NCBI GenBank assembly: GCA_934254715.1 | Contig: CAKQLT010000001.1 | Coordinates: forward strand, 4,095-68,094 | DNA length: 64,000 bases | From: an uncultured Clostridia bacterium | GTDB taxonomy: Bacteria > Bacillota > Clostridia > Christensenellales > CAG-917 | Reading direction: 5' to 3' | Shown: piece by piece, positions 1-64,000 of the stretch | How positions within the stretch are numbered: the stretch's first letter is position 1 | How the letters are laid out: each line of letters starts with the position of its first letter | Position numbers and translations under genes: made by a program | The notes under the pieces: model-generated | What the model saw: only the letters and a program-made list of their open reading frames with translations | Database searches by the model: none | What the model was told of the DNA's origin: nothing

Positions 1-1
1 T

Positions 2-2833
2 CGTAGACTGAGTTTTGACGGAAAAGGCAAAGACCTTGCAAAGAAGTATTATCTTTGGATGCTCTTGTGCGTTGTCACGTTCGGCATATATTCGATATTC
101 CTTGCCGATAAATTGCACAAATGGGTGATTGAACACACGCACTATGACGGAAACGAGGGCGGAGAATCGTCATACGACGGCAAAACGGGCGTCATTTTCG
201 GCTTCAAGTTGGCGGCGTTCTTTGCGGGTGCGTTTACACTCGGTCTTGCAAAACCGTTTGTCGAATGTAAGCGTGAAAACTACCTTTGCGAGCATACGAG
301 CATAGACGATTCGCACTTGTATTTCGACGGCACGGGAAGCGGACTTTTGAAAAAGCAGGTGCTTTGGGTTGCGCTCACGATTGCAACTTGCGGCGTATAC
401 GCAATGTGGCTTAATCTTCAAAAAGAGCAATGGATTTGCGCAAATAAGTCAAACGACAACGTTGACTTGGGCGAAAGCGTCGCAACTGTGTTGACACCCG
501 AAGAAAGAGCGCGCATCGCAGAAGAAAAGAGATTGCAACACGAGCAAGAGCGTGCTCGGCGCGCACTTGAAAGACAACAGAAAAAAGAACGCTTAAAAGA
601 GATGAAAAAGACGCCGCAAGGCAAACTTTCAAGCGCATTGTTTGCCGTTGCTACGATACTTTTTGCAGTGGCGTTCGCATTGATGATTGCAATGCTCGTC
701 GAAGGTTCTTACGCTTGGTTTGAACCGTCGTCGAAAGCGCTTATTGCGTTCGAGGTTATTTTCTCTGTGGCAACGGCGGCAATGATGGCAGGTTGCATCG
801 TTTGCTCGAAAAAAATACAACGCAAGGGACTTGCGATTGCCGCAATCGTGCTTATCGTATGTTCGGTCGGAACAATGAGCGCAGGCTTTTTCGGCTCGTC
901 GCAAGCGGTGAAATACTCAAACGTCGACCCGTTTTTCTATGAACTTTTAGAGGACGGTACATACGGTGTGTCGTTTTATGGTTCTGACGACGATTACGAG
1001 ATGAAAGTTGCGAAAGAATACGCTATTGACAAATTGGCAGGAAATCTTGTTATACCGTCAAGTTATAAAGGTGTTCCGGTTACTTCAATAGGCGGTCTGT
1101 GGAAATCGTTTGTTAACAATTCCCATTATGCCGACGATAATGACGTAAGCGAAAGCAACGACAAAATTACAAGAATAACAATCCCCGATTCAATAAAAAC
1201 AATAGAAGGCGGGGCATTTGAAGGTATGAGCGGAATCACAGAAATAACGATTCCCGCAAGCGTTGAGTATCTCGGTTACGGTGTGTTTAGGAATTGTACA
1301 AGTCTGACAACGGTCTACTGGAATTCGTCGGCAGAAATACAAAACAACAACGGAATATTCTCTGGCTGTACAAATCTTGCAAATATCGTTATCGGTGAAA
1401 ACGTGACACAAGTTCCGTATTACATTTACAACAATGAATGGCTTAACAACCAACCCGAAGGACTTGTCGTTGCAAACAACTATGTTTATGGATATAAAGG
1501 GGCGATGCCGTTTAATTTGACAATACCGAATGGCATTACGGGTATCGCAGATAAGGCCTTTTATAGTGAAAATTCACTTTCGAGTGTGGTTATTCCCGAT
1601 TCCGTAACCTACATAGGTGACGATTCTTTTTCAGGATGTTGGCGACTAGTGAAAATCACTGCATCAGCAAATAATGTAAGGAAAGTAATAAGGCAAAGCA
1701 AATTTCGATTCCTACAAGAGGTTGTCATAACAAGTGGCACAAAGATAGATGGCGTTTCTTCGTCGTGGGACGGTGGCGTATTTCCTAGTAGCATAACCAA
1801 AATAACAATTCCCGATTCCGTAACAAGCATTGGAGAGAATGCGTTCTATGGTTGCACAAACATTGAAGAAGTTCACGTCGATTCATTGGAAAGCTGGTGT
1901 GCAATTGAGATGTACAGCAATCCTCTAGCGGTTGCGTCTGATGCCAAATTGTATATCGATGGTGAAGTCCCAAGCGGCAATTATGTAATTCCCGATGGAA
2001 TAACAACCATTCCGGCATATACGTTTAGAAATTGCACGGGTTTGACGAGCGTTACAATTCCCGATAGCATAACAAGAATTAATTCGTATGCGTTCTATGG
2101 TTGCATCGGTTTGACAAGCGTTACGATTCCCGATAGCGTGACATATATGAGTGATTATGCCTTCGAAAACTGCAAAGGACTGACGAGTATAACCGGCTCG
2201 GCAGATAACGTAAGTGCAGTGGCAAAGAATGCAAAATCGACATCGTTTGTGGCGAAAATAACAAGCGGAACTAGAATAGACTATTCTGCTTTCTCTAGGT
2301 GCACGGGTTTGACAAGCATAACAATCCCCGATAGTGTAACAAATATTGATAGTGATGCGTTTTACGGTTGTACAAACTTGCAAACCGTGTATTACGGTGG
2401 AACTAAAGCACAATGGGATAATATATCTATCTCTTATTCAAACAACAACTATTTACTATACGCAACGAAAATTTATGTTGATGGAACGCAAGAGAATACA
2501 GAGACCGGCACTTCTTTTGATGATGCTATCACACTGCATTCCGGATACCGTTATACCGTCAATATCACAACGGGCGGTCAAGTCGTGTATTTCAAGTTTA
2601 TCCCAACCAGAGATGCATATTATCGCATTGAACCATCGTATGGTTATGCCAGAAAACAAGGAACACTTTATGATTCGTCAAGATCGTACTTAAAATCTGA
2701 CAACGGATTTAATTACGGAAGTAATTATTATTTCTCAATTTCATACGAAATGACAGCGGGAGAAACTTATTACATCGCAGTCGGATTTTATGATTCCTCG
2801 ACAACGGGATCGTTTACGGTTTGGATTAGTTGA
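2..2833 (+). CDS. BspA-type leucine-rich-repeat surface protein, 5'-partial (DUF898/YjgN-like membrane module, charged linker, TM helices, LRR array, C-terminal PPC-like domain)
   Basis: The frame is open from nt 2 to the first ATG at 59, so the gene probably continues upstream of the window. LWMLLCVVTFGIYSIF and TCGVYAMWLN resemble the paired T-x-G-I/V-Y membrane hairpins of DUF898. There are many ~23-aa units of the type ITIPDSVTxIGxxAFxGCTxL (BspA/LRR_5 style). The C-terminal YFKFIP...GETYYIAVGFYDSSTTGSFTVWIS fits the pre-peptidase C-terminal (PPC) pattern. Confidence 0.8.
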   Translation, partial: RRLSFDGKGKDLAKKYYLWMLLCVVTFGIYSIFLADKLHKWVIEHTHYDGNEGGESSYDGKTGVIFGFKLAAFFAGAFTLGLAKPFVECKRENYLCEHTSIDDSHLYFDGTGSGLLKKQVLWVALTIATCGVYAMWLNLQKEQWICANKSNDNVDLGESVATVLTPEERARIAEEKRLQHEQERARRALERQQKKERLKEMKKTPQGKLSSALFAVATILFAVAFALMIAMLVEGSYAWFEPSSKALIAFEVIFSVATAAMMAGCIVCSKKIQRKGLAIAAIVLIVCSVGTMSAGFFGSSQAVKYSNVDPFFYELLEDGTYGVSFYGSDDDYEMKVAKEYAIDKLAGNLVIPSSYKGVPVTSIGGLWKSFVNNSHYADDNDVSESNDKITRITIPDSIKTIEGGAFEGMSGITEITIPASVEYLGYGVFRNCTSLTTVYWNSSAEIQNNNGIFSGCTNLANIVIGENVTQVPYYIYNNEWLNNQPEGLVVANNYVYGYKGAMPFNLTIPNGITGIADKAFYSENSLSSVVIPDSVTYIGDDSFSGCWRLVKITASANNVRKVIRQSKFRFLQEVVITSGTKIDGVSSSWDGGVFPSSITKITIPDSVTSIGENAFYGCTNIEEVHVDSLESWCAIEMYSNPLAVASDAKLYIDGEVPSGNYVIPDGITTIPAYTFRNCTGLTSVTIPDSITRINSYAFYGCIGLTSVTIPDSVTYMSDYAFENCKGLTSITGSADNVSAVAKNAKSTSFVAKITSGTRIDYSAFSRCTGLTSITIPDSVTNIDSDAFYGCTNLQTVYYGGTKAQWDNISISYSNNNYLLYATKIYVDGTQENTETGTSFDDAITLHSGYRYTVNITTGGQVVYFKFIPTRDAYYRIEPSYGYARKQGTLYDSSRSYLKSDNGFNYGSNYYFSISYEMTAGETYYIAVGFYDSSTTGSFTVWIS

Positions 2834-2850
2834 ATTTAAAAGCGCAAAGG

Positions 2851-2879
2851 AAAAGGACTGCAAAACGCAGTCCTTTTTC
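2851..2879. terminator. bidirectional intrinsic terminator between the LRR gene and dut
   Basis: aaaaggactgc-aaaac-gcagtccttttt: an 11-bp stem flanked by an A-run and a T-run, lying between convergent genes. Confidence 0.65.
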
Positions 2880-2920
2880 ATATGTCGTTGCAAAATTACG
2901 TCGCTTTAAAAGTCGGTTTT

Positions 2921-3367
2921 TCACATCTTGCCCGTGCTGCCGAAGCCGCCTTGTCCGCGGTCGGTGTCGGTTAAGTTTTCCACTTCTTCAAAGTCTGCGA
3001 CAAAACAAGGGGCAATCACAAGTTGCGCAATGCGTTCCTTATCCTCTATGGTTTGAGGCTCGTCCGAATGGTTGTGCAAAGACACGATAATTTCGCCTCT
3101 GTAATCGCAATCGATAACGCCAACTTTGTTTGCGGGCGCAAGCGAGCGTTTGCTTGCAAGTCCGCTTCGAGCATACACGAGTCCGACAAGACCGTCGGGA
3201 ATCTCGATTGCAACGCCCGTGTGTACGAACACGGTTTGATGAGGCTGAACGGTGATTGCTTTCCCCTCGCAAGCGTACAAGTCCGCCCCCGCGGAAAACT
3301 GCGTGCCGTATTTGGGTATTATTGCGTTTTCGTTCAGTTTTTTGAGTTTTACGGATACGTGTTGCAT
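2921..3367 (-). CDS. dut: dUTP diphosphatase
   Basis: dUTPase motifs AGADLYA, VIDCDYRGEI and RGQGGFGSTG are present. The ATG at 3367 (MQHVSVKLKKL) is preferred over the GTG at 3382 used by the ORF track. Confidence 0.9.
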   Translation of the reverse strand: MQHVSVKLKKLNENAIIPKYGTQFSAGADLYACEGKAITVQPHQTVFVHTGVAIEIPDGLVGLVYARSGLASKRSLAPANKVGVIDCDYRGEIIVSLHNHSDEPQTIEDKERIAQLVIAPCFVADFEEVENLTDTDRGQGGFGSTGKM

Positions 3368-3381
3368 AGTTTTTGTTTTCA

Positions 3382-3590
3382 CAGCGATATTGCACTTATG
3401 GTGCAGTGATATTGTCTTACGACAGCGATATTGTTGCTTCGCAACAGTGATATTGCGACTTTGTCGCAGTTGCGGAATATTTGAATTATTTCATATGTCA
3501 TTCAGAGAAGCAACATCGTTGCGACGTAGAAATCAAGGCGACAGCCGCATTTCGCTACGCTGGATTCCCACGCTTACGCTCGGAATGACA
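3382..3590 (+). repeat. composite structured intergenic repeat, copy A (4 tandem RYGATATTG+hairpin units, then gttgcggaatatt, then a tgtcatt...gaatgaca palindromic core)
   Basis: The units are cagcgatattg[tgcac-ttat-ggtgca], gtgatattg[tc-ttac-ga], cagcgatattg[ttgc-ttcg-caa] and cagtgatattg[cgac-tttg-tcg]. The core shares gttgcggaatatt, tgtcatt, ccgcatttcgctacRctggattcc and gaatgaca with copy B at 46719-46949, in the same orientation. Confidence 0.6.
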
Positions 3591-3730
3591 GCGAATCATT
3601 CGGCTTCGCAGCCGCCCAAACGATGCTCGTAGACAGGCGGAGCCGAACAATATAGAACGACGAAGAATCGTTGTGAGCATCCACTTCCGCCGTTGCAACT
3701 GCCGAGCCGCCTCAAAGTTGCAACCCCTTA

Positions 3731-3764
3731 TGTCACAAACAAATGCTCTGATTTGTTTGTGACA
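3731..3764. other. perfect 14-bp-stem hairpin in the guaA-dut spacer
   Basis: tgtcacaaacaaat-gctctg-atttgtttgtgaca. There is no flanking U-run on either strand, so it is not an obvious terminator. Confidence 0.4.
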
Positions 3765-3784
3765 GGACGTTTGCGCCAAAATAT

Positions 3785-3816
3785 TTGTCAAGCCATCTTG
3801 AAAAGATGGGTGACAA
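3785..3816 (-). terminator. probable guaA terminator
   Basis: On the minus strand the sequence reads ttgtcacccatctt-ttc-aagatggcttgacaa followed by atatttt. It sits immediately 3' of the guaA stop. Confidence 0.45.
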
Positions 3817-3841
3817 GTGTTTTGCATCCGGCGCAATTATA

Positions 3842-5365
3842 TTATTCCCATTCGATAGTCGCCGGGGGCTTCCCCGTCACATCATAGCACACGCGGCTTA
3901 TGCCTTTCACTTCGTTGACGATGCGCGACGCCATTTTCGTGAGCAAGTCGTATGGCAAGCGAGTGTATTCCGCCGTCATAAAGTCGGACGTGGTGACCGC
4001 TCTTATCACGACGACGTAGCCGTAGTTGCGGTAGTCGCCGATTACGCCGACCGATTTCGTGTCGGTGATGACTGCAAAATATTGGTCGGATTTGATTCCG
4101 CTTGCGGCGATTTCTTCACGCACGATTGCGTCCGCGTCGCGCAAGACGTCGAGTTTCTCTTTGGTTATTTCGCCGATAGTGCGGATTGAAAGTCCGGGAC
4201 CGGGGAAGGGTTGACGATTGACGAGATAGTCGGGCAAACCGAGTTTTTTGCCGATTATGCGCACTTCGTCTTTGAAAAGTCCGCGCAAGGGTTCGACAAG
4301 ACCCGTGAACGGCATATCTTTGGGCAAGCCGCCGACGTTGTGGTGGCTCTTGATGTTTGCCGAGTTGTTTGCGCCCGATTCGATGACGTCGGGATAAATC
4401 GTGCCTTGCGCAAGGAAGTCGTATCCCTTTTGCGCGTTTGCAACTTCCGCAAAAGTCTTTACAAATTCCTCGCCGATAATTTTTCTTTTGCGTTCGGGGT
4501 CGGTTACGCCTGCGATTTTGGAAAGGAATTTCTCGCTTGCGTCCACGACTTCGAGTTTGAGGGGAAGGGGCGCAAACGCTTCTTTGATTTGTTTGGTTTC
4601 GTCCTTGCGCATAAAGCCGTGGTCGACGTACACGCACAGAAGTTGGTCGGGAATGGCTTTGCTTATGAGAGCCGCCACGACTGAACTGTCAACGCCGCCC
4701 GAAAGACCGAGAAGAACTTTCTTGTCGCCGACTTTTTCGCGTATGAGTTTGATTTGGGTGTCGATGTAGTCGTCGAGCGAGTAGTCGCGCGTTGCGCCGC
4801 ACACGTTTATGACGAAGTTTTCAAGCACCTTGTTTCCGTTGAGCGAACGCTCGACTTCGGGGTGGAATTGTACGCCGTAAATATGTTTTTGCTCGTTTGC
4901 GATTGCCGCGCACGGACAATCCGACGTGGTTGCCACAACCTTGAATCCGTCGGGAACTTGCGCAACGTAGTCGGTGTGGCTCATAAGCATTTCTTCTTCG
5001 TCCGAAAGACCGTCGAAAATCGCGCAGTCGCCGATGAAAACTTTTGTTTGACCATACTCGCGCACCGTGCCTTCCTTTACGACGCCGCCGAAAGAGTGGG
5101 CGATGTACTGCATACCGTAGCATATGCCCAAAATGGGTACGCCCAAATCGAACACGGCTTTCGAGCAACGCGGCGAATTTTCGAGATAAACGCTGTTAGG
5201 TCCGCCCGTAAATATAATGCCGATAGGGTCGATTTCTTTGAGTTTTTCCTCTGAAATGCAAGACGGCTCGACGACGGAATACACGTTCATTCTGCGCACC
5301 GAGCGCGCGATGAGTTCCTTGTATTGTCCGCCGAAATCCAGAACGAGAATGGTTTGGTTTTTCAT
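3842..5365 (-). CDS. guaA: GMP synthase (glutamine-hydrolysing)
   Basis: There is an N-terminal amidotransferase region (GICYGMQ, FHPE), an ATP-pyrophosphatase SGGVDSS loop and a C-terminal GKPPATIEWE. The ORF-track start at 5545 is trimmed to the ATG at 5365 (MKNQTILVLDFGGQY), which is preceded by AGGAGA. Confidence 0.95.
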   Translation of the reverse strand: MKNQTILVLDFGGQYKELIARSVRRMNVYSVVEPSCISEEKLKEIDPIGIIFTGGPNSVYLENSPRCSKAVFDLGVPILGICYGMQYIAHSFGGVVKEGTVREYGQTKVFIGDCAIFDGLSDEEEMLMSHTDYVAQVPDGFKVVATTSDCPCAAIANEQKHIYGVQFHPEVERSLNGNKVLENFVINVCGATRDYSLDDYIDTQIKLIREKVGDKKVLLGLSGGVDSSVVAALISKAIPDQLLCVYVDHGFMRKDETKQIKEAFAPLPLKLEVVDASEKFLSKIAGVTDPERKRKIIGEEFVKTFAEVANAQKGYDFLAQGTIYPDVIESGANNSANIKSHHNVGGLPKDMPFTGLVEPLRGLFKDEVRIIGKKLGLPDYLVNRQPFPGPGLSIRTIGEITKEKLDVLRDADAIVREEIAASGIKSDQYFAVITDTKSVGVIGDYRNYGYVVVIRAVTTSDFMTAEYTRLPYDLLTKMASRIVNEVKGISRVCYDVTGKPPATIEWE

Positions 5366-5562
5366 ATGTTCTCCTACAAAGGTTAATTCGATATGTATAT
5401 ACAAAAGTTTTGACGTATATAAAAGATTATATCTAATTCTTCGCCCAAAGAAAAGCGGATTGTAAAACAAAATAGAATTAATGAAAAATAAATGTCGCGA
5501 GGATTTGCCGACCGAAACAAACGACGATTTGCTAAATATGACCAAAACGACGGTTTATATTG

Positions 5563-5592
5563 AAAAAAGAGCGTGATAAACGCTCTTTTTTG
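5563..5592 (-). terminator. pyrG intrinsic terminator
   Basis: On the minus strand the sequence reads aaaaaagagcgt-ttatc-acgctctttttt, directly after the pyrG stop. Confidence 0.75.
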
Positions 5593-5613
5593 TCGGTATC
5601 GGGTTGTTTTCGA

Positions 5614-7209
5614 TTAATGCTCTCGTTCTTTTGCGGCTTTGACGAACGCGCTGAAAATCGGGTTGGCGACTTCGGGACGAGAGGTAAATTCGGGGTGGAA
5701 CTGTACGCCAACGAAGAAGGGGTGGTCTTTGACTTCCACCGTTTCGACGATGCGTTCGTCGGGGGACTTGCCGCTTATCACCAGACCGCCGTTTTCAAAA
5801 TCGGCAAGGTAGTCCGAATTGAACTCGTATCTGTGGCGGTGGCGTTCTTCGATGACGTCTTGATTTGCATACGCTTCTTTGATTTTCGTGCCGTCTTTGA
5901 GGGCGCAGGGGTATGCGCCGAGTCGCATAGTTCCGCCGATTTTTTTGCCTTTTTTGTCGGGAAGTATGTCGATGACGTGGCTGCCGTTTTCGGAAAATTC
6001 GCCGCTCGTCGCGTCCTTGATTCCGAGTACGTCGCGGGCGTATTCGATGACGGTGACTTGCATACCCAAACAAATTCCGAGATAGGGGATTTTGTTTTCG
6101 CGCGCGTACTTGCAAGCGCAAATCATACCATCTACGCCTCTCGTGCCGAAGCCGCCGGGGATTATGATTCCGTCAACGTCTTTGAGTTTTTCGGCGACGT
6201 TTTTGTCCGTGAGCGTTTCGCTGTCAACCCATTTGAGGTCTATGCCCGTCTTGTTTGCGCCGCCCGCGTGCTTGATTGCTTCGACGAGCGAAATGTACGA
6301 GTCGCGCAAGGATACGTATTTGCCCACGATTGCGATTTTCGTCTTGACGGACGTGATTTTGAGGTCTGCGACTTTTTCTTTCCACTCGGTGAGGTCGCAC
6401 TTGTTTGTGAGCGAGAGAGCCTTGCTTATCGCCTTGTAAAGTCCGTTGCGATTGAGCATTGCGGGGGCGTCGTAAAGGCATTTTACGGTTGTGCTCGGCA
6501 CGACTGCGTGTTCGTCGATAGAGCAGAAAAGCGAAATCTTTTTGATTATTTCTTCGGGCGGTTTTTTGTCCGAGCGCGCCACGACGACGTCGGGGAATAT
6601 GCCGAAGCGTTGCAGTTCGCGCACGGAATGTTGCACGGGTTTGGACTTAAATTCGTCCGAGCAAGACATATAAAGAAGCAAACAGACGTGTACGAACGCG
6701 CAGTTTTCTCTGCCTACGTCGAGGCTGAACTGGCGCAAGGCTTCGAGGTAGGGTTGGCTTTCGATGTCGCCCACCGTTCCGCCTATCTCGGTGATGAGAA
6801 TGTCCGCGCCCGTTTCGTTTGCGGTGTCGAGTATGTGCTGTTTTATCTCGTTGGTGACGTGCGGAATGATTTGCACGGTTTTGCCGCCGTACTCGCCGTT
6901 TCTTTCCTTGTTGAGAACGTTTTGGTACACTTTGCCGCTCGTGAGGGTGGAACTCTTGGTGAGGTTCTCGTTTATAAACCTTTCGTAGTGTCCGAGGTCG
7001 AGGTCGGTTTCCGCGCCGTCGCGGGTTACGAACACCTCGCCGTGCTGGGTGGGGTTAAGCGTACCGGGGTCGATGTTCATATAGGGATCGAATTTTTCGA
7101 TATACACGCTGTATCCCGCCGACTTCAAAAGTCTGCCGAGCGACGCTGCGACGATTCCTTTGCCGAGTCCCGAAACGACTCCGCCCGTTACGAAAATGTA
7201 CTTGCTCAT
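5614..7209 (-). CDS. pyrG: CTP synthase
   Basis: MSKYIFVTGGVVSGLGKGI N-terminus, a GICLGMQ amidotransferase and a VQFHPEF motif. The start is trimmed to the ATG at 7209, which follows GGAGG. Confidence 0.95.
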   Translation of the reverse strand: MSKYIFVTGGVVSGLGKGIVAASLGRLLKSAGYSVYIEKFDPYMNIDPGTLNPTQHGEVFVTRDGAETDLDLGHYERFINENLTKSSTLTSGKVYQNVLNKERNGEYGGKTVQIIPHVTNEIKQHILDTANETGADILITEIGGTVGDIESQPYLEALRQFSLDVGRENCAFVHVCLLLYMSCSDEFKSKPVQHSVRELQRFGIFPDVVVARSDKKPPEEIIKKISLFCSIDEHAVVPSTTVKCLYDAPAMLNRNGLYKAISKALSLTNKCDLTEWKEKVADLKITSVKTKIAIVGKYVSLRDSYISLVEAIKHAGGANKTGIDLKWVDSETLTDKNVAEKLKDVDGIIIPGGFGTRGVDGMICACKYARENKIPYLGICLGMQVTVIEYARDVLGIKDATSGEFSENGSHVIDILPDKKGKKIGGTMRLGAYPCALKDGTKIKEAYANQDVIEERHRHRYEFNSDYLADFENGGLVISGKSPDERIVETVEVKDHPFFVGVQFHPEFTSRPEVANPIFSAFVKAAKEREH

Positions 7210-7279
7210 ATGTGTGCCTCCGTGTGAATATTTGTGCTTTTGTGTGCGATTTTGCGTTTTTCGGGGCAGTTTTTGCCTC

Positions 7280-7343
7280 AAAAAAACAAAAAAAAGGCGT
7301 TTTTTTTTAGCAACTTTCGTTTGCCAAAAAGAAAAACGCCTTT
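7280..7343 (-). promoter_or_regulatory. terminator-like hairpin inside the pyrG 5' leader (candidate attenuator)
   Basis: On the minus strand aggcguuuuu pairs with aaaaacgccu (10 bp, 27-nt loop) and is followed by uuuuuuuuguuuuuuu. It lies 70-130 nt upstream of the pyrG ATG and downstream of the predicted promoter. Confidence 0.45.
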
Positions 7344-7444
7344 TCAGGTCCTTTTTTATTCGTTTCCCGTCCTTTGAAAAACGCCTCGATTTTTGCCGAG
7401 CGACGCTTTGAAAAGCAGTCCGCTTTTTTCAAAAAACAGTTGTA

Positions 7445-7472
7445 ATAATATCATATTTTCGCCGTATGTCAA
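7445..7472 (-). promoter_or_regulatory. candidate pyrG promoter
   Basis: On the minus strand the sequence reads TTGACA, a 16-nt spacer, then TG-a-TATTAT (extended -10). Confidence 0.5.
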
Positions 7473-7598
7473 CGACTTTTTTGCAACTTTTTTCAAAAAA
7501 ATTTCGCCGTATATTTTTATGTGTACACGCGTGCGGTTATGTTTTAACACGATTATATAAAATATAACAAAAATACAATATAAACCGCGTTTGAGGTA

Positions 7599-7627
7599 TT
7601 GACACGCGTTTTACGGAAATGTATAAT
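7599..7627 (+). promoter_or_regulatory. sigma-A-type promoter of the BMP lipoprotein gene
   Basis: TTGACA, a 17-nt spacer, then TATAAT. Both hexamers match consensus, and the site is 37 nt upstream of the ATG. Confidence 0.65.
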
Positions 7628-7663
7628 TTAATCATCCTAAAAAAATCATAAAGGAGAAAATTT

Positions 7664-8842
7664 ATGAAAAAACTTGTAGCATTCATACTTTGTATGGCAC
7701 TCGTTATCACTTGCGTCGCTTGCTTCGCGGCTTGCAACCCGACCGATGGCGGTTCCGAAGTATCTTACAACAAGAACTGGAAGGTTGCTATGGTAACGGA
7801 CTACGGTGACATCACCGACCAATCATTCAACCAAACGACGTACGAGGCATGCAAATGGTATTGTGAAGAATTCAACATTGAATTCCAATACTACAAACCG
7901 ACCGGTGACAGCACGGCAGAACGTGTTGCATCCGTCAACCAAGCAGTCGCAGCAGGTTACAATGTTATCGTTATGCCCGGTTATGCGTTTGCTGGTACGA
8001 TTGTCGAAGTTGCTTCCAAAAACCCCACTGTGAAATTCATCGCAATGGACGTTGCACAAGGTGATTTGTTCGAGGCATACTATGGCAAAGAATATGACTA
8101 CAACCCCAGCAACCCCAAATGGACGTACGAACTTCCTTCTAACGTTGCTTGCTTCGTTTATCAAGAAGAAATCGCAGGTTACTTTGCAGGTTATGCTGCA
8201 GTCAAAGAAGGATTCAGAAAACTCGGCTTCCTCGGCGGTATGGCAGTTCCCGCAGTTCAACGTTACGGCTACGGCTTCGTACAAGGTGCAAATGCTGCAG
8301 CAGTCGAATTGAATGTTGCAAAAGACGTTGAAATCAAATACGGTTATGGCAACCAATTCTACGGTGACGCAGACATTACGGCAAAGATGGATACTTGGTA
8401 CGGCGCAGGCACCGAAGTTGTGTTCGCATGCGGCGGCGGCATCTATTCCTCTGCTTGCGAAGCGGCAAAGAAAGTCGATAAGTTTGTTATCGGCGTTGAC
8501 GTTGACCAAAGCGCAATTATCAATGCATATAGATCTGATATGTGTGTTACTTCTGCAATGAAAGGTCTCGCTGCGACAACCAAGACGGCTTTGGCAAACT
8601 TGATGGTCGGCAACTGGTCACTCTATTCCGGAAAAGTCCAAAAACTCGGTCTCATCGGCACGGACGTTGAAGCAAACTATGTGCAACTTCCGACTGCAAC
8701 TTGGACGATGAAGAATTTCACTGTTGAAGAATACAAAGCACTCGAAGCAAAGATCTTCAACGGCGAAATCGTTGTCAGCGATAGCACAGATGCAATGCCC
8801 ACAACCGAAATCAAGGTTGACAATCAAGGAAACCTTAAATAA
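7664..8842 (+). CDS. BMP-family (PnrA/Med-like) ABC transporter substrate-binding lipoprotein
   Basis: Signal peptide with lipobox FAAC, an AAAGGAG ribosome-binding site, and BMP-type sequence (MVTDYGDITDQSFNQ, VIGVDVDQS). A matching ATPase and two permeases follow it. Confidence 0.85.
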   Translation: MKKLVAFILCMALVITCVACFAACNPTDGGSEVSYNKNWKVAMVTDYGDITDQSFNQTTYEACKWYCEEFNIEFQYYKPTGDSTAERVASVNQAVAAGYNVIVMPGYAFAGTIVEVASKNPTVKFIAMDVAQGDLFEAYYGKEYDYNPSNPKWTYELPSNVACFVYQEEIAGYFAGYAAVKEGFRKLGFLGGMAVPAVQRYGYGFVQGANAAAVELNVAKDVEIKYGYGNQFYGDADITAKMDTWYGAGTEVVFACGGGIYSSACEAAKKVDKFVIGVDVDQSAIINAYRSDMCVTSAMKGLAATTKTALANLMVGNWSLYSGKVQKLGLIGTDVEANYVQLPTATWTMKNFTVEEYKALEAKIFNGEIVVSDSTDAMPTTEIKVDNQGNLK

Positions 8843-8854
8843 GGAATGAAAGCA

Positions 8855-8886
8855 AAAAAAAAGAAGGCGCAAGCCTTCTTTTTTTA
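8855..8886 (+). terminator. intrinsic terminator after the binding-protein gene
   Basis: gaaggc-gcaa-gccttc followed by ttttttt. Confidence 0.7.
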
Positions 8887-8937
8887 TGCCTTTTTTGAAA
8901 AAATGTTTATAAGAACAAAAAAGATTTTTTATCGCTC

Positions 8938-8966
8938 TTGATATTGATAAATATATATAGTATAAT
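8938..8966 (+). promoter_or_regulatory. candidate promoter of the ABC ATPase/permease genes
   Basis: TTGATA, a 17-nt spacer, then TATAAT. Confidence 0.5.
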
Positions 8967-9070
8967 TTTTCTATACATTTTATAAAAGAATAGCCCGAAC
9001 AAACAAGACTTTTGATTTTGACTTTTTTGAAACAGCGTTCGAGAGGGGAATTCTTTGTAAGAAGGAAAGT

Positions 9071-11035
9071 ATGGCAAAACGAAAAAACGACACCGAAAAC
9101 ACGTCAGTCATTCAGAATGATGCGATAACCGAAGTGGAAGTTGCAAGTCCCGCAAGCGAGCAAGCAAACGACGTTTCGGAAACCATACAAACTGAATTTG
9201 CGGACAATTCGAGCGCGCAAAACGATTATGTCATCGAAATGCGCCACATCACGAAAGAATTTCCGGGCATCATTGCAAACGACGACATCACATTGCAACT
9301 CAAACGCGGCGAAATCCACGCGCTTTTGGGTGAAAACGGCGCGGGCAAATCTACGCTTATGTCCGTTCTTTTCGGATTGTATCAACCCGAAAAGGGCGAG
9401 ATTTTGAAGGACGGAAAAGTCGCCAAAATCAACAGCCCGAACGACGCAACCGCTCTGGGCATAGGAATGGTGCACCAACACTTCAAACTCGTCGAGGTGT
9501 TCAGCGTCCTCGACAACATCATTTTGGGCGCAGAACCGAACAAGGCGGGATTTCTCACAAAGAAAGAAGCGCGCAAGAAAGTTGTGGATTTGAGCGAGAA
9601 GTACGGGCTCAAAATCGACCCCGACGCAATCATCGAGGACATCACCGTCGGTATGCAACAGCGCACCGAAATTTTGAAAATGCTTTACCGCGACAACGAG
9701 ATTCTCATTTTCGACGAACCGACCGCGGTTTTGACCCCTCAGGAAATAGACGAACTTATGCAGATTATGCGCAATCTCGCCGCCGAGGGAAAATCCATTC
9801 TTTTCATCACTCACAAACTCAACGAAATTATGGCGGTTGCCGACCGTTGCACCGTTTTGCGCAAAGGTAAATATATCGGCACGGTGAACGTTGCGGACAC
9901 CACCAAAGAAGAACTTTCCAAGATGATGGTCGGCCGCGACGTCAAATTTGCCGTAGACAAGGACGAAGCAAATCCGCAAGACGAGATTCTCAAAGTCGAA
10001 AATCTTTGCGTAGAAAGCAAAATCCACAAAAAACTTGCGGTCAAAGACGTTTCTTTCACCGTACGCGCGGGCGAAATCGTTTGTATCGCGGGTATCGACG
10101 GAAACGGACAAACCGAACTCGTATACGGACTTACGGGGCTTGAAAAACTCGCGCCCAACGTCGAAGAAACGGTGGAAAGAAAAATCGACGTTCCCGTTTG
10201 GACGAAACTCAAAGACGTTGAAAAACCCGAAAGAGCAAAACTCTTTTTCAAGCAAGTCGGCGAATTTATCAAATACTTCTTCGTTAAACTCGGTTTCAAG
10301 ATTTGGGACGGACTGAAAAAGTTTGGCGAGGGCGTTGCGTCGAAATGCGTTGCGCTTTGGAACAAACTCGTCTTCGTATTCGACAAGAAAAAGAGAGAGA
10401 GTATCGACGTAAACGCGGACGTCAAGGGCAGAGTGTATCTTATGGGACAAGACATAACGAAGGCTTCCATAAGAAAGCGCAGCAAAACGGGTATGAGCCA
10501 CATTCCCGAAGACAGACACAAACACGGTCTCGTGCTCGATTATTCGCTCGAACAAAACATCGTGCTTCAACGTTACTGGGAAAAGGACTTCCAAACGGCG
10601 GGATTCATCAAAAAGAAAGCCGTGCGCAAGTACTCGGACGAACTTATCGAACAGTACGACGTAAGAAGCGGTCAAGGCTCTATCACCAAAGCGCGCAGTA
10701 TGTCGGGCGGAAATCAACAAAAGGCAATCGTCGCAAGAGAACTCGACAGACCGCACAAATTGCTTATCGCCGTTCAGCCTACCAGAGGTTTGGACGTAGG
10801 CGCAATCGAGTATATCCATTCGCAAATCGTCAAAGACAGAGATAACGGCGCGGGCGTGCTTCTCGTTTCGTTGGAACTCGACGAAGTTATGAACCTCAGC
10901 GACAGAATTTTGGTTATGTACGAGGGCGAAATAGTCGGCGAACTCGACCCCAAGAAGACAACCGTGCAAGAACTCGGCTTGTATATGGCGGGTGCAAAGC
11001 GTGACGCAAAGGAGAAGAACGATGAAGAAAATTGA
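9071..11035 (+). CDS. two-domain ABC transporter ATP-binding protein (nucleoside/sugar CUT2 type) with N-terminal extension and an internal insertion
   Basis: Walker A GENGAGKST, the second P-loop GIDGNGQTE, the signature MSGGNQQK and Walker B LLIAVQPTRGLD. At 654 aa it is longer than the roughly 510 aa I expect for this class. Confidence 0.9.
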   Translation: MAKRKNDTENTSVIQNDAITEVEVASPASEQANDVSETIQTEFADNSSAQNDYVIEMRHITKEFPGIIANDDITLQLKRGEIHALLGENGAGKSTLMSVLFGLYQPEKGEILKDGKVAKINSPNDATALGIGMVHQHFKLVEVFSVLDNIILGAEPNKAGFLTKKEARKKVVDLSEKYGLKIDPDAIIEDITVGMQQRTEILKMLYRDNEILIFDEPTAVLTPQEIDELMQIMRNLAAEGKSILFITHKLNEIMAVADRCTVLRKGKYIGTVNVADTTKEELSKMMVGRDVKFAVDKDEANPQDEILKVENLCVESKIHKKLAVKDVSFTVRAGEIVCIAGIDGNGQTELVYGLTGLEKLAPNVEETVERKIDVPVWTKLKDVEKPERAKLFFKQVGEFIKYFFVKLGFKIWDGLKKFGEGVASKCVALWNKLVFVFDKKKRESIDVNADVKGRVYLMGQDITKASIRKRSKTGMSHIPEDRHKHGLVLDYSLEQNIVLQRYWEKDFQTAGFIKKKAVRKYSDELIEQYDVRSGQGSITKARSMSGGNQQKAIVARELDRPHKLLIAVQPTRGLDVGAIEYIHSQIVKDRDNGAGVLLVSLELDEVMNLSDRILVMYEGEIVGELDPKKTTVQELGLYMAGAKRDAKEKNDEEN

Positions 11036-12398
11036 TTCCGCAAAAGTGAAAGACTGGTTCAAAGGCTTGTTTGTTTCTACCCCCGACAGCGAAGCGAAAC
11101 TTTTGACCGTCGCAAAAAAGGACGGCACGCAAACGGTCATCTCGTCGATTCTTTGCGCATTGCTCGGCATATTTATAGGTTATATTGTCTTGCTTTGCAT
11201 AAATCCTCAACATGCTGGCGAGGCAATAAGCACTATATTGAAAAATTTCGGCTATTATAAGGATAAGTCTCTCGCACTTGAAAATTTTGGTTCTACAATA
11301 GTAAAGTCTGTTCCGCTTATTATGTGCGGACTCTCGGTTATGTTCGCGTATAAGGCGGGCCTTTTCAACATCGGTGTCGGCGGACAATACTGCATCGGTA
11401 TTTGTGTTTCGTTGTATTCTGCGCTTGCATGGCAATTGCCTTGGTATTTGTGCATAATTCTCGCAGGTTTGGCGGCGGCACTATGGGGCGCAATTTGTGG
11501 AATGCTAAAAGCATTTTTTAACGTTAACGAAGTTATCGCTTGCATTATGACAAACTGGATAGGGTTGTATATAACCAACATTGTGCTTAATCTGCCCGGT
11601 GCAAAGAATCCTAATTTAGGCGAAACAAAAGGACTTTTAGAGTTTGCGCCTAATTCGGTAATTCCTGACATCGGACTTCGTAATTTGTTTAACGGAAACA
11701 AGTATATTACGATTGCAATTCCGCTTTGTATTATTATTGCGATAGTTGTTTTGATAGTTCTCAACAAAACGACGTTTGGATATGAGTTAAAAGCAACAGG
11801 GCACAACAAATTCGCCGCAAAATATGCCGGTATGAAAGACAAGCGCAACATCATCGTCACTATGGCGATTTCGGGGGCGTTGGCAGGTCTCGGCGCAGCA
11901 TTCTTCTATTTGACAGGTTTTGAAGTTTATAAGACAACTGCGACATCTGTTCCGGCAATGGGATTCAACGGGATTGCGGTTGCGTTCCTCGGTGGTTTGA
12001 ATCCTATCGGCGTTGTGTTTGCAGGATATTTCATTCAGCATATAACAATCGGTGGCGGATATATCGACACAAGGTATTACAATCCGGAAGTTGCCGATTT
12101 GATGATTTCATTGATTGTATATTTGTGCGCATTCGTTTTGTTCTTCAAGCAATTTTTAACCAAGAGATTGAACAAAATAAGCGAAAGACGAAATGCGAAA
12201 CAAGATAATGAAAACAATGATTCATCGATAGAGGATAATGTAACCGCACAAGATGTGGCACAAACAGATGATACGACGGTGGAAGAAAACGAAAAAACAC
12301 CGGAAGAAGAAATAATCGACGACGTAAACAAAGAAATCGAGGAAATAACCCCGTCAAACGTCGAAGAAAATACGCACAAGGGGGATGAAACGAAATGA
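11022..12398 (+). CDS. ABC transporter permease (BMP-system, first permease) with acidic C-terminal tail
   Basis: Polytopic membrane protein. The ATG at 11022 follows GGAGAAG and overlaps the ATPase stop. The last ~75 aa are rich in D, E, N and T. Confidence 0.85.
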   Translation: MKKIDSAKVKDWFKGLFVSTPDSEAKLLTVAKKDGTQTVISSILCALLGIFIGYIVLLCINPQHAGEAISTILKNFGYYKDKSLALENFGSTIVKSVPLIMCGLSVMFAYKAGLFNIGVGGQYCIGICVSLYSALAWQLPWYLCIILAGLAAALWGAICGMLKAFFNVNEVIACIMTNWIGLYITNIVLNLPGAKNPNLGETKGLLEFAPNSVIPDIGLRNLFNGNKYITIAIPLCIIIAIVVLIVLNKTTFGYELKATGHNKFAAKYAGMKDKRNIIVTMAISGALAGLGAAFFYLTGFEVYKTTATSVPAMGFNGIAVAFLGGLNPIGVVFAGYFIQHITIGGGYIDTRYYNPEVADLMISLIVYLCAFVLFFKQFLTKRLNKISERRNAKQDNENNDSSIEDNVTAQDVAQTDDTTVEENEKTPEEEIIDDVNKEIEEITPSNVEENTHKGDETK

Positions 12399-13339
12399 CG
12401 TTACTTGCTCAATACACATTGATTTATGCAGCGGTTCTCATTCTTGTCGCACTCGGCGGTATGTTCTCTGAACGTTCGGGCGTTATCAATATCGGCCTCG
12501 AAGGCATAATGGTTTTCGGTGCAATGGGTGGAACATTGACCATGGTTCTGCTTCCGGAAGGCACGGCGCCGGCACTAATTGTTATACTCACAATGTTGGT
12601 TGCTGTGGTAACAGGAATGATTTCTTCGCTATTGCTTGCAGTTGCATGTATAAACTTTAAGGCAGACCAGACCCTTGCTGGTACGGCACTCAATATGCTT
12701 GCGACAGCGGCTTCTATGGTTATTGTCAAATCTGTAAATAAGATTAGAAGCAAAGGTGCGGATTTCTCTGCCGTATTACGATATATAGACCAACACGAAG
12801 CTTTTATTTTCAAGATAGGCGAGATGGAATGCAGTTGGTTTGTTGTTATCGCGTTTATTTTGCTTATAGTTTCCGCTATTGTTCTTTACAAAACTAAATT
12901 CGGTCTTCGTTTACGTGCTTGCGGCGAACATCCGCAGGCGGCGGGAAGCGTCGGTATCAACGTTTACGCTATGCGTTATTCGGGCGTTATCATTTCGGGT
13001 GCGCTCGGCGGTCTCGGTGGCATCATCTATGTTGCGGCGGCAGTAAGCACATGGGATTTCAAATATGGCGTTGCAGGTATGGGATTCCTTGCTCTTGCAG
13101 TTATGATTTTCGGACAATGGAAGCCGATAAGAATCGCTCTTGCGGCATTGCTGTTTGGCGTGTTCAGAGCGTTGTCAAATGTTTATACCGGAATTGATTG
13201 GCTTGCGAATTTGCAAGTAAACAGTTATTTCTATATAATGCTTCCATACATCGTGTCGCTCATCGTTCTTGCGTTCACGTCGAAGAAGTCCAGAGCACCT
13301 AAAGCGGAAGGTATCCCGTACGACAAGGGTATGAGATAA
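12395..13339 (+). CDS. ABC transporter permease (BMP-system, second permease)
   Basis: An ATGA start/stop overlap with the upstream permease. It is a polytopic protein with GVINIGLEGIM and ISGALGGLGG motifs typical of this permease family. Confidence 0.9.
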   Translation: MTLLAQYTLIYAAVLILVALGGMFSERSGVINIGLEGIMVFGAMGGTLTMVLLPEGTAPALIVILTMLVAVVTGMISSLLLAVACINFKADQTLAGTALNMLATAASMVIVKSVNKIRSKGADFSAVLRYIDQHEAFIFKIGEMECSWFVVIAFILLIVSAIVLYKTKFGLRLRACGEHPQAAGSVGINVYAMRYSGVIISGALGGLGGIIYVAAAVSTWDFKYGVAGMGFLALAVMIFGQWKPIRIALAALLFGVFRALSNVYTGIDWLANLQVNSYFYIMLPYIVSLIVLAFTSKKSRAPKAEGIPYDKGMR

Positions 13340-13459
13340 CCCGAAGTTTTGCGAATGTGCAAGAAAACTGAACGCAAACGCAAAACGAAGGCAAAATACA
13401 ATCACATAAAAATATTCACAACGATAAAACAAATTCGATTTATCGTTCAAAGCAAGAAA

Positions 13460-13490
13460 AATCCCGTCGCAGTGCGACGGGATTCGTTTT
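13460..13490. terminator. bidirectional intrinsic terminator
   Basis: aatcccgtcgc-agt-gcgacgggatt flanked by an A-run and cgttttgtcttt, between convergent genes. Confidence 0.65.
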
Positions 13491-13555
13491 GTCTTTCGTA
13501 TATCGATAGTTTAACTTTCGTATATCTATTTGCTTTTTCTTTTGTGCAGAAGGGA

Positions 13556-14209
13556 TTATTTAACCAAATCGATGAGAGCAAGTGCGCGCTTTAATGCGAG
13601 TTTGCTGTTGACCTTGAATTGGAAGGGGACTTCTTCGTACACTTTTTTGTGACCGGTGGAAGTGTGGGGGGTGCGTCCGTCGTTAAATTCTTCCGCGTCG
13701 GGGTCGAGGGGAAGGTTTACGCGCAACGACGTGCCGATGATCGTGATCTTTGCCACGATGTCGCCTTCGCGTCTGTACGTATCGCATTGTTTGCTGATTC
13801 TGCTCTTGATCTTCGGCGTACCTTTTGCCGTCGTTGTGAGTGCTTCTTTGAGGATTGCGTAACGTTCTTTGATTATATCGTCCGCAAGCGCGTATTTCTC
13901 GGCAAAAGTGAGGCTCTTGCGCGCCGCTTTCTTCGCCATAACTTTGTCATAATCGAACTTTTTGCCCAAAGACGAGTGCAAATCCGTTACGTCTTCTTCG
14001 GGGATAGCGATTTGAACGGGGCGTTCACCTGCTTTTGCGGGCAGAATCTGAGGCTTGTTCATTTCCTCAAAAGCCGTTGCGCAAGGCATAGCGACGTTCT
14101 TGTCGCAGAAAGCGCAGTAATCGTATGCGCCACACATATCGCGGTGATTTGTTACGCTGTCATTCCATTTTTGCTCGTCAAGTTTTGCTTGCAATGCAAT
14201 CTTGTCCAT
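13556..14209 (-). CDS. hypothetical protein with N-terminal Cys cluster
   Basis: 217-aa ORF with native codon style. It carries a CGAYDYCAFCDKNVAMPC cluster, and I recognise no family. Confidence 0.6.
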   Translation of the reverse strand: MDKIALQAKLDEQKWNDSVTNHRDMCGAYDYCAFCDKNVAMPCATAFEEMNKPQILPAKAGERPVQIAIPEEDVTDLHSSLGKKFDYDKVMAKKAARKSLTFAEKYALADDIIKERYAILKEALTTTAKGTPKIKSRISKQCDTYRREGDIVAKITIIGTSLRVNLPLDPDAEEFNDGRTPHTSTGHKKVYEEVPFQFKVNSKLALKRALALIDLVK

Positions 14210-14334
14210 CGTGTCCTATGCTCCGTATATGTTATTATCGTTGAAATCTACAAAGCGGTCAAACCGCATTATCCAACCCAATTGACCATATTGTACACAA
14301 ATAAATCGCGTTTGGCAAACATTTTGGCATTCTA

Positions 14335-14383
14335 TTGCGATATTTTTTTATCGCAATCGCAGCGCTGTGCGATAATTATCGCA
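14335..14383. promoter_or_regulatory. two palindromes sharing the half-site TGCGATA (candidate operator pair)
   Basis: TTGCGATA-tttttt-TATCGCAA (14335-14356) and the perfect 16-mer TGCGATAATTATCGCA (14368-14383), upstream of the 13556-14209 gene. A related TGCGAT-aga-ATCGCA lies at 36271-36285. Confidence 0.4.
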
Positions 14384-14534
14384 AAATCGTGTTTCTATCC
14401 GTATCAAAAACGTGTTTTCCGCCTTCTAACCATATATAAAGAGGCGCATTTGTAAAAATTTGTAAATAAAGGTGAAAAGTAAGAGAGCAAAAATCGATTG
14501 CGAACGTTTACACGGATTTTGCCGCTCAAAAATA

Positions 14535-14560
14535 AAAGACCGCAAGATTATGCGGTCTTT
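14535..14560 (-). terminator. terminator after tRNA-Arg
   Basis: On the minus strand the sequence reads aaaagaccgca-taatct-tgcggtctttt followed by atttt. Confidence 0.65.
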
Positions 14561-14637
14561 TGGCGTCCGTGATTGGAATCGAACCAACGGCGTTTCGCTT
14601 AGGAGGCGAACCCTCTATCCTACTGAGGTACACGGAC
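14561..14637 (-). tRNA. tRNA-Arg (anticodon CCT)
   Basis: Manual cloverleaf: acceptor GTCCGTG/CACGGAC, D stem CCTC/GAGG, anticodon stem TTCGC/GCGAA with loop CTCCTAA, T arm GTTGG-TTCGATT-CCAAT, and an encoded CCA. Confidence 0.9.
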
Positions 14638-14872
14638 ATTTTTTCGTTGCTTTGCGCTTATATATAATATCAAATACAACTTGAAAAATCAAATATCTAT
14701 CGTGCTATTTTATCAAATCTTGCAGACGATGCGGTTTTATTCGATATTGCATATCGTCATCGCCGTAATACGATACGCCGAATATCAGTACGCATTGCAA
14801 GCGTCGTAAACACGTCGGCGGGATAGCGAACGGCGAAGCGACAAGGATTTTTCGATATATTTTTCAATCCGC

Positions 14873-14901
14873 TTGTCAAAATCGAAAATATGAGTTACAA
14901 T
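14873..14901 (+). promoter_or_regulatory. candidate promoter of tRNA-Pro
   Basis: TTGTCA, a 17-nt spacer, then TACAAT, about 70 nt upstream of the tRNA. Confidence 0.4.
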
Positions 14902-14970
14902 ACCTATGCTACAAAAGAGAACTGCTTAATAGGGCAATGAACGAGTAGCAAAAGAAACTTAATTTCTTAT

Positions 14971-15047
14971 CGGGGTATGGCGCAGTTTGGTAGCGCGCTT
15001 GACTGGGGGTCAAGAGGCCATGGGTTCAAGTCCCGTTACTCCGACCA
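14971..15047 (+). tRNA. tRNA-Pro (anticodon GGG)
   Basis: Manual cloverleaf: acceptor CGGGGTA/TACTCCG (one G-U pair), D stem GCGC/GCGC, anticodon stem CTTGA/TCAAG with loop CTGGGGG, T arm ATGGG-TTCAAGT-CCCGT, and an encoded CCA. Confidence 0.9.
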
Positions 15048-15054
15048 AAAAACT

Positions 15055-15085
15055 ATGCGAGTGCAAAATGCACTCGCATTTTTTA
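15055..15085 (+). terminator. terminator after tRNA-Pro
   Basis: atgcgagtgca-aaa-tgcactcgcat followed by tttttt. Confidence 0.75.
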
Positions 15086-15133
15086 TAAACAAAAGCAGAC
15101 TTTGCAACGCAAGAATGTCTGTTTTTGTTTATA

Positions 15134-15324
15134 AAACGGCACAATGCTTGTGCCGAGTTTTTTGCATTGGTATGAGCGACAGCGAAATACCACAAAACAT
15201 ACCGTTCAACTTGCGCTTGCGCAAACGTTGAAACGGATATAAAAACGAGCACGCGTTGCGTGCCGAAGTTTGTGCCGTGGAACGAGCGACAGCGAAGTAC
15301 CATAAACTAAACGGCACAATGCTT
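15134..15324 (+). repeat. interleaved short direct repeats downstream of tRNA-Pro
   Basis: aaacggcacaatgctt occurs at 15134 and 15309. gagcgacagcgaaRtacca occurs at 15174 and 15284. The first copy of the first repeat is also part of a hairpin plus T-run (cggcaca-atgct-tgtgccg agtttttt). Confidence 0.55.
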
Positions 15325-15416
15325 CAAGCAAATTGTAACTAAATAGGCATAATTGATTTTTTTCACTATAAATGCTATAATTTCAATATCTACTGTTTGT
15401 ATCGTGTTATGCGCTG

Positions 15417-15988
15417 ATGTCTTCAACATACGATATTCGGGGTGAAAAAGTGAATTATTATATGTTTCCAAATACAATGCTGATGGAAGATAATCCATTA
15501 AAGGTATCATATAGACCGCAATCTGTGTATGATACAATGTGGCGTATAAGCAATAATGATTCTATAACAATACCGTATCGGGTGGAAGGAATAAGAGCGG
15601 AAGACTCGGACTTATCGCAGTTGATTGCAGATGATAAACTGGCGCATTTGTGTTATCTAACACGAAATCAAAACGGATATATACGATTTAATGCTCTTGA
15701 TGAAATATTGAATTTTACCGATAAACAAAAATGGGTGTATCCGTACGTTCTAAAATTATGTGACGAATATGTCGTAGAATATTGGAAAGGATTTATTGTT
15801 CCTTAACAAAGATACTCACCCCGCAGTTTGTTGATGTTATTCGCTTAAATATGAGTAACATCAAAAAAGGATACGCGCGAATGGTAAGTTATTGGAACGC
15901 ATATTATAGAAAAGACATTCCTGACATAGAGAACTATGTCGGTTATAAAATATATAAGACGCTAATCGACGCCAAAACTCAACCATAA
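15417..15988 (+). pseudogene. AT-rich hypothetical gene split by a probable 1-nt frameshift
   Basis: ORF 15417-15806 ends at ...EYWKGFIVP*. The overlapping ORF in the next frame reads on as LTKILTPQFVDVIRLNMSNIKKGYARMVSYWNAYYRKD. Restoring one T in ccttaac near 15803 would fuse them into about 190 aa. Codon style differs from the flanking genes. Confidence 0.4.
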
Positions 15989-16134
15989 TACGGTTGGGTT
16001 TTTGATTATTTGCGGCAAATTGATTTTGTTGTATAAAAATTAATTATAAATCGGCAAAAGAGTGTTATATTGATTGTGATAATCTAATTGTTTTGTTAAA
16101 CGGTGCAAATACGATAAAGGCATAAGTTGGTAAT

Positions 16135-17262
16135 ATGGAAATAACGGTTGAAGAATTTGAAAAACTGAATAAAGACGAGAGAATCGTGTTCGATATTCGT
16201 CCCGAAACGGATAGGGCGTACGGTTTTATTCCCGATTCGGTGAGCGTAAGCGAGGACGAACTCAGAGCGAATCCGCCGACGGATAAGGACAAAGCCGTAA
16301 TCGTGTATTGCGCAAAGGGCATACTCAGCGTGGATATTGCCGAGCAGTTTTGCGAGCAAGGGCTGAAGGCGTACAGTTTGCGCGGCGGATATTCCGAGTA
16401 TTTGCGTGTTCAGATGCAAAAGCAAGTGGACGATGATTTTTGCAAGAAGGTCGAGCAGAGCATAACGGGCAAATTCAAAAAGGACGTATTCGGCAAATTC
16501 TACAAGGCGATAAAAGAGTATCAACTCATTAAAGACGGCGACAGAATCGCAGTGTGCATATCGGGCGGAAAAGACTCGATGCTTATGGCGAAACTCTTTC
16601 AAGAATACAAGCGGCACAGCGATTTGAATTTCGAGGTCAAGTATCTCGTTATGGACCCGGGATACGCAAAGGCGAACAGAGAGATAATAGAGGAAAACGC
16701 GCGGCGGCTCAACGTGCCGATAACGGTGTTCGAGACGGACATATTCGAGTCGGTATACAACGTAGACAAATCGCCTTGCTATCTTTGCGCGCGTATGAGA
16801 AGGGGTTATCTGTACAACTTCGCAAAGCAACTCGGTTGCAACAAAATCGCGCTCGGACATCACTACGACGACGTAATCGAAACCATACTTATGGGTATGT
16901 TGCACGGCGCGCAGATACAGACGATGATGCCCAAACTTCACAGCACCAACTTCGAGGGAATGGAACTTATCCGCCCGTTGTATCTCATACGAGAGGACGA
17001 TATAAAAGCGTGGCGGGATTACAACGGACTGCGCTTTATACAATGCGCTTGCAAGTTTACCGACACTTGCACGTCTTGCAACAACGGACAGAACCACTCG
17101 AAAAGACAAGAAACCAAACTGCTTATTCAAGAACTCAAGAAGTCTAATCCCGACGTTGAAAAGTGCATATTCAGAAGCGTTGAAAACGTGCAACTCAACA
17201 CGGTGATAGCCTACAAGAAAGACGGAATCAAGCACAGTTTTCTCGACGAGTACGACAAATAA
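16135..17262 (+). CDS. rhodanese domain fused to TtcA-family PP-loop tRNA thiolase
   Basis: The N-terminal ~100 aa is rhodanese-like with the active-site loop VIVYCAKGILS. It is followed by the PP-loop CISGGKDS, the TtcA-type CYLCARMRRG, and a C-terminal CACKFTDTCTSC cysteine cluster. Confidence 0.8.
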   Translation: MEITVEEFEKLNKDERIVFDIRPETDRAYGFIPDSVSVSEDELRANPPTDKDKAVIVYCAKGILSVDIAEQFCEQGLKAYSLRGGYSEYLRVQMQKQVDDDFCKKVEQSITGKFKKDVFGKFYKAIKEYQLIKDGDRIAVCISGGKDSMLMAKLFQEYKRHSDLNFEVKYLVMDPGYAKANREIIEENARRLNVPITVFETDIFESVYNVDKSPCYLCARMRRGYLYNFAKQLGCNKIALGHHYDDVIETILMGMLHGAQIQTMMPKLHSTNFEGMELIRPLYLIREDDIKAWRDYNGLRFIQCACKFTDTCTSCNNGQNHSKRQETKLLIQELKKSNPDVEKCIFRSVENVQLNTVIAYKKDGIKHSFLDEYDK

Positions 17263-17303
17263 TAGAATTAGAATATTCTCACAACACAATGTTTAACAAT
17301 ATA

Positions 17304-17337
17304 AAACGCGCACTTAAAGTGCGCGTTTCGTTATTTT
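17304..17337. terminator. bidirectional intrinsic terminator
   Basis: aaacgcgcac-ttaaa-gtgcgcgttt followed by cgttatttt, between convergent genes. Confidence 0.7.
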
Positions 17338-17359
17338 GTTGTAAATCGTAAACGATTGA

Positions 17360-18559
17360 TTATTTGTTGTTGGGCACTTCGATGACGACGTCCGAGAGGG
17401 CGAAGGAAGCGCACGGGTGAATGTAGCCGTAGACCTTGTCCGCGTCACGTCTGCCGTCCGTGTTTTCGGGGATAAAGACGTTGCCCGACAAAAGTTTGCT
17501 TCTGCACCAGCCGCAAATGCCGCCTCTGCAACGGTTCGGACCCGCTATGCCGGCGCGCTCGAGCGCGACGAGCATATTCTCGTTTGCGTTGCAAGGAACG
17601 TCGTATTCCTTGTCGCACATCTTGACGTGCATATTGAAAACTTTGTCCTTTGCTTCTTGCGGATAGCAGGGAAGTTTCCAAGGTTCTTTTGCAGAACCGA
17701 ACAATTCCTTGCGATAGAATTTTTGCGCAATTCCGAGTTTTGCGACTTCGCCGTCGAGGAATGTGTACATCGACTGCGGACCCGACGCGAATATGCTGTA
17801 TTGTTCGTTGCCAGCGTATTTCTTGATGAGTTCGGCGGTGATAAAGCCGTTTTCGCAACCGTCTTTTTGCTCGTCGGAAAGGACGTATACGACTTTGACT
17901 TTGTCCGTGCGTTTGCAAATTTCCTCAAATTCCTTTTTGAAAAGAACGTCTTTTTCCGTTCTGCTTCCGTAAAGAACGGTGAGGTTGAAGTCTTCGTCGC
18001 CCGCGAGAATCGCGTACGCCATAGAAAGGATAGGCGTAATGCCGCTGCCGCCAGCAACCGCCACTACGTTTCGCGCGTCGCGCAAGCCTTCGTAGAAGAA
18101 AACGCCTTGCGGACCCGAAGTGACGACTTCTGTGCCGACTTTCCAGTTGTCGAGAATATAGTCGCTCATAAATCCGCCGGGGGCGCGCTTAACGGTGAGA
18201 ACGTACTTGCCGTCGAGAGAGAAGTCCGGACCGCAAGATATGGAAATCGGGCGCGCGATGAGTTTGCCGTCTATGTATTGGCGCACGACGACGTATTGAC
18301 CCGCTCTGAAAAACGCGGGGTTCGTGCCGTCTTTCTTTTTGAGGAAGTAGGACTTGACGTTTGCGTCGTGTTCGACGATGTCGGAAATGACGAAATCTTG
18401 CGTTTCGGGGTGTCTTTCTTCCGCTTTTTTGTTGGTTTCGTATTCCTCGACGAGGGGCGTCGCGGGCGCGGATTGAATCATTTTTTCTCTGTTTTTGGGT
18501 CTTGTGGTGAAGTAGAGTATATCCATCAATCCGACGGAACTAAATTTAACGTTTTTCAT
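17360..18559 (-). CDS. ferredoxin-NAD(P) reductase-type flavoprotein with C-terminal 2Fe-2S ferredoxin domain
   Basis: RPISIS (an RxYS-type FAD motif), the GGSGITP NAD(P) motif, and C-terminal CRGGICGWC...C. The ATG at 18559 follows GGAGG and overlaps the upstream stop (ATGA). Confidence 0.85.
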   Translation of the reverse strand: MKNVKFSSVGLMDILYFTTRPKNREKMIQSAPATPLVEEYETNKKAEERHPETQDFVISDIVEHDANVKSYFLKKKDGTNPAFFRAGQYVVVRQYIDGKLIARPISISCGPDFSLDGKYVLTVKRAPGGFMSDYILDNWKVGTEVVTSGPQGVFFYEGLRDARNVVAVAGGSGITPILSMAYAILAGDEDFNLTVLYGSRTEKDVLFKKEFEEICKRTDKVKVVYVLSDEQKDGCENGFITAELIKKYAGNEQYSIFASGPQSMYTFLDGEVAKLGIAQKFYRKELFGSAKEPWKLPCYPQEAKDKVFNMHVKMCDKEYDVPCNANENMLVALERAGIAGPNRCRGGICGWCRSKLLSGNVFIPENTDGRRDADKVYGYIHPCASFALSDVVIEVPNNK

Positions 18560-20124
18560 TTTTCGTCCTCCTTCATATCTTCGAGAAGCAAAACAGCCAT
18601 TTCTTTGCCGTTGATATAGGTTTGGCTGTATCCGTCGCTTCTTGCGCCTGCCGCGCCGCAGGTTTTGAAACCGTGTATGGGTTGGTCTTTCTTGATTGCC
18701 ATAAGTCTGGATACCAACGTGTCTTGATTGTCCGTATTGTATCCGTAGGTCGTGCCTTGCGGCGTTTTGAGGTAGTGCGCGAACGTCCACGGCGAAGCCA
18801 TCTCGATTTCTTCGATGCAGTCGTGAATGATTATGCCCGTATCCTTTTCAAAGTTGTCCATAACGCGTTTGAAAAGGTCTTGTTTGCGCTTGACGTATTC
18901 TCTTTGCGAGAATTTTGCCCACACGTCTTCGGAATACGGAATCGTAAACGTCATAACGGTCGTGCCTTTTGGCGACGCTTCGGGATTTACGACGTTGTAG
19001 ATGACCACGACGCTATGGTCGTTGCCCTCGTAGTGCTTGCTCGCTTCGTAGTTCTTTTTGGTGTCGAACGTGCCGGGCATAAAGATTGTGTAGTCTTTTA
19101 TGCCGAGTTCTTCCACGCTCTTGTTGAGCGCGACGTACGCGTTGAAGAATCTTATGCCGTGTTTAGAAGCGTGCGCTTTCTTGATTTCGCGCTCGGGCAC
19201 GGGAATACGCTTGTCCAAAAGTTTGGTATACGCGGTTTGCGGATTGACGTTTGCAATGACGTAGTTCGTCTCGATAAATCCGACGCTCGTATCCACGCCG
19301 ATAATTTTGCCGTTGTCGTCGGAAACGACCTTGTTCGCCTTGACGTTGAGCCACAACTCGCCGCCGAGTTCGCGGAAACGTTCAACGCCCGCGACGGTCA
19401 TTCCGTGCGCGTTGTATTGGCAGATTGCGGGGCATTTCGTCGCGTACATATAGAGCAACCACGCTTGATGTACGAAACTCAAACGCTCGTAGTCCATACC
19501 GATGTACGTCCAGTAAACGTCGAGAATATCGATTGCGTCTTCGGGCATACCGATTTTTCTCAAAACCGCGTTGAAGGGACGTTCCGCTATGCGCAAGAAG
19601 TTGGGGAAGCGTTTGAGATACAACATACTGTCCACTTTGACCATATCGTTTTTGTCGAACTTGTCAAAGATGTGATCGGAAAAATAGTCGTGTGCGTCCG
19701 AACATTCTTTTGCGAGATCGAAAAAGGTTTTCATCGGTTCGCGAGAGCCGGGGACTGCCTTTTCCATAACGTCGATGATGTTGTCGATTCCGACGGGAAG
19801 GGTGAGATCGAAGCGTTTGCCGCTGCGAGTCGTGCCGATACATCTGTAAAGTTCGGGGACGAGAAGCCAGTTGATGTTGAGTTTGTAGTCTTCCATCATA
19901 ACTTTGCCGGGAAGACCCCAGTCGCCTTTGCTTCCTATGCCGCAGTACTCGTGCAAGGATGCGTCGAACTCGAATCTGCCGCGAATGAAACTTGTCGAGC
20001 ATCCGCCGGGAAGATTGTGTTGTTCCAAAAGCAACGTTTTTTTGCCTGCCGAAGCGAGGGCGAGTGCGGCGGAAAGTCCGCCGGTGCCTGCGCCGATGAC
20101 GACGGCATCGTATTTCTTTGCCAT
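18556..20124 (-). CDS. phytoene-desaturase-family (CrtI-like) NAD(P)/FAD-dependent oxidoreductase
   Basis: The N-terminal dinucleotide fold YDAVVIGAGTGGLSAALALASAGKKTLLLEQHNLPGGC. The start is trimmed to the ATG at 20124, which follows AAAGGAGG. Confidence 0.8.
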   Translation of the reverse strand: MAKKYDAVVIGAGTGGLSAALALASAGKKTLLLEQHNLPGGCSTSFIRGRFEFDASLHEYCGIGSKGDWGLPGKVMMEDYKLNINWLLVPELYRCIGTTRSGKRFDLTLPVGIDNIIDVMEKAVPGSREPMKTFFDLAKECSDAHDYFSDHIFDKFDKNDMVKVDSMLYLKRFPNFLRIAERPFNAVLRKIGMPEDAIDILDVYWTYIGMDYERLSFVHQAWLLYMYATKCPAICQYNAHGMTVAGVERFRELGGELWLNVKANKVVSDDNGKIIGVDTSVGFIETNYVIANVNPQTAYTKLLDKRIPVPEREIKKAHASKHGIRFFNAYVALNKSVEELGIKDYTIFMPGTFDTKKNYEASKHYEGNDHSVVVIYNVVNPEASPKGTTVMTFTIPYSEDVWAKFSQREYVKRKQDLFKRVMDNFEKDTGIIIHDCIEEIEMASPWTFAHYLKTPQGTTYGYNTDNQDTLVSRLMAIKKDQPIHGFKTCGAAGARSDGYSQTYINGKEMAVLLLEDMKEDEK

Positions 20125-20140
20125 AATTAACCTCCTTTTG

Positions 20141-20151
20141 TGGTCAGACCA
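20141..20151. promoter_or_regulatory. GntR/FadR-type operator candidate 1
   Basis: The perfect palindrome TGGTCAGACCA, 17 nt upstream of the oxidoreductase ATG. Confidence 0.45.
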
Positions 20152-20219
20152 GTGTAATTGAATGATAGCATATCGATAAATAAAAATCAATATCCGCGTT
20201 AAAAATTATTCTAAACGTA

Positions 20220-20248
20220 TTGATTTTATTACAACTGTCGCTTATAAT
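20220..20248 (+). promoter_or_regulatory. candidate promoter of the GntR gene
   Basis: TTGATT, a 17-nt spacer, then TATAAT. Confidence 0.5.
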
Positions 20249-20258
20249 AGTGGTTGTG

Positions 20259-20277
20259 ATTGTGGTTTGACCACAAT
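20259..20277. promoter_or_regulatory. GntR/FadR-type operator candidate 2
   Basis: ATTGTGGT-ttg-ACCACAAT (8-bp arms), just downstream of the -10 of the GntR promoter. Confidence 0.5.
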
Positions 20278-20292
20278 CAAAGGAAGTGAAAT

Positions 20293-20991
20293 ATGCCGTT
20301 CGTACCCGTAAAAATCAAAGTTCCCACCCTCAAAGAGTTGTTGCTCACACAACTCGAAGACCAGATTTTGCTCGGCAATCTCAAAATCGGCGAAAAACTG
20401 CCGTCCGAAAGAGAAATGAGCCAACAGTTTTCCACAAGCAAAACCGCCGTACACGACGCTATTTGCGAACTCGAAAGAAAAGGTTTCGTCGAAGTCGTGC
20501 CGAGAAAGGGCGTATACATTGCCGACTATTTGAGGACGGGCACGATTGAAACGTTCTTTGCGCTGTTGCGATTCAACGGCGGCAAACTCGACGAGCAAAC
20601 GACCAAATCCATAATCGACCTAAGAAGATATATCGAACTTCCGTCCATAGAGGGCGCGGTTCTCAATCTCGCGGGCGAAAAGTGCGCCGCGCTCGACGAT
20701 ATTTTGCAAAGAGGGGAAAAGGCGTACGAAAACGACAACCCGCACGAACTTGCCGAATGTCTGTTCGAGTTCACGCGCGAAATTTGCATACAAGCCAAAA
20801 ATCAAATCACGCCGATGTTGTTCAATGCGTTCAAGCCGCTCACCATTCCGTTTTGGGAAGAAAGTTTGCGCCGAAACGGCATAGAATACGGCAAGCGCGT
20901 GCTTGAAGAATACTACGACGCCGTGCAAAATCAGGACGTCGAAAGGGCAAAGAAAATCGTCAACGCGGATTTGACGAACTTCTTGTCGTAA
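20293..20991 (+). CDS. GntR-family (FadR/FCD subfamily) transcriptional regulator
   Basis: N-terminal winged helix LPSEREMSQQFSTSKTAVHDAICELERKGFVEVVPRKGVYIA and an all-helical C-terminal domain. It is divergent from the oxidoreductase pair. Confidence 0.9.
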   Translation: MPFVPVKIKVPTLKELLLTQLEDQILLGNLKIGEKLPSEREMSQQFSTSKTAVHDAICELERKGFVEVVPRKGVYIADYLRTGTIETFFALLRFNGGKLDEQTTKSIIDLRRYIELPSIEGAVLNLAGEKCAALDDILQRGEKAYENDNPHELAECLFEFTREICIQAKNQITPMLFNAFKPLTIPFWEESLRRNGIEYGKRVLEEYYDAVQNQDVERAKKIVNADLTNFLS

Positions 20992-21070
20992 CGGGGCGAA
21001 CGGAAGCGGGAATAGAAGTAGGAATACGAGAAAATCAAAAATCGATATTTTATAGGCAATATAAAACGAA

Positions 21071-21095
21071 AAGGAATCGCGCGCGATTCCTTTTT
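21071..21095. terminator. intrinsic terminator after the GntR gene
   Basis: aaggaatcgc/gcgattcctt palindrome followed by ttttt. Confidence 0.6.
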
Positions 21096-21187
21096 ATTCG
21101 TTTTATTGATAATTTTGCGTATTACACGGTTTTCGTTTTATTTCAACGCGTTTGTCGTCTTGAAATACTTTTAATTCTGGCGGTGAA

Positions 21188-22330
21188 TTACAGCAAAAGC
21201 GTTTTGTCTTCGCCCATACCCATCATTCCGTCGAGAATGTACTTTTTGCCGTCCTCGTCGCGCAGATAGCCTTCGAGTTCGCCGAAAGCGACGTAGTAGT
21301 CGATGTTCACAACGAGCGCGTGCATAATCATCGGGTTCATATTGTAAACCTTGAATTTGAGGTTTACCATATCGTGTTCGTCCTTGATTATCCATTCGGA
21401 ATGGTCGCAGAAGTCCTTGCTTTCGGGGCTTCTCGTGAATTTTACGGGCGGAAGTATGCTCGTTTCGCCTTCGAGCCAGAGGATATTTTCGTTATATTTT
21501 TCTTGGTCTATGGATTGGTTGCGGGTGAGGTTGAAAGCGAGCCATTTTTCTTCGCCGTCAACGTTGCATTTGCCCATAGTCGTAACCCAGTCGTAGTGCG
21601 CGCGACGGGGATAGTAGCCTCTGTGGTCGTCGACGACTGCGGTGCTGTCGCTGTCGGTGAGCATTTCTTCGCCGTTGATGACCAGTCTGCCTTCTGCCTT
21701 GAAGAAGTCTTTTTGACTGTAAAGCGGACGATTTTTGCCAAATGGTATGCTTGCGACGCAAGGCTTGGAAAGACGGGTGAGAGTGAAGTCGTATTCGATG
21801 GTCGCTTCGCCGTAATTTTCCTTGATAGCCTTGACGATGGTCTTGTCTTTTTGCGTGACGGTTATGAGGCATTTGCCCTTGTGGTTGCCTTGAAGTTCGC
21901 ACTTGCCGTCTTGGAAGTTGTTGACGTATTTGACGTGCGATACGTCGGTTTTGCCTTCCGCGATTGCGCCGTTGATGAGGTTGGGCGCGATGACGGTGTC
22001 TTTGGATTTGAGGTTGGTGTCCCAGCAGTACACTTTCTTCGTGCGTTTATCGTAGAATATGTTGAGCGTTTTGCCGAAGATACCCATATCGCAAACGACT
22101 GCGAGAAGCACGCCGTTTTTGAGGTGAACTTCCGTTGCTTCCCAAAGCGTGAGTTTGAGGCGGTTCATACATTGAGGCGCGCGAGTGGGTTTTTTGAGTT
22201 TCACTAGTTCCATTTGCTCGAACTCTTTGTCAAACGTTCCGAATGCGCAGATACCTTTTTCGTCCACCATACTTTGGGGGGTGGGGACGGCGCGTCTTTT
22301 TGGGTCGATATACTTTGAATATTGTCCCAT
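21188..22330 (-). CDS. DUF2804-like protein
   Basis: 380 aa, with YYPRRAHYDWVTTMG and NENILWLEGE segments that I associate with DUF2804. The ATG at 22330 follows AGGAGA. Confidence 0.65.
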   Translation of the reverse strand: MGQYSKYIDPKRRAVPTPQSMVDEKGICAFGTFDKEFEQMELVKLKKPTRAPQCMNRLKLTLWEATEVHLKNGVLLAVVCDMGIFGKTLNIFYDKRTKKVYCWDTNLKSKDTVIAPNLINGAIAEGKTDVSHVKYVNNFQDGKCELQGNHKGKCLITVTQKDKTIVKAIKENYGEATIEYDFTLTRLSKPCVASIPFGKNRPLYSQKDFFKAEGRLVINGEEMLTDSDSTAVVDDHRGYYPRRAHYDWVTTMGKCNVDGEEKWLAFNLTRNQSIDQEKYNENILWLEGETSILPPVKFTRSPESKDFCDHSEWIIKDEHDMVNLKFKVYNMNPMIMHALVVNIDYYVAFGELEGYLRDEDGKKYILDGMMGMGEDKTLLL

Positions 22331-22454
22331 AATCATTCTCCTTATCAATATAATATATCAATGCGAAAGCACAAATATTTCGCTGTGTTGCAAAAACTCG
22401 GACTTTATTTTGTCGAAACGATATAATAAACGCCGAGTTTTGCGATTTGTGACG

Positions 22455-23675
22455 TTATTTCGTTTGTTCGTCGATTTTCTCGACGAAGTTGCAAAGGATT
22501 GCGAACGTGTTTGCAAGGCAGTCTTTGTCAACGTCTTCTGCAACGTCGAGTCTAGTGTGATAATAGCGAGGAAGATTGAAGTTCATCGCCGTCACGCACA
22601 CGCTCTTGAAGCCGCCTTCGGTGTACGCAGCGGCGTCCGTTGCGCCCAAAGCGACGCTTCCTTTCTTGCAAGGTATGCCTTCTTCTTTGCACGCTTCGAG
22701 CCATATTTCGGTGGCTTCGGGGTCGCACTTTATAAGTCCGTTCATATCCTTGTGATTGACGAGCATATGGTCTTGCTCGCGCAACGTGTCGAGGCAAAGT
22801 ATGGTCGTGGGGCAGTCCTTAAAATCGTTTTTGTGTTCCTTGACCCACGCTTTTGCGCCGCGCAATCCCGCTTCTTCGCCGCCTGCGCAAATGCAACCGA
22901 CTTCGGTGTTTTCAAACTCTACGCCGTTGTCTTTGAGCGCTTTGAGAAAACTTATGCCCATAGCGCAACCCGTGAGGTTGTCCGTCGCGCCGTCCGCGAT
23001 AATGCGGGGATTGAAAAGCACGTACATCAAAATCCAGAAGGGAACGAACACGCCGCTTACGCCGAGCGCGATGAGCAGATTCGTGTCGGTAACGCGCGTG
23101 AACATACCGCTTATCACGCACGCCGCGATTGCAACGCCCGTGAAGTAGAGTATGCCGATTATCGAAATGAGGAAGTGCGCGATGAACGCCTTTCCGCCGA
23201 GATAGTAGTTGAGAGTCCACTCGTACGCCGCGTCCGCGTGTCCGCTGATGAGAACTCTGCGCTTGACTTCGCCGGTCGGCTTTTTGATTGCCATCATATT
23301 GAGAGATTCGCGCTTGGGGAAAAGTTTATCCACGACTTTGCGGTAAAGCACGAATTCCAAAATCATAATTTCCATACCCACCGCAATGAAAATGAGCGAG
23401 AGCATAGGCATAAAGAACGCCGCCACGAACGCGCCGAGAATGAGGGTTACGGTGATGTAAATCCAACCCATAAACGCGAGCGTATGTACGTCGTATTTTT
23501 GAGTGGTTACGCTGTCTGCGTAGGGCGCGACTTCTTGCGCCATATAGTTTATCGCGTCTTTTTCGCCCTTGCTTCCGCAGTCGCGTTTGCCGAAAGACGA
23601 GGTGACGTGCGAGATAAAGTCAAACATATAGTTTGCGCTTTGTTGCTTGTTTTGTTTGAGTTTTTCGAGTTTCAT
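22455..23675 (-). CDS. M28-family metallopeptidase-like membrane protein
   Basis: FGKRDCGSKGEKDAINYM, ISGHADAAYEW, and GGEEAGLRGAKAW (a zinc-ligand EE-type motif), with about 5 TM helices inserted between the halves. The start is uncertain: ATG 23675 is preferred over TTG 23717. Confidence 0.7.
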   Translation of the reverse strand: MKLEKLKQNKQQSANYMFDFISHVTSSFGKRDCGSKGEKDAINYMAQEVAPYADSVTTQKYDVHTLAFMGWIYITVTLILGAFVAAFFMPMLSLIFIAVGMEIMILEFVLYRKVVDKLFPKRESLNMMAIKKPTGEVKRRVLISGHADAAYEWTLNYYLGGKAFIAHFLISIIGILYFTGVAIAACVISGMFTRVTDTNLLIALGVSGVFVPFWILMYVLFNPRIIADGATDNLTGCAMGISFLKALKDNGVEFENTEVGCICAGGEEAGLRGAKAWVKEHKNDFKDCPTTILCLDTLREQDHMLVNHKDMNGLIKCDPEATEIWLEACKEEGIPCKKGSVALGATDAAAYTEGGFKSVCVTAMNFNLPRYYHTRLDVAEDVDKDCLANTFAILCNFVEKIDEQTK

Positions 23676-23792
23676 AATTTCCCTTATATCGTAGGCGGTG
23701 AGCCCTTTATAATTCAATTATAAGTATATTTTCGTTGAAAATCAATATACAAATGTTCGATTATCAACGGATTTTTCGGTAATCGCGGTTTA

Positions 23793-24698
23793 TTACGCAC
23801 GCTTTTCGGCGGTTTCGCCGTACGCCTTTGCGATACGTTCAATCATTTCGGTGTGGGTAAAAGTTTTGTGATACACGATTGTGGTTTCGCGCGTCATCGA
23901 AAGATTTTCGATGGGTAGAGCGACCAGCGACCCTTTGTGGATTTCCTTGTAGCAAGTGCTTTTTGAAAGAATGGATACGCCCACGTCTTTTTTGACGAGG
24001 TTGCGGATTGTGGCGATACTGTCAACTTCGATTATCACGTCGAAGTTGTCGATGGATTCGCCTATCGATTCGAGTGCGGCGACGAATTTTTCGCGAGTGG
24101 ACGACGAGGGCAGTCGCAAAATGAGGTGCTGTTTTTTCAGTTCTTGCAACGAAATCGACGCTTTTTGCGCAACGGGGTTCTGCGTCGAGGCGATACACAC
24201 GAGCATATCCGTGTCGATTATGGTGAATCTGAAATCGGGATTTGTGGGTTTTTCCTCGATAATCGCCATATCTATCTCGAAATTTTCGAGCATAGCATAA
24301 AGATTTTTTATGGTGTCCGTAATAAACGTTATCGAAATATTATCGTCGCCGAGCGCGATTTTCGACAACGCTTCTATCATCAATCCGCTCTCTTGCGTGT
24401 GCGTTATGCCTATGCGAATCTTGTAGATATTGGTTTTCGCGTTCTTGATTTTCTCTTTCATCTTTTCGCAGAGCGCGCGCATACGCTTGGCGTACAAAAG
24501 TGCGATTTCGCCTTCTTCCGAGAGGATAAGTTCCCCTTTTTTGCGCAAAAACACGGGTGCGCCGAGTTCTTCTTCGAGTTTTTTGATATGGTGCGAAACG
24601 GCGGGTTGGGTAAGTCCCAAAACCTCGCCCGCTTTCGTGAAGTTCTTCGTTTCGCACACCGTTACGAAAGTTTCCAGTTTGTCGTCGAGAAGTGCCAT
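23793..24698 (-). CDS. LysR-family transcriptional regulator
   Basis: N-terminal HTH FTKAGEVLGLTQPAVSHHIKKLEEELG and a LysR substrate-binding domain. The start is trimmed to the ATG at 24698. Confidence 0.9.
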   Translation of the reverse strand: MALLDDKLETFVTVCETKNFTKAGEVLGLTQPAVSHHIKKLEEELGAPVFLRKKGELILSEEGEIALLYAKRMRALCEKMKEKIKNAKTNIYKIRIGITHTQESGLMIEALSKIALGDDNISITFITDTIKNLYAMLENFEIDMAIIEEKPTNPDFRFTIIDTDMLVCIASTQNPVAQKASISLQELKKQHLILRLPSSSTREKFVAALESIGESIDNFDVIIEVDSIATIRNLVKKDVGVSILSKSTCYKEIHKGSLVALPIENLSMTRETTIVYHKTFTHTEMIERIAKAYGETAEKRA

Positions 24699-24715
24699 AT
24701 GATTTCCTTTATTAC

Positions 24716-24741
24716 GATATTTTATAATCGCATAAAATATC
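24716..24741. promoter_or_regulatory. candidate LysR binding site
   Basis: The perfect 9-bp inverted repeat GATATTTTA-taatcgca-TAAAATATC in the divergent LysR/antiporter intergenic region. Confidence 0.45.
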
Positions 24742-24830
24742 ATAATTTGACTTTATATTGTTTACAGCATAGCATATCAAAGCGAAACAAACAAGAGGCA
24801 ATTCAAAATTCGATTGCCAAAGAGGCGAAA

Positions 24831-26237
24831 ATGTTGCTCGAAAACTTTTCATCGGTCGGACAAGTGATAATATCCGTTGCGGTTATGCTGCTTGCGGGAT
24901 ATATTATGTCGCGCGTCACCAAAAAACTCAAACTTCCCAACGTCACGGGCTATATCGTGGCGGGCATAATCATAGGTCCGTACTGCATAAACGTTATCCC
25001 CACGCAAGTCGTCGAGGGAATGAGTTTCCTTGCCGACATCGCGCTTGCGTTCATTGCGTTCAGTACGGGCGAGTTTTTCACGCTGTCCACTCTCAAAAAG
25101 AACGGCGCGAAAAACATAGTCATCACCGTGTTCGAGGCGTTGCTCGCTTCGCTCGTCGTGTTTTTGGTGATGTATTTCGCGCTCGGATTGAGCCTTGCGT
25201 TTTCAATCGTACTCGGCGCGCTCGCGGCGGCAACCGCGCCCGCTTCCACAATGATGACCATACGCCAGACCAACTCGAAGGGCGATTTCGTGGACACGCT
25301 TTTGCAAGTTGTCGCGCTCGACGACGTGGTGGGACTCGTGGCGTTTTCGGTTGCCATTGCGGTTGCAACCGCTTCTATGGCGGGCGTGGTAACGTTCAAA
25401 AACGTTGCTTTGCCCGTTATATACAATATTCTCGTACTCGTCGTGGGCGGCGCGCTCGGATTTTTGCTCAAACTGCTTTTGGGCAAACATTCAACCGACA
25501 ACCGTCTTATCATCGCAATCGCGGTCATATTCTCGTTCTGCGGACTCTGCGCAATTTTGGACGTATCGCCGCTTCTCGGCTGTATGGCAATGGGCACGGT
25601 GTATCGCAACGTCGCAAAGGACGACAAACTCTTTAAGCAACTCAACTATTTTTCGCCGCCGATACTGCTTTTGTTCTTCGTGCGCTCGGGCGTAAACTTC
25701 AAACTCGACGCGCTCGTAAGTTCGGGCGGCTCGGTTGCAGGCGTATCTTTGTTGCTCATAGGCGTAGTGTATTTCTTCACGAGAATCGCGGGAAAATACG
25801 CAGGCTCGTTCCTCGGCTGTCTGTGCGTCAAAAAGGACGCGAAAGTGCGCAACTGGCTCGGACTTGCGCTCATACCGCAAGCAGGCGTGGCGATAGGTCT
25901 TGCCGCGCTCGCTTCCCGAACCATAGGCGGCGAAACGGGCAGCGCTATGGAAACGATAATCCTTGCCTCGAGCGTTCTTTACGAACTCATAGGACCGGCG
26001 TGCGCAAAACTGTCGCTGTATCTTTCAAAGTCCTATTCCAACGACATCGATGCCGTCGTTCCCGACTCGCAGATAGAGCAACCCGAGCAAAAGGACGACG
26101 TGCAACTGCTCATAGACAAAATAGCAAAAATCAGACAATCTCTGCCCGCACCCGCACAAAGCGAGGAAGAAAACGCTTTCGACGAGGCGGCGGAAGAATA
26201 TTATCTGCTCAATTCAAGACAACGCATAAAAAGATAG
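24831..26237 (+). CDS. cation:proton antiporter (CPA2/Kef-type Na+/H+ exchanger family)
   Basis: About 12 TM helices. The N-terminal LKLPNVTGYIVAGIIIGPY is typical of this family. The long ORF-track N-terminus (from 24126) is antisense read-through of the LysR gene and is trimmed to the ATG at 24831. Confidence 0.8.
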   Translation: MLLENFSSVGQVIISVAVMLLAGYIMSRVTKKLKLPNVTGYIVAGIIIGPYCINVIPTQVVEGMSFLADIALAFIAFSTGEFFTLSTLKKNGAKNIVITVFEALLASLVVFLVMYFALGLSLAFSIVLGALAAATAPASTMMTIRQTNSKGDFVDTLLQVVALDDVVGLVAFSVAIAVATASMAGVVTFKNVALPVIYNILVLVVGGALGFLLKLLLGKHSTDNRLIIAIAVIFSFCGLCAILDVSPLLGCMAMGTVYRNVAKDDKLFKQLNYFSPPILLLFFVRSGVNFKLDALVSSGGSVAGVSLLLIGVVYFFTRIAGKYAGSFLGCLCVKKDAKVRNWLGLALIPQAGVAIGLAALASRTIGGETGSAMETIILASSVLYELIGPACAKLSLYLSKSYSNDIDAVVPDSQIEQPEQKDDVQLLIDKIAKIRQSLPAPAQSEEENAFDEAAEEYYLLNSRQRIKR

Positions 26238-26249
26238 GGGGAAGAAAAT

Positions 26250-26957
26250 ATGAATTATATCGATCCGCTTGCAAAACTTATGGGTGAATGGTCGTGGAAC
26301 GTTACGGTCTATTCCATACTTCTCAGGGTTATCGTGCCCTTTATATTCGCATTCTACGTCGGGTGCGAACGCTCGACCAAAGGTCACACCGCGGGGCTTA
26401 AAACCTTCATTTTGCTCTCGCTTGCCTCTACGTCGTGTATGATTATCGACAGGTCCTTGGGTCTTACGTTCCCGATTTGCTCGGCGGGCGCGGTTATAGG
26501 CTCGGCTATGCTCGGCGGCAATTCCATACTTTTCGGCGCAAAGAACCAAATCAAAGGACTTACGACGTCGGCGTGGCTTTGGACGTGCAGTATCTTCGGC
26601 TTGCTTTTCGGCGCGGGATTGTACACCGTCGCGCTCATTCTCGCCGCCGTGTATATCGTGATTTTGCAGTTCTTCCCGACCCTCGAAAAGTATCTCAAAC
26701 AACGCTCTAATCACTTCGAGTTGCACCTCGAATTGCTCAACAAAAACGACTTGCAATCCTTTATGACAACGTTGAGAGAACTCGGAATGCGCATAGACGA
26801 CGTGGAACTCAACTCGGCGTTTATCAATTCGGGATTGAGCGTGTACGCACTCAAACTCACCATTGAAAGCAAGGAACTCAAAAAGTACAAAACGCACGAC
26901 GAAATCATCGAGGCGTTGAGAAGCATCGAGTATATACACTACGTCGAAGAGAAATGA
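26250..26957 (+). CDS. MgtC/SapB-family membrane protein
   Basis: RVIVPFIFAFYVGCERSTKGHTAGLKTF (the MgtC G-x-ER-x-x-x-x-x-AG-x-RT-like motif) followed by a C-terminal soluble ACT-like domain. Confidence 0.8.
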   Translation: MNYIDPLAKLMGEWSWNVTVYSILLRVIVPFIFAFYVGCERSTKGHTAGLKTFILLSLASTSCMIIDRSLGLTFPICSAGAVIGSAMLGGNSILFGAKNQIKGLTTSAWLWTCSIFGLLFGAGLYTVALILAAVYIVILQFFPTLEKYLKQRSNHFELHLELLNKNDLQSFMTTLRELGMRIDDVELNSAFINSGLSVYALKLTIESKELKKYKTHDEIIEALRSIEYIHYVEEK

Positions 26958-26971
26958 AAACTTTAATTATC

Positions 26972-27033
26972 AATTAATAATTAATAATTAATAATTAATA
27001 ATTAATAATTGCGGGTGGGCTTTGCCCACACCC
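26972..27033 (-). repeat. AATTAAT heptamer microsatellite (5.5 copies) abutting a GGGTGTGGG...CCCACCC hairpin
   Basis: aattaat x5 plus aatt (26972-27010), then gcgggtgggctttgcccacaccc. The same hairpin plus AT-repeat module occurs inverted at 46650-46700, and a related AT repeat lies at 47026-47078. Confidence 0.6.
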
Positions 27034-27080
27034 AAAAACAACAAAAAAAACAAAAAATCAAAATAAAAAAAGCGTGATTC

Positions 27081-27689
27081 TTATCGCGCTTTTCTCAATT
27101 TTCCGTCAAGTCCTTTTATCAAGAAACATCTTCCCACTACGCAATCGAGGCTTATCTGTCCGAATTCTCGGCAGTCGGTCGAGTGATTGCGATTGTCGCC
27201 CATACAAAAGACGTAGCCGTCCTCAACGTACACGTCCAAATCGTCGTACCTTGCGAGTTCGTCTTTGTTGACGTAACTTTCGTCGAGTTGCTTGCCGTTG
27301 AGATATACGACGTTTTCGGATATAACGACGTGGTCGCCGCCCACCGCGATAACCCTTTTTACGAGCGTTCTGCCCTTAAAAATTCCGCTGTCTGGGGCAA
27401 AAACGATAATGTCGCCGCGGTTTATCTTTGCAAGTTTGTTGAGATATAGCGTTTCGCCGTTGTTGCGGTCGGAATCGCTCTTAGCGCCGCCACCGCCGTC
27501 GAGAGTGGGGTACATCGATATTCCGTCAACCGTGAACGTCGCAACGACGTAGTATTTGACCAAAAGTGCGCTTACAACCGCCAAAACGACAACCAAAAGC
27601 ACGATTGCAACCGAGATTGCAACGCGTTTGGAACGGCGTTTGGGTTCTTCCGTAATCGGTTCTTGTTCAAAAAGCGGAATATCTTGCAT
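27081..27689 (-). CDS. lepB: signal peptidase I
   Basis: N-terminal TM anchor. The S26 motifs GISMYPTL (catalytic Ser) and GDNRNHSTDCREFG are present. Confidence 0.9.
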   Translation of the reverse strand: MQDIPLFEQEPITEEPKRRSKRVAISVAIVLLVVVLAVVSALLVKYYVVATFTVDGISMYPTLDGGGGAKSDSDRNNGETLYLNKLAKINRGDIIVFAPDSGIFKGRTLVKRVIAVGGDHVVISENVVYLNGKQLDESYVNKDELARYDDLDVYVEDGYVFCMGDNRNHSTDCREFGQISLDCVVGRCFLIKGLDGKLRKAR

Positions 27690-27722
27690 ACAAAAGTATA
27701 TTGCTTGCGGCTCGGATTATTT

Positions 27723-29390
27723 TCAAATCCACAAAAAGTTGTTGAAAACGATTCCGCCCGCGTTTTCGACCTCTATGGTTTTCACCACCGAGAACGAAGA
27801 AAGGGTGCGACCTTCCTCGCTTTTGAAGTCGGCGGATTCAAAGAGCAGTTTTTGCCAGAACTCGCCGCCTTTGAGTTTGGTGCGCGCGGTGTATTTTTTG
27901 AGGTCGGGGTAGGTGTATACGCAAACGTTCAGACTGCCCGACGTTTTCGAGTAAGCGTCGACGTGCAGTATGGCGGTGCGGCTTGTCGAGGTCATTTCCT
28001 GTATGCTTCTGCAAAGCGCGAGGTTGCCTTTTTTTGCGGATATGCCTTTTATCGCAAACGGTCCGTCCGCAACGAACAGCGTGTCGTCGTCAAGCAGCGC
28101 GTCGTCCGTTCTTGCCACAAATTCGCCGAGGCCCATACTTCCGTCGTAGAGAACTTTCGATATTCTCGGCGAGGTTTCAACCGCGCTCACGTCGTGTTTT
28201 GCGGGGATAATGCTCGAAACTTTTGTGGAAACCACGTTCGAGTCGGGATATACGAGCGTTGCGTACGCAACGATGAGTTCTTCGGTGTCGTAGACGGGAA
28301 CGTCGCAAACGTATTCGTGCTCGCCCACCTTTTGGCGCACGTCGAAAGACTGCCAATATCTTTGGCGAGAGGACGGCTCACCGTAACTTACGTACAGCGT
28401 GCGCTTGTCCGCCTTTATGCCCGAATTGAGTTTGACGTACAATTTTCCGTCCGTCGTTTCAAAGCGCATAGACGGCAAAAACGCTTCCGTCGAGTTTGCA
28501 AGATGTGCGCGAAGCCACAGCACGAGCGCAGAGTATACGCTTTTGGTTATCTGCATATCGCACGAATCCGAGATTATGAGTTGTTTCACTTCGGACTTTA
28601 CGAGGTCGAGCATATCGCCGATTCTGTCAACGTCGCAGTACACCGAATCGCGAGTTGCGATTGCAAGGGTGGGGCAAGTGACGAACATTGCGTACGTTTC
28701 CGCGCCGATACCCGTCGAATACGCCAGTTGCTCGTCGCCCGACGGAATGTCGCTGCCCAAAAATCTTGCGTTGTGTTCCGCCCAGCGGTAGCCGCCGCCG
28801 TTGATTGCCGTCATAGAGCATACGCGCTTGTCCGTGCCGGCCACGAGCCAGCAAAGTTGCGCGCCTATGCCGAATCCCAAAACGCCGATGCGCTCGCTCG
28901 AAACTATGCTTTGCTCTTGCAAAAGACTTATCGCGCGGCGCGCTATCTTCGCCCATACGAACCAAGGCGTATTGCGCGCGGTGGTTTCTATGCTGTCGAG
29001 ATGATTTTCGCAATCGGGGAAGCGAGCAAAACTCAAATCGGACGGATAAGCCGTTTTCGTATCCTCGAATATGCCGCAGTAGTCGAGCGTGCAAGCGACG
29101 AATCCTTCCTCGACGAGCATACGCATTGCGTCGGACGAGTGAGGATTCTTGAAAGACGGCAACACCAAAACCGCAGGACGTGCGTCTTGCCAGCGTGCGT
29201 CGTAATAGATATTGCAACATACGCGAACGCGACCCTCTTTCGAGGTTTCCGCCGTGAAAATCTGCTTCGAGCAGACGAAATTATCCGTTGTTTGACACGA
29301 GATTATTGAGGCTTCCAAAGGCGCAACGCGCGGATCGAACCCTTCCCACACCTCGGTCGGCGTCATAAATTTGAGTTCCATACATTGCAT
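27723..29390 (-). CDS. alpha/beta-hydrolase-fold protein (dienelactone-hydrolase/acetyl-esterase-like) with C-terminal beta-rich domain; nucleophile position is Gly
   Basis: PAVLVLPSF...RIGVLGFGIGAQ has the layout of a nucleophile elbow, but it reads G-F-G-I-G. The start is uncertain (several ATGs between 29366 and 29390, no clear ribosome-binding site). Confidence 0.65.
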   Translation of the reverse strand: MQCMELKFMTPTEVWEGFDPRVAPLEASIISCQTTDNFVCSKQIFTAETSKEGRVRVCCNIYYDARWQDARPAVLVLPSFKNPHSSDAMRMLVEEGFVACTLDYCGIFEDTKTAYPSDLSFARFPDCENHLDSIETTARNTPWFVWAKIARRAISLLQEQSIVSSERIGVLGFGIGAQLCWLVAGTDKRVCSMTAINGGGYRWAEHNARFLGSDIPSGDEQLAYSTGIGAETYAMFVTCPTLAIATRDSVYCDVDRIGDMLDLVKSEVKQLIISDSCDMQITKSVYSALVLWLRAHLANSTEAFLPSMRFETTDGKLYVKLNSGIKADKRTLYVSYGEPSSRQRYWQSFDVRQKVGEHEYVCDVPVYDTEELIVAYATLVYPDSNVVSTKVSSIIPAKHDVSAVETSPRISKVLYDGSMGLGEFVARTDDALLDDDTLFVADGPFAIKGISAKKGNLALCRSIQEMTSTSRTAILHVDAYSKTSGSLNVCVYTYPDLKKYTARTKLKGGEFWQKLLFESADFKSEEGRTLSSFSVVKTIEVENAGGIVFNNFLWI

Positions 29391-29709
29391 TATATCGCAA
29401 AAGCAAAATAATGTAAAGGAATAAAACTTTTATATCGCAGGTATACGCGCATTGCGCGCGATTCGAGTTTTCCGCCTCGTCGTTTTGCGAATCCCGTTGC
29501 ATATTGCGTTGCGAATCGCCGCTTTGGTCATCGCTTAAGCCGTTTTGATTTTGCGATTCTTTTAAGCGATTGTCCGCTTCGCCGTTTTGATTGTTGCTTA
29601 AGTTTAATTCGTTTATGTATCCGAGTGCGCCCGCCTTTTTGTTTATACGGCAAGCGTATTCGGCGCACATCTTTTTCACGGTTTCGTCGTCTGGCAAAAG
29701 ATAATCCAT
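29281..29709 (-). CDS. small low-complexity hypothetical protein (3' end doubtful)
   Basis: Good GAGGTG ribosome-binding site 5 nt before the ATG at 29709. The first ~85 aa look protein-like (MDYLLPDDETVKKMCAEYACRINKK..., then a Q/N/D/S-rich part). The tail runs through the promoter and first ~110 nt of the hydrolase gene. Confidence 0.3.
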   Translation of the reverse strand: MDYLLPDDETVKKMCAEYACRINKKAGALGYINELNLSNNQNGEADNRLKESQNQNGLSDDQSGDSQRNMQRDSQNDEAENSNRAQCAYTCDIKVLFLYIILLLRYNAMYGTQIYDADRGVGRVRSARCAFGSLNNLVSNNG

Positions 29710-29764
29710 AAAAACACCTCTACGCCACTATATGCCGATTGCGAAAATCGAGGTGCAAAGCGGC

Positions 29765-30916
29765 TTATCCCGCTTCTTTTACGGTTATAGACACTTTCGA
29801 CTCGAAAGAGAGGGTGGCAAGGCAGTCTTCTTCGAGACTTCGCCCGACTGATTGATACGCCTTCGATTGCAACGACAAAAAATCGATGTTTTTGCTTACG
29901 GACAATTCGTACAGTTCAAAAAGCCTTTTTTCTATGTCCTTTGCAAGGTCGGCGGCGTACCGTTTTACTATGGCGTTGTCGGTGTTGACAACTTCGTCCG
30001 TCGGGATTTTTTGCACGTCGGCAAGGTCTGCCGAAAGTTTGATTTCGGCAATCACTTTGCGCCCGTACGCCTTGATTTTGACGGATTTTTTGAGGATTTT
30101 GAACTCTATCGTGCCGCCGTCGTTTGCGGTGTAGTTCAGCGTTCCCGTCACGTCGTGGCTGTGATACAGCGCAAGAATTTCGGCGTATTCGTTTTCGATT
30201 ATGCAATAGTTTTCGTTATCGAACGCCATTGCTCGCGATATGTCGAGTTCGTATACGTCGTCCTCGCTTCCCGCTTCGGTGAGGGGCGGCGTAGCCTTTT
30301 GAGCGATTATATAGGGTATGACGTTTGCCTTGCTTCTCGACAGCGAACGCGCCAAAAAGTCCTTTGCGGTCGTGCGAATCATACCGTCCGAGCCTTCCTC
30401 GTTGACGAGGGCTTGTTGTAAAAAGAAGGGCGAACTTATGGTCGTTCCTATCCTCAGCGACAGCATTTCGGACGGCGATTTATCCCCCGTTACGATGATG
30501 GTTTGCTCGGGCAGAGCGTACATTCCCGTCAACGGATATATGAGTTGCATATGGTCGAGTTTGAACGCCGAAGTTGACATAAACACCACGTTACAGTGCG
30601 AAAGCGATACGTTTAACCCTGTTTTGCGTGCAATCACGTCCATTGCGCCCGCAATCGTGTTACCCTTTGCGGACGTGCAGACGTAACTCGTTTCCGTCGT
30701 GTCGCCGCTCGACGAGCCGACAAGCACCGCTTGCGTGCTGACCTCGAAAAGAGAAGTGGATTCGTCGTAGTCTATGCCGAGTCCGAGCACCACCGCCGAT
30801 TTCGACAGCGACGGCGTTTCCACCATTCTTCCGAATATAATCAGAAACACGGCGATGAGGAAAAACACAAACCATTTCGTGCGCAGAAGATACGAAGGTA
30901 CGTTTAGTTTTTTCAT
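29765..30916 (-). CDS. Ger(x)C-family spore germination protein
   Basis: Third gene of a gerA-type operon, with VVLGLGIDYDE near the N-terminus and overall GerAC-like length. It has an N-terminal TM anchor but no obvious lipobox Cys. Confidence 0.75.
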   Translation of the reverse strand: MKKLNVPSYLLRTKWFVFFLIAVFLIIFGRMVETPSLSKSAVVLGLGIDYDESTSLFEVSTQAVLVGSSSGDTTETSYVCTSAKGNTIAGAMDVIARKTGLNVSLSHCNVVFMSTSAFKLDHMQLIYPLTGMYALPEQTIIVTGDKSPSEMLSLRIGTTISSPFFLQQALVNEEGSDGMIRTTAKDFLARSLSRSKANVIPYIIAQKATPPLTEAGSEDDVYELDISRAMAFDNENYCIIENEYAEILALYHSHDVTGTLNYTANDGGTIEFKILKKSVKIKAYGRKVIAEIKLSADLADVQKIPTDEVVNTDNAIVKRYAADLAKDIEKRLFELYELSVSKNIDFLSLQSKAYQSVGRSLEEDCLATLSFESKVSITVKEAG

Positions 30917-32124
30917 TGCGCTTCCCCCTCGGGCGAGTTTTGCTTGAACGAATAAAGCACGCCGTCGTTTTCGCTGTCGGGCGCGTTGCTTTGTTTGCCT
31001 ATCGTCGCGTACTCGGCGTCAAGGCAAGCATACAAGCCCGAATATTTTTTCTTTTCGGCTTTCGCCACCGCAAAAAGCGAAATCGGCAAGGCGAACGCAA
31101 TCGCCGTCAGAACGTAGCCCGTTATGCCGAGCGCGAAGTCGGTCACTTGTTGCAAGGACGACGAGAACAGCGCAGAGCAGATAACCGCCGTCGGACACAA
31201 TATCTTTGACGGCAGAGCCGTGCCGAGAGCGCGCTCGCACGCTTGATTCGCGCCGTCGTAGAGGAAAGAGAGAGAATAGAGCGACATCATTATGATTCCG
31301 AAAAGGTTCGTCCATTCCATTCTTCCTATTTCCAAAGAAAGTTGGTTGAAACTCGCGATGTGTATAAAGAGGTCGGACACCGTTTTCAGCGCGTTGCCGT
31401 AGAGCGCGACGCCGATAAGCACGATTAGATTCGCAATCGCCCAAGTGGAAGCGATGCCGAGAGTGAGATAGGGCACTTTTTTGTTGCGAAGCCTCACGAA
31501 TATAAAGGGGAACACGTCGCCGAGCCACAGACCGTATCGCGGCATAGTCGCAAACAGCACGGACGGCTCTGTCGTAAATATGGGCAGATTGCGCCCGAAG
31601 TCCATATCCGAATCCAAAAACGCGAGATTGAGTATGACCACGGCAAGAAACAGCGGCGCAAACAATTCGCAACTTCTCGCAATCGAGCGAGTGCCTTTCA
31701 AGCCGAGATACACTATGGGCAAAAGGAACAATCCGTATATGAGAAAAGGTTGCGTTCCCGTGAAAAGTTCGTGGGTGAGATAGGACGTGCAGTAGCAAAA
31801 ATAAAACACCGTCTTTGCCGAAAGCCAAACGCAAGCGATAAGACACGCCGCCTTATAAAATACGCAGTTCGTCGCGCGCAAAAGCGCGTCGCCGCCCATC
31901 CTCGCAAAGGCGAAAATGAAGATTACGCATATGCCCTCGATGGCGGTGAATCCCATAAACACCCAAAACGCCGCCGAGCCGAACGCGTCCGAAAAAATCC
32001 CCGGGGCGGACGAGAGTTTGAACGCAAAACCGAGCGCGACCATAATTGCCGCCGCTTGTGAATTGTAGATAGTGCCGTTTGGCAGATTTTTACGCAATCC
32101 GTGTTTTATTGTGCTGTTTGTCAT
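30913..32124 (-). CDS. spore germination protein, GerAB/GerKB-type permease
   Basis: About 10 TM helices and 403 aa. It sits between GerA-type and GerC-type genes and has a 4-nt overlap with the downstream gene. Confidence 0.8.
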   Translation of the reverse strand: MTNSTIKHGLRKNLPNGTIYNSQAAAIMVALGFAFKLSSAPGIFSDAFGSAAFWVFMGFTAIEGICVIFIFAFARMGGDALLRATNCVFYKAACLIACVWLSAKTVFYFCYCTSYLTHELFTGTQPFLIYGLFLLPIVYLGLKGTRSIARSCELFAPLFLAVVILNLAFLDSDMDFGRNLPIFTTEPSVLFATMPRYGLWLGDVFPFIFVRLRNKKVPYLTLGIASTWAIANLIVLIGVALYGNALKTVSDLFIHIASFNQLSLEIGRMEWTNLFGIIMMSLYSLSFLYDGANQACERALGTALPSKILCPTAVICSALFSSSLQQVTDFALGITGYVLTAIAFALPISLFAVAKAEKKKYSGLYACLDAEYATIGKQSNAPDSENDGVLYSFKQNSPEGEAQ

Positions 32125-32142
32125 AGATAAACCTATTGTTCG

Positions 32143-33582
32143 TCAATCTTTGCGTATACGGCGGCGGTTTTGCGTGGGTATGGAATAGGGGCGCAGTTCC
32201 ATTGCCGCCGAGTCCGCTTTCAACACGCCGTCTTGAAGGTCGGGCGAGATTCTCGGCGCGTACGGCGCAAGATAGGGCGTGCCGAAATTTTCGAGGGAAG
32301 CGAGATATGCGATGATAACTATCGTGAGAATTATCATTCCCACGAATCCGAGAACCGCGCTTATGCACAGATACAAAAAGCGAAGTATGGACATCGTTCC
32401 CACTTGGTCGGGCACGCAGAATATGCCTATTGCCGACAGCGCGACCACAAGCACGGACGGCGACGAGATAAGACCCGATTTCACCGCCGTATCGCCGAGC
32501 ACGATTGCGCCCACGACGGAAAGGGATATACCGAAGTAGCGCGGCATACGTATCGACGCTTGATTAAGCACCTCGAAAAGCGTCATAACCAAAAGCATTT
32601 CTATCGCCGGCGGAAAGGGTATGTTGGTCGTTGCCGACATAAGCGTCATCAAAAACTTTATGGGCAACAACTGAAAGTGATAAGTTTGAAGCGCGATGTA
32701 CGCCCCCGGTAAAAGCACGGTCAGCATTGCGCCGAAAAGTCGGAACATTCGTATCATCGAAGCGCGCCAGTCGCCCGAATAGTAGTCGTAGCCGTCTTGT
32801 ACGTCCTCGAAAACGAGATAGGGCAGAGTTATGGCGATAGGCGAGCCGTCGACTATGATTACGATTCGCCCCTCGAGCAGTTTCGCCGTCGCCACGTCGG
32901 GTTTTTCCGTCGTGCCCGCTTGAATGAAAAACGAGTTCTTTTTGGATTGAATAAACGACAGCACGTACGCGCTGTCCACGACGCCGTCCACGTCGATTTG
33001 TTCTATTTTGCGGGTCAGCCTTTCGACGATTTTGTCGTCCGCAACGCCTCTTATATACGCCAAAGCGACCGTCGTTGCCGAGTATCTGCCCACTTGAAAG
33101 GTTTTCATAACGAGGTCGGGGGATTTTATGCGCTTTCTCACGAGCGACATATTAGTCTTGATTTCCTCGATAAATCCCTCGCGCGGACCTTTCATAACCG
33201 ACGACGTGGGCGGCTCGCCTATCGCTCTCGAAGCGGGCTTGCGAAGGGAAAAGATATACGCTTCTTTCTCGCCCTCGATATAGAACGCAATGTCGCAAGC
33301 GGCAATGTTCCCCGGGGAATCCTTTGCCGACACGACCTCGATTTCGTCGGCGTACGCAACCGTGTTCTGCAAAGATTTCAAATAGGGTTTTTCGAGTTCC
33401 TCGCAGTTTTTTAGAGGGCGCACGACGTCTTGCTCGAACAAAATTTTGTCGATATTGCCGTCGATATACGCAAAAAGGCAACGCTTGTCGCCTATATCGA
33501 GGCGGCGGCATTTGAAGTCGTCGCTGTTTGAAAACGTCTTTTTCAAATCTTGTTGAAGTCTGTCTATGTCCACGTCGCACAT
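32143..33582 (-). CDS. spore germination protein, GerAA/GerKA-type
   Basis: GerA-family layout: a soluble N-terminal region (FAYIDGNIDKILFEQDVVRPL, PPTSSVMKGPREGF) and C-terminal TM helices. The start may be ATG 33582 or TTG 33591. Confidence 0.85.
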   Translation of the reverse strand: MCDVDIDRLQQDLKKTFSNSDDFKCRRLDIGDKRCLFAYIDGNIDKILFEQDVVRPLKNCEELEKPYLKSLQNTVAYADEIEVVSAKDSPGNIAACDIAFYIEGEKEAYIFSLRKPASRAIGEPPTSSVMKGPREGFIEEIKTNMSLVRKRIKSPDLVMKTFQVGRYSATTVALAYIRGVADDKIVERLTRKIEQIDVDGVVDSAYVLSFIQSKKNSFFIQAGTTEKPDVATAKLLEGRIVIIVDGSPIAITLPYLVFEDVQDGYDYYSGDWRASMIRMFRLFGAMLTVLLPGAYIALQTYHFQLLPIKFLMTLMSATTNIPFPPAIEMLLVMTLFEVLNQASIRMPRYFGISLSVVGAIVLGDTAVKSGLISSPSVLVVALSAIGIFCVPDQVGTMSILRFLYLCISAVLGFVGMIILTIVIIAYLASLENFGTPYLAPYAPRISPDLQDGVLKADSAAMELRPYSIPTQNRRRIRKD

Positions 33583-33675
33583 TATTGTCAAAACGACGAG
33601 TTTATAAACGGTTTATAACTACAAAAAAAACCGCCCTCGTAAAGAGAGCGGCAAGTGTGCGATTAAGTATTTCGT

Positions 33676-34341
33676 TTATTCTGCGGTGTTTTCGGAATTT
33701 TCGGCGTTATTCGTATTATCAGCGTTTTCGGTGTTTTTGGTTTCGTTTTCCTTTTTGTCTTTGGGTTTGCGGAAAACGACGAATTTTTGCCACATAAATT
33801 CAAGCGCGAAGTTGATTATCATAACCGTGCCTTCCGCGATTATGCCCGCGCCGTCCGCGCCGATTGCGTCCACGAGCAATGATTTTATCGTGTGGACGTA
33901 CCAAGTTTGGAAGGGATAGAAGGGAACGTAGAACAAAAACGCCAAAATCATCGCTTTTGGAACGTTGCCCGCGTCTTTGAAGGTAAACTTACGGTTGAAA
34001 GTGAAGTTCCAAAGGATAGAGGCGCAAAGCGCAACGGTCGTTGCGATAAACGTGACCAAATCCATATCTTCGACAATGAAGTGAATGGTTTTGCCGTTCG
34101 AGGGTATGACCGCTTGCAAAATCGAGAACAGCACGATTTGAATTATGCCCGCGCTCGCCGCGCAAAGGGCGTATTTTATGAACTGCATAACGCCTTTTCT
34201 CTTTTCTTTTTTGGCGTTTTTCTCGGCTTGTTTGAGGCTCGTTTCGTACAGTATGCCTTTGGGGGATTCCGCAGAAGATTCTTCCGTTTGGGGAACGGAT
34301 TTCGGTTCGGCGTTTTCGTTTAAGTTTTTATCTTGTTCCAT
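33676..34341 (-). CDS. GtrA-family membrane protein with low-complexity N- and C-terminal extensions
   Basis: Four TM helices with the NFTFNRKFTF motif typical of GtrA-like proteins. AGAGGAA ribosome-binding site. Confidence 0.8.
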   Translation of the reverse strand: MEQDKNLNENAEPKSVPQTEESSAESPKGILYETSLKQAEKNAKKEKRKGVMQFIKYALCAASAGIIQIVLFSILQAVIPSNGKTIHFIVEDMDLVTFIATTVALCASILWNFTFNRKFTFKDAGNVPKAMILAFLFYVPFYPFQTWYVHTIKSLLVDAIGADGAGIIAEGTVMIINFALEFMWQKFVVFRKPKDKKENETKNTENADNTNNAENSENTAE

Positions 34342-34543
34342 AATATTTTCCTCTAAACACAGTTTAACATAACGACGTGAAATGTCAATACCGCTTAAAG
34401 AATCTTTGCGCTTAAAAGGCGTTTTTGAGAAATATTTTTGATGATAAAGAAAAATAAAGATTGTGAAAATTAAAATTTTATAAAAATAAGTGTTTAGATG
34501 TGTGAAAAAATAGAGAAATAAAAAATAATGAAATTGTAAAATT

Positions 34544-34690
34544 AGGAATCAACTAAAAATGCGCCAAGCGGATGAATAACGCGAAAGCACCCCTCGATTG
34601 ACAACCCTAATTTACTGAGCGTAAATGAGTTGGCAAGCAAGGGGTGCTGACAAAGTTAGTCGCCGTTTGGCGCGTTTTTAGTTGATTCCT
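34544..34690 (+). other. 147-nt rod-like extended hairpin overlapping the gdhA stop (candidate structured RNA or hairpin-type repeat)
   Basis: A 28-bp closing stem (34544-34571 with 34663-34690). Its only two non-Watson-Crick positions are G-U on the plus strand and A-C on the minus strand. Inside it are a 15x15 internal loop, then stems gcacccct/aggggtgc, ttgacaac/gttggcaa and tttac/gtaaa, with the apical loop tgagc. Confidence 0.5.
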
Positions 34691-36024
34691 TGCGCAATCA
34701 TAGCGTCTGCTACCTTCTTAAATCCCGCAAGGTTTGCACCTTTGACGAGGTTGTAATCGAGACCGTACGCGTCGAGTGCGTCGCAGATTTGAGTGTGGAT
34801 ACCTTTCATAATTTGTTTGAGTTTTGCGTCCACTTCTTCTTTCGTCCAAGCAAGACGTTCGCTGTTTTGCGACATTTCGAGTCCGCTCGTCGCAACGCCG
34901 CCAGCGTTGACCGCTTTGGACGGGGTGACGAGAACGCCGTGTTCTTGCAAGTATGCGATTGCCTCGTTCGTGGTGGGCATATTGGAAACTTCGTTGAGGA
35001 CGGGTACGCCGAGTTTAACCATTGCGATTGCGTCGTCCAAAAGAACTTCGTTTTGTCTTGCGCAGGGCATATAGACGTCTGCTTTGACGTTGCCCCAAGG
35101 CTTCTTGCCCGCGACGAATTCGCAGCCGTATTTGTCGGAATAGTCTTGAACTCTGTTGCGGTTGGAAGCGCGCATTTCGAGCAAATAGTCGATCTTTTCG
35201 CCCGTTACGCCGTCCGGATCGTAAACGTATCCGTCGGGACCGGAAAGGGTGACGACCTTGCCGCCGAGTTCGTCGATTTTCTTTGCCGCGCCCCACGCGA
35301 CGTTGCCGAAACCGCTGAGGCAGAACGTTTTGCCCGCGAGGTGTTCGCCTTGATGTTTGAACACTTCGTCGAGGAAGTAGGTTGCGCCGAAACCGGTTGC
35401 TTCGGGACGAATGAGAGAGCCGCCGTAACTGAGGCCTTTTCCGGTGAGAACGCCGTTTTCGTAAGCACCGACGATTTTCTTATATTGACCGAACAGATAG
35501 CCGATTTCGCGACCGCCGACGCCCATATCGCCTGCGGGAACGTCCATATTCGGACCGATATGACGATAAAGTTCGTTCATAAAGGATTGGCAGAAACGCA
35601 TAATTTCGGAATCGCTCTTGCCGGTGGGGTCAAAGTCCGCGCCGCCCTTTGCGCCGCCCATAGGAAGGGAAGTGAGAGAGTTTTTGAAAGTTTGCTCGAA
35701 ACCGAGGAACTTCATAGCGTCGAGGTTGACGTCCTTTTGGAATCTCAAACCGCCTTTGTACGGTCCGATTGCGTTGTTGAATTGAACGCGGAAACCGCGA
35801 TTGACGTGATAATTGCCGTTGTCGTCCATCCAAGGAACGCGGAACATAATTTGTCTGTCGGGTTCTACGAGGCGTTCGAGAATGACGTTTTTGCGCATCA
35901 ACTGTTCGTTTTGTTCGATAGCGGGGGTCAAAGAGGTGAGAACTTCTTTGACGGTTTGCATAAATTGCGGCTGATTGGGGTTTTTCAATTCAGTCTGCTC
36001 TATGACTTCGCTGATGTATGACAT
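34678..36024 (-). CDS. gdhA: NADP-specific glutamate dehydrogenase
   Basis: The Glu/Leu/Phe/Val dehydrogenase active-site region LPMGGAKGGADFDP, the nucleotide-fold motif GFGNVAWGAA, and an AGGAGGA ribosome-binding site. Confidence 0.95.
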   Translation of the reverse strand: MSYISEVIEQTELKNPNQPQFMQTVKEVLTSLTPAIEQNEQLMRKNVILERLVEPDRQIMFRVPWMDDNGNYHVNRGFRVQFNNAIGPYKGGLRFQKDVNLDAMKFLGFEQTFKNSLTSLPMGGAKGGADFDPTGKSDSEIMRFCQSFMNELYRHIGPNMDVPAGDMGVGGREIGYLFGQYKKIVGAYENGVLTGKGLSYGGSLIRPEATGFGATYFLDEVFKHQGEHLAGKTFCLSGFGNVAWGAAKKIDELGGKVVTLSGPDGYVYDPDGVTGEKIDYLLEMRASNRNRVQDYSDKYGCEFVAGKKPWGNVKADVYMPCARQNEVLLDDAIAMVKLGVPVLNEVSNMPTTNEAIAYLQEHGVLVTPSKAVNAGGVATSGLEMSQNSERLAWTKEEVDAKLKQIMKGIHTQICDALDAYGLDYNLVKGANLAGFKKVADAMIAQGIN

Positions 36025-36270
36025 ATTTTCCTCCTAACATCGACGGTTTGCCGATTTTATGATTAAATAATATACTCTCGAAAAAGCAAAATCAACCCCG
36101 AAATAAAAATCCGCGCGAGCGAGTTCAAAGATTAATTTGTCGAAACGATAAATATACGCACAAAACGGCGAAAATGTCGGGTATTTTGCGACTGCTTGCG
36201 AATAATTAATATAAGGAAAAAGCGCCCTACGAGAACGAAAGGAAAAATCGGGCGCATAGGTTGTATCCGT

Positions 36271-36285
36271 TGCGATAGAATCGCA
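36271..36285. promoter_or_regulatory. TGCGAT-aga-ATCGCA palindrome (same half-site as 14335-14383)
   Basis: Located in the gdhA / envelope-cluster divergent intergenic region, directly abutting a TATAAT hexamer (36286-36291). Confidence 0.35.
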
Positions 36286-36437
36286 TATAATGCAAATATG
36301 CGCTTTGAAAACGGGACGAAAAGCAAGCGAAAAAGCGGCAAAAAACCGCAAAAAATCCGCAAAAAACGGGCATATTGTGAACGAGCGTGCAAAGGTCACG
36401 CAAGATATAGGGCGGACAAATTTTCTTGAAAATCGTA

Positions 36438-36466
36438 TTGAAATATGTTTCGGGATATGCTATGAT
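36438..36466 (+). promoter_or_regulatory. candidate promoter of the envelope-protein gene pair
   Basis: TTGAAA, a 17-nt spacer, then TATGAT, 74 nt upstream of the ATG. Four phased A-tracts lie 70-110 bp further upstream. Confidence 0.5.
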
Positions 36467-36539
36467 AGTGAAGTAAATCATATTCGGGTGCGCTCGCGCA
36501 TACATACGAGGGCAATCCCAAATCAATGAGGAGAAAGTT

Positions 36540-39140
36540 ATGAGCCAAACTCAACAGTACAAAAAGGTCAAGTTGTACCGCACGCTCAAAGTCGTGTTCT
36601 ATATGCTTGGTCTTCCCTTGTTTTTGATTGCAGTGTGCTTCACCGCAGTCAGATTCATCAGCCACGATCCGTTTATGGGCGAAACCACGTTCACGACGGC
36701 GTTGGGCTTTTTCAAGCAGGCAGAGTCGTACATCACCGCGCCTGCGCTTTACGGCGTATGGATCGGCTTTGCGGTCTGGGCGTTCATTTCGATCGTGCAT
36801 ATAATTCTGAGCAAAACTGTGAAGAATACGCGCGTGAGAATGTTCTCGGTCATCGCGGTTTGTATGGCGACTATGCTTATCACGGGCGTCGTTATGGACG
36901 CGGTGCTTGAAAAGAAAGTCACCGAACTTCAAGCGCAGTACGAGGGAACGGGCGTCGTGGTCAACGACTATAAGACCCAACTTTCCTACTATCGCACGGT
37001 GTCCTCGAACGCAATCGGCAAAAACGACACGCTCAACCTCATCAAACAAGTGGATTTGATGAAAAACGTCTACAACGTTGAGATGGAAGGCGCAAACAAG
37101 ACGGGCGTTTCGGGCAACATTTCCAACAAACCCGTAACGTACTATTCCATCATCGACGACGAGGGCAATCAAGGCGTTGACATCAGTTTCGTCAAAGGCG
37201 ACGACGGACTTTTCAGACTCGACGTTGACGAAAACAACAACTTCAAGGGCAACGGCGACCTCAAAAAGATTTTGGACGGCACTTATCGCGTGAATCGCGA
37301 CAGCGAAAATTCGTACGATTACAGAAAGAGCCCCGAATATACGCAAATCGTCAGACTCAAACCGAACGCAAACGGACAACTCGTCATCAACGGCAAGACC
37401 TATTCGCACTACTGGTATCAAAAGAAGACCACCAAAGCGGGCGAAGAAATTTACGTTTGGTACTGCAAGGATTTGATGCCGCTCGGCACAGAATACGCAA
37501 ACGATTCTTCTCAAACCAACACTATGGACGGCGTATACGGCACGGGTATTTACAATTCCAACGGTATGCTTTCCGACGGTTGGGTTTTCAGCCTCGACAA
37601 CGTGCTTAATATCCTCGAAGATTATTATTCGGCACAAGAGGAAATTTCCGCAAACAAATACGATTCCAAATTCGAGTCTATGTACACCAAGGCGGTCAGA
37701 GCGAGAGAAAGATATTACACGGGTTTGCTCGAAGATCCGACCACGGGTGAAAAATGCCCCGAATGGTTGCAAACACTTTACGGTCAAGAGATCGAGTTTG
37801 CAGAGAACTTCTCTCTCACACACAACGGTCTTGATTATTTGATTGCAAAAGTGGGCGCATTGCTCGGCAACAACCATCTTTTCGACTTCTTGCTTAAAGC
37901 GAACGACGGTAGCACGGGTCTTGACGACGTTATCGGCAAATTCGGCGTCGGCGCAATCCTTTCGCCTATCCTCGAAGATTTGCAAGAGGGTATGAGTTTC
38001 AGAAAAGACTTCAAGCTTGACGACGCGAAAATGGCGACGGTTATGGAATGGATACAACCGCTTCTTGGCGTTGACAGTTCCGTCGTTGTAAACGATTTGT
38101 TCTTGGTCGTGGCGTATGCGGGCGCACCCGACGTATTCAACCCGGGTGAAACGAGAGATTATCTCTACGTCGCGCTCGTCAAAGACGACGGCACGCAAGA
38201 CGCGGACGGCAACTACGTTATGGGTCTTAATACGGCAAAAGTCGCAGACGGCGGCGACGTACTCGTCGACATCAACTTCAGCGACGCGTTCGTACAAGTG
38301 GGCGAGGACGGCAACGTCGAATACGACTTCGATCTCGACCACCTCAGCACCTTCCTCAACACCGCGCTTAACGGATTGATGAGCAAACTCAAGGTAAATC
38401 TTTCGGAAGTTATCGGCGGCGGCGTTGTCGGCACGCTCAACGGACTTCTCAACCTCATCAAGACCTTCAACACCGACGACGGCGTTCGTTACGGTCTCGA
38501 AATCAGCGGTATTCAAATTCCGCTTCTCGACGAGGACTACAATTTTGCAATCGACGTTTCCTCTATTTTGACCGGAATCCTCGAAGGATTGTATTTCTAT
38601 CAATCGCCCGCAATCAAACCCGTGTGGGAATTCTACACTTGGGTTGCAGGTGAAAAAGATATGGCAATGGCTCTTGCGTATCAAAAATACGAGAGAGCAA
38701 ACTACGAAGCGACCGCATACGGTTCTATGATAGGTTCGACGCTTATCGGCGACACGCTCGGCGCGGGCACTTATCCGTCTGCACTCGGACTTACCAACTT
38801 GACGGCGGTTAGACAACTCAAAGCGGATTTGAGTTACAAACCCACGTTCTATCCGCTCTACGGCGTACGCGATATGTTGTTCTTCTTCTGCGGCGTGGTC
38901 GTATTGTTCTACTTCCTTAGTTTCGTTGCGCAAGAGAAAGAACTCGAATACGCAAACGGCACTGCGGTTGTCAAAGACAAGAAGAAAGGCAAAAAAGCCA
39001 AAAATCAACAAAGCGACGAACAAAACGACGCACAAGGCGAGCAAGACGTAGTTCTTCAAGACCAAACGCCCGAAAATCAAGGGGCAGAGGGGGACGACAA
39101 AATCCCTGCGGACGAAAATTCTGACAAGGAGGCGTTGTAA
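36540..39140 (+). CDS. large uncharacterised envelope protein A (3 N-terminal TM helices, ~650-aa ectodomain, C-terminal TM anchor, charged tail)
   Basis: GAGGAGA ribosome-binding site, 866 aa, native codon style. TM segments LKVVFYMLGLPLFLIAVCF, YGVWIGFAVWAFISIVHIIL, MFSVIAVCMATMLITGVVM and MLFFFCGVVVLFYFLSFVA. I recognise no catalytic or family motif. Confidence 0.8.
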   Translation: MSQTQQYKKVKLYRTLKVVFYMLGLPLFLIAVCFTAVRFISHDPFMGETTFTTALGFFKQAESYITAPALYGVWIGFAVWAFISIVHIILSKTVKNTRVRMFSVIAVCMATMLITGVVMDAVLEKKVTELQAQYEGTGVVVNDYKTQLSYYRTVSSNAIGKNDTLNLIKQVDLMKNVYNVEMEGANKTGVSGNISNKPVTYYSIIDDEGNQGVDISFVKGDDGLFRLDVDENNNFKGNGDLKKILDGTYRVNRDSENSYDYRKSPEYTQIVRLKPNANGQLVINGKTYSHYWYQKKTTKAGEEIYVWYCKDLMPLGTEYANDSSQTNTMDGVYGTGIYNSNGMLSDGWVFSLDNVLNILEDYYSAQEEISANKYDSKFESMYTKAVRARERYYTGLLEDPTTGEKCPEWLQTLYGQEIEFAENFSLTHNGLDYLIAKVGALLGNNHLFDFLLKANDGSTGLDDVIGKFGVGAILSPILEDLQEGMSFRKDFKLDDAKMATVMEWIQPLLGVDSSVVVNDLFLVVAYAGAPDVFNPGETRDYLYVALVKDDGTQDADGNYVMGLNTAKVADGGDVLVDINFSDAFVQVGEDGNVEYDFDLDHLSTFLNTALNGLMSKLKVNLSEVIGGGVVGTLNGLLNLIKTFNTDDGVRYGLEISGIQIPLLDEDYNFAIDVSSILTGILEGLYFYQSPAIKPVWEFYTWVAGEKDMAMALAYQKYERANYEATAYGSMIGSTLIGDTLGAGTYPSALGLTNLTAVRQLKADLSYKPTFYPLYGVRDMLFFFCGVVVLFYFLSFVAQEKELEYANGTAVVKDKKKGKKAKNQQSDEQNDAQGEQDVVLQDQTPENQGAEGDDKIPADENSDKEAL

Positions 39141-39142
39141 TT

Positions 39143-41032
39143 ATGAGCGATCAAGTTATGAATCAAGAAGAAATGAATCAAGACGTTCAAAACGAACAAC
39201 TCGCAATGGACGCGGATATGCTCAATCGTGACCAAAACGGCGACGTTATTCCCGCTTTCCCCGTGAGCAAACGCACAAAGAAAGACCAAAGCAAGACGTC
39301 CGTTCTCTACACGCTTGCGGCGATATTGCTTCACGTACTTGCGTATTTGCCCATAGTTATCGTGTCGATAGTGCTCGGCGTAAAGTGCTACAATCTTATG
39401 CCGTACTACACGTTTTGGCCGTTCGTCGGCGTGATTTTGGCGGGCATACTCGGACTCGTGTTTATGACGGTCGCACTCGTCGTCAACAGAAAGAAATCAA
39501 AGAGCAGTATTCGCACCAAAACCGTCAAAGTGCTTATCGCATTCGTGTGCTTGTCGACGGGATTCGGTCTTATTCTGACCTACGTTTTCCCCGACATCAT
39601 CGCAAACGCAACGCAAAACACGCTCTATTTCGAGGATTTGTACTACAACGGCGAAAAACAAGCCGAACATAACGCCGCGCTCGAACGCGACCTCATTATG
39701 TACAATCTTCTCAACGGCAACCTCAACAACTACGACGCCGACGGCAAGATTGCGGAAAACGGCGACTTCTCGTACAAGACCCTCGTTGCTCACAACGAAA
39801 ACAACGGCGTCATCACCAACTACAAAAACGCTTTCATTCAACAAAGAATGAAATACTATACCACCACTTACGGCAAGAACGTTGACGGAATCCAAGTGGA
39901 AGTGGACGCTCTCAAAACCAACGAGAGAAAGTATGAACTCTATCAGTTCATCTACAATCAATACGTCCTCAACGACTACGATTACTGCTTCAACAACAAC
40001 GTCGCAAGACGTGCAATCGCACTCTCGATTCTCGACTATATCTACACGAACTACGACTACGAGGGTATGTTGAAAGAAGGCTTCAAGAACGAAAGATTCA
40101 AAGCGTTGTTCCAACAAAACTACGACAGTTTCAACCAAGACGGTTATCTCACGTTTGACGATCCGCTTCTTTTGTACGCACAGATGAGCGGCCGTATGAC
40201 AGTGCCTATCGTTCTTCGTCTTATCCTCAACCAAGGCTGGTCCTACACGCAAAGTTCTTATAACGCGGCGGGCGGACTCACCTACACGGAAGACGGCAAC
40301 TGCCTCTATCAACTCTACGATCCGCAACTCGTCGAAGAATTTAAGGCGAACGGCGGCAAGTTCGAGTACACGGGTACTATCGTCGATCAAAACGGCAACA
40401 CCGTCGAGGTCAAATACGGCTTCAACGAAGACGGTTGGCAAATGTACGAGAACGGCGTGACCAAACGCCCGCTTTCGTGGCTCGTTCTCGATATGCTCGG
40501 CGACCCGATGGCTCTCACCACTTTGGACGTTGCAAATATGCTCGGCAGTCAAATCTACGGCATCGTGCAAAAAGTTCTCGATCAATTCCCGACTCTCATC
40601 GATTCGCTCGGCGGACTTATGCAAGACGACCTCATCGAAGTCGTTAAGGCGGCTGCGGGCGGCGCACAACTCAGCATCGGCTTGTGCATCGACGACGACG
40701 GCTTGATTGCAATCAACTTGTTCCCGATGAACGCGCCCTACGGTATGCTCGGCTATATGCAAGCAACGTGGGTTGACAGCGACAACTTGCTTATGGCGGT
40801 CATCAACGTCGCGGGCTTGCGTAACTGGATGGTCATCTTCGGCGCAATCGGTTCGGTTCTTATCATTGCCGCGGGCGTATGCCGCGATATGGGCGAAAAG
40901 ACTCGCAAACGCACCGAAGATTCTCGCGATCGCATTTTGAGAGCGAAAGCGGCGGAAGAAAACGGCGTAGGCGTAGGGAAACCCGACGAAGGGGAAGGCG
41001 CGCCCGACGTTCCCGAAGCAATAGGCGCATAA
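39143..41032 (+). CDS. large uncharacterised envelope protein B (same topology as protein A)
   Basis: The ATG is 2 nt after the upstream stop, with AAGGAGG inside the upstream gene. 629 aa: an acidic N-terminus, 3 TM helices with the basic loop NRKKSKSSIRTKT, a ~410-aa ectodomain, the C-terminal TM WMVIFGAIGSVLIIAAGVC, and a charged tail. Confidence 0.8.
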   Translation: MSDQVMNQEEMNQDVQNEQLAMDADMLNRDQNGDVIPAFPVSKRTKKDQSKTSVLYTLAAILLHVLAYLPIVIVSIVLGVKCYNLMPYYTFWPFVGVILAGILGLVFMTVALVVNRKKSKSSIRTKTVKVLIAFVCLSTGFGLILTYVFPDIIANATQNTLYFEDLYYNGEKQAEHNAALERDLIMYNLLNGNLNNYDADGKIAENGDFSYKTLVAHNENNGVITNYKNAFIQQRMKYYTTTYGKNVDGIQVEVDALKTNERKYELYQFIYNQYVLNDYDYCFNNNVARRAIALSILDYIYTNYDYEGMLKEGFKNERFKALFQQNYDSFNQDGYLTFDDPLLLYAQMSGRMTVPIVLRLILNQGWSYTQSSYNAAGGLTYTEDGNCLYQLYDPQLVEEFKANGGKFEYTGTIVDQNGNTVEVKYGFNEDGWQMYENGVTKRPLSWLVLDMLGDPMALTTLDVANMLGSQIYGIVQKVLDQFPTLIDSLGGLMQDDLIEVVKAAAGGAQLSIGLCIDDDGLIAINLFPMNAPYGMLGYMQATWVDSDNLLMAVINVAGLRNWMVIFGAIGSVLIIAAGVCRDMGEKTRKRTEDSRDRILRAKAAEENGVGVGKPDEGEGAPDVPEAIGA

Positions 41033-41057
41033 CGATTTTTCAAAAACAAAAAACACG

Positions 41058-41087
41058 ACGGCACTCAAACGAGTGCCGTTCGTTTTT
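41058..41087 (+). terminator. intrinsic terminator after envelope protein B
   Basis: acggcactc-aaac-gagtgccgt followed by tcgttttt. Confidence 0.7.
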
Positions 41088-41263
41088 AATTCGGCGTTTT
41101 ATTTTTGCGTTCGGGTTTCCGTTTTTTATTTGCACGCTCGTGTTGTTCGACTTTTGTATCGCAACGTTCGATTTTTCGTTTTTCGTTCGACAAAATTCGC
41201 AATTTGTTCCTAATAAAATTTCCAAAAAAATCAAGCGGCGGCTTTTGGCATTGCTATTGCGTA

Positions 41264-41292
41264 TTGACTTTATTTTTGTTATAATATATAAT
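41264..41292 (+). promoter_or_regulatory. candidate promoter of the large lipoprotein gene
   Basis: TTGACT, a 17-nt spacer, then TATAAT. Confidence 0.55.
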
Positions 41293-41375
41293 ATCTATTA
41301 CAAATGTAACCATACTATGCGTGTATGCGCGAGAGGGTACGTTTGCAAACGATGGCAAATTATTAGGAGGCAATT

Positions 41376-43679
41376 ATGAAAAAACTCAGCATCAGATCAC
41401 TTCTCATTGTGGTTCTTGCGTTGGTTTTGGTGTTCTCGCTCGTAGCGTGCGGCGATAAGGGTAATGATAATCCTACGCCGACCCCGCAACCTGACGACAA
41501 ACCAAAAGACGACACCGCAAACGTGAAGGCATTCTTCAACACGCTTTGGGAACAATCCACCGGAATCGGCGACCAAGAAATCGCCGCAACCGACGACCTC
41601 AAAGTGAGCCTTGGTCTTACCGTAAAACTCGACTTTGTCGGAAGCATTGACGAACAAGTCAAAGACAGCGTAGACGTCGGCATCTTGCTCGACCTCGTTC
41701 TCGACAGATCAAGCGGCAAAGACAAAAGCACCAACACCGCAATCAAAGCAAAGATCTACGATCCGAGCGCGGCAGAAAACTGGTTTACCGCATACTACTT
41801 CTTCAACGACGTAGACAACATCTACATCGACTATGCGGGACAAAACGTCAAGATTCCGTTCAGCTATCTCAACGACACCTACAACAAGAGTTTCTACAAC
41901 TTCATCTTCAACGATAAGCCCGTTGCAGGCAAATCGATTGCGGAAATCATCACGGCTCTCACCGCAAATATGGGCGATGAATGGAATCTCAACACTCTTG
42001 TCGGCGACGTTATGAGCGTTTTCAACGTCAGTGACGATCTCATCGGTACAATAGGTAGCACCCTTCAAAGCATTGGTATCGAAGGTGCGATAGATGAGCA
42101 AGGTAAACTCAACATCAAGAACATCTTGACGAACGAAACCGTAGCGGCTTTCTTTGTCAACGACGCGACCGGTTCGACGACCGCAAACGGCGTCACCACT
42201 TACACGACACAACTCGATTCCGGAACAATCAGTATGATCGGTACTGCGTTCGGCAGCAGCCTTCCCGCAGGTCTCGCCGACTTGCTCGACGAGTTGGAAC
42301 TCTTCCTTGAATTCACAACCAAGAACAATGCAATTGACTCGTTTACCATCAAAGCGGGCATTCACGCACTCGAAGGTGAAAACGCAGAAGGCAAAGACGT
42401 ATATCCCGTCGTCGCAATCACCATCACCGATCTCAACTTTGCAAAAGCAACTAAAGGCGAAATCGAAAACTCGATGGCAGTCAAGAGAGACAATTACACT
42501 GACCAAGTCGTTATCGACGCGGCAGTCGCAATCGACCTCAAAGGCATCACTCTCGACGCAACCGCATTCGACAAAGAAGGTTACGACAGATTCTCGAAAG
42601 TCAACACTGCAATCGGCGGCGGACTTGAAAACCTCGAACTTAACGGCACTCTTACCCTCACGTTGAGCGGCAAAATCGACCTCAAGAACACCGAAAACAA
42701 CGGCACTGTCGCAGCAGCGGCTTTGACCTATCAACCCGAAGGTTCCGACAATGCAGTCGACGTCATCAAAGCGTCCTTCAAGAACGGCAACCTCGCACTC
42801 ACCGTCAACCAAGACGCAACAGTCGGCGACGTTAAGATCGTAGACGCACTCGTCAGATTGTTCGGCGACTACGCTTATATGTGGATCAGAGATACGTTCT
42901 TCAAGACCGATGCGACCGAACTTGACAAATTCGCAGACAAATTCTTCTCTTGCGACATCAAGGCACAAGTTGAAAAAGACGGCGAAGGCAACTACGTCAT
43001 CGATCCTCAAGACAGAGTTATCACAATCAACGAAAACTTCAAGGGCGCAGCGTGGAAGAACTTTGACATCGTCGGCGGATTCCAAGGCCTTGTCAAGAAA
43101 GCAATCGACGCAATCACCAACAAACCCGGCGATAACGACGCAAACGCACAATACGCAAAAGATCCGTTCATCACCAAAGTGTCCGAAACCATCGTCAGAG
43201 CACTTCCGCTTCTTTCCACAAAGGGCGACAAACTCACGGTTAAGACCAACACCAGCGAAACTTTGAAGAAGAACTACGGCACGGTCGGCAGCGCAATCAA
43301 CTACCTCGGTCAAACTTGGTGGGTAAAGGGCGCAAAACCGTTCACCGATTCCATCATCGCGGCTGACAAAGACAACTGGCTCGGATATATCACCGAGGCT
43401 CTCACCGTCGAAGGCACGACTTACGGCAACGAAACCGACAGCGCAAAGAAAGCAAAAGCATTCCTCAACGAAATGTTCGCGGCAACGGCAGAAGTCGTTC
43501 TCAACATCAGCGAAAACGGCGGCATCGAACTCTCTGTCAAGGCAGACGTTAATGCAGAAGCAGGCGTTGGCGTATCGATCAAACTCGGCGCAAAGGCGTA
43601 TGTCGAAGCAAACTACACCGATCTCGCACCCGCAGTCGAAACCGACGGTTGGTACGTTTTCACCATCACCAAAGCATAA
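41376..43679 (+). CDS. large uncharacterised lipoprotein (767 aa)
   Basis: AGGAGG ribosome-binding site. Signal peptide with lipobox LVAC followed by a PT-rich linker (GDKGNDNPTPTPQPDDKPKDD). The remainder is D/N/G/T/L-rich with no motif I recognise. Confidence 0.85.
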   Translation: MKKLSIRSLLIVVLALVLVFSLVACGDKGNDNPTPTPQPDDKPKDDTANVKAFFNTLWEQSTGIGDQEIAATDDLKVSLGLTVKLDFVGSIDEQVKDSVDVGILLDLVLDRSSGKDKSTNTAIKAKIYDPSAAENWFTAYYFFNDVDNIYIDYAGQNVKIPFSYLNDTYNKSFYNFIFNDKPVAGKSIAEIITALTANMGDEWNLNTLVGDVMSVFNVSDDLIGTIGSTLQSIGIEGAIDEQGKLNIKNILTNETVAAFFVNDATGSTTANGVTTYTTQLDSGTISMIGTAFGSSLPAGLADLLDELELFLEFTTKNNAIDSFTIKAGIHALEGENAEGKDVYPVVAITITDLNFAKATKGEIENSMAVKRDNYTDQVVIDAAVAIDLKGITLDATAFDKEGYDRFSKVNTAIGGGLENLELNGTLTLTLSGKIDLKNTENNGTVAAAALTYQPEGSDNAVDVIKASFKNGNLALTVNQDATVGDVKIVDALVRLFGDYAYMWIRDTFFKTDATELDKFADKFFSCDIKAQVEKDGEGNYVIDPQDRVITINENFKGAAWKNFDIVGGFQGLVKKAIDAITNKPGDNDANAQYAKDPFITKVSETIVRALPLLSTKGDKLTVKTNTSETLKKNYGTVGSAINYLGQTWWVKGAKPFTDSIIAADKDNWLGYITEALTVEGTTYGNETDSAKKAKAFLNEMFAATAEVVLNISENGGIELSVKADVNAEAGVGVSIKLGAKAYVEANYTDLAPAVETDGWYVFTITKA

Positions 43680-43703
43680 TTGCTGATTAAAAGCATAAAA
43701 GAG

Positions 43704-43729
43704 AAGGCGCGTATGCGCCTTTTCTTTTT
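43704..43729 (+). terminator. intrinsic terminator after the lipoprotein gene
   Basis: aaggcgc-gtat-gcgcctt followed by ttctttttg. Confidence 0.7.
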
Positions 43730-43755
43730 GCGTTTTTTCAATGTTCCTTTCAAGG

Positions 43756-43783
43756 TTGATAAATAAAAAAAGCGTGTTATAAT
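43756..43783 (+). promoter_or_regulatory. promoter placed for a leaderless transcript
   Basis: TTGATA, a 16-nt spacer, then TG-t-TATAAT. The -10 ends 6 nt before the ATG at 43790 and there is no Shine-Dalgarno sequence. Confidence 0.5.
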
Positions 43784-43789
43784 AGAACT

Positions 43790-45118
43790 ATGACAGGCTT
43801 TGAAGAAAAACACAGCGTAATAAACAAAGAGGATATGCAAAGCGCGATGGATTTCGTCGAGGAATTTTCGCACGAACTCTCAAAATATCCGCACCGTATC
43901 ACGGCAAGCAAGGACGAAACCGCTTGCGCAAGGGCAATCCGCAACAGACTTCACGACGAAACCGACGCAAAAACTCGCCTCGAAGCGTTCAACACGCCGC
44001 CGTTGCTCGGCAGAGGTTCGTTTTTGCTTTTGGGCATATGGTACGCGCTCTGCTACGTCGTGTATTTCGTTTCGTTCGCGGGCGGACGAGTCGCGGGCGC
44101 GCTCGTGACGTTATTGTCCCTCGTTATGTTCCTTTCGGGCGGAAGCGTGCTTATGCTTATGTATTTCGGAAACCGCAAAGTCGGCAAAATTCTGCCTAAA
44201 AAAGTGTCGTACAACGTCGTCAGCGAAAGTTGCAAGGACGAAAAGAACGTCAAAAACACTCTCGTCATTTGCGACAACCACGACGCAACGCTCGGAAGCC
44301 CCATAAAAGATTTCAATCTCGTAAGAAAACTCTCTATGATAATCGCGCCTTTGTCCGTGTTCATTTTCGTGCTTTTCTGCATTTTGAAAATGGCAATCGG
44401 CACGCAAGGCGACAACGTCGCGGCAAAGATAAGCGCGTTCACCATTCTGCCGTTCGTGTCGGGCATTTTCGGCATAGCGGCGTTCGTGTTGCACTTCTCG
44501 CCTATGGAACGCTTCGCGCGCGAAAATAACGGCGTGGCGACGGCTGTCGCTATGGCAACGTACGCCTATTTTGCCGAGCAACCCGAACTTCTTGCCGACA
44601 ACACCAAGATAGTGTACGTTTCTTTCGGCGCTGAAAATTCGGGTCACGGCGGCTCAAACGCGTTTTTAGAGGCTCACCCCGAATTTGCTTCGGCAAAGGT
44701 TTTGGCAATAGGCGACGTTTTGAGCGACAATTTCCAAGTCGCAGAGCGCGACGCTTTGCGCAATATCGACTTTTCAATCGACATCGTGTCCGCAGTGCAC
44801 GCAAGTGCGATAGAGCAGGGCATAACCGTTTCCACGATGCCCCACGACAGCCTTTTGCATAAATTCAATTCGCTTCACGGCTTCATTTCGGACGCGTTTG
44901 CCAAAAACGGCAATCCGACCGCAACGATTTTGGCAAAAGATTATTCAAAACGCGACAAATCCCTTTCCAAATCCGATTTGGAAAACTTGTTTTCTTTGTG
45001 CGTCGGGGCGGCTATGAAGATTATGGCAAAAGAGGACGTCACGCCCAAAACCGTTGAAAGCGTAATCGCCACCGCGCCGTCTTCCGAAATGAAAATCGTT
45101 GACGTCGAAAGCAAGTGA
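43790..45118 (+). CDS. M28-like membrane protein (paralogous architecture to 22455-23675)
   Basis: Same layout as the other M28-like gene: an N-terminal soluble segment, a TM bundle, VICDNHDATLGS (compare ISGHADAAYEW), FGAENSGHGGSNAFLEAH (compare GGEEAGLRGAKAW), and a C-terminal soluble half. Confidence 0.65.
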   Translation: MTGFEEKHSVINKEDMQSAMDFVEEFSHELSKYPHRITASKDETACARAIRNRLHDETDAKTRLEAFNTPPLLGRGSFLLLGIWYALCYVVYFVSFAGGRVAGALVTLLSLVMFLSGGSVLMLMYFGNRKVGKILPKKVSYNVVSESCKDEKNVKNTLVICDNHDATLGSPIKDFNLVRKLSMIIAPLSVFIFVLFCILKMAIGTQGDNVAAKISAFTILPFVSGIFGIAAFVLHFSPMERFARENNGVATAVAMATYAYFAEQPELLADNTKIVYVSFGAENSGHGGSNAFLEAHPEFASAKVLAIGDVLSDNFQVAERDALRNIDFSIDIVSAVHASAIEQGITVSTMPHDSLLHKFNSLHGFISDAFAKNGNPTATILAKDYSKRDKSLSKSDLENLFSLCVGAAMKIMAKEDVTPKTVESVIATAPSSEMKIVDVESK

Positions 45119-45250
45119 AACGCAAACGGCGAAACGCTAAAAGCAAATAAAAAACTGCAAAAAATCTACGATTGCAAGCAAACGAACCGCAGTCTAAAAT
45201 AACGTAAAAAAACGCCGACTCGGCGATATAGAGAATAAACCGCATTTTCA

Positions 45251-46633
45251 ATGCAAACGGACAGAAAAATGCAAAAAAACGACGATAAAAACATTGAAAA
45301 AAGCCCCGTTTTTGACGATAATTCGTGTGAAAACGCACAAGATTCTTCTTTGACTTGCGAGGTTTCCGCAACCGAGAAAACCGCCGATACGGAACTTTTG
45401 CAAGCGACAATCGCAGACGAGCAAGACGTTTGTGGCGAACGAGAAAATCGTTGCGAGCAAGACGTTTGCGACGAGAAGAAAGAGGGAATCTTGTCAGAGT
45501 ATTCCGCTCGCGAAAGCAAGGGTAAAAAGGCACTCGAAGTTGTCAAAAAGTACTGCAAACGCTACTTTATCGACGCGTTTTCGGGTATGGCGCAAGGCTT
45601 GTTCTGCACGCTCATCGCTGGCACTATTCTCGCTCAAATCGCGTCTTGGTGCGGCGACAATTCGTTTGCGCACGTCCTCGGTTACATCGCAAGCATTGCA
45701 AAAATGCTTATGGGCGCAGGAATCGGCATAGGTATCGCGCACAAGTTGGGCGCAAAACCGCTCGTGATATTCACAGCCGCCGTAACGGGTTTGGTCGGCG
45801 CGTTTTCGGGCAATCTTGTGAGCGCGCTCTGTCAAAACGCCTCGTTTACAATCGCTTTCGGCGCGGTCGGCAATCCTATCGGCGCGTACGTCGTGTCCCT
45901 TCTCACCGTTGAAATCGCCTCGCTTTACGCAGGAAAAACCAAACTCGATATAATCCTTATTCCGCTCGGAATGATGCTTATGTGTCTTGCGGGCATATTC
46001 GTTGCGTGGCCGTTTATCAAACTTATCGACTTGCTCGCCAAACTCATCGTGTTGGCAATCGAGGCGGGCGCGGCAGTCAAAATCATCGTCGGCGTGTTCG
46101 TTGCGGTGGTTATGGGCATTTTGCTCACTATGCCGACGTCTTCTGCGGCAATATGGGTTGCAATCGCTACAAGTGCGACGGCACTCGAAAACCCCGACGT
46201 ATTCGCAATCGCGGGCGGCGCGGCGGTTGCGGGTTGCTCGGCGCATATGATAGGTTTTGCCGTTGCGAGTTTCAGAGAAAACGGCGTGGGCGGACTCATT
46301 TCGCAAGGCGTAGGCACGAGTATGTTGCAAATTCCCAACATTATGAGAAAACCTGCGATTATGGTTCCCGAAATAGTCGCGAGCGCGGTGTGCGGACTTG
46401 TCGCCGTGCTTATGGGACTTCGTTGCAACGCTTCGGGCGGCGGAATGGGCACGAGCGGACTCGTCGGCGTATTCGGCACGATTGACGCATCGCTGGGCAT
46501 AATCCCCGACTGGCAACTCGGCGTAGGCATTGTGCTTTGTATGTTCGTGCTTCCCGCGACAATTTCGTTCGGCATAAGCGAACTTATGCGCAAGACCGGC
46601 GCAATAAAGTACGGTGACCAGAAGTTAGACTAA
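45251..46633 (+). CDS. PTS EIIC-like (PF13303-type) polytopic membrane protein with ~90-aa acidic N-terminal extension
   Basis: The YFIDAFSGMAQGLFCTLIAGTIL start of the membrane domain and the glycine-rich TM helices look like the orphan EIIC-like family. The real start is uncertain: a TTG at about 45491 preceded by AGAGGG is an alternative. Confidence 0.6.
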   Translation: MQTDRKMQKNDDKNIEKSPVFDDNSCENAQDSSLTCEVSATEKTADTELLQATIADEQDVCGERENRCEQDVCDEKKEGILSEYSARESKGKKALEVVKKYCKRYFIDAFSGMAQGLFCTLIAGTILAQIASWCGDNSFAHVLGYIASIAKMLMGAGIGIGIAHKLGAKPLVIFTAAVTGLVGAFSGNLVSALCQNASFTIAFGAVGNPIGAYVVSLLTVEIASLYAGKTKLDIILIPLGMMLMCLAGIFVAWPFIKLIDLLAKLIVLAIEAGAAVKIIVGVFVAVVMGILLTMPTSSAAIWVAIATSATALENPDVFAIAGGAAVAGCSAHMIGFAVASFRENGVGGLISQGVGTSMLQIPNIMRKPAIMVPEIVASAVCGLVAVLMGLRCNASGGGMGTSGLVGVFGTIDASLGIIPDWQLGVGIVLCMFVLPATISFGISELMRKTGAIKYGDQKLD

Positions 46634-46649
46634 AAACTAAAATAATTTA

Positions 46650-46700
46650 GGGTGTGGGGTGCAACCCCACCCAAAATTATTATTAATAAAATAAAAATTT
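46650..46700 (+). repeat. GGGTGTGGGG...CCCCACCC hairpin plus AT-rich attatta tract
   Basis: gggtgtggggtgcaaccccaccc followed by aaaattattattaataaaataaaaa. This is an inverted counterpart of 26972-27033. Confidence 0.55.
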
Positions 46701-46718
46701 TCTTTACTATTAAAGAAA

Positions 46719-46949
46719 TGATATCGCCTATGGCGGTGATATCACTTCGTGATGATATCGTGTATTTCTGCACGATGATATCCAAACTCTGTTTGGGTTG
46801 CGGAATATTCAATTTATCCGCTTGTCATTGCGAGGCGCAACGAAGTTGCAACGCGGCAATCGAGGCCGTCCGGCCGCATTTCGCTACACTGGATTCCTAC
46901 GGTCACTTCGTTCCCTCTGAATGACATATGGAAGATTTAAATATTCCGC
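46719..46949 (+). repeat. composite structured intergenic repeat, copy B
   Basis: Four units of tgatatc plus a hairpin (gcc-tat-ggc; tcac-ttc-gtga; tcgtg-tatttctg-cacga; ccaaac-tct-gtttgg). These are followed by gttgcggaatattcaattta, then tgtcattgcgagg...ccctctgaatgaca, closed by tttaaatattccgc (the reverse complement of gcggaatattYRaat). Confidence 0.6.
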
Positions 46950-46951
46950 TT

Positions 46952-46976
46952 GCGTGCGCAGCACGCTTTCTGTTTT
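46952..46976 (+). terminator. plus-strand intrinsic terminator 3' of repeat copy B
   Basis: gcgtgc-gca-gcacgc followed by tttctgtttt. This would place copy B inside the 3' UTR of the EIIC-like gene. Confidence 0.55.
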
Positions 46977-47025
46977 CGAAGTTGCATATTCCGTGTACGA
47001 GTAGTCTTCGAATAAGTTTTGGATT

Positions 47026-47078
47026 AAGGCTTCGCCTTCCAAAATTATTAATTATTAATTATTCATTATTAATTAAAA
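47026..47078 (+). repeat. small GC hairpin plus ATTATTA/ATTAATT AT-repeat tract
   Basis: aaggc-ttc-gcctt followed by ccaaaattattaattattaattattcattattaatt. Confidence 0.5.
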
Positions 47079-47100
47079 AGCGCACCCTTGTAGGTGCGCT
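47075..47100 (-). terminator. terminator of the histidine kinase gene
   Basis: On the minus strand the sequence reads gcgcacc-tacaag-ggtgcgc followed by ttttt. Confidence 0.7.
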
Positions 47101-47105
47101 TTCAT

Positions 47106-48365
47106 TTATAGTTCAAACAATTTCTTTTTCTTTTTTGGTTCGATTGGCGTGCCGTCTTTTTTGACTTTGAGAGAGGGAAGATACACGTCGAACACCGTGC
47201 CTTTGCCCTCGATTCCGTGGCAATCTATTTCGCCGCAATGCGCTTTTACCGTTGCCGACGCTATGGACAAGCCGAGCCCGAAACTCTGATTATCCTTGTT
47301 TTGTCTTGCGCCGTCCGTGCGGTAGAATCTGTCAAAAACGTGCTTCGCGTCCTCTTTCGAGATACACTCGCCCGTGTTCATAACCGACAAATGTATGCGC
47401 TTCGAGTCAACGAACAACCTAACGCCCACTTTGCCGTTGTCGCCCGAATATTTGATTGCGTTGTCCAAGAGTATGACGACGAGGCGGTCGAGCGATTTGC
47501 TTTCGCCGTAAACGTGCAAGTCGGGTTGTACGTCGGTGAGCAGTTTTACGTCCTTTTCAAAGCAAGTCGCTTCAAATTCGAGGCACGCACCCTCGACGAT
47601 TTCGCTGAAATTTACGTCTTGTTTTTGAAGTTCGCTCTGTTCGAGTTTGCTAAGTTCCAGCATACTGTTCACAAGGTCGCGCATACGCACCAGTTGCGTA
47701 GATATGGAAGTTATCCACTTTTCGTTGTCCTTGACGGTGGAATCGGGTTCGCTCTTGATTACGCTGAGGTTGGTTGCGATAATCGTAAGCGGCGTTTTGA
47801 GTTCGTGCGAAGCGTTGGCGATGAGGTCGCGCTGTTTCGTCATTGCGGAAGCGACGGGGAACAGCAATCTTGCCGACGACAAAAGCGCGAGCAACGCCAC
47901 GAACACGACCGAGCAGCAGTAGAGCAACGTCACCATAATCGCGGTGTTTGCAAGTTGCTTGTGATAACTCGTGCGGTCGATGAGCGCATAGAGCGTGCCG
48001 TTTGTGTACTGTCTGTTTGCCACGACGAAGTGACAATCGTCGTACTCGAATTTTCCCTCGGCGGTGGAAATGGCTTTGAGGATAATTTCCGCCGCGTCGT
48101 CGCCGTATACGTCGACCTTGCCGTCGATGTACGGTTTTCTGCCGTCGTTATATTTGTAGATAAAGATACAGCGCAAGTCGTTTGCGACGTTGTCGTTGTA
48201 GTGTTCGGGGTCTTCCAAAGCCTTGTCGAGAGCCTTGTTTATGAACACGTCGTTCGAGCCGTACACAACGCCGAACAGACCGCCCAAAACCACAAGCAAA
48301 AATATTGCGGCTATGAGGGTGGTGGTGACGGTGTAGTTGATACGTTGTTTTCTGATTATGTCCAT
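47106..48365 (-). CDS. two-component sensor histidine kinase
   Basis: Two TM helices flank a periplasmic loop. H-box ASHELKTPLTII, plus N and G boxes (LLDNAIKYS, GLGLSIA). Confidence 0.9.
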   Translation of the reverse strand: MDIIRKQRINYTVTTTLIAAIFLLVVLGGLFGVVYGSNDVFINKALDKALEDPEHYNDNVANDLRCIFIYKYNDGRKPYIDGKVDVYGDDAAEIILKAISTAEGKFEYDDCHFVVANRQYTNGTLYALIDRTSYHKQLANTAIMVTLLYCCSVVFVALLALLSSARLLFPVASAMTKQRDLIANASHELKTPLTIIATNLSVIKSEPDSTVKDNEKWITSISTQLVRMRDLVNSMLELSKLEQSELQKQDVNFSEIVEGACLEFEATCFEKDVKLLTDVQPDLHVYGESKSLDRLVVILLDNAIKYSGDNGKVGVRLFVDSKRIHLSVMNTGECISKEDAKHVFDRFYRTDGARQNKDNQSFGLGLSIASATVKAHCGEIDCHGIEGKGTVFDVYLPSLKVKKDGTPIEPKKKKKLFEL

Positions 48366-48455
48366 ATTGACCGATTCGACGTTTTATCTATGCGTAATTG
48401 GGCGATAAAACATTTATTTGTGCAATAAAACAAAAGGCGCAGCGCGCCGTTTCGT

Positions 48456-49136
48456 TTACATTTTCGATTGAGAGAGTTTGTAGCCCACGCCGCGAACGGA
48501 CTCTATGGTGAAGTTCGCGCCGAGATGTGAAAGTTTCTTGCGAAGGAAGGACATATACACTTCGAGGTTGTTCGACTCGAACTCGCTGTTGAGACCCCAC
48601 GCTTTGAGAATGAGGTTTTCCTTCGTCGCGACAAAGTTGGGATACTCGAAAAGGTATCTCAAAAGTTCAAATTCCTTGCCCGTGAGATTGATGCTTCCGT
48701 TTTGCGTGGAAAGGGTGAAAGTGGTGAGGTCGAGCGACGCGTTTTGATATTCGAGTTTGTTGTCCGAAAGCAGTTTGCCGCGTCTTCTCAACACCGCGCG
48801 AATACGAGCGGAAAGTTCGTTGAAAGAGAAGGGCTTGGAAACGTAGTCGTCCGCGCCTTTATCGAGTCCGGATATTTTGTCGTTTTCGTCCGTGAGAGCG
48901 GTGAGCATAATCACCGGCGTTTCGAGTTTGCGTTGTCTTAAAGTGGCAAGCACTTCAAAGCCGTTCATTTTGGGCATCATAACGTCGAGAAGAATCATAT
49001 CGTACATACCGGTGGACGCAAAATTCAATCCGTCCGCGCCGTCGTACACGCAGTCCACGTCGTAGCCGTCTTTCATCAACATCTGAGCGAGCGCTCTCGA
49101 CAATTCTTTTTCGTCTTCAACAAGCAGTATTCTCAT
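48456..49136 (-). CDS. OmpR-family response regulator
   Basis: MRILLVEDE...ILLDVMMPKMNGF receiver domain and a C-terminal winged-helix domain (VRGVGYKL). The ATG at 49136 follows GGAGG. Confidence 0.9.
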   Translation of the reverse strand: MRILLVEDEKELSRALAQMLMKDGYDVDCVYDGADGLNFASTGMYDMILLDVMMPKMNGFEVLATLRQRKLETPVIMLTALTDENDKISGLDKGADDYVSKPFSFNELSARIRAVLRRRGKLLSDNKLEYQNASLDLTTFTLSTQNGSINLTGKEFELLRYLFEYPNFVATKENLILKAWGLNSEFESNNLEVYMSFLRKKLSHLGANFTIESVRGVGYKLSQSKM

Positions 49137-49293
49137 ACGCACCTCCGTCAAATAAAAGAATTTTTCCTATTTTCAAAACTATATTACAAATTGTATCTTA
49201 AATTAACGTTAAATTCAACCGCAATTTTAAGCGAAATTTGCACAAAAATTCGGTCTTCCTTTTTATTTTTATATATGTTATACTGTTTTTGCT

Positions 49294-49941
49294 ATGGAAC
49301 ACGACGACAAGATGAAAGTTGACATTTACGATTTCGACAAAACGGCTATCCCGTACGACAGCGCGTTGCACTATTGGTTTTGGTCAATGGCGCACTGCCC
49401 GTGGACGCTTATTCTGTTGCCGTTCCAACTGTTTTGGGGATTCTTGATGGTCACCAAGATTTTGCCCGTGCCTATCTTCAAAAAGATAGCGTTCAATTTC
49501 GTGAGCCTTATCAACACCGAAAAAACCGTCAAAAAGTACTGGGATAAGCACCAAAAGGACATTTACGACTTTTTCAAACCCGAAAATCGCGACCCCAGCA
49601 GAAAGGTCGTGCTTATAAGCGCAAGCCCCGACTTTCTCATCGAAGAAATTGCAAAGAGAATGAAAATCGACTATTGCATAGCAAGTCCGCACAGCAAAAA
49701 GAACGGACATTTGCTCGGCAAGGTGTGCAGAAAGGAAGAAAAGGTGCGCAGACTCAACGAGATTTTGCCCGACGTCGAAGTCGAGAATGTGTACAGCGAC
49801 AGTATCGACCACGATAGATACATATTTGCACTCGGCAAACATTGCTATCTCGCAACGAAGGGCAACCTCAAAGAAATAGACTTTGCCACCGCCGTCAAGG
49901 AATACGACGAGCAAAAATCCAAAAAGAAAAAGCGCAAATAA
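49294..49941 (+). CDS. HAD-IB-like hydrolase with hydrophobic insert
   Basis: The DxDxT-type motif YDFDKTAIP near the N-terminus, and later ISASPDF and SDSIDHDRY. The start may be 49294 or 49312. Confidence 0.6.
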   Translation: MEHDDKMKVDIYDFDKTAIPYDSALHYWFWSMAHCPWTLILLPFQLFWGFLMVTKILPVPIFKKIAFNFVSLINTEKTVKKYWDKHQKDIYDFFKPENRDPSRKVVLISASPDFLIEEIAKRMKIDYCIASPHSKKNGHLLGKVCRKEEKVRRLNEILPDVEVENVYSDSIDHDRYIFALGKHCYLATKGNLKEIDFATAVKEYDEQKSKKKKRK

Positions 49942-50040
49942 ATCAAAAGTTAGCGGTTTAACAAGATTTTGATTCAAACCGAATCGAAGGGAGAATGGCG
50001 GAGATTTGGTGGAGATAAAACTTCATTTGGGAGGTCTTTT

Positions 50041-51303
50041 ATGGACAAGACGATCAAATGCCCCAATTGTGGGGAAGTGTTTGACAATGTAGACAATGAA
50101 TTTTTGAAGTGTTCTCATTGCGGCAAAATGTACAAAAACCCTTTTTATAAGAATGACGACACAGTCAAACAAGAACCTCAACCCGAACAAAAGCAGTCCG
50201 TGCAAGAAACGCAACCAACCAAAAGCGAGTGCGAAGCGCACGTCGACGGTGTCGGTGCAGATTTCGCAAATCGGCAACATACTACCACAGCCGAAGAAAT
50301 GAGTGAAAATCATACTGCGAAAACGCAAAACATCAATTCCGAAATTGATTCGAAGCAAACGGAAACGAAGGTTGAAAAGTCTGAATCGAGCAAGAAAGAA
50401 AACGCTTTTCAAAACAGAGGAAGCGACGCATTTATGCTCGTTATTACCAACACGATAAAAGAGTTTTTTGAATTCAAACAATTCAAGAGAATTCCCATAG
50501 GTCTTGCGATAGCCGCAGGCATTTTGCTTTCGCCGTTTTTGCTTGCTGTTATTTTTATGATTCCTGCGTTTTACATTTTGCAGTTCTGCTTCAAAATCGT
50601 TGCCGCACCTGCGGATTACCTTCTTCAAAACCTTCGCGATGAAAGCGATAATGCGATTGTGAAAGCCGTTGTATATTTCGTCGGTTATCCGTTTGTGTTT
50701 TTGATGAAAATCGCACTTTCCGCATTCAGTGTTGAATTCTTCGTTATGTACTTTTTCTTTATGCTGTTTGCTTGGATTTATGGCTGCGGCGGAATAAAAT
50801 TTCAACCTTTTATATTCGAGGCGTCAACCGATTGTAGTGCGCATCTCGAAGGTAAAGCGTCCACGAAGACCATCGCAATCATTCTCACCGTATGTATTAT
50901 CATCGGCGTGCTTATTTTTGGTTTGGCACTTGGCTTAGGCCTTGCAAATGCGGATTTCGACCACGGCAGTAGTGGTAACGGCGGATATAACAATGGCGGC
51001 AATAATAACATTTATAAAGATTCTTTCAATGAGAGTTTTTATATGTCGTCGCACGATAGTGGTCAAAGAATATGGACTTTCACGCCATCGACAAGCGGTT
51101 ATTACGAAATCAAAATTTTCGATAACGATAATAGAGCAAGCATTTATGTCTTTGTGGATGGTTCTACCAAATTGAGCACGACTTATTATAGCGATTCAAC
51201 CTCTATGTATTTGTATTCTGGAACGTCGTACACAATCAAGATTTATTATAGCAACGACAATTCAAGTAGCGATAGTGTGAATATCAGCATTTCACAAAAA
51301 TAA
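50041..51303 (+). CDS. zinc-ribbon / multi-TM / PPC-like C-terminal domain protein
   Basis: The ATG at 50041 follows GGAGG. Zinc ribbon: CPNCG...CSHCG. It continues with a polar linker, about 5 TM helices and a G/N-rich linker. The C-terminal WTFTPSTSGYYEIKIFDNDN...YSGTSYTIKIYYSNDNSS fits the PPC beta-sandwich pattern. Confidence 0.75.
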   Translation: MDKTIKCPNCGEVFDNVDNEFLKCSHCGKMYKNPFYKNDDTVKQEPQPEQKQSVQETQPTKSECEAHVDGVGADFANRQHTTTAEEMSENHTAKTQNINSEIDSKQTETKVEKSESSKKENAFQNRGSDAFMLVITNTIKEFFEFKQFKRIPIGLAIAAGILLSPFLLAVIFMIPAFYILQFCFKIVAAPADYLLQNLRDESDNAIVKAVVYFVGYPFVFLMKIALSAFSVEFFVMYFFFMLFAWIYGCGGIKFQPFIFEASTDCSAHLEGKASTKTIAIILTVCIIIGVLIFGLALGLGLANADFDHGSSGNGGYNNGGNNNIYKDSFNESFYMSSHDSGQRIWTFTPSTSGYYEIKIFDNDNRASIYVFVDGSTKLSTTYYSDSTSMYLYSGTSYTIKIYYSNDNSSSDSVNISISQK

Positions 51304-51330
51304 TTATAACACAAGCAAAAAAATCATAAC

Positions 51331-51359
51331 AAAAAGCGTGCCGCGTAGGCACGCTTTTT
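51331..51359. terminator. bidirectional intrinsic terminator
   Basis: aaaaagcgtgcc-gcgta-ggcacgcttttt between convergent genes. Confidence 0.75.
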
Positions 51360-51377
51360 AGTTTGCGTTGAAACAAA

Positions 51378-51722
51378 TTATTCAACCGTTCCGTCTTTTG
51401 CGTCGCTGTCTTTCTTGTCGCAAGAATCGGAAGACGAGCAGCAAGAGCAGTTGGAATCGCAGTTTGCGCTGTCGGTGAGGTCGTCAATCCAGTAAATCTT
51501 GTCTTTGACAACGAGGGATACGATGTCGATGACAAAGAGTACCCAACCGCCGAAAATCATAAGTACGATTGCAAGCACGATGCCGAGTACGCTGTCTTTT
51601 TGCGCGCTCTTTGCAAGACGATAGAGGTTTGCGGGAACGTCCCACAAGATGCAGAGCAAAATCTTCACGACTTTGTCAAGACCTTGATACCAGTCGATAT
51701 ACTTTTTTGCAAATTCTTTCAT
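51378..51722 (-). CDS. small membrane protein with Cys/Ser/Asp-rich C-terminal tail
   Basis: GGAGGA ribosome-binding site, two TM helices, and the tail DSANCDSNCSCCSSSDSCDKKDSD. Confidence 0.65.
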   Translation of the reverse strand: MKEFAKKYIDWYQGLDKVVKILLCILWDVPANLYRLAKSAQKDSVLGIVLAIVLMIFGGWVLFVIDIVSLVVKDKIYWIDDLTDSANCDSNCSCCSSSDSCDKKDSDAKDGTVE

Positions 51723-51962
51723 TTTGGATTCCTCCGTGTTTTTTTACGTCGAATGTTGTAACACTTATTTTACGCAATGTCAAGTATATGCAACTTAAAG
51801 TTGTTTTTGTGTATATTTATAAAAACGAAATTTTAAGCGGATATTTCGGAAGGTCAACGGATATTTGAGGACGGATATTTGAGGGCGGCGAAAAGTTGTT
51901 GCGTGCGTTTACAAAAACGCAACTTTCGACGGACGGTTTAACGGCGGCGGCAAAAGTTGTTG

Positions 51963-51991
51963 TTGTGAAAAACGTCGCGCGGTGATATAAT
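51963..51991 (+). promoter_or_regulatory. candidate fhs promoter
   Basis: TTGTGA, a 17-nt spacer with an extended TG, then TATAAT, 32 nt upstream of the ATG. Confidence 0.5.
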
Positions 51992-52022
51992 TTTCGTATC
52001 TACAAAACACGGCGGTGGTAAT

Positions 52023-53708
52023 ATGGCAAATACGGCGTACAAATCCGACATCGAAATTGCGCAAAGCGCGAAAATGCTTCCTATATGCGACGTGGCGAAA
52101 AATTGCGGTATCGACTGCGAACTTTTGGAAAACTACGGCAAATACAAAGCGAAAATCGACTATGCCCCCGTTCTGAAAAAGGGCGGTAAAAAGGGCAAAC
52201 TCGTGCTTGTCACCGCAATCACCCCGACGCCTGCGGGCGAGGGTAAAACCACCACTACGATAGGACTTGCCGACGGATTAAGGCGTATAGGCAAAAAGGC
52301 GATAGTCGCGCTTCGCGAGCCGTCGCTCGGTCCGGTGTTCGGAATCAAGGGCGGCGCGGCAGGCGGCGGATATGCGCAAGTCGTGCCTATGGAAGACATA
52401 AATCTGCATTTTACGGGCGACTTCCACGCAATCGGCGCGGCAAACAACTTGCTTGCGGCAATGCTCGACAACCATATTCAACAAGGCAACGCGCTCTCGA
52501 TAGACCCTCGCAAAATCACTTGGAAAAGATGCGTAGATATGAACGACAGACAACTGCGTTTCGTCGTTGACGGACTCGGCGGAAAAGCGAACGGCACGCC
52601 GAGAGAGGACGGCTTCGACATCACGGTTGCAAGCGAGGTTATGGCGGTTTTGTGCCTTGCCGATTCGCTTGCGGATTTGAAAGAAAGACTTTCAAAAATC
52701 ATAGTCGCGTATACTTACGACGACAAGCCCGTGACTTGTGCGGATTTGAAGGCGCAAGGCGCAATGGCGGCACTCTTGAAAGACGCGTTGAAACCAAACC
52801 TCGTGCAGACGCTCGAAGGTACGCCGGCACTCGTTCACGGCGGACCGTTTGCCAACATCGCGCACGGCTGCAACAGCGTGATTGCAACCAAAACGGCACT
52901 TTATCTATCCGATTACGCTATCACAGAGGCTGGTTTCGGCGCAGACCTCGGCGCAGAGAAGTTTTTTGACGTCAAGTGCAGAAAGGCAAATCTCGTTCCC
53001 GACGCCGTTGTGGTCGTGGCAACCGTACGCGCGCTCAAAATGCACGGCGGTATGCAAAAACAAGACCTCGCAACCGAAAATATCGAGGCTCTCGAAAAGG
53101 GTATCCCCAACCTTTTGCGCCACGTTTCAAACGTCAAAAACGTGTTCAAACTTCCTTGTGTGGTGGCGATAAATCGCTTCCCGACGGATACAGACAAAGA
53201 GATAGAATTCATCACTCGCAAGTGCGAGGAACTCGGCGTAAACGTGCGTTTGTCCACGGTTTGGGCGGACGGCTCGAAGGGCGGCGAAGCACTCGCAAAA
53301 GAGGTGGTGCGCCTTTGCCAAAAGGAAAAGGGCGAGTTTGAATTTGCATACGCCGACGAGGATTCCATAACCGAAAAAATAGAAAAAGTCGTGCGCAAAG
53401 TCTACGGCGGCGACGGCGTTTCGATTACGCCCGCCGCGCAAAAGCAAATCGCAAATCTCGAAAAGTTGGGATTCTCAAATTTGCCCGTGTGCATTGCAAA
53501 AACGCAATATAGTTTTTCCGACGACGCAACGTTGCTCGGCGCGCCGAGCGGATTTACGGTGACGGTCAAGAACGTAAAAGTCAGCGCGGGCGCAGGCTTT
53601 ATCGTGGTGCTTACGGGCGAGATTATGACGATGCCCGGGCTTCCCAAATCGCCAGCCGCAGAGCGAATCGACGTGACCGACGACGGCAAAATAATCGGTT
53701 TGTTCTGA
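52023..53708 (+). CDS. fhs: formate--tetrahydrofolate ligase
   Basis: [23 protein letters not shown] and [18 protein letters not shown] are hallmark FTHFS motifs. Confidence 0.95.
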
Positions 53709-53724
53709 TTTGAAACGTAACAAA

Positions 53725-53750
53725 AATCCGCCGAAAACGGCGGATTTTTT
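53725..53750 (+). terminator. fhs intrinsic terminator
   Basis: aatccgccg-aaaa-cggcggatt followed by tttt. Confidence 0.75.
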
Positions 53751-53807
53751 ATGCGTTTTTATATTCGTTTACGATGTTTTTTATGAGGCTTTATATTGAT
53801 TTTTATA

Positions 53808-54038
53808 TTATATTTCTTTAATACCCAAAATATAGTCGCTCGAAACGTCGAGAACGCGGCATAGTTTTGCAAGCGTGTCGAGTGCGGGAAAAATGTCCTT
53901 TTTCATATACTTCGACACGGTTTGAGGGGATACGCCGATTTGGCGCGCTATTTCTTTTTGTTCGATTCCGCTACTCTTTATTGCGTCGCGCAATCTTTGT
54001 TGTATATCTTTCAGTTCCATACCGACATAATCGCACAT
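53808..54038 (-). CDS. XRE-family helix-turn-helix regulator
   Basis: IEQKEIARQIGVSPQTVSKYMKK is a classic Cro/CI HTH. 70-76 aa, with the start at 54020 or 54038. Confidence 0.85.
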   Translation of the reverse strand: MCDYVGMELKDIQQRLRDAIKSSGIEQKEIARQIGVSPQTVSKYMKKDIFPALDTLAKLCRVLDVSSDYILGIKEI

Positions 54039-54082
54039 TGGGTGATTTTTATCTTGACAATCGTATATTAGGTGATTATACT
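54039..54082 (+). promoter_or_regulatory. promoter with flanking direct repeats (candidate XRE operator)
   Basis: TTGACA (54054), a 17-nt spacer, then TATACT (54077). The repeat ttRggtgattWt occurs at 54039 and 54068, bracketing the -35 and covering the -10. Confidence 0.5.
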
Positions 54083-54115
54083 GAACGTAGATAATTTTAT
54101 TATGAGGGGGATTTT

Positions 54116-54355
54116 ATGGGATTATTCGGCAAAATCAAGCAATATGTCACCGATATCGTTTCGGACGAAATCTCGCCGTGTGTTTGTCCGCATTGCGGAT
54201 TCCGCATAAGGACGGAAAAAATCAAAATCAAATGTTGCGATTGCGGTGGCGTAAATACAATCAGATGGGTGGGAAATCTGCCCGTTTGTATGAAGTGTAA
54301 CGGACATTATTATGAAAGATTTTGTCCTAAATGCGGGGGTAATTTAGATGATTGA
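54116..54355 (+). CDS. small four-CxxC zinc-ribbon protein
   Basis: GAGGGGG ribosome-binding site. 79 aa with CPHC, CCDC, CMKC and CPKC pairs. Confidence 0.7.
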   Translation: MGLFGKIKQYVTDIVSDEISPCVCPHCGFRIRTEKIKIKCCDCGGVNTIRWVGNLPVCMKCNGHYYERFCPKCGGNLDD

Positions 54356-55172
54356 CAAAAGAAAAAAGGTTTTAACGATTTTGGTTTTGATTGCGGTTTT
54401 GTTTTCGGCGTTTGCCGTTTTGAGCGGCTGCAGTCCCGAAGACAGTTCTTGGCCGCCGCGAGCATTGACGAAAAAGATAACGTTAACCGTTCACGTCGAC
54501 GACGAAACGTACAAAGTGGACGCGTACGTCGGAAAGGAAGTAAGCGTTGCAATGCAAGCGATTACGGCAAAAACGGGTTATTATCTGACGGGATATTACG
54601 ACAGCGAAAGCGGCGGACAAATGTATTTCGACAGCGACGGTCAGTCGGTGAGCGTATGGTCAAAGAGTTATCCCACCGAGTTTTATGCGCAGTGGGAAAG
54701 CGTCGATAACTTCGTGTTGGCGAACGGCGCGAGTTGGAAAGATACGTACAAATACTTCGGCGAGCGTTATTTGACGTTCCATTGCACGGACGGCTTCAAA
54801 AGAAGCGCGATTGCGGGCAACAGGTCAAGAAACGTGCATATAACCTTAAGTTTCAAGATTCAATGTCCGGCGTATGCGGGATTTGGCAACGACCCGAACA
54901 AAGACATTGACCGAGCGGTGTTTATTACAGACAAAAACGATTCGACGGCGGAAATATATGCGAAAAAATATTTTACCGTGCACGGACTTGAATACAACGA
55001 GTTTTCACTCGACTTTACCGTAAGCGCAAGAGTCTTCACCGAGAGCAGTTTCAACAACAAAAAATCTTTGGCTGTGTATCTCAAATGGCTCGGAAGCGAC
55101 TACTATCCGACGTATATCAAGGACGTAAAAATTTCTTGTTACATAATGCCGAACGAAAGCGGTAATATGTGA
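54348..55172 (+). CDS. lipoprotein with a Listeria-Bacteroides-type repeat
   Basis: 8-nt overlap with the zinc-ribbon gene. Lipobox LSGC. KTGYYLTGYYDSESGGQMYFDSDGQSV...FYAQW matches the Flg_new/InlB B-repeat pattern. Confidence 0.75.
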   Translation: MIDKRKKVLTILVLIAVLFSAFAVLSGCSPEDSSWPPRALTKKITLTVHVDDETYKVDAYVGKEVSVAMQAITAKTGYYLTGYYDSESGGQMYFDSDGQSVSVWSKSYPTEFYAQWESVDNFVLANGASWKDTYKYFGERYLTFHCTDGFKRSAIAGNRSRNVHITLSFKIQCPAYAGFGNDPNKDIDRAVFITDKNDSTAEIYAKKYFTVHGLEYNEFSLDFTVSARVFTESSFNNKKSLAVYLKWLGSDYYPTYIKDVKISCYIMPNESGNM

Positions 55173-55195
55173 GTCGAGTTATAAACAAAAAGCAA

Positions 55196-55223
55196 AAGGC
55201 GGGGATTTCCCGCCTTTGTTTTT
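55196..55223 (+). terminator. intrinsic terminator
   Basis: aaggcggg-gattt-cccgcctt followed by tgttttt. Confidence 0.7.
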
Positions 55224-55410
55224 GCGTGGGGTGGTTTTGAAAAAATATTTGTAATTGTTTTATTTGCGAATGGAAAAAACCTTTTGTAGGTTGTATAATG
55301 GATTAAAGATTCAACGGAACGAGTGCAAACGAAACGAAAATTGCAAGGGCGTGTTCGTAAATCACGACCCGACCGTACAAGAACAGATTATTGAAATATA
55401 GAGGTGAAAT

Positions 55411-56073
55411 ATGGATTTAATTCAAGCAATGAATCAAAGACACGCGGTTCGCTCGTATATAGATAAGAAAATAGAGGGCGAAACGGCGGCGCAACTTCAA
55501 AACAAAATCGCCGAAATCAACGAAGAAAGCGGACTCAAACTTCAACTCGTTTTGAACGAAGAAAAGGCTTTCGGCGGCAGAATGGCGCATTACGGACATT
55601 TTGAAAACGTAAAGAACTACGTTGCGGTCGTTGGAAGCAAAGACGCGAAGTTGAGTGAAAAAGTCGGATATTACGGCGAAAAACTCGTGCTTTTTGCGCA
55701 AACTCTCGGACTTAACACGTGTTGGGTTGCGTTGTCCTACGACAAAACCGAGGGCAACTACAGCGTGGATAAGGGCGAAAAACTTGCGCTTGTCATCGCA
55801 ATCGGCTACGGAAATACGCAAGGCGTGCCGCACAAGAGCAAATATCCCCAAGACGTGTGCAAAGATTTTGCAAATTCGCCCGAATGGTTCAAAAACGGCG
55901 TAAAAGCGGCGTTGCTTGCGCCTACCGCCATAAATCAGCAAAAATTCTCGTTTGAACTAAAAGGCGACAATGTGATTGCAAAACCCGGTATCGGTTTTTA
56001 TACCAAAGTCGATTTGGGCATTGCGGAATACCATTTTGAACTCGGCGCGGGCAAAAAGGTTTTCAATATATAA
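55411..56073 (+). CDS. nitroreductase-family protein
   Basis: The MNQRHAVRSY start motif, the family-typical length of 220 aa, and a GAGGTG ribosome-binding site. Confidence 0.8.
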   Translation: MDLIQAMNQRHAVRSYIDKKIEGETAAQLQNKIAEINEESGLKLQLVLNEEKAFGGRMAHYGHFENVKNYVAVVGSKDAKLSEKVGYYGEKLVLFAQTLGLNTCWVALSYDKTEGNYSVDKGEKLALVIAIGYGNTQGVPHKSKYPQDVCKDFANSPEWFKNGVKAALLAPTAINQQKFSFELKGDNVIAKPGIGFYTKVDLGIAEYHFELGAGKKVFNI

Positions 56074-56122
56074 AGTAACGACAAAATAGAATCAAAAGAG
56101 TATATTCCTAATATGCTTTTGT

Positions 56123-56866
56123 ATGAGAGTTATTCTTACGGGGGCATCGGGACGTATGGGCAAGCAGATGCTTGCCCTTTTTCAATCCGAGGGGGATATA
56201 GAGGTTATCGCCGTTGACAAAAACGACGGCGACGAGTCGGATTGCGTCGTAGCAAGATATTCAAACGTTTGCGACGTGAAAGAAAGCGCGGACGCAATCG
56301 TCGATTTTTCGTTGCATACGGCAACGTGCGAAGTGGTCGAATTTGCGGTGAAACGCAATATTCCGCTTGTGGTCGCAACGACGGGGCATACGGCATACGA
56401 GCGCGGATATATCGAAAAAGCGAGCGCGCAAATTCCCGTGTTCACGGCAAGCAATATGTCGATTGCAATCGCGTATCTCAAACGCTTTTCGGCAAAACTT
56501 GCGCAGATTTTTCCCGACGCAGACGTGGAAATCATAGAGGCGCACCACGCAAAAAAGATAGACTCGCCAAGCGGCACGGCACTTTCCGTTGCGAAGCGTA
56601 TCGTCAGAGAACGAGGGTTCGGCAAAGTCGTCGTCGGCAGAGGAATAGGCAGAGAAAAAGGGGAAGTGAACGTACATTCTTTGCGTATAGGCGCGTCGCT
56701 CGGCGAACACGAAGTGATAATCGACACGGCGGGCGAGCGCATAGTTTTGCGACACGAGGTTTTTTGCCGAAGCGTATACGCCGAAGGCGCATTGCGGGCG
56801 TTGCGATTTATCATTTCAAAGCCGAACGGCTTGTATGGAATCGAAGACTTACTGAATTTTCATTGA
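56123..56866 (+). CDS. dapB: 4-hydroxy-tetrahydrodipicolinate reductase
   Basis: GASGRMGK nucleotide loop and the EAHHAKKIDSPSGTAL signature. Confidence 0.9.
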   Translation: MRVILTGASGRMGKQMLALFQSEGDIEVIAVDKNDGDESDCVVARYSNVCDVKESADAIVDFSLHTATCEVVEFAVKRNIPLVVATTGHTAYERGYIEKASAQIPVFTASNMSIAIAYLKRFSAKLAQIFPDADVEIIEAHHAKKIDSPSGTALSVAKRIVRERGFGKVVVGRGIGREKGEVNVHSLRIGASLGEHEVIIDTAGERIVLRHEVFCRSVYAEGALRALRFIISKPNGLYGIEDLLNFH

Positions 56867-56936
56867 TGAAAGACGAAATGCTCATGATTTTGTCCGTGTT
56901 GCGTTTGTAGGCGGCTTGTGCTAATATAAAAACGAT

Positions 56937-57467
56937 ATGGATGCAAAAGAGTTCAATCGCAGAATTAAGAATGCGAGCAAAGACAAACAATCGTTTTTGA
57001 AGATTTATGAAGAGTACTATTCAAAAATAGTACTACATATTTCTGTGAAATTCGACGATTCGATTGCGCATGACATTGCGCACGACTTTTTTTGCAAATT
57101 GATTGAGGGAAAATTCGAACAAGTCGGCAGTGTGACTTCTCCGACGGCATGGGTTTATAAGGTGTGCGACAATCTTGCAATCAACAGTTTCAAGAAAGAC
57201 GCAAAATATGTTTCGATTGACGATTTCGACTTAGCAGGGAACGAAAGTGCTATTGACAGTCTGCTCGAAGTCAAAGAATTGTTTGAAAACCTCAACGAGA
57301 CAGAAAAAAAGACGGTTTATCTGCACGTTTTTGAGGGTTATTCGCTCAAAGAACTCGCTTGTCAATTCAAAATCAAATATGACAATTTCAGAAAAATGTA
57401 CGCGACAACGCTCAAAAAACTCAAAAAGATAATTGTCAATAATAACGGCGGTAAAAAGATAAAATGA
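56937..57467 (+). CDS. ECF-type sigma-70 family RNA polymerase sigma factor
   Basis: Region 2 (IAHDFFCKLIE, AWVYKVCDNLAINSFKK) and region 4 (FEGYSLKELACQFKIKYDNFRKMYATTLKKLK). The -10-like TG-c-TAATAT ends 9 nt before the ATG. Confidence 0.8.
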   Translation: MDAKEFNRRIKNASKDKQSFLKIYEEYYSKIVLHISVKFDDSIAHDIAHDFFCKLIEGKFEQVGSVTSPTAWVYKVCDNLAINSFKKDAKYVSIDDFDLAGNESAIDSLLEVKELFENLNETEKKTVYLHVFEGYSLKELACQFKIKYDNFRKMYATTLKKLKKIIVNNNGGKKIK

Positions 57468-58108
57468 AAGAAGAAAAACGCTTAAAAAAATATGCCGATG
57501 AGAAAATGAATAAATACAAAGATGACGAGTTTGTTAAATCGTTGTCCGATACTCATTTTGACAATACATCAAACAAAAAATTCTCATGGAAGTATGTAAG
57601 AGCCATTGCCGTCAGTTTGGTGGCTGTCTTTATCGTTGTGCTCTCGACCGTTATCGCAATCACTCAGAGAGAATGTGACAGCGAGTTATACGACATGATT
57701 CCATCGTCCGTATCGCAGATGAACCTCGATTTTGACTTTGTGCAGTTTGCCGATATCGCCGATGCGGAAGTCAATCTTATAGTGCTGAAAGATAGCAACG
57801 TTAAACAGTATTATTTTGCAAAAGTCAAACTCAACGGCAATGCCGATTTTTTTACGTTCGTTTGTGTGATTGATGATAAAGAGTATCCGTACGATTTTGG
57901 AGAATTCGAGCAAAGCAGACAATTTGGCGATTATCAAATAGGATATGAATTCTCAACCGAAAACGGCGATTCGGAAAGTTCACGTTATAGGGCTCGCGCA
58001 AGTTTGATAACCGACAAAGAAAAAATAGATATACATTACGAAGGTGAATCTGCGCTCAACGCCGATGCGTTTTTTGATATGCTGTCATCGATTTTAACAA
58101 GCAAATAA
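57464..58108 (+). CDS. single-pass membrane protein, probable anti-sigma factor
   Basis: ATGA overlap with the sigma gene. It has a short cytoplasmic N-terminus, one TM helix (AIAVSLVAVFIVVLSTVIAI) and a ~140-aa external domain. Confidence 0.55.
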   Translation: MKEEKRLKKYADEKMNKYKDDEFVKSLSDTHFDNTSNKKFSWKYVRAIAVSLVAVFIVVLSTVIAITQRECDSELYDMIPSSVSQMNLDFDFVQFADIADAEVNLIVLKDSNVKQYYFAKVKLNGNADFFTFVCVIDDKEYPYDFGEFEQSRQFGDYQIGYEFSTENGDSESSRYRARASLITDKEKIDIHYEGESALNADAFFDMLSSILTSK

Positions 58109-58204
58109 AAATATTTGTTGTAAAAATTTCCCATCTTTGGTTTTAGAATTGTCTATATATTGCGGCAATGAATTTTACCGTAAAATATTACGAGAGGAAA
58201 ACCT

Positions 58205-59404
58205 ATGAGAAAATTTATTATTAGTTCAACAGCCATACTAATTATGCTAGCCTGCGCTATTTGCACACTTCTACTCATACCGATTGATGAAAATATTGCG
58301 AGTGCGGCTTTGGAAACGGCGCATATAGAAAACTCATACGTCAATCTAATGAACGAGGAGTACGGATCTAATGTGCGCTTGGCAAAAATCAAACAATTAA
58401 GGGACCTTGATAATAACACATATACATTGTTGGAATGTGAGCCTACAGGATATGCTATTGTATGCAATGATGCAGAAACAATGGTAGAATATTCTGCTTT
58501 TAGTGAGTCTCCATATATTGGTTACAACGAAAACTTATATTATTTTGGCCCTACATATTTCAGTGTATTACAAGGCAATTCATTTGTCGATCTCATGAGC
58601 GGAGAGGTTCTTTTTTCTTTGGACAGCGAAGCAGAAGTTTTAGGAAAAGTACAAAATGCATCAAAGGATATGCATGACACTTTAGTAGCACAGGCGGCAG
58701 AATGCGGTGATAGTGTTTCTACCATGAGCGAGGGGTGCGATTTATATGGTACACATTGGACATGTGTAAATAATTATGGCTTTTTTACAACAAAAACAAC
58801 GAATGCGTCCTTCAGTTATTATCAAGAGGGCAATTCAGGTTGTTGCGGATACATTGCGGCATCATTATTGTTAGGGTACTATGATCAATTTGTGAAAAGA
58901 TGTGTTCCTGATAAATTCATGGAAATAGATAGTTACGGTTATAAAAGGTTTAAATATAGTAGTTCATCTGGCTATTATGGGAGCGGTGAGTTCACACAAC
59001 ATTTATTGAACTTTAAAACACGCAGCGACACAAGCACTACGTCAACAATAGTAAGAGAGTGTTTGACAAAATATTTTAATTATTACGGATATAAGAACAT
59101 GGGCATTTATGATATGATAACACCGTTATTTAGCAATTTAACACTCAAAAACTTAATTGATAAAAGCACTCCGTCAATTCTCTTTGGAAGTTTGGAGAAG
59201 CCAACTTCTCCGCCATCAACAGGACAGGCCGACGGACATGGAAATCATGCGGTTGTGGTTTATGGCTATCGAAAAGGCGCAAACAATGGATCTATTTATT
59301 CGTTCTTAGTTCACTATGGTTGGTCTGGACGGTCGCAATCGACAATAAACTATATAGGCACAAGCACATTTGGCTCAATGCTTAGATTAAGATATGCAAC
59401 TTAA
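58205..59404 (+). CDS. secreted papain-fold cysteine peptidase (C39-like/C10-like) with propeptide-like N-terminal domain
   Basis: Signal peptide. NSGCCGYIAASLLLGYYD (candidate nucleophile Cys) and GHGNHAVVVYGY (candidate catalytic His). The N-terminal NNTYTLLECEPTGYAIVCND resembles C10-type propeptide/inhibitor domains. AT-rich codon usage. Confidence 0.65.
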   Translation: MRKFIISSTAILIMLACAICTLLLIPIDENIASAALETAHIENSYVNLMNEEYGSNVRLAKIKQLRDLDNNTYTLLECEPTGYAIVCNDAETMVEYSAFSESPYIGYNENLYYFGPTYFSVLQGNSFVDLMSGEVLFSLDSEAEVLGKVQNASKDMHDTLVAQAAECGDSVSTMSEGCDLYGTHWTCVNNYGFFTTKTTNASFSYYQEGNSGCCGYIAASLLLGYYDQFVKRCVPDKFMEIDSYGYKRFKYSSSSGYYGSGEFTQHLLNFKTRSDTSTTSTIVRECLTKYFNYYGYKNMGIYDMITPLFSNLTLKNLIDKSTPSILFGSLEKPTSPPSTGQADGHGNHAVVVYGYRKGANNGSIYSFLVHYGWSGRSQSTINYIGTSTFGSMLRLRYAT

Positions 59405-59417
59405 ATAGGAGGCATTT

Positions 59418-60122
59418 ATGAAGTTAAGGGGTGCAAAAATATTGATATTGCTTGCGGCGATATGTTGCATATGCGTCACAATACTTTGGGGGTGCAATGA
59501 TACGATTTCCTACAGCAAAACGATTTTCATAGATGATTTTAGCGATACGTATACGATTTCTATACCCGTAAAAGTAAAAAATCATTCGGTGCTACCAACG
59601 TCACAAAGGTCGTTTGAGTATAGCAAAGGTTTTGATAAGTTGTACGAGGCCATATCGGCATCGTCGTATGCATCTTCGGTTTATAAAAGCGGCGGCAAAA
59701 TCATAGTTGACATTTGCGGTGTTGCGGAAAGAACGTATAGTTGTATGATTTATCAGACGGGGGAAAAGAATAAGTATATCGTAGATTCCATGACGTATGT
59801 TTTGGAATGGGCAAACAACCGTTCGATATTCTTTCCTTCATATCTGTTGAACAAAGAAATTGCACCGTCGGATGCAGAGGGAACGATATATCGTTGCGAA
59901 TTCGATATCGAGGCGTTGAAAAACTATTACATTGAGCGCGGTTATTATGCTCAAATCGACGGCAATACGTTGAAAGTTGTCTGTATGTTGAGATATCCGA
60001 ATTCGTCATTCGGCGACGAAAGCAATTATGGTTATAAGGCGATTGCGTGGTCTGTTGTTTATGAAAACGAAAACGATATAAGATTCGGCGATGTTTCGGA
60101 TGACTATAACATAAGGCTGTAA
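59418..60122 (+). CDS. lipoprotein of unknown function downstream of the peptidase
   Basis: AGGAGG ribosome-binding site, lipobox LWGC, 234 aa, AT-rich codon usage. Confidence 0.7.
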   Translation: MKLRGAKILILLAAICCICVTILWGCNDTISYSKTIFIDDFSDTYTISIPVKVKNHSVLPTSQRSFEYSKGFDKLYEAISASSYASSVYKSGGKIIVDICGVAERTYSCMIYQTGEKNKYIVDSMTYVLEWANNRSIFFPSYLLNKEIAPSDAEGTIYRCEFDIEALKNYYIERGYYAQIDGNTLKVVCMLRYPNSSFGDESNYGYKAIAWSVVYENENDIRFGDVSDDYNIRL

Positions 60123-60227
60123 AAAGCAAAACGGAAATCGGAAAAAGGGCGCAAACGAGCGTCCTTTTTTCGATTTGACAAAGAATATTATGTGTGAATT
60201 TGCTGCAAACTATTGTGGAGGTGAAAT

Positions 60228-60674
60228 ATGAAAATTTCTTACAAACCTACTATTTTGGCGGCGGGCGGAATATGCCTTATCGTTGCGCTGTTCGTGATTT
60301 GCGGTTGCTTTTGTGCGCCGAAAGAGGTTGCGGACGCAGGGTTTTGCGATTTGCTGACCCCCGAAATCGTAAAGTTCTACGAGGAAGAAATCGCAAAAGA
60401 GCAAGTTTTGTCCTCAAAGAGCGAGCAAAACGTAAAAGCGATTGCTTCTAGGTTCGGAATCGACGAGCAAAAGGCAAAATGCACAATATTGCTTTTCGAT
60501 TTTTCAAAGCGTACGGGCGGCGGAATAACCTTTCCCGAAATCGCAAATATGAGCGAGTTCAAGATGCTTGCGTTTGCAAAACAGCGCGGCGAAATCTACG
60601 GACAAACCCTCAGCAAAGAGGATAAGGAAGAATTGAAACAAAAGGCGTCCGCTTTGTTGGGAATCAGATTGTAA
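60228..60674 (+). CDS. small membrane-anchored/lipoprotein-like hypothetical protein
   Basis: GGAGGTG ribosome-binding site. N-terminal hydrophobic segment ending in ICGC. 148 aa. Confidence 0.6.
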   Translation: MKISYKPTILAAGGICLIVALFVICGCFCAPKEVADAGFCDLLTPEIVKFYEEEIAKEQVLSSKSEQNVKAIASRFGIDEQKAKCTILLFDFSKRTGGGITFPEIANMSEFKMLAFAKQRGEIYGQTLSKEDKEELKQKASALLGIRL

Positions 60675-60745
60675 TAATACGTCTGCAACGCTTGAAAAGC
60701 GCGCGCCGAAATGATATACTGATTGTATCAAGCAGGAGGCGTGGT

Positions 60746-61561
60746 ATGGACACTACTCAAAAACAGTTTTTGACCGCCAAGGCAAGACAACTTCGCGACG
60801 ACGTCATCGAAACTATCGGCAGATTCGGTTCGGGACACATCGGCGGCGCGATGTCGGTTATGGATGCATTGACGGTCATTTATTATGCAAAGGCAAACGT
60901 TGACCCGAAAAACCCCAAGAAAGCGGATCGCGACAGAGTGATTATGTCGAAAGGTCACGCGGGTCCCGCAATGTACGCGGTGCTGGCGGATTTGGGATAT
61001 TTCCCCAAAGAGTGGCTCGAAACCCTCAACAAAAACGGCACGAATCTTCCTTCTCACTGCGATATGAACAAGACCCCCGGCATAGATATGACGGCGGGCT
61101 CGCTCGGACAAGGACTTTCTTGCGCGGTGGGTATGGCTCTTGCGGCAAAGATGGACAAAAATCCCGCCACGATATACTGCTTTATAGGCGACGGCGAAAG
61201 TCAAGAAGGTCAAATTTGGGAAGCGAGTATGTTTGCGGGTTCGCACAAACTCGACAATCTCATCGTGCTTTTGGACTACAACAAAATGCAACTCGACGGT
61301 CCGGTTGCCGAAATCAACGACCTCGCGCCCGTCGAGGATAAGTGGAAGTCCTTTAACTTCTACGTTCAAAGCATAGACGGCCACGATATAGAGGCAATTT
61401 CAAACGCTATCGACAATGCGAAATCTCAACACGAAAGAGCAAATATGATCGTGCTTAACACCGTAAAAGGCAAAGGCGCGTCCTTTGCGGAAGCGGCGGC
61501 AAACTGCCACAGTATGAGCATTTCGGAAGAAATGTGGCGAAAGGAAACTAAGAGGTATTGA
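60746..61561 (+). CDS. transketolase, N-terminal (thiamine-diphosphate-binding) subunit
   Basis: GSGHIGGAMS, SKGHAGPAMY, and the GDGESQEGQIWEA ThDP motif. The ATG at 60746 follows AGGAGG. Confidence 0.9.
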   Translation: MDTTQKQFLTAKARQLRDDVIETIGRFGSGHIGGAMSVMDALTVIYYAKANVDPKNPKKADRDRVIMSKGHAGPAMYAVLADLGYFPKEWLETLNKNGTNLPSHCDMNKTPGIDMTAGSLGQGLSCAVGMALAAKMDKNPATIYCFIGDGESQEGQIWEASMFAGSHKLDNLIVLLDYNKMQLDGPVAEINDLAPVEDKWKSFNFYVQSIDGHDIEAISNAIDNAKSQHERANMIVLNTVKGKGASFAEAAANCHSMSISEEMWRKETKRY

Positions 61562-61564
61562 GAT

Positions 61565-62503
61565 ATGACGGATGAAAGAGAAATGCGCCAGACGCTTGCG
61601 GGCGCGCTTGTCGAAAGAGCAAAAACCGACGACAGAATCGTCGTCATAGAAGCCGACCTTATGAGTTGCCACGCAACGAAGGTTTTCAAGCAAGAGTTTC
61701 CCGAAAGATTCGTAAACGTCGGCATTGCCGAGCAAAATATGATAGGCATTGCGGCGGGTATGTCCACTATGGGCAAGATTCCGTTTGCGTACAGTTTCGG
61801 ACCGTTTGCCACTCGCAGATGTTACGACCAGATTTTTATATCCGTTGCGTACGCTCGCCAAAACGTCAAAATAGTCGGCACTGACCCCGGTGTGCTTGCA
61901 GAGTACAACGGCGGCACGCATATGCCGTTTGAAGATATGGCTCTTATGAGAGCAGTTCCGCATATGGTTTGCTTCGAGCCCGTCGACGCGACTATGCTCG
62001 AAAAAGCGGTTGACCAAATCGTCGATTATCAAGGCGCGGTCTATATCCGTTTGCAGCGCAAAAAAGCCGAAAAAGTGTTTGACGATTCGTTAAACTTTGA
62101 ACTCGGCAAGGCGATAAAAATCAAAGACGGCAAGGACGTGACGTTGATTGCAAGCGGCATTATGGTTGCAAGAGCAATCGAGGCGGCGGAACTTTTGAAA
62201 GAGGAAGGCATAAGCGCAAGAGTGGTGAATATCCACACGTGGAAGCCTATCGACAAAGACGCTATAATCGAATGTGCAAAGGAAACGGGCGCAATCGTCA
62301 CTTGCGAAAACCACAACGTTTGCAACGGTTTGGGCAGCGCGGTTGCCGAAGTCGTATGTCAAAATTCGCCCGTGCCTATGCGTTTGGTCGGCGTGAAAGA
62401 CGAGTTCGGACAAGTGGGTAAGAACGCATATTTGAGCGAGCAATACCACATCACGACGCAAGACATAGTGGAAGCGGCACGAGAAGTCGTCAAGAACAAA
62501 TAA
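61565..62503 (+). CDS. transketolase, C-terminal (pyrimidine-binding) subunit
   Basis: FVNVGIAEQNMIGIAAG and the downstream transketolase C-terminal domain. The gene starts 3 nt after the N-terminal subunit gene. Confidence 0.9.
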   Translation: MTDEREMRQTLAGALVERAKTDDRIVVIEADLMSCHATKVFKQEFPERFVNVGIAEQNMIGIAAGMSTMGKIPFAYSFGPFATRRCYDQIFISVAYARQNVKIVGTDPGVLAEYNGGTHMPFEDMALMRAVPHMVCFEPVDATMLEKAVDQIVDYQGAVYIRLQRKKAEKVFDDSLNFELGKAIKIKDGKDVTLIASGIMVARAIEAAELLKEEGISARVVNIHTWKPIDKDAIIECAKETGAIVTCENHNVCNGLGSAVAEVVCQNSPVPMRLVGVKDEFGQVGKNAYLSEQYHITTQDIVEAAREVVKNK

Positions 62504-62550
62504 TCGTAATTATATCGAAAGATACAAAACAAAAAACATCTAAACGTAAC

Positions 62551-62577
62551 AAAAGCGACGGTTTATCCGTCGCTTTT
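62551..62577. terminator. bidirectional intrinsic terminator
   Basis: aaaagcgacgg-tttat-ccgtcgctttt between convergent genes. Confidence 0.75.
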
Positions 62578-62624
62578 GTATATATAAAACGTTTATTTTG
62601 TTGATTTTTGCTTTTCGCGTGCGA

Positions 62625-64000
62625 TTAATGAACAGAGAAAAGCAAGTCGCCGTAGGAAGGTACGGGCCAGTATTCTTTTGCGGTGAGCAATTCCATTTCG
62701 TCCACGACCTTGCGAAGATTTGCCATTGCGACGAGCACTTCGTCGTGATAGCAACGGCCGCCTTTGACGTTTTCGCCGAGCGAGTGCGCTTTTTGAAGCG
62801 CGTCTTTGAGTGCCTTTACGCAAGCGGTTGCTTCTTTAAGGTGCGTTGCGAGGTCGTTGCAGATATTCTTTTCCTCGTCCGCTTCCACGCCGAGCGCAAG
62901 ACTTTCGTTTGCCGCTTTTGCAACGTCGCCCTTATATTTGATTACGGACGGAATGATGTCCATAGTCGCCATATCCAGCATAGTCATCGCTTCGATGTTG
63001 AGCAGTTTGCAGTAGTTTTGGATATATATATCCTCTCTCGATTTGAGTTCCGCTTCGCTGAAAACGTGCATATGCTTGAACATATCGACGTTCTTTTGGC
63101 TCGTGATGTATGGAAGCGCGTCTATCGTCGAGGGAAGATTGAGCAAGCCTCTGCGCTGTGCTTCTTTCGTCCATTCTTCCGAATAGTTGTTGCCGTTGAA
63201 AATGATTTTGCCGTGCTCGGTCATCACTCGTTTGATGATGTCGGTGATGCCTTGATTGATGTCGGTTGCTTTTTCAAGTTCGTCCGCAAACAACTCGAAT
63301 TGTTCCGCCATTATGGTGTTGAGAATGACGTTTACGCTCGCAATGGATTGCGACGAACCCGGCATACGGAACTCGAATTTGTTTCCCGTGAACGCAAACG
63401 GGGAAGTACGGTTGCGGTCGGACGAGTCCATAGAGAACTTAGGCAAAACGTGTACGCCGATTTCCACTTCGCATTTTGCGCGTCTCGAATAGGTGCGGCC
63501 GTCTGCGATTGCTTGCATAATGCCCGTGAGTTCTTCGCCGAGGAACATACTCACGATTGCGGGCGGCGCTTCGTTTGCGCCGAGACGGTGGTCGTTGGAC
63601 GCGGAAGCGACTGCGATACGAAGAAGGTCTTGGTGACTGTCAACCGCCGCGATAACCGCCGCGAGTATGAGAAGGAATTGCGCATTGTCTTGCGGACTCT
63701 TGCCGGGGTCGAGAAGGTTGCCAGAATCCGTCGAAATTGACCAGTTGTTGTGCTTGCCGCTTCCGTTTACGCCGTCAAAAGGCTTTTCGTGAAGAAGACA
63801 AGTCATATTGTGCTTTGCCGCAACCTTTTTCATAATTTCCATCGTAAGTTGGTTTTGGTCGGTTGCGACGTTGACCGTCGTGTAGATAGGCGCAAATTCG
63901 TGTTGCGCGGGCGCGACTTCGTTGTGTTTGGTCTTTGCGAGAATACCGAGTTTCCAGAGTTCCTCGTCAAGTTCTTTCATATACTTGACCACGCGGGGTT
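62625..64000 (-). CDS. glnN: type III glutamine synthetase, 5'-truncated by the window edge
   Basis: KTKHNEVAPAQHEFAPIY, NGSGKHNNWS and NDHRLGANEAPPAI, followed by a long C-terminal extension typical of GSIII. The frame stays open to nt 64000. Confidence 0.8.
   Translation of the reverse strand, partial: PRVVKYMKELDEELWKLGILAKTKHNEVAPAQHEFAPIYTTVNVATDQNQLTMEIMKKVAAKHNMTCLLHEKPFDGVNGSGKHNNWSISTDSGNLLDPGKSPQDNAQFLLILAAVIAAVDSHQDLLRIAVASASNDHRLGANEAPPAIVSMFLGEELTGIMQAIADGRTYSRRAKCEVEIGVHVLPKFSMDSSDRNRTSPFAFTGNKFEFRMPGSSQSIASVNVILNTIMAEQFELFADELEKATDINQGITDIIKRVMTEHGKIIFNGNNYSEEWTKEAQRRGLLNLPSTIDALPYITSQKNVDMFKHMHVFSEAELKSREDIYIQNYCKLLNIEAMTMLDMATMDIIPSVIKYKGDVAKAANESLALGVEADEEKNICNDLATHLKEATACVKALKDALQKAHSLGENVKGGRCYHDEVLVAMANLRKVVDEMELLTAKEYWPVPSYGDLLFSVH

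Follow-up and report, generated by a model that had tools for sequence, protein, structure and literature searches.

Two intergenic sites within a 64-kb stretch of DNA (the window) are mosaics of separable, hairpin-forming repeat modules in one uncultured gut Clostridia lineage. At both sites an array of short hairpins stands next to a palindromic core. The array module belongs to the Gut-1 motif family as a diverged member, and the cores of about 95 nt are the gene-less form of a palindromic element. Modules at orthologous spacers are swapped, duplicated, inverted and interrupted between congeneric species, even between strains with identical Dut proteins, and the junction GTTGCGGAATATT and the core arms are the boundaries of exchange. 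The best reading, which we regard as probably correct, is a modular repeat system resembling REP, BOX and MITE elements with a GIY-YIG partner; it leaves room for an RNA role of the arrays.

Two array families on a common junction and core

Copy A is located between dut (2921-3367, minus strand) and guaA (3842-5545, minus strand). Its array (3384-3468, plus strand), evident from direct reading and as repeat family D2, consists of four units of the Gut-1 type, in which a GYGATAT box precedes a T-closed perfect hairpin. The boxes are GCGATAT at 3384-3390, GTGATAT at 3406-3412, GCGATAT at 3425-3431 and GTGATAT at 3447-3453, i.e., they are spaced by 22, 19 and 22 nt. The hairpins are TGCAC/GTGCA with a loop of 5 nt (3391-3405), TGTC/GACA (3413-3424), TGTTGC/GCAACA (3432-3446) and TGCGAC/GTCGCA (3454-3468). 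The core-facing side of the array is formed by the junction GTTGCGGAATATT (3469-3481, plus strand), which resembles an expanded box (GT-tgcg-GA-a-TATT); at related loci arrays end in the variants GTTGTGGATTATT and GTTGAGGAAGATT. Core A (3496-3590, plus strand; inverted repeat I5) is an imperfect, gene-less palindrome, TGTCATTC...GAATGACA, with outer arms of 12 nt that are complementary to 92%. The point matching the position of the GIY-YIG gene in the full-length form is between 3549 and 3550, where GCCGCA meets TTTCGC. The remainder of the dut-guaA spacer is a repeated module of about 250 nt (3593-3840, no strand assigned) containing a perfect 14-bp hairpin at 3731-3764 (inverted repeat I1). 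Copies of this module with 92% identity are positioned behind the same core elsewhere (L014, L019), and copies with about 75-78% identity are present in L015.

Copy B has a PTS EIIC gene (plus strand) and a histidine kinase gene (minus strand) as neighbours. The four units of its array (46718-46796, plus strand) have RTGATATC boxes at 46718, 46736, 46752 and 46775 and the stems cgcc/ggcg, cac/gtg, cgtg/cacg and ccaaac/gtttgg; the third may be drawn with a 7-nt loop or, with a closing T·G pair, as a stem of 5 bp. The junction at 46797-46809 (plus strand) is identical to that of copy A. It is followed by core B, a gene-less palindromic element at 46823-46926 (plus strand) whose gene-insertion point falls between 46878 and 46879. 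Direct reading reveals the reverse complement of the junction, AATATTCCGC, at 46940-46949 (plus strand), which the first-pass annotation had overlooked. Then an inverted hairpin unit with a T-rich tail, GCGTGC-gca-GCACGC (46952-46966, plus strand), appears as a terminator-like site in the scan. Right-hand junctions with inverted arrays like that of copy B are present in L002 and L021. A recurrent companion module, the hairpin GGGTGTGGGGTGCAACCCCACCC followed by an A+T-rich run, occupies 46651-46673 (no strand assigned); hairpins of this type flank arrays and cores at many loci.

The observation from which the work started, box/hairpin arrays plus a palindrome at both sites between the genes named above, is confirmed by direct reading and by the stem statistics given below. 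A 24-nt block shared by the two copies occurs twice in the window against zero occurrences expected in shuffles; the 13-mer junction by itself is not significant in the window at two mismatches. A and B had been taken as two copies of one element in which the array is fused to the core. Instead, two array families reside on the same junction and core, and array and core are adjacent, separable modules: arrays without cores and cores without arrays both occur.

Hairpin arrays of the Gut-1 type

Compared with the Rfam model Gut-1 (RF01706), array A scores 43.1 bits (3382-3458, E 3.1e-7, model positions 1-77 of 77) and array B 36.5 bits (46716-46786, E 1.5e-5, all 77 model positions aligned). The gathering cut-off of RF01706 is 50 bits; both arrays are below it, and at the gathering threshold a search of the window returned two tRNAs only and no Gut-1 match. 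Seven related arrays (L003, L006, L008, L009, L013, L024) exceed the cut-off with 50.7-59.3 bits, and most of these adjoin cores or core fragments. The first-pass annotation had named a match to a described Rfam family as an outcome that would remove the novelty. For the array such a match exists, albeit at scores below the cut-off, and both window arrays possess the linker and hairpin architecture of RF01706. By itself the array is of low novelty; it is a diverged copy of Gut-1, already catalogued and of unknown function. For the core a search with permissive E-values gave nothing credible; matches to snoR64 and miRNAs are noise.

Gut-1 was published by Weinberg et al. (2010, PMC2864571), and its discoverers rated it as a confident RNA ('RNA? 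Y'). The description assigns no function and is silent on a palindromic core, module exchange and a nuclease gene (PMC2864571). Linkers of two kinds, GUGAAAU and GUGAUAUU, are present in the published seed alignment. Gut-1 and the window arrays share at least three short hairpins of varying sequence with constant GUGAAAU/GUGAUAU linkers between them, the human gut as habitat, and members above threshold within the same lineage. The window arrays differ from Gut-1 in having four hairpins rather than three and in scoring below the cut-off; copy B deviates further by its GAUGAUAUC linker and very short stems. The unit of the array module is GTGATA plus a perfect, T...A-closed stem of 5-8 bp with a loop of 3-4 nt. 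When metagenomes and viral collections were scanned with three GTGATATT boxes, about 25 loci proved to be true hairpin arrays, one viral contig among them (L150). The other matches, including all viral ones but this, are unrelated tandem repeats, many in giant-virus bins. In other gut lineages arrays are seen without a nearby core, and there a long hairpin terminates the array, with stems that differ and yet are complementary.

The hairpins are clearly maintained beyond chance. A survey of 81 distinct units taken from many contigs found perfect stems of 5 bp or more directly abutting the boxes in 90% of the units, compared with 0.17% after shuffling. The 81 units comprise 52 different stem sequences with perfect pairing. 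In a count of 530 stem pairs, 529 are Watson-Crick. When 12 homologous modules of the copy-B type are compared, variation is seen in 11 of 15 loop columns versus 5 of 37 stem columns; the earlier claim that this is maintenance and not drift thus stands. With 13 copies aligned, 96% of the cells are paired, the stems are fixed (cgcc, cac, cgtg(c), ccaaac) and the loops are hypervariable. The only one-sided stem changes in this alignment are to U·G (3 cells, 2 events), and across the 52 different stems G·U pairs are nearly absent. The covariation score of the 13 homologous modules, 0.036, equals the shuffled mean. The asymmetry of G·T versus A·C has no power as a strand test because the stems hold almost no non-Watson-Crick pairs. 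The differences between stems, within as well as between copies, which the first-pass annotation had stressed, do not reflect compensatory evolution in place. Rather, stems are drawn from a limited, ready-made vocabulary (ctcgc, cgcac, gcgac, gttgc, ttttgc and others) which is reused in shuffled order in other arrays.

Several identities of the array were considered and rejected. CRISPR arrays have identical repeats of 21-37 bp and unique spacers of similar length; here the total period is 19-22 nt, of which 7-8 nt are constant, and the variable remainder is palindromic. Type III antitoxin arrays consist of almost identical tandem repeats with an endoribonuclease toxin gene behind them. In the window every stem differs, and the neighbours are dut, guaA, PTS EIIC and a histidine kinase. 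Fur-box arrays, DnaA-box arrays and small ribozymes were dismissed on anatomy.

The core element, a GIY-YIG gene and module turnover

The core is a dispersed repeat of 95-104 nt in which the TGTCATTC...GAATGACA arms are terminal inverted repeats. The first-pass annotation, which had two copies at hand, had made its proposal depend on further copies and on covariation. Copies are plentiful, i.e., 46 full or partial ones in about 300 kb of related DNA, of which 25 were aligned; no covariation is seen among the 13 aligned copy-B-type modules. An exact 22-mer was found at 25 loci in 11 assemblies. In the outer arms sequence variants are mixed without compensation (covariation term -0.08).

The origin of the core is indicated by a copy in L024, which is split exactly between GCCGCA and TTTCGC by an ORF for a GIY-YIG protein (Pfam PF01541, E 1.6e-17). 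Core halves flank this 90-aa gene in nine contigs (L024, L223-L230). In the eight contigs other than L024 the encoded protein is 83% identical, and both the arrangement and the neighbouring genes are the same; in all nine contigs examined the gene occupies one conserved position beside csoR-copA. Joining the L024 flanks in silico gives a sequence that aligns with each window core over its entire length, with 80% identity to core A and 83% to core B. One gene-less core copy keeps a leader remnant. Palindromes of the TGTCATTCTGAG...CAGAATGACA type also adjoin GIY-YIG homologues from another genus of Clostridia, from Planktothrix and from an Ignavibacteria MAG. The nearest solved relatives of the protein are UPF0213 proteins, with weak similarity (E 1e-4); in the NCBIfam search no family matched. 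A homology search gave 2185 homologues of this GIY-YIG family. The fixed locus of the nuclease gene fits a domesticated partner and also fits mere adjacency. A literature search covering follow-up work on Gut-1, GIY-YIG proteins together with MITE or REP elements, COG2827/UPF0213 and the terminal sequence gave nothing relevant beyond the 2010 paper, and in this literature the link between core and nuclease gene appears to be undescribed.

A comparison of orthologous spacers demonstrates how the modules are exchanged. The coding flanks of L006, L011, L021 and L022 are 92-97% identical to the window at the nucleotide level. Contigs with identical Dut carry either a GTGATATT-type array (type-1) or a GATGATATC-type array (type-2). 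The swap extends from the dut start codon to the junction, with GTTGCGGAATATT as its right-hand boundary. Whether the number of hairpin units varies had been posed as a question earlier: the ruvC-ruvA spacer has four units in one species and eight in another. L021 and L009 carry the core in inverted orientation at orthologous sites, and one core arm is interrupted by a nested insertion of 128 nt. L017 and L005 constitute a filled and an empty site. Clean target-site duplications were absent from this pair and from L020/L016; in both pairs the insertions lie directly against a GGGTG...CACCC hairpin or a GGAATATTCC palindrome, or interrupt it. No coding 'master' copy was found between arrays that face each other; the sole case, of 4.6 kb in L009, holds the housekeeping genes hpf, pgi, an ABC ATPase and ruvC. 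BLAST searches of plasmid and phage collections gave no match to either spacer. A mobile, MITE- or REP-like nature at the DNA level had been judged as plausible as an RNA role. It is at least that, and the evidence leans toward it because of the module swaps next to identical Dut, the core inversions, the nested insertions and the gene-carrying parent of the core.

Known systems and competing explanations

REP elements (overview in PMC3733652) and REPIN-RAYT systems share with the modules described here short, hairpin-forming extragenic repeats in arrays and in both orientations, and persistence at orthologous spacers. As in REPIN-RAYT, the repeats that flank one enzyme gene, present as a single copy at a fixed locus, are the ones dispersed elsewhere. 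The gene, however, is GIY-YIG (PF01541) and not a Y1/HUH RAYT, and in the Clostridia it sits inside the palindrome, not between two REPs. The tag is GTGATAT/GYGATAT or GATGATATC instead of the GTAG or CGTC of REP, and stem sequences change between units, whereas each REP family has one stem consensus. Thus neither palindromes of one GTAG/CGTC consensus nor a RAYT (Y1 transposase) as the flanked gene are present. Pneumococcal BOX elements are modular, boxA-(boxB)n-boxC, with near-identical units of 45-59 nt. They resemble the window sites as modular intergenic mosaics with a variable number of tandem units and strong folding potential; we know of no sequence relationship between BOX and the window arrays, nor of an enzyme gene associated with BOX.

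The core shares many features with MITEs: it is short and non-coding with terminal inverted repeats, has many dispersed copies (two in the window) and nested insertions, and a longer relative with the same ends carries a gene. Differences are that the product of this gene is a nuclease domain of 90 aa and no known transposase, that the gene-carrying copy has a fixed chromosomal position, and that no clean target-site duplication is visible in the pairs examined. To our knowledge, GIY-YIG proteins are not established as bacterial transposases. The 90-aa protein has its small GIY-YIG catalytic domain in common with free-standing and intron-borne homing endonucleases and with the Slx1/YhbQ/YazA URI family. 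It lacks the DNA-binding extension of I-TevI, its gene lacks the intron and phage context of homing endonucleases, and the dispersal of gene-less core copies to many loci is unlike classical homing. Slx1-type enzymes cut branched and stem-loop DNA (PMC7017083), an activity which by analogy would fit the palindromic substrates.

Three other views have to be weighed. In one, the array is Gut-1 as a structured non-coding RNA, with transcription from the box strand; the row of hairpins would present single-stranded GUGAUAU linkers on which an RNA-binding protein could be held, e.g., in the manner of a sponge or scaffold, and the core would be an unrelated selfish insertion. The Rfam match and the rating by the discoverers argue for it, as do constant linkers together with maintained stems and free loops, T-rich loops on the box strand (T 165, A 75, C 71, G 35), the restriction of one-sided stem changes to U·G, the persistence of arrays at the same spacer despite replacement of the sequence family, and the long terminal hairpins with different yet complementary stems in other lineages. 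We nevertheless consider an RNA gene rather unlikely. Consensus scans gave no excess of promoter-like and terminator-like sites over shuffles. In copy A the first box is only 16 nt from the start codon of dut, which is on the opposite strand, and thus no room remains for a promoter outside the dut coding sequence. Arrays face either way relative to neighbouring genes and core, with weak trends as judged from crude ORF calls. Further, G·U pairs are almost missing from 52 different stems, the homologous copies aligned show no covariation, and entire arrays are exchanged as DNA cassettes.

Unlikely as well is a function in cis within mRNAs, in which hairpin stacks in intergenic stretches or UTRs bar exonucleases, cause transcription to terminate or pause, or define processing sites, and so tune the relative expression of neighbours as REP/BIME and pneumococcal BOX do. 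It would account for the persistence of the modules, but not for their spread nor for the origin of the core from a nuclease gene element. Their orientation with respect to the transcribed strand is not fixed, and the ribosome-binding site of dut differs between haplotypes (none obvious vs GGAGG). Consistent with such a function, modules are always in spacers between housekeeping genes (guaA-dut, ruvC-ruvA, clpB-hpf, convergent gene ends), the gene at the 3' side of an array is mostly convergent according to crude ORF-based gene calls, both strands fold better than shuffles (z = -2.6 and -3.8), and both haplotypes retain four hairpins directly upstream of dut. Finally, the boxes could be double-stranded DNA sites for a regulator or nucleoid protein, repeated every two helical turns or so, with incidental hairpins. 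Constant boxes of 7-8 bp at a spacing of 19-22 bp and the palindromic GATATC of the copy-B type are compatible with this. Over all arrays, however, the spacing is 19 to 26 bp without a fixed phase, a regulator gene linked to the arrays is absent, and the perfect palindromic spacers in 90% of units are left unexplained. We consider this explanation very improbable.

For the modular repeat system with a GIY-YIG partner one may envisage an operation like that of REPIN-RAYT or an IS-MITE pair. The single-copy nuclease would act in trans on hairpins or cruciforms extruded by the cores, and may act on the hairpin arrays too. Its cuts would start repair and recombination by which modules are copied, flipped and exchanged. 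Stems would stay perfect through recognition of the structure or through intrastrand templated correction, and loops would be free to vary. Effects on transcripts such as protection of mRNA ends and termination would be secondary, by analogy with REP and BOX. The connection between arrays and nuclease is weak because other gut lineages carry arrays without a core nearby.

Tentatively, one may go further. It is possible that a small, single-copy, vertically kept GIY-YIG nuclease (UPF0213/Slx1-like) is the partner of widespread TGTCATT...AATGACA-type palindromic repeats across several phyla and also maintains and shuffles Gut-1 arrays; Gut-1 then would be a DNA-level hairpin cassette and not an RNA gene. 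If true, this would be an association like REPIN-RAYT based on a different, structure-specific nuclease, which would place another type of pairing between repeat and enzyme beside REPIN-RAYT; some members of the uncharacterised UPF0213-like family would also acquire a role. A candidate enzyme partner is now at hand for the palindromes of this type beside GIY-YIG homologues in Bacillota, Cyanobacteria and Ignavibacteria. Since 2010 Gut-1 has been in Rfam as an orphan 'RNA' without organism, context or function. It is now placed in identifiable genomes of gut Clostridia as one module of a recombining repeat mosaic with arrays exchanged between strains. As a consequence, the question of RNA gene or DNA element becomes testable with existing metatranscriptomes and natural haplotypes. 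The modules also explain long 'empty' spacers, and in gut MAGs they probably give rise to spurious small ORFs and to difficulties in assembly or binning.

Copies A and B and their relatives

Copy A lies in the spacer between dut (2921-3367) and guaA (3842-5545), both assigned by Pfam and both on the minus strand. Its four boxes, GCGATAT or GTGATAT, are located at 3384, 3406, 3425, and 3447, each followed by a perfect hairpin (3391-3405, 3413-3424, 3432-3446, and 3454-3468). A 13-mer junction, GTTGCGGAATATT (3469-3481), precedes the core, an imperfect palindrome TGTCATTC...GAATGACA (3496-3590). Copy B has a PTS EIIC gene on one side and a histidine kinase gene on the other, the two being convergent. 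Here an array of four RTGATATC boxes with stems unlike those of copy A (46718-46796) is followed by the identical junction (46797-46809), the same core (46823-46926) and, absent from the first-pass annotation, a reverse-complement junction AATATTCCGC (46940-46949) and one inverted hairpin. The succession of box/hairpin array, junction and palindrome which had been claimed for both sites is borne out by direct reading of the window. Upon alignment of A and B the junction and core align; the arrays give no meaningful alignment. A 24-nt block common to both copies occurs twice in the window and never in shuffles. The remaining dut-guaA spacer is filled by a non-coding module of ~250 nt (3593-3840) with a perfect 14-bp hairpin (3731-3764) and no Rfam match; at a locus out of synteny (L014, L019) copies with 92% identity come after the same core, and L015, a further related locus, has copies at ~75-78%.

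At curated thresholds Rfam reports only two tRNAs in the window. In a permissive search array A (43.1 bits, E 3.1e-7) and array B (36.5 bits, E 1.5e-5) match all 77 positions of RF01706, Gut-1, the consensus of which is a row of hairpins with GUGAAAU between them. Previously it was held that a match to a described family would remove the novelty. Such a match exists, but both scores are below the Rfam cut-off of 50 bits. The window arrays are members of the Gut-1 family, though sub-threshold; taken by itself, the array adds a divergent new member to a family already catalogued. Seven arrays in loci of the lineage exceed the cut-off (50.7-59.3 bits), and most of these adjoin cores or core fragments. 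Gut-1 was first described with 43 representatives, every one from human gut metagenomes (Weinberg et al., 2010; PMC2864571); a search for later literature on Gut-1 found none. GUGAUAUU linkers are already present in the published seed alignment, as are inverted AUAUCAC arrays downstream. In other gut lineages (L041, L085, L090, L113, L130, L150, and others) a GTGATATT array is followed by TTTATTCGCC and an inverted hairpin set with AATATCAC or ATAAAAC between; these arrays end in a long hairpin, the stem sequence of which varies by contig with complementarity kept. The 77-nt Rfam model misses this larger conserved architecture.

The search for further copies went far beyond two: an exact-match scan with one genome per species located a conserved core 22-mer at 25 loci in 11 gut MAGs. 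Their names are diverse (Christensenella sp. UBA, 'Phascolarctobacterium', 'Butyrivibrio', 'Anaeroplasmataceae', Firmicutes CAG:238). In their coding flanks several are 92-97% identical to the window at the nucleotide level and therefore belong to one lineage, some bin names being unreliable. MAGs named Phascolarctobacterium succinatutens and Anaeroplasmataceae have this identity in housekeeping genes, and those named Butyrivibrio crossotus share the repeat modules and can be aligned to other loci of the set (L006, L016, L017, L018, L022, and L023 represent these bins); all three names look wrong. The window belongs to ENA contig ERZ27287428 k141_492252, and the cluster containing its Dut bears the label 'Clostridiales bacterium'. 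A core or core fragment is found within 120 nt of the junction (3') end in 20 of 31 lineage arrays and at the 5' end in only 2 of 31; picking the loci for a core biases how often the two adjoin but not on which side. Core and array have the same orientation in 16 cases and are flipped in 4.

Constraint on the hairpin units

Units were pooled from the true hairpin arrays of the lineage and of ~25 further gut contigs from a metagenome scan. Each consists of GTGATA and a stem closed by the last T of the box and the A preceding the next box. Perfect flush stems of at least 5 bp are formed by 90% of 81 distinct units vs. 0.17% of shuffled units. The pool comprises 52 different stem sequences and loops of 3 nt (n = 42) or 4 nt (n = 26); 529 of 530 stem pairs are Watson-Crick. 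The copy A stems tgcac, tgtc, gttgc, and gcgac belong to a vocabulary which reappears in other arrays in other orders. Therefore, unit differences are not compensatory changes in place. The earlier claim of hairpin maintenance beyond drift is upheld by the excess of perfect stems and by loops which are more variable than stems.

The copy B array is a fixed module. In 13 aligned copies 96% of cells are paired, and one-sided stem changes are limited to three U·G cells from two events. Covariation among these homologues was not seen (score 0.036, equal to the shuffled mean). When the divergent L002 copy is left out, the remaining 12 arrays vary in 11 of 15 loop columns, 5 of 37 stem columns and 10 of 41 columns of boxes and junction. 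Constraint acts on both hairpins and boxes, with conservation of stems and boxes and drift in the loops. A recurrent non-hairpin unit, CCTCACTKYGYTCGG, is located between ordinary boxes in four loci (L002, L024, L050, L127) and is conserved between different lineages.

The core as a gene-less palindrome

A good alignment was obtained for 25 full-length cores. Covariation adds nothing to their consensus fold (term -0.08); double changes are confined to two small internal hairpins, GCAAC/GTTGC and GGC/GCC, and the outer arms mix variants (GCGAG, CAGAG; CTCGG, CTCTG) without compensation. At the related locus L024 a 273-nt ORF, read from the opposite strand, interrupts a core copy precisely at GCCGCA|TTTCGC. 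It encodes a 90-aa protein in which the catalytic domain of GIY-YIG nucleases is recognised (PF01541, E 1.6e-17). Joined in silico, the flanks give 100 nt which align end-to-end to core A (80%) and core B (83%); the equivalent breakpoints are 3549|3550 and 46878|46879, respectively. An 83%-identical protein is encoded on eight more gut contigs, in all of them with the neighbours seen in L024, a gene for a giant surface protein on one side and csoR-copA on the other, and enclosed by the two lineage-specific core halves. Gene-less core copies are present near the gene, one with a leader remnant. Thus, the core corresponds to a palindrome which elsewhere bears a GIY-YIG gene, here without that gene.

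On Anaerocaecibacter muris-type contigs, tandem half-cores with the sequence of that lineage come after a homologue with 71% identity. Homologues in Planktothrix and an Ignavibacteria MAG adjoin TGTCATTCTGAG...CAGAATGACA palindromes, which may also be common elsewhere in those genomes; the association possibly reaches across phyla. Among solved structures, those of uncharacterised UPF0213 proteins come closest (1zg2, E 1e-4), a weak match which may place the protein in a UPF0213-type group. NCBIfam has no name for it. No paper describing the gene-repeat association was found, and the link appears undescribed in the accessible literature.

Exchange of modules and their possible roles

The modules are exchanged, multiplied, inverted and interrupted as DNA within and between close species. 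Contigs with a Dut protein identical over all 148 residues split into two spacer haplotypes. The window and contig L245 have the GYGATATT array; six contigs (L246-L251) have a GATGATATC array, a leader with a GGAGG ribosome-binding site (gccggaggcaatATG) and an extra ~235-nt module. The swapped segment extends from the dut start codon to the junction; the core beyond is orthologous. The window-type leader (3368-3383) has no recognisable Shine-Dalgarno sequence (gtgaaaacaaaaactATG). Between species, the dut spacer core is inverted in L021. The number of hairpin units varies between species: between ruvC and ruvA, L009 has 4 units, L002 has 8, with internal duplication. After ruvA, the forward core of L002 is bracketed by arrays; in L009 the arrays are absent and the core is reversed. 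At the copy-B locus of L006 a core arm is interrupted by a nested element of 128 nt, and a further Gut-1 array that exceeds the cut-off follows the core. The 128-nt element (L006 6498-6622, minus strand), inserted in the terminal arm after TGTCATTGCG, also abuts core arms in L001 and L018 and appears to be a second small mobile element aimed at core ends. Filled and empty sites (L017 vs. L005; L020 vs. L016) adjoin GGGTG...CACCC hairpins or GGAATATTCC palindromes; a clean target duplication was not found at these pairs.

Probably, these are DNA-level modular repeats with a GIY-YIG partner. By analogy with REPIN-RAYT and IS-MITE pairs, the nuclease would act in trans on extruded hairpins or cruciforms, and its action might drive copying and recombination of modules; a transcript-level effect, if any, would be secondary. 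Such a composite resembles REP/BOX/MITE-like repeats with a partner enzyme, the core-GIY-YIG link and its possible reach across phyla being its main new part. It does not open a new category, but it makes an orphan motif of Rfam and a common palindrome without a name accessible to testing.

Gut-1 was rated a confident RNA, not cis-regulatory, with no function given (PMC2864571). For the arrays a stand-alone RNA is a possibility to which we give limited credence. Loops are T-rich on the box strand, an asymmetry which could be explained by an RNA role or by shared unit ancestry. The arrays lack the classical signatures of RNA, tolerance of G·U pairs and covariation between homologous copies, and promoter-like and terminator-like sites are not enriched. 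Compared with shuffles, copy A folds better on both strands, with z = -2.6 as plus-strand RNA, -3.8 as minus-strand RNA and -3.8 as DNA. Sixteen nt separate its first box from the start codon of dut on the opposite strand; therefore, a promoter for box-strand RNA would have to fall inside dut. Array orientation relative to neighbour genes is mixed: most arrays have a convergent gene on their 3' side, and those between co-directional genes are more often antisense (small numbers, crude gene calls). A mainly cis-acting role in mRNA is unlikely. A double-stranded array of protein-binding sites is highly improbable. The readings overlap partly because a DNA repeat can matter once transcribed too.

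Other elements accompany these modules. A+T-rich heptamer runs, (TAATTAA)n and (AATTATT)n (26956-27048, 47039-47077), and GGGTGTGGG...CCCACCC hairpins (46651-46673 in the window) are companions in nearly all related loci, often bracketing arrays or cores, and are possibly bidirectional terminators. A ~160-190-nt module (…ctaaccgcgcagagaatttgcgctatcagttcaagcacggataaaa…cagtttcgctatatcgcttgcttggtg…), unmatched in Rfam at gathering threshold, is found at some orthologous sites and missing from others (L008, L010, L016, L020, L023, L025, and the second dut haplotype, L246-L249); in the dut spacer a ~47-nt direct duplication lies on either side. A separate palindromic element of ~145 nt (34545-34690) with ~25-nt inverted ends (AGGAATCAACTAAAAATGCGCCAA ... 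TTGGCGCGTTTTTAGTTGATTCCT) has several ~75-84% copies in L014 and L019 and looks like another MITE-like family of the lineage. Compared with the otherwise collinear L006 (92-94% identity) the window has extra DNA at 49969-51303 and 51850-55320, including a formate-tetrahydrofolate ligase gene (52023-53708) and ORFs of 444 and 274 aa, both without Pfam match. At 59-2833 the window encodes a 924-aa BspA-type leucine-rich-repeat protein with a 69-nt tandem repeat in the coding sequence (2032-2164); its relatives on other contigs are giant, 1000 to 7000 aa.

Follow-up and report, generated by a model that had tools for sequence, protein, structure and literature searches.

SPRITEs are terminator-like small interspersed repeats with AAAA/TTTT termini that lie near the 3′ ends of coding sequences and are enriched between convergent genes; they were proposed to be co-opted terminators, with a strand bias of only about 63% (PMC3049150). 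The element sitting on the 3′ end of gdhA in the window (i.e., the whole 64-kb stretch of DNA analyzed here), and the repeat family to which it belongs, share several traits with SPRITEs: both are non-coding and about 100–130 nt long, consist of a long duplex with a U-rich tract behind it, have A-run/T-run termini, and lie near the 3′ ends of coding sequences with strong enrichment between convergent genes. For neither has a target-site duplication or a cognate IS been identified. In contrast to SPRITEs, the gdhA family resides in gut Christensenellales-type Clostridia, has a GC content of about 45% (28% for SPRITEs), folds into a nested rod that is longer, covaries extensively, and contains two conserved blocks, and has a nearly absolute sense polarity (109 versus 6 copies); furthermore, the stop codon lies within its outer stem, whose arms grow into coding sequence. 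Given the other host clade and the different GC content, homology with SPRITEs is unlikely; the likeness is drawn from their description.

ERIC, Correia/NEMIS, RUP, and bcr1 are MITEs giving rise to RNA hairpins in transcribed regions (reviewed in PMC3184786). With these, the gdhA family has in common a size of 100–170 nt, terminal inverted repeats, multiple copies, predicted co-transcription, rod-like folds, and compensatory changes. However, their target-site duplications are defined (TA or 5 bp), and a matching IS often exists; neither was found for the gdhA family. Either orientation occurs among them, and their distance to genes varies, whereas the gdhA family is nearly fixed at the stop codon. 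REP, BIME, and REPIN sequences serve as mRNA 3′ stabilizers or partial terminators, and their doublets form long hairpins. Like the gdhA family, these palindromes are extragenic and follow the stop codon where a transcription unit ends; REP units, in contrast, are 20–40 nt long, bear a tag (GTAG or CGTC), and are linked to RAYT transposases. As the unit of the gdhA family measures ∼127 nt, has asymmetric blocks, and contains no such tag in its consensus arms or blocks, identity with REP/REPIN was rejected.

Intrinsic terminators, including bidirectional ones, also place a GC-rich stem, with an A-tract on its 5′ side and a U-tract on its 3′ side, directly behind the stop codon, but the gdhA-family hairpin is four to five times larger, is repeated with a consensus of its own, and has short or interrupted U-tracts. 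Integron attC sites are imperfect palindromes as well (60–140 nt), overlap the stop codon in the sense orientation, and, as in the gdhA family, show more conservation of structure than of sequence and have conserved unpaired positions. The gdhA family, however, lacks cassette arrays and an integrase context, its hosts are core housekeeping genes, and the core sites R″ (RYYYAAC) and R′ (GTTRRRY) are not found at its outer ends, which are A/T tracts; identity with attC was therefore rejected. The likeness to 6S RNA is loose and visual only (closing stem, irregular center, and terminal stem). It was rejected as an identity because no covariance-model match was obtained, the center is helical, and the element is multi-copy, has no gene of its own, and is carried on the host mRNA strand.

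The hairpin at the 3′ end of gdhA

The host gene encodes a protein of 448 amino acids with ELFV dehydrogenase domains. The GtrA-like gene downstream has its own promoter-like site, so the gdhA transcription unit should end before it; between gdhA and that site, the element is the sole terminator-like structure. Canonical terminators elsewhere in the window (e.g., 8849–8892 and 53713–53758) have stronger tails than both tails of the element. The features of the locus, in which P1 denotes the outer stem, are the following:

34361–34388, minus strand: promoter-like site (TTGACA-16 nt-TAAACT, with TG) for the downstream GtrA-like gene (33676–34341)
34544–34690, minus strand: whole hairpin of this strain, 147 nt; family repeat with the outer stem extended by 10 bp in this lineage
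34544–34553, minus strand: 3′-arm extension GTTGATTCCT; lineage-specific, exact reverse complement of gdhA codons
34554–34680, minus strand: repeat unit proper, ∼127 nt; 17-nt 5′ arm, 93-nt core, and 17-nt 3′ arm, the span of the family consensus
34554–34570, minus strand: P1 3′ arm CGCTTGGCGCATTTTTA; ends in the U-tract UUUUU and contains two strain-specific transitions ("wobbles")
34571–34588, minus strand: conserved pyrimidine-rich 3′ block GCUUUCGCGUUAUUCAUC; U-rich tail directly after the rod, in the sense orientation only
34589–34645, minus strand: rod P2–P4, apical loop at 34616–34620; stems covary family-wide, with one conserved sense-strand U.G wobble
34646–34663, minus strand: conserved 5′ block GCGACUAACUUUGUCAGC, type 1; contains an in-frame-capable UAA
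34664–34680, minus strand: P1 5′ arm TAAAAACGCGCCAAACG; begins with the gdhA stop codon TAA (34678–34680)
34681–34690, minus strand: last 10 nt of the gdhA coding sequence (A GGA ATC AAC, i.e., G-I-N), taken into the stem in this lineage
34678–36024, minus strand: gdhA, the host gene, with the element on its 3′ end

The two arms that close the hairpin (34544–34571 and 34663–34690) form a 28-nt inverted repeat, are 93% complementary, and are spaced by 91 nt, as the first-pass annotation had described. The 147-nt hairpin folded with −80.4 kcal/mol on the plus strand (z = −12.95) and −76.9 kcal/mol on the minus strand (z = −11.35). Because 0 of 200 shuffled sequences reached the fold energy on either strand, the hairpin is beyond chance and a real structure. 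The three inner stems listed in that annotation (gcacccct/aggggtgc, ttgacaac/gttggcaa, and tttac/gtaaa) were all found within 34544–34690, and the stem does contain just two non-Watson–Crick positions, at which the plus strand has U-G and G-U and the minus strand A-C. The right arm had been assigned the codons for Q-G-I-N plus the stop; it contains TAA and the G-I-N codons, but only one base of the Q codon. That the left arm is a reverse-complement copy of the gdhA 3′ end is correct, and such copying is a recurrent property of the family (see below). In contrast, what had been taken for a symmetric 15×15 internal loop is not an open bubble but largely helical: the minimum free energy fold pairs GA/UC, UAAC/GUUA, and UG/CG within it, and three of its pairs (27–122, 30–119, and 31–118) covary family-wide (alignment A4, 102 copies).

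The rod of the gdhA copy (34589–34645) has an energy of about −34 kcal/mol, and the tail following it in this type-1 copy, UUUCGCGUUAUU, is only moderately U-rich. The family covariance model scored 139.5 bits on the minus strand of 34544–34690 versus 52.8 bits on the plus strand. No second copy of the repeat was present in the 64-kb window, even with the model filters off; the weak matches to the model elsewhere in the window were ordinary terminators.

A dispersed repeat family on stop codons

The gdhA hairpin is one member of a dispersed, non-coding, palindromic repeat family with a unit of ∼127 nt. At least 174 copies, of which 158 were unique, were recovered from gut Christensenellales-type genomes and human-gut metagenomes. 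A 20-mer of the 5′ block gave 26 matches in GTDB genomes, several per genome, with up to four copies of the exact 20-mer in one genome. A two-block pattern scan of human-gut metagenome contigs returned at least 120 matching stretches, and the covariance model confirmed at least 112 matches in at least 80 loci of that scan. The carriers are uncultured human-gut Clostridia labeled Christensenella or Clostridiales, and the host genes are ∼60 unrelated housekeeping genes. The first-pass annotation had itself held that many copies elsewhere would speak against a regulatory RNA, and many copies are what the search returned. Plasmid and phage collections yielded no family match; two pattern matches in viral contigs were not confirmed by the covariance model and are regarded as chance.

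Rfam contained nothing relevant, neither at the gathering score for the window nor at E ≤ 10 for 34300–34800, where a lone chance match to snoR29 was obtained at another place. Literature searches with sequence strings and with combinations of clade and repeat terms did not turn up a description of the family. Without a match in Rfam or in the searchable literature, the family is considered previously undescribed. It is abundant in poorly studied, health-associated bacteria of the human gut and is missing from Rfam; once annotated, it would no longer be miscalled hundreds of times as a "novel sRNA," and contigs that break off at gene ends would have an explanation.

Position-weight matrices built from 153 copies defined P1 as a 17-nt inverted repeat (TAAAAccGCGCTATTkA / TmAATAtCGCggTTTTa), ordered as an A-tract, a GC core, and a UAUUKA-type foot and mirrored on the far side to end in UUUU. 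Conservation in these matrices is limited to positions −17 to +17 around the core, with none further out. P1 encloses the 93-nt core, in which the rod itself, ∼57 nt with a GC-rich base, lies between the two conserved blocks. All copies gave the same rod on folding. In the alignment of 102 copies, 94.6% of cells were paired, 36 of the 43 pairs had changed on both sides, and the covariation score was 0.641; with shuffled partners it was 0.164, and with slid partners it did not exceed 0.12. Across the family, pyrimidines make up 85% of the 3′ block (U 55%, C 30%). In the sense orientation, 4.9 U were counted in the 9 nt behind the rod (energy about −32 kcal/mol family-wide), compared with 1.9 in the antisense orientation, and in the family consensus the U-tract after P1 is short (∼4 U) and followed by A-rich sequence.

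An apparent sense-strand excess of G.U (∼3:1 when counted on RNAfold structures, and alike in a 21-sequence alignment) was withdrawn after the recount on 102 copies, where the gene-sense strand had 56 G.U versus 62 A.C with one conserved U.G pair set aside. That pair is a wobble on the sense strand, and its neighbors covary heavily. As there is no excess of G.U over A.C, the covariation is ambiguous and could reflect arm-to-arm correction at the DNA level rather than selection at the RNA level. The antisense strand folded better by 3.6 kcal/mol on average across the family, conserved C.U mismatches of the sense strand becoming G.A pairs in the antisense strand; this advantage reflects the energies of G.A versus C.U mismatches and was not used for strand assignment.

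A sense open reading frame of at least 100 codons ended at the 5′ side of the element in 109 of 153 copies, whereas the mirrored antisense test returned 6; contact with a stop codon is nearly universal among the copies. In the convergent copy pairs at two loci (L015 and L012), each copy is oriented with its own gene. The stop codon was fully paired in 75 of 86 copies (30 expected). The conserved block follows it at 11–16 nt, roughly the footprint of a ribosome; no other spacing is as frequent in the family as the 14 nt seen at gdhA (40 of 109 copies). In other copies, the reading frames end at a UAA or UAG of the 5′ block. Host stop codons were TAA, TGA, and TAG in 84, 23, and 2 cases compared with 552, 591, and 141 in the background, i.e., TAA was enriched and TAG depleted.

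Placement at the ends of transcription units is apparent both family-wide and in the window, where a separate promoter-like site precedes the next gene: of 82 downstream neighbors found, 39 were convergent, and the 43 co-directional ones began after a median gap of 372 nt. At five loci (L008, L012, L013, L023, and L026), a separate canonical terminator followed 30–50 nt further downstream; thus, the element is not always the sole terminator. A systematic search detected downstream canonical terminators after 2 of 108 elements and 37 of 628 control reading frames, too few in either set for a comparison.

Growth of the arms and repeat-element behavior

Three sister strains encoding the same GdhA protein (loci L002, L004, and L022) have perfect Watson–Crick pairs at both positions that are wobbles in the window, their P1 3′ arm reading CGTTTGGCGCGTTTTTA. 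The wobbles of the gdhA copy are therefore strain-specific transitions. Of the 3′-arm extension, the G is common to the sister strains, and the next 9 nt, TTGATTCCT, are found only in the lineage of the window and L001; in L002, L004, and L022, AATTTTT follows directly (alignment A1). A further relative, L003, lacks the element and has a different, 78-nt nested hairpin instead, and yet it encodes the same GdhA protein with the C terminus QGIN, indicating that the G-I-N codons are native to gdhA.

Comparable extensions of the arms into coding sequence were found at about 12–15 other genes. The scoring was restricted to copies with the stop codon 11–16 nt from the block, as a looser first scoring had a high null. 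Extension length ranged from 0 to 17 nt and differed between close strains, and at an ABC-transporter gene a synonymous ctc/ctt change was mirrored as gag/aag in the arm. The arm copy of the last gdhA codons thus looks like lineage-specific, templated growth of the palindrome, and not like a designed antisense feature. It probably arises by fold-back or template-switch copying during DNA synthesis, in which growth of the palindrome would overwrite the unconstrained intergenic side only. Such recurrent capture of stop and last codons into the stem constitutes a clean natural data set for templated palindrome growth.

The family has the traits of a MITE in being short (<∼300 bp), non-coding, and multi-copy, with terminal inverted repeats that conform to a family consensus. 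Near-identical cores occur behind unrelated genes of one genome (L014, L015, L019, and L023), modules have been shuffled between copies (L017), and tandem arrays exist, two of which (L091 and L116) differ in copy number between flanks that are 100% identical. No direct target-site duplication was found at the copies, the flanks being inverted complements; a palindromic TA would be invisible in this arrangement. Duplication of a TA within the stop codon fits the gdhA copies (…TTTTTAG…) but was rejected for the family because the base after the putative TA (+18) shows no preference for A or G and TGA hosts have TCA partners. A search for an autonomous IS with the same ends, i.e., a 5′/3′ end pair 300–4000 nt apart enclosing an open reading frame, returned only tandem arrays in 1.3 Mb of loci. 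Among the loci compared, close relatives provided no clean empty site: most apparent empty sites were block variants missed by the regular expression, and that of L003 is the shorter nested hairpin.

A probable end-of-gene signal and its rivals

On balance, the element is probably a portable end-of-gene signal, that is, a MITE- or SPRITE-like, sense-oriented terminator or 3′-end hairpin module; its function and its way of spreading are inferred. The hairpin-type MITE and the unusually large terminator, which the first-pass annotation had kept as fallback alternatives, are both supported by the data. Lying in the sense orientation on the stop codon of what would be the last gene of a transcription unit, the element would, by virtue of this placement, be transcribed as the 3′ end of the mRNA (here, the gdhA mRNA from the minus strand). 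The rod and the U-rich 3′ block may then end transcription as an intrinsic terminator that works in one direction and/or block 3′-exonucleases, and in the window, P1 with its UUUUU run may provide a backup or second terminator. P1 itself may mainly reflect the origin of the element as a mobile unit of the MITE or SPRITE kind. Should the rod and its pyrimidine tail prove to be a working one-way terminator, the family would supply natural portable gene-end modules behind glycolytic, translation-factor, and gdhA genes. Terminator function alone, however, does not fully explain the near-absence of neutral antisense or stop-distal insertions.

A smaller but appreciable probability is given to a miniature mobile element that is purely selfish or neutral, plays no part for the host, and has a machinery that targets the stop-codon context (TA/TAAAA or existing terminator hairpins) while other insertions are purged. 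The structure would in that case serve a putative transposase, possibly as single-stranded DNA. The consensus terminal inverted repeats, the multiple copies with near-identical cores, the tandem arrays, and the strain polymorphism are what such an element would produce; variable pairs with no G.U excess over A.C are expected if pairing is kept up at the DNA level, and the enrichment of TAA and depletion of TAG fits a sequence-specific target or an A-tract supplied by the element. However, neither a direct target-site duplication nor an autonomous partner was detected (1.3 Mb of flanking DNA), and neutral copies should also occur further downstream and in both orientations, whereas the ratio was 109 to 6 with nearly all copies at the stop codon. 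The conserved U.G pair and the pyrimidine-rich tail, moreover, suggest a strand-specific constraint.

Somewhat more doubtful still is that the family represents a new class of stop-codon-anchored palindrome that builds its outer stem from the last codons of the host gene. This would imply either a hitherto undescribed mode of copy-choice spread (fold-back template switching) that homes to stop sites, or an RNA device by which gut Christensenellales couple the end of translation to 3′-end formation or to the breakdown of their highly expressed mRNAs.

Translation-coupled control of the 3′ end, where stop and last codons are sequestered in P1 and output of the host gene is tuned, appears improbable. 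Either the terminating ribosome would melt P1, or RNase III would cut the duplex of at least 20 bp, with loss of the stop codon leading to trans-translation. There is precedent for both: REP hairpins of E. coli within ∼15 nt of the stop codon lower translation, and a hairpin cut by RNase III yields the non-stop arfA mRNA. The frequent pairing of the stop codon (75 of 86 copies versus 30 expected), its distance of 11–16 nt from the block, and the recurrence of coding-sequence extensions at many genes are consistent with such control. Yet, if transcripts end after the rod, they lack the 3′ arm of P1, which would then form only in read-through RNA; extension lengths of 0–17 nt that vary among close strains look mutational rather than tuned, and unrelated housekeeping genes have no obvious need for common control.

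Even less probable is an attC- or REP/RAYT-like recombination site of folded single-stranded DNA, at which a recombinase would read conserved bulges or mismatches and move or exchange gene ends. AAC and GTT triplets in the two blocks speak in its favor, but they are internal, the outer ends being A/T tracts, and the GTTGATT box is missing in the sister strains (L002, L004, and L022). Although the sense placement on the stop codon, the variable but complementary outer sequences, and the conserved unpaired or mismatched positions do recall attC, the hosts are dispersed core genes and not cassette arrays, and the consensus lacks the GTAG/CGTC tag of REPs.

The first-pass annotation had favored a plus-strand, rod-like regulatory RNA of ∼150 nt (6S-like or other), antisense to the 3′ end of gdhA, with the wobble asymmetry taken as a sign of selection in that RNA, a proposal that now has very little left to recommend it: although the plus strand of the gdhA copy has G.U at both non-Watson–Crick positions, and the antisense fold is slightly more stable family-wide, with sense C.U mismatches turned into G.A pairs, both wobbles are Watson–Crick pairs in the sister strains, the family as a whole shows no wobble asymmetry (56 G.U versus 62 A.C) and has its sole conserved wobble on the sense strand, the polarity follows the upstream host gene (109 versus 6), the Rfam scans gave no match to 6S or any other RNA even at E ≤ 10, the single candidate plus-strand promoter upstream of the hairpin is not convincing (GTGAAA-16-AATAAT, 34502–34529, a 9-of-12 match), and copies behind ∼60 unrelated genes are ill-suited to a gene-specific antisense RNA.

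The copies described here could also show what a hairpin on the stop codon does to the termination of translation and to the fate of the mRNA. As a minor observation, two contigs break off within the element.

A dispersed hairpin family behind gdhA

The hairpin behind gdhA was found where the first-pass annotation had placed it. The features of the locus are as follows:

34544–34571 and 34663–34690: inverted-repeat arms, 28 nt each, 91 nt between them, two non-Watson–Crick positions
34678–36024, minus strand: gdhA, ELFV dehydrogenase domains
34388–34361: promoter-like site of the next gene (TTGACA, 16 nt, TAAACT)

The right arm contains the stop codon TAA and the G-I-N codons, as had been proposed; of the Q codon, also assigned to it, only one base is included. 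The 147 nt fold into a rod on the plus strand (−80.4 kcal/mol, z −12.95) and on the minus strand (−76.9 kcal/mol, z −11.35), and in both cases none of 200 shuffles was as good. The supposed 15 × 15-nt internal loop was partly paired in either fold. Rfam, consulted for 6S and other RNAs, contained no family matching the hairpin, irrespective of whether the whole window was scanned at gathering score or the surroundings of the site at E ≤ 10. The sole Rfam matches in the window were two divergently oriented tRNA genes (14564–14637, minus; 14971–15044, plus).

A second copy is absent from the 64-kb window, even by covariance model with filters off. A 20-mer of the conserved part (gene-sense strand, GCGACTAACTTYGKCAGCRC) matched the GTDB genome collection at 26 places, at most four per genome, in genomes labeled Christensenella sp. 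or uncultured Clostridia/Clostridiales. A pattern of the two conserved blocks matched at least 120 metagenome contig stretches, nearly all from human gut; two matches on viral contigs were discarded as chance, and the plasmid and phage collections contained no match to the element. The same rod fold was found in every extracted copy. A covariance model built from 21 copies found additional ones in the fetched loci, including tandem and convergent copies, and confirmed 112 hits in 80 loci among the matches listed. In all, 174 copies (158 unique) were collected. The gdhA hairpin is, thus, a member of a family and not a singleton. No description of this family was found in the searchable literature; the family itself and its anchoring at stop codons are new here.

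Copies often stand in tandem arrays of two or three units (loci L009, L021, L030, L039, L055, L058, and also L091 and L116), the outer stems of the follower copies being usually degenerate. L091 (8400–8800) and L116 (3225–3330) are 100% identical upstream and differ by two whole units; in both arrays, the last unit is a truncated 5′ half-element, to which a canonical terminator is fused.

Two other hairpins of the window were observed. The first (3771–3836, minus; 66 nt, nested, −25 kcal/mol, z −3.7; TTGCGCCGG…CTTGTCA-CCCATCTT…AAGATGG-CTTGACAA…TTGGCGCAA) lies directly 3′ of the stop codon (3842–3844) of the GMP synthase gene (3842–5545), the position of full-length elements behind orthologous guaA in L077 and L129. 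It may belong with the family, as a short relative or a remnant, or be merely the native terminator. The second (46800–46949; ∼150 nt, 36-nt arms, 75% complementary, −57.3 kcal/mol, z −5.0) is an imperfect, intergenic inverted repeat between ORFs 45251–46633 (plus) and 47106–48365 (minus); it shows no sequence relationship to the gdhA element, whose covariance model does not match it.

Conserved anatomy and probable strand of action

According to position-weight matrices from 153 copies, conservation spans −17 to +17 around the 93-nt core, with none beyond. The family consensus comprises:

Outer stem: 5′ arm TAAAAccGCGCTATTkA, 3′ arm TmAATAtCGCggTTTTa
5′ block of the core: GCGA(C/A)UA(A/G)C and ∼9 further nt
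Rod: three stems between the two blocks
3′ block of the core: (C)UUUYYNKG(U/C)U(A/C)UUCAUC

The window copy is of type 1, the rarer type (GCGACUAAC … GUUAUUCAUC). In the 102 model-aligned copies, 94.6% of cells were paired, changes on both sides occurred at 36 of 43 pairs, and the covariation score was 0.641, compared with 0.164 for shuffled and at most 0.12 for slid partners. At pair 31–118, within the supposed loop, 75 copies have A-U and 23 have G-C; since pairs inside this region covary, the blocks form an irregular helix and not an open bubble.

The orientation of the element follows its host gene. Of the 153 unique copies, 109 have at their 5′ side the end of a same-strand ORF of ≥100 codons, whereas the mirror test on the other strand yielded 6. 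Among the other 44 copies, 20 are tandem-array followers, and most others lie behind ORFs of 55–99 codons or run off the contig. Because in convergent pairs (L015, L012) each copy is oriented with its own gene, polarity tracks transcription and not replication.

The proposal of a plus-strand RNA antisense to the gdhA 3′ end had been based on the two wobble pairs, and its loose likeness to 6S RNA on the layout of stems and bubble. Six gut-metagenome contigs were retrieved by exact GdhA protein look-up and aligned. L001 is identical to the window; in L002 and L004, and in the further locus L022, the 3′ arm (CCGTTTGGCGCGTTTTTAG) is fully complementary to the 5′ arm. The two wobbles are, thus, due to transitions that only the window lineage carries. 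Family-wide, leaving aside a conserved U·G pair (columns 61–87, 90 of 102 copies), G·U (56) and A·C (62) are equally frequent; an argument for the sense strand from wobble counts was likewise dropped upon this recount of the model alignment. Because of these equal counts, part of the covariation may stem from arm-to-arm correction at the DNA level rather than selection at the RNA level. The gene-sense strand is favored by the 109:6 polarity, the conserved U·G amid heavily covarying pairs, the strongly pyrimidine-rich 3′ block (U 55%, C 30%), and the model score of the window copy (139 bits sense versus 53 bits antisense). The 9 nt after the rod (∼−32 kcal/mol) contain 4.9 U in sense and only 1.9 in antisense. 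With this polarity, the failed wobble argument, and no Rfam match, the antisense or 6S-like RNA is not supported.

Stop codons, host genes, and growth of the arms

From the end of the stop codon to the 5′ block, the distance is 12 or 14 nt in 66 copies, 11–16 nt in 86, and 0–9 nt in some. In 75 of those 86 copies (30 expected), all three bases of the stop codon pair with the 3′ arm, including TGA hosts, where the partner is TCA. Host stops are TAA in 84, TGA in 23, and TAG in 2 cases, versus 552, 591, and 141 in other long ORFs of the same loci (L007–L154; TAA 77% versus 43%, TAG 2/109 versus ∼11%), which may reflect the A-tract of the element supplying or selecting TAA. In seven copies, the ORF terminates at a UAA inside the block, resulting in C-termini …ALFGE or …ALLSE. 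Some host ORFs have lost their own stop and continue across the 5′ arm as far as the UAA/UAG of the block (L052, L056, L072, L121 (UvrA), L095, L107 (SSB-like), L150, and others), with such added tails as …(K)(N/T)ALFGE and …ALLSE. Stops in all three frames are present within the first 25 nt (5′ side) of many element variants (TAA at −17, TGA/TAG at about −3/−2, TAA at +5).

The hosts comprise ∼60 different genes. The 20 annotated ones and gdhA are nearly all housekeeping genes, many highly expressed:

Central metabolism: gdhA, GAPDH, FBP aldolase, Fe-hydrogenase, glycogen phosphorylase
Translation: EF-G, EF-P, ribosomal protein L1, Obg, LysRS, ProRS
Nucleotide metabolism: GMP synthase, UPRTase
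DNA maintenance, stress, and transport: UvrA, SSB, rubrerythrin, ABC transporters

Beyond the 17-nt consensus, the 3′ arm complements the adjoining 5′ sequence, i.e., the stop codon and then 0–17 nt of coding sequence. Long extensions are clear at ∼12 unrelated genes, among them those for an ABC transporter (L011, L019, L027) and an FtsX-type permease (L021, L009), guaA (L077), and fba (L147). Arms differ between elements that follow the same gene (L028 versus L032 for lysS; L021 versus L009), and a ctc/ctt difference in an ABC gene is matched by gag/aag in the arm. The coding sequence is native and under constraint, so it must be the intergenic arm that was copied.

That one arm is a reverse-complement copy of the gdhA 3′ end, as had been suggested, was borne out by L003, which lacks this element despite the fact that its GdhA is identical, including the C-terminal QGIN; the end codons of gdhA are, thus, native. 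In L002, L004, and L022, complementarity ends at CTAAAAA/TTTTTAG, followed by AATTTTT…; the window arm continues with TTGATTCCT before AATTTT…, so the codon-copying stretch is a lineage-specific addition. A templated insertion of 9 nt would fit this, although divergence of the AT-rich spacer farther out does not allow a clean indel to be proven. Mutation by fold-back or template switching, well known from quasi-palindromes, lengthens and perfects inverted repeats and would be the simplest mechanism of arm copying. Alternatively, host codons may be copied during insertion itself; target-site duplications were not found in the aligned copies, nor a clean empty site among the strains compared, nor an autonomous partner element in the collected loci.

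The remaining contigs, L005 and L006, both end inside the element; assemblers typically break contigs at repeats. L003 carries a 78-nt nested hairpin behind gdhA (4342–4420; −37.6 kcal/mol, z −8.5), which comprises a GCGA/UCGC clamp, a U-rich tail, and a 12-bp outer stem (AACUGAAAAUCA/UGAUUUUCAGUU) in which, again, the last codon and stop codon are embedded. A second copy lies ∼190 nt downstream; these two occurrences suggest that a sister family of shorter units exists, likewise with the stop codon embedded in the stem. L008, L011, L013, L014, and L022 are labeled Phascolarctobacterium succinatutens, Butyrivibrio crossotus, or Anaeroplasmataceae, despite near-identical gdhA ends and elements; other contigs with such ends and elements are labeled Christensenella or Clostridiales. 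The discordant bins are probably contaminated or mislabeled.

Putative function and related elements

The fallback reading of the first-pass annotation, a MITE or a large terminator, was essentially right: the repeat is multi-copy, with terminal inverted repeats and a terminator-like sense rod followed by a U/C tail. The sense-oriented rod with its U/C-rich block resembles a one-way intrinsic terminator, and the outer stem (A-tract, GC core, UUUU) a second terminator stem of the bidirectional type, which would double as the likely terminal inverted repeat of a miniature mobile element. In the window, the interval from gdhA to the promoter-like site of the following gene contains no terminator-like site except the element, which makes it the sole candidate terminator of the gdhA transcript. 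At several other loci, a canonical terminator follows 30–50 nt beyond the element, so termination by it may be partial; it may just as plausibly protect the 3′ end. The downstream neighbors (39 convergent, 43 co-directional with a median gap of 372 nt) agree with a position at transcription-unit ends.

The closest described analogue is SPRITE of Streptococcus pneumoniae. This repeat of ∼105 nt is small, interspersed, and terminator-like; it has AAAA/TTTT termini, lies near CDS 3′ ends, is enriched between convergent genes, and has no known duplication or IS partner (PMC3049150; PMC3184786). General features are shared with hairpin MITEs (ERIC, Correia, RUP, bcr1) and the genomic niche with REP/BIME elements. 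Unlike all of these, the element has a nested rod with conserved blocks, near-absolute sense polarity, a stem-embedded stop codon, and arms growing into coding sequence. It fails the defining tests of 6S RNA, attC sites, and REP.

Simple hairpins with the same tail as the 3′ block (e.g., AAGAAAGACACGC…GCGTGTCTTTCTTGTTCTTCATC) were observed ∼20 nt downstream of the gdhA elements in L013 and L026 and upstream of the hits in L010, L028, L029, and L032; the CUUUCUUGUUCUUCAUC tail, thus, also travels with ordinary-sized terminator hairpins in these genomes.

Follow-up and report, generated by a model that had tools for sequence, protein, structure and literature searches.

A mobile gene module of gut Clostridia that joins a putative staphopain-like cysteine peptidase, a lipoprotein partner and an ECF-type sigma factor

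Results

The list of open reading frames of a gut Clostridia genome contains four co-oriented genes for a sigma factor, a single-pass membrane protein, a peptidase and a lipoprotein. These genes form an accessory, horizontally mobile module which is built around a two-gene core. On balance we think it rather probable that the core comprises a staphopain-like peptidase under ECF control and a membrane-anchored lipoprotein, with the sigma factor and its membrane partner as a regulatory add-on. Positions refer to the window, the whole 64-kb stretch of DNA that was analysed.

The variable segment (56839..60217, no strand assigned) comprises 3379 bp and is present in the window and in the related loci L001, L002 and L012. 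It is missing from L044, L045 and L046, where dapB is followed directly by orf148. L044 is the nearest relative found, with flanking proteins that are 97.6-99% identical, and in a blastn comparison it was colinear with the window at 92-96% up to position 56838 and again from 60218. With a G+C content of 0.378 compared to 0.469 for the window, the island is the lowest-G+C 3.2-kb stretch in the 64 kb (median 0.478, 5th percentile 0.414). The GC3 of the peptidase gene was 0.325 against a gene mean of 0.56 (sd 0.09). Among leucine codons CTA and TTA account for 0.6% and 1.1% in native genes compared to 4 and 14 out of 35 in the peptidase gene, and the share of TCA among serine codons is 5% compared to 11 out of 43; the first 24 codons of the peptidase gene hold one TCA and three CTA. 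Both the AT-richness relative to the flanks and the odd TCA and CTA usage had been pointed out in an earlier note on this DNA, and windowed G+C and codon counts agree with them. The same note had taken the lack of long antisense reading frames as a mark of foreign genes. This argument fails, as a 142-aa antisense frame exists inside the lipoprotein gene, and such frames are scarce because the DNA is AT-rich. By its presence and absence among close relatives together with its deviant composition the segment is a genomic island. It is closed by an intrinsic terminator (60135..60176, +) consisting of an 18-bp hairpin and a U-run (dG -26.1 kcal/mol, z -6.2), and none of 200 shuffled sequences folded equally well.

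No integrase or recombinase gene was found among the island reading frames, no flanking repeats of note around the island and no tRNA gene as a target near it in the window. Mobility genes were seen only beside related copies. Modules whose peptidases are 44-73% identical to that of the window occur in at least five other contexts, and homologous rolling-circle Rep genes adjoin two of these. At this level of identity the four genes are also found together elsewhere. L038 is surrounded by genes for PcfJ, PcfK, a methylase and Rep; the Rep protein and a 706-aa protein are common to L038, L018, L020 and L024, and L041 is adjoined by a serine recombinase. The horizontal origin suggested earlier is therefore supported by the empty site in L044, by the unrelated contexts including mobile-element genes and by the deviant composition.

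The peptidase gene (58205..59404, +) encodes a secreted prepro cysteine peptidase of 399 aa, as judged by the NCBIfam model NF045837, the alignment and an AlphaFold2 model (pLDDT 82). A signal peptide is predicted at about residues 1-35 (IASA-A). Next come an N-terminal domain that is conserved and rich in beta-strands (about 55-140), a helix at 143-167, a linker modelled with low confidence (169-173) and the catalytic domain with its papain fold (about 176-399), whose key residues are C214, H348, H370 and W373. Residues 188-383 matched NF045837 ("putative cysteine peptidase") with 53.3 bits at a cut-off of 45, which was also passed by the relatives L004 and L018, while L029 fell below. In the alignment of 34 homologues C214 is nearly invariant (at least 90%), H348 is invariant and the H370-x-x-W373 motif is conserved. 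In the model C214 starts the helix 214-229 and H348 lies in the strand 345-357, as in papain-fold enzymes. With the conserved Cys at a helix N-terminus and the conserved His in a following beta-strand, the predicted enzyme belongs to clan CA. The candidate Cys and His motifs named in the earlier note thus correspond to C214 and H348, and the model contains the dyad.

In Foldseek the model was matched best by the staphopain B chains 1y4h_A, with an E of 5.9e-4, and 1pxv_A, with an E of 2.2e-3; the match to the former is modest at a target-normalised TM-score of 0.47. Peptidase_C47 (MEROPS C47, staphopain) was not matched by the window peptidase or its 34 relatives at E<=1, so that the staphopain likeness is structural only. 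For the enzyme, the analogy to staphopain drawn earlier was nevertheless apt, given the best structural match and the conserved Cys-His dyad. Peptidase_C10 matched weakly in one of the 34 relatives (E 0.006) and no match to Inhibitor_I69 was listed among them; an assignment to MEROPS C10 (streptopain) with an I69 propeptide was rejected on these grounds. The N-terminal domain, which had been called C10-propeptide-like, found no support in the HMM searches and has no Pfam match. Pfam Peptidase_C39_2 was matched weakly by 19 of the 34 relatives (best E 8e-6) and not by the window peptidase. The large conserved pro-domain suggests a zymogen-type protease.

As described before, the gene of a 234-aa lipoprotein (59418..60122, +) begins 13 nt past the peptidase stop with an AGGAGG of its own ahead of the start. 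Its signal peptide ends in a lipobox, LWGC in the window and L-[AS]-[AG]-C in homologues, and Cys26 is invariant in the alignment, which identifies it as a bacterial lipoprotein. The family is tiny, with 29 representatives among 1.84 billion proteins, and fast-evolving. Neither Pfam nor NCBIfam has a family for it, and no PDB structure matched its model (pLDDT 79) at E<0.03. Lipocalin (anticalin) structures reached at best an E of about 0.2 with a probability of <=0.16, and a profile comparison with the N-terminal domain of the peptidase found nothing. A Spi-like propeptide paralogue was rejected on the latter result, and a staphostatin-type inhibitor because size, location and predicted fold of the 234-aa lipoprotein are all unlike.

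A lipoprotein homologue is encoded directly 3' of the peptidase gene in 16 distinct sequences. The gene follows that of the peptidase in every complete locus whose peptidase is at least 38% identical to that of the window, and also in part of the more distant loci. Whether or not a sigma gene is present, the pair is found in clade A (window, L001, L038, L042, L047 and L048), in clade B (L003, L014, L015, L018, L040 and others) as well as in L022, L027 and Izemoplasmatales-type loci, where the lipoprotein matches with an hhalign probability of 96%. Judged from these sequences, the lipoprotein is a conserved cognate partner of the peptidase. Among distant family members, L004-L009 are without the lipoprotein and L049 and L050 stand alone, so this partnership is not obligatory for the fold.

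The first gene of the island (56937..57467, +) encodes a sigma-70 family sigma factor of the ECF type with 176 aa. It matched the sigma70-ECF model TIGR02937 with 48.4 bits (cut-off 42.9), and matches to Pfam Sigma70_r2, r4 and ECF were weak and below thresholds. The model match and the presence of regions 2 and 4 only, without region 3, assign it to the ECF (group 4) sigma-70 factors. By the ATGA already read in the earlier note, its gene overlaps that of a 214-aa anti-sigma-like single-pass membrane protein (57464..58108, +). A hydrophobicity scan placed its single transmembrane helix at about 47-67, which leaves about 45 residues in the cytoplasm and about 145 outside. Pfam and NCBIfam gave no match, and thereby no recognisable anti-sigma domain, for this protein or its counterparts in L004, L018, L029 and L038; its fit as an anti-sigma factor consists of position, coupling and topology alone. 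In all related modules the sigma gene is followed by an equivalent gene. The peptidase has ECF sigma and membrane-protein genes as neighbours in four of the five contexts of clade A and in three lineages of clade B; in L004-L009 and L031 the neighbouring pair is of a different ECF subtype.

Upstream of the sigma gene a housekeeping (sigma-A)-type promoter-like site, TTGCGT-17 nt-TAATAT (56899..56927, +), was read from the sequence. It ends 9 nt before the ATG and no Shine-Dalgarno sequence is present ahead of the gene, so that the sigma leader would be very short or absent. The same layout is kept 9-12 nt before the sigma start in L038 (TTGCAA-17-TATGAT), L047 (TTGACT-17-TACAAT) and L048 (TTGTGT-17-TATTAT). 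We infer that the sigma gene has a conserved housekeeping-type promoter.

An ECF-type promoter-like bipartite motif, TTTCCC-N16-TTGTCTA (58127..58155, +), is located 49 nt upstream of the peptidase ATG. Nothing else in the 64 kb of the window matches TTYCMC-N16-TTGTCTA, even if one mismatch is permitted (0.20 expected). Exact matches in 48 loci lie only upstream of the peptidase in L001, L002, L012, L047 and L048, apart from a second copy upstream of the anti-sigma gene in L047. L038 carries the variant CTTCAC-N16-TTGTCTA upstream of the peptidase, and the fixed 16-nt spacing is kept in otherwise unalignable intergenic regions. The sigma-less L042 has TTGACA-16-TAATAC instead of the motif, and in clade B the corresponding position carries a conserved motif of a different kind, ACCGAA-N16/17-TGTAG. 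These promoter assignments are drawn from five to six related loci, and the -35 half TTTCMC differs from the classic ECF "AAC" element. Since the motif occurs in sigma-bearing relatives and is missing in the sigma-less one, sigma-dependent expression of the protease is supported. The earlier claim that the sigma factor drives the protease thereby gained support, though not from the 13-nt motif put forward for it: the copies at 56885 and 58169 exist but match at 10 of 13 positions, and 46-57% of shuffled intergenic pairs match equally well, which is chance level. Self-regulation, likewise proposed, is not supported, as TTYCMC-N16-TTGTCTA was not found upstream of the sigma gene (56800-56936) even with three mismatches and the housekeeping-type promoter is seen there instead. 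An autoregulated promoter is common in ECF sigma factors but not obligatory.

Discussion

According to the mechanism we favour, the core would consist of a Sec-exported clan CA peptidase zymogen and a membrane-anchored lipoprotein on one transcript, and the add-on of the ECF sigma factor and the single-pass anti-sigma-like protein. The housekeeping-type promoter, suggested by its conserved hexamers, would transcribe the sigma/anti-sigma operon. By analogy with other ECF systems, the external domain of about 145 residues may sense a cue and free the sigma factor, which could then guide RNA polymerase to TTTCCC-N16-TTGTCTA at 58127-58155, a candidate site put forward by its comparative conservation. 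Gene layout and hairpin point to a bicistronic peptidase-lipoprotein mRNA that would stop at 60135-60176. Once exported, the peptidase may mature by removal of the N-terminal domain near the disordered linker 169-173 and presumably cuts its substrates via Cys214 and His348 in the predicted fold. The lipoprotein, on the external side of the membrane, would bind the peptidase, as the strict gene pairing and the precedents suggest. By analogy it is most probably an inhibitor or immunity factor that protects the producer, and less probably a docking or maturation factor. The inhibitor role draws on position and analogy only, because the lipoprotein resembles neither the N-terminal domain of the peptidase nor Spi, staphostatins or lipocalins.

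The theme of a protease with a cognate partner is already known, and the island is not a new kind of system. In the staphopain/staphostatin operons of Staphylococcus aureus (MEROPS C47; scpAB, sspABC) a secreted prepro papain-type cysteine peptidase is likewise followed directly by a dedicated partner gene. However, the island peptidase lies outside Peptidase_C47 and an ECF sigma pair is attached to it. Staphostatins are cytoplasmic, lipocalin-like barrels of eight beta-strands and about 110 aa, whereas the island encodes an extracytoplasmic lipoprotein of 234 aa. SpeB and Spi of Streptococcus pyogenes (C10) show a similar layout of a secreted zymogen cysteine protease and an adjacent cognate inhibitor gene, but there the inhibitor, Spi, is paralogous to the propeptide of SpeB. 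The catalytic domain (188-383) belongs to NF045837, a Mycoplasma subfamily, above the cut-off. That model is confined to the catalytic domain, and its definition includes neither the conserved N-terminal domain nor the lipoprotein partner or the sigma link; the function of the family is itself only "putative". Translational coupling of a sigma factor to a single-pass membrane protein is also seen in Firmicutes ECF operons such as sigW-rsiW and sigY-yxlCDEFG of Bacillus subtilis. The sigY operon ends with an ABC transporter, and in clade B relatives of the island the operon likewise has genes for an ABC-2 permease and an ABC ATPase at its end. Compared to these operons, the island is without a recognisable anti-sigma domain and without a sign of autoregulation in the window, and the -35 part of its candidate promoter, TTTCMC-N16-TTGTCTA, is without the "AAC" core that is usual there. 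In the gut commensal Bacteroides fragilis, C10 protease genes (Bfp) are co-transcribed with genes of inhibitor-like proteins (Bfi) that lie within 35 bp and carry lipoprotein or Sec signals, and some copies sit on mobile elements (PMC2873492). Commensal host, a partner with a lipoprotein signal and mobile copies are shared with the island. In contrast to the island peptidase, Bfp enzymes are of the C10 family, and Bfi proteins are small, staphostatin-like and unlike the island lipoprotein; no ECF sigma link is described for Bfp/Bfi.

Alternatively, the module might defend the envelope against an antimicrobial peptide or bacteriocin that the peptidase degrades, the lipoprotein sequesters in a LanI-like manner and an ABC-2 exporter expels where present, while the ECF pair senses stress. 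Genes for an ABC-2 permease and an ABC ATPase do belong to the modules of clade B and the Izemoplasmatales-type loci, this ATPase matches the lantibiotic-protection family TIGR03740 best in NCBIfam (E 2e-53), and resistance cargo is often mobile and variably present, as the module is. We nevertheless regard such a defence as unlikely: the window island is without ABC genes, the TIGR03740 score of 181 bits is far under the cut-off of 310, the lipoprotein model found no match among NisI- or SpaI-type structures, and the large conserved pro-domain fits a zymogen-type protease. Similarly doubtful is an effector/immunity pair, in which the secreted peptidase attacks envelope proteins or the cell wall of competitors and the lipoprotein makes the producer immune. 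In its fullest form, which we likewise hold to be improbable, a mobile system under ECF control would damage the envelope of rival gut Clostridia or of the producer, and the lipoprotein with its previously unseen fold would be the membrane-anchored immunity factor. The tight coupling, with a gap of 13 nt in the window and an overlap of peptidase stop and lipoprotein start in L018, would suit this reading, as would a partner family that is tiny and fast-evolving and a module that is AT-rich, mobile and variably present. The immunity protein Tsi3 was among the top structural matches of the lipoprotein, although not significantly (E 0.076). Against it, Foldseek returned no NlpC/P60 or CHAP cell-wall amidases for the peptidase model, the top matches being proteases, and no secretion-system or toxin-delivery genes were found nearby.

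The peptidase could also belong to the signalling part rather than the output, as the site-1 protease for the external domain of the anti-sigma-like protein, restrained by the lipoprotein. Other ECF systems have dedicated site-1 proteases, for example PrsW, and the peptidase family is repeatedly linked to sigma/anti-sigma genes, in either gene order and with two different ECF subtypes. Yet the peptidase-lipoprotein pair occurs without sigma/anti-sigma genes in L003, L013, L014, L023 and L042, the window island has no other candidate output gene and the motif is unique in the 64 kb, which makes this role quite improbable. Least credible of all is a mere juxtaposition, with the sigma pair and the peptidase pair travelling together without any relation of regulator and target. 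It would agree with an anti-sigma assignment that has no domain support and with promoters assigned from sequence, but the sigma/anti-sigma pair is found beside the peptidase across 25-91% peptidase identity and in many contexts, and the promoter-like motif correlates with the presence of the sigma gene.

Cysteine proteases that pathogens secrete, for instance staphopain and SpeB, have been studied well, unlike their counterparts in uncultured gut Clostridia. The module is a compact transferable unit of sensor, sigma factor, candidate promoter, protease and partner, and could be rebuilt in vitro to learn the substrates of a commensal protease, its restraint and the inducing signal. Near-identical genomes with and without the island lend themselves to natural comparison, and an orthogonal regulatory pair would be gained with the sigma factor and its candidate promoter. 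The lipoprotein family is without recognised relatives and would represent a new inhibitor class if it acts as an inhibitor; should the effector/immunity reading be true, a new family of protease inhibitors or immunity proteins would be defined by it.

Results

The island of the window consists of four co-oriented genes between dapB and orf148. The sigma factor gene (56937-57467, 176 aa) is followed by the gene for a single-pass membrane protein (57464-58108, 214 aa), and the ATGA overlap of the two described in an earlier note was read in the ORF map at 57464-57467. After a gap of 96 nt comes the peptidase gene (58205-59404, 399 aa). The lipoprotein gene (59418-60122, 234 aa) starts 13 nt past it and, as had been reported, has its own AGGAGG ahead of the start at 59418. 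The unit ends in a terminator (60135-60176) made of a hairpin of 18 bp and a U-run (dG -26.1 kcal/mol), which none of 200 shuffles matched in folding. A generic sigma-70 and terminator scan returned no more sites than expected and overlooked this true terminator. Neither an Rfam family nor a tRNA gene was found in the island vicinity.

The island has a G+C content of 37.8% compared with 46.9% for the window and is the lowest 3.2-kb stretch within the 64 kb. Most extreme is the peptidase gene, whose GC3 is 0.325 where the gene average is 0.56 (sd 0.09); in the other three island genes GC3 is 0.42-0.46. In typical window genes CTA and TTA make up 0.6% and 1.1% of the Leu codons and TCA 5% of the Ser codons, compared with 11%, 40% and 26% in the peptidase. 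Windowed G+C, GC3 and codon counts thus bear out the deviant composition claimed in the earlier note. The scarcity of long antisense ORFs, taken there as a mark of foreign genes, is uninformative since it is a by-product of AT-richness. In L001, a locus of a related genome, the peptidase gene is also more codon-deviant than its three island neighbours.

The nearest relative found (L044, GCA_963620965.1) is very close to the genome of the window, with protein identities of 99.1% for fhs, 97.8% and 98.4% for transketolase and 97.6% for glutamine synthetase, and 92-96% identity of the flanking DNA. In L044 dapB is directly followed by orf148, and the colinear match with the window stops at 56838 and restarts at 60218. 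The site is likewise empty in L045 and the more distant L046, and the stretch is therefore a genuine island. These empty sites, the recurrence of the genes in unrelated contexts and the deviant composition all support its proposed horizontal acquisition. Two relatives whose fhs is about 90% identical (L001 and L002) carry the island at the same site as the window. Their island proteins are 90-94% identical to those of the window, about as conserved as core genes, so that the island is either old in the lineage and variably retained or exchanged among relatives by flank recombination. The flank genes are much more diverged from L044 (dapB, 56123-56866, 90%; orf148, 60228-60674, 83%) than the others (97.6-99%), and the final 28 nt or so of dapB lie inside the variable segment (56839-60217). 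This divergence suggests recombination tracts reaching into the flanks. At the island, the window contains no integrase gene, tRNA target or convincing flanking direct or inverted repeats, and searches of IMG/VR, INPHARED and PLSDB for phage or plasmid carriage gave no match.

The 195-nt intergenic region at the empty site (L044:6806-7000) contains five short near-perfect hairpins with TGAAAT-like spacers between them and resembles a small palindromic repeat array. Within 13 kb, L044 also lacks two other segments that the window has. The one at 49932-51319 holds an ORF of 420 aa (50041-51303, G+C 0.40, no Pfam family). The other, at 53739-56046, comprises an HTH_3 regulator gene (53808-54038, minus strand), a lipoprotein gene (54348-55172, 274 aa), a 79-aa ORF and a TM1586-type nitroreductase gene (55411-56073). 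The fhs-tkt region is a hotspot for the gain and loss of genes.

The four genes are also found together elsewhere, as the earlier note had anticipated. Sets with a peptidase 69-73% identical occur in unrelated contexts, next to PcfJ, PcfK, a methylase and a Rep gene (L038), spore genes (L047) or an Rce1-like gene (L048). At 44-47% peptidase identity, genes for an ABC ATPase and an ABC-2 permease come after the set (L015, L018-L021, L024, L040, L041); a serine recombinase gene adjoins L041. Five loci carry the peptidase-lipoprotein pair without a sigma gene (L003, L013, L014, L023, L042). Distant peptidases with 24-30% identity (L004-L009, L031) adjoin an ECF sigma factor of another subtype with its membrane partner, in either gene order and with no lipoprotein gene, and in L049 and L050 the peptidase stands alone. 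Peptidase and lipoprotein make up the constant core, often joined by the sigma pair and sometimes by the ABC pair.

The sigma factor scores above the cut-off of the ECF model TIGR02937 (48.4 against 42.9 bits). The membrane protein matched none of the family models searched; it is called anti-sigma-like because of its translational coupling and topology and because an equivalent gene lies 3' of the sigma gene in all related modules.

The peptidase has no Pfam family, and its residues 188-383 pass NCBIfam NF045837 ('putative cysteine peptidase'; 53.3 bits, cut-off 45). We considered a link between this family and the IgG-cleaving CysP of avian mycoplasmas, a protein attested in the literature, and do not claim it. 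The Cys and His motifs proposed from the sequence are conserved among 34 homologues: Cys214 is kept in at least 90% of them, His348 and Trp373 are invariant and His370 nearly so. In the AlphaFold2 model (pLDDT 82) Cys214 opens helix 214-229 and His348 lies within strand 345-357, a predicted placement that is the papain-fold arrangement. Its top PDB matches were two staphopain B chains (1y4h_A, E 5.9e-4; 1pxv_A, E 2.2e-3) with a modest target-normalised TM-score of 0.47. PDB sequence searches with the peptidase and then with its family profile gave no meaningful match. Among the 34 relatives, Pfam assigned Peptidase_C39_2 weakly to 19, C10 to one and C47 to none. The best-conserved part of the family is the beta-rich N-terminal domain (about 55-140), which no model matched; therefore its description as C10-propeptide-like is unproven. 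The linker 169-173, of low model confidence, is a plausible candidate maturation site.

The lipoprotein has a lipobox with an invariant Cys26 and belongs to neither a Pfam nor an NCBIfam family; its family counts 29 representatives among 1.84 billion proteins. With its model (pLDDT 79) the fold search of the PDB gave nothing significant: the best match was no better than E 0.036, and YwmB, Tsi3 and anticalins appeared at E 0.04-0.2. We rejected a paralogous relationship to the peptidase N-terminal domain or to the external domain of the anti-sigma protein (hhalign probability <3% each). Lipoproteins of the Izemoplasmatales type are homologous to the family (hhalign 96% over 168 columns) and adjoin peptidases about 25% identical to that of the window.

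A 13-nt motif at 56885 and 58169 had been proposed as a shared promoter. We rejected it, as the copies agree at 10 of 13 positions, a chance-level match equalled by 46-57% of shuffled intergenic pairs. Its position differs relative to both candidate promoter features, and its degenerate consensus has a few scattered extra matches of no evident relevance. A bipartite motif, TTYCMC-N16-TTGTCTA, lies upstream of the peptidase gene in the window, L001, L002, L012, L047 and L048, and L038 has CTTCAC-N16-TTGTCTA. The two halves are always 16 nt apart, and the neighbouring sequence is unalignable. Even at a tolerance of one mismatch, the window copy (58127-58155) is the sole match in 64 kb, against 0.20 expected. 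Another copy lies in L047, immediately ahead of the anti-sigma gene. In the sigma-less L042 the motif is missing and a near-consensus TTGACA-16-TAATAC takes its place; clade B, which includes L003 and L015, has its own conserved ACCGAA-N16/17-TGTAG there. The TGTC core is like the -10 elements of ECF promoters; the -35 half is unlike their usual AAC.

Upstream of the sigma gene no copy was found with up to three mismatches. Instead, all four diverged copies of clade A, to which the window belongs, have TTGnnn-17-TAnnAT there, ending 9-12 nt before the start codon, and their sigma genes have no Shine-Dalgarno. These sequences suggest a constitutive sigma operon with almost no leader and a sigma-dependent peptidase-lipoprotein operon with a candidate promoter. 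This supports the earlier suggestion that sigma drives the protease, on the basis of the bipartite motif instead of the 13-mer, and does not support self-regulation, given the housekeeping-type layout before the sigma gene.

Ahead of the minus-strand gene for a GtrA-family membrane protein (33676-34341) the bipartite motif recurs twice on that strand, at 34354-34382 and at 34479-34507, with two mismatches in each copy; this could reflect chance or a second sigma target. In four relatives the long peptidase leader contains a strong Shine-Dalgarno followed by a mini-ORF of 2-3 codons (L038:5930-5950, L047:4800-4830, L048:2590-2620, L042:2520-2545; MRF-stop, MNY-stop, MYD-stop, MK-stop). The window leader has only an 18-codon upstream ORF from 58168 without a Shine-Dalgarno. 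The mini-ORFs may be a translational control element.

Discussion

We propose a mechanism that, taken as a whole, we consider slightly better than an even prospect. The sigma factor and the anti-sigma-like protein would be made continuously, and a cue outside the membrane would free the sigma factor to activate the promoter at 58127-58155. The bicistronic transcript would yield an exported proenzyme and a lipid-anchored partner; the proenzyme would mature and cut extracellular substrates, and the lipoprotein would bind the peptidase at the cell surface. Three proteases with a gene-paired partner are precedents for such a pair, namely staphopain with staphostatin, SpeB with Spi and the Bfp proteases of Bacteroides with Bfi lipoproteins (PMC2873492). 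The lipoprotein is unlike staphostatin and, in contrast to Spi, is no paralogue of the propeptide. Because of the strict pairing, the tight coupling and these precedents, we favour a producer-protecting inhibitor or immunity factor, an assignment by analogy that we hold tentatively and well short of probable. Docking or maturation may be alternative roles.

That the sigma pair and the peptidase pair are merely juxtaposed is unlikely because their linkage recurs and the motif correlates with the presence of the sigma gene. The peptidase could also act as site-1 protease for the anti-sigma protein, a reading weakened by the sigma-less peptidase-lipoprotein pairs and by the lack of another output gene in the island. 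Protection against antimicrobial peptides is suggested by the ABC genes of the relatives, whose ATPase best matches a lantibiotic-protection family; its score is far under the family cut-off, and the window has no ABC genes. An effector and immunity pair for antagonism between bacteria would fit the mobility, the tiny partner family and the gene coupling, and we consider it rather improbable.

The components of our preferred mechanism are of kinds already known (ECF pair, clan CA protease, lipoprotein partner), and the searchable literature yielded no description of an ECF-linked module of cysteine peptidase and lipoprotein. The novel features are that a staphopain-like protease has an ECF pair attached to it, that the lipoprotein family lacks recognised relatives, that there is a candidate promoter and that Rep-type elements carry the module. 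The rolling-circle Rep (REP_ORF2-G2P) beside L038 shares 37-51% identity with proteins adjoining L018, L020 and L024, and the 706-aa protein beside L038 has a 56% identical counterpart at L018; these genes lie in L018:1-3206 and L038:8195-11328. Given these shared proteins, the module is cargo of one mobile-element family in both clades, which points to a probably undescribed family of integrative elements in gut Clostridia.
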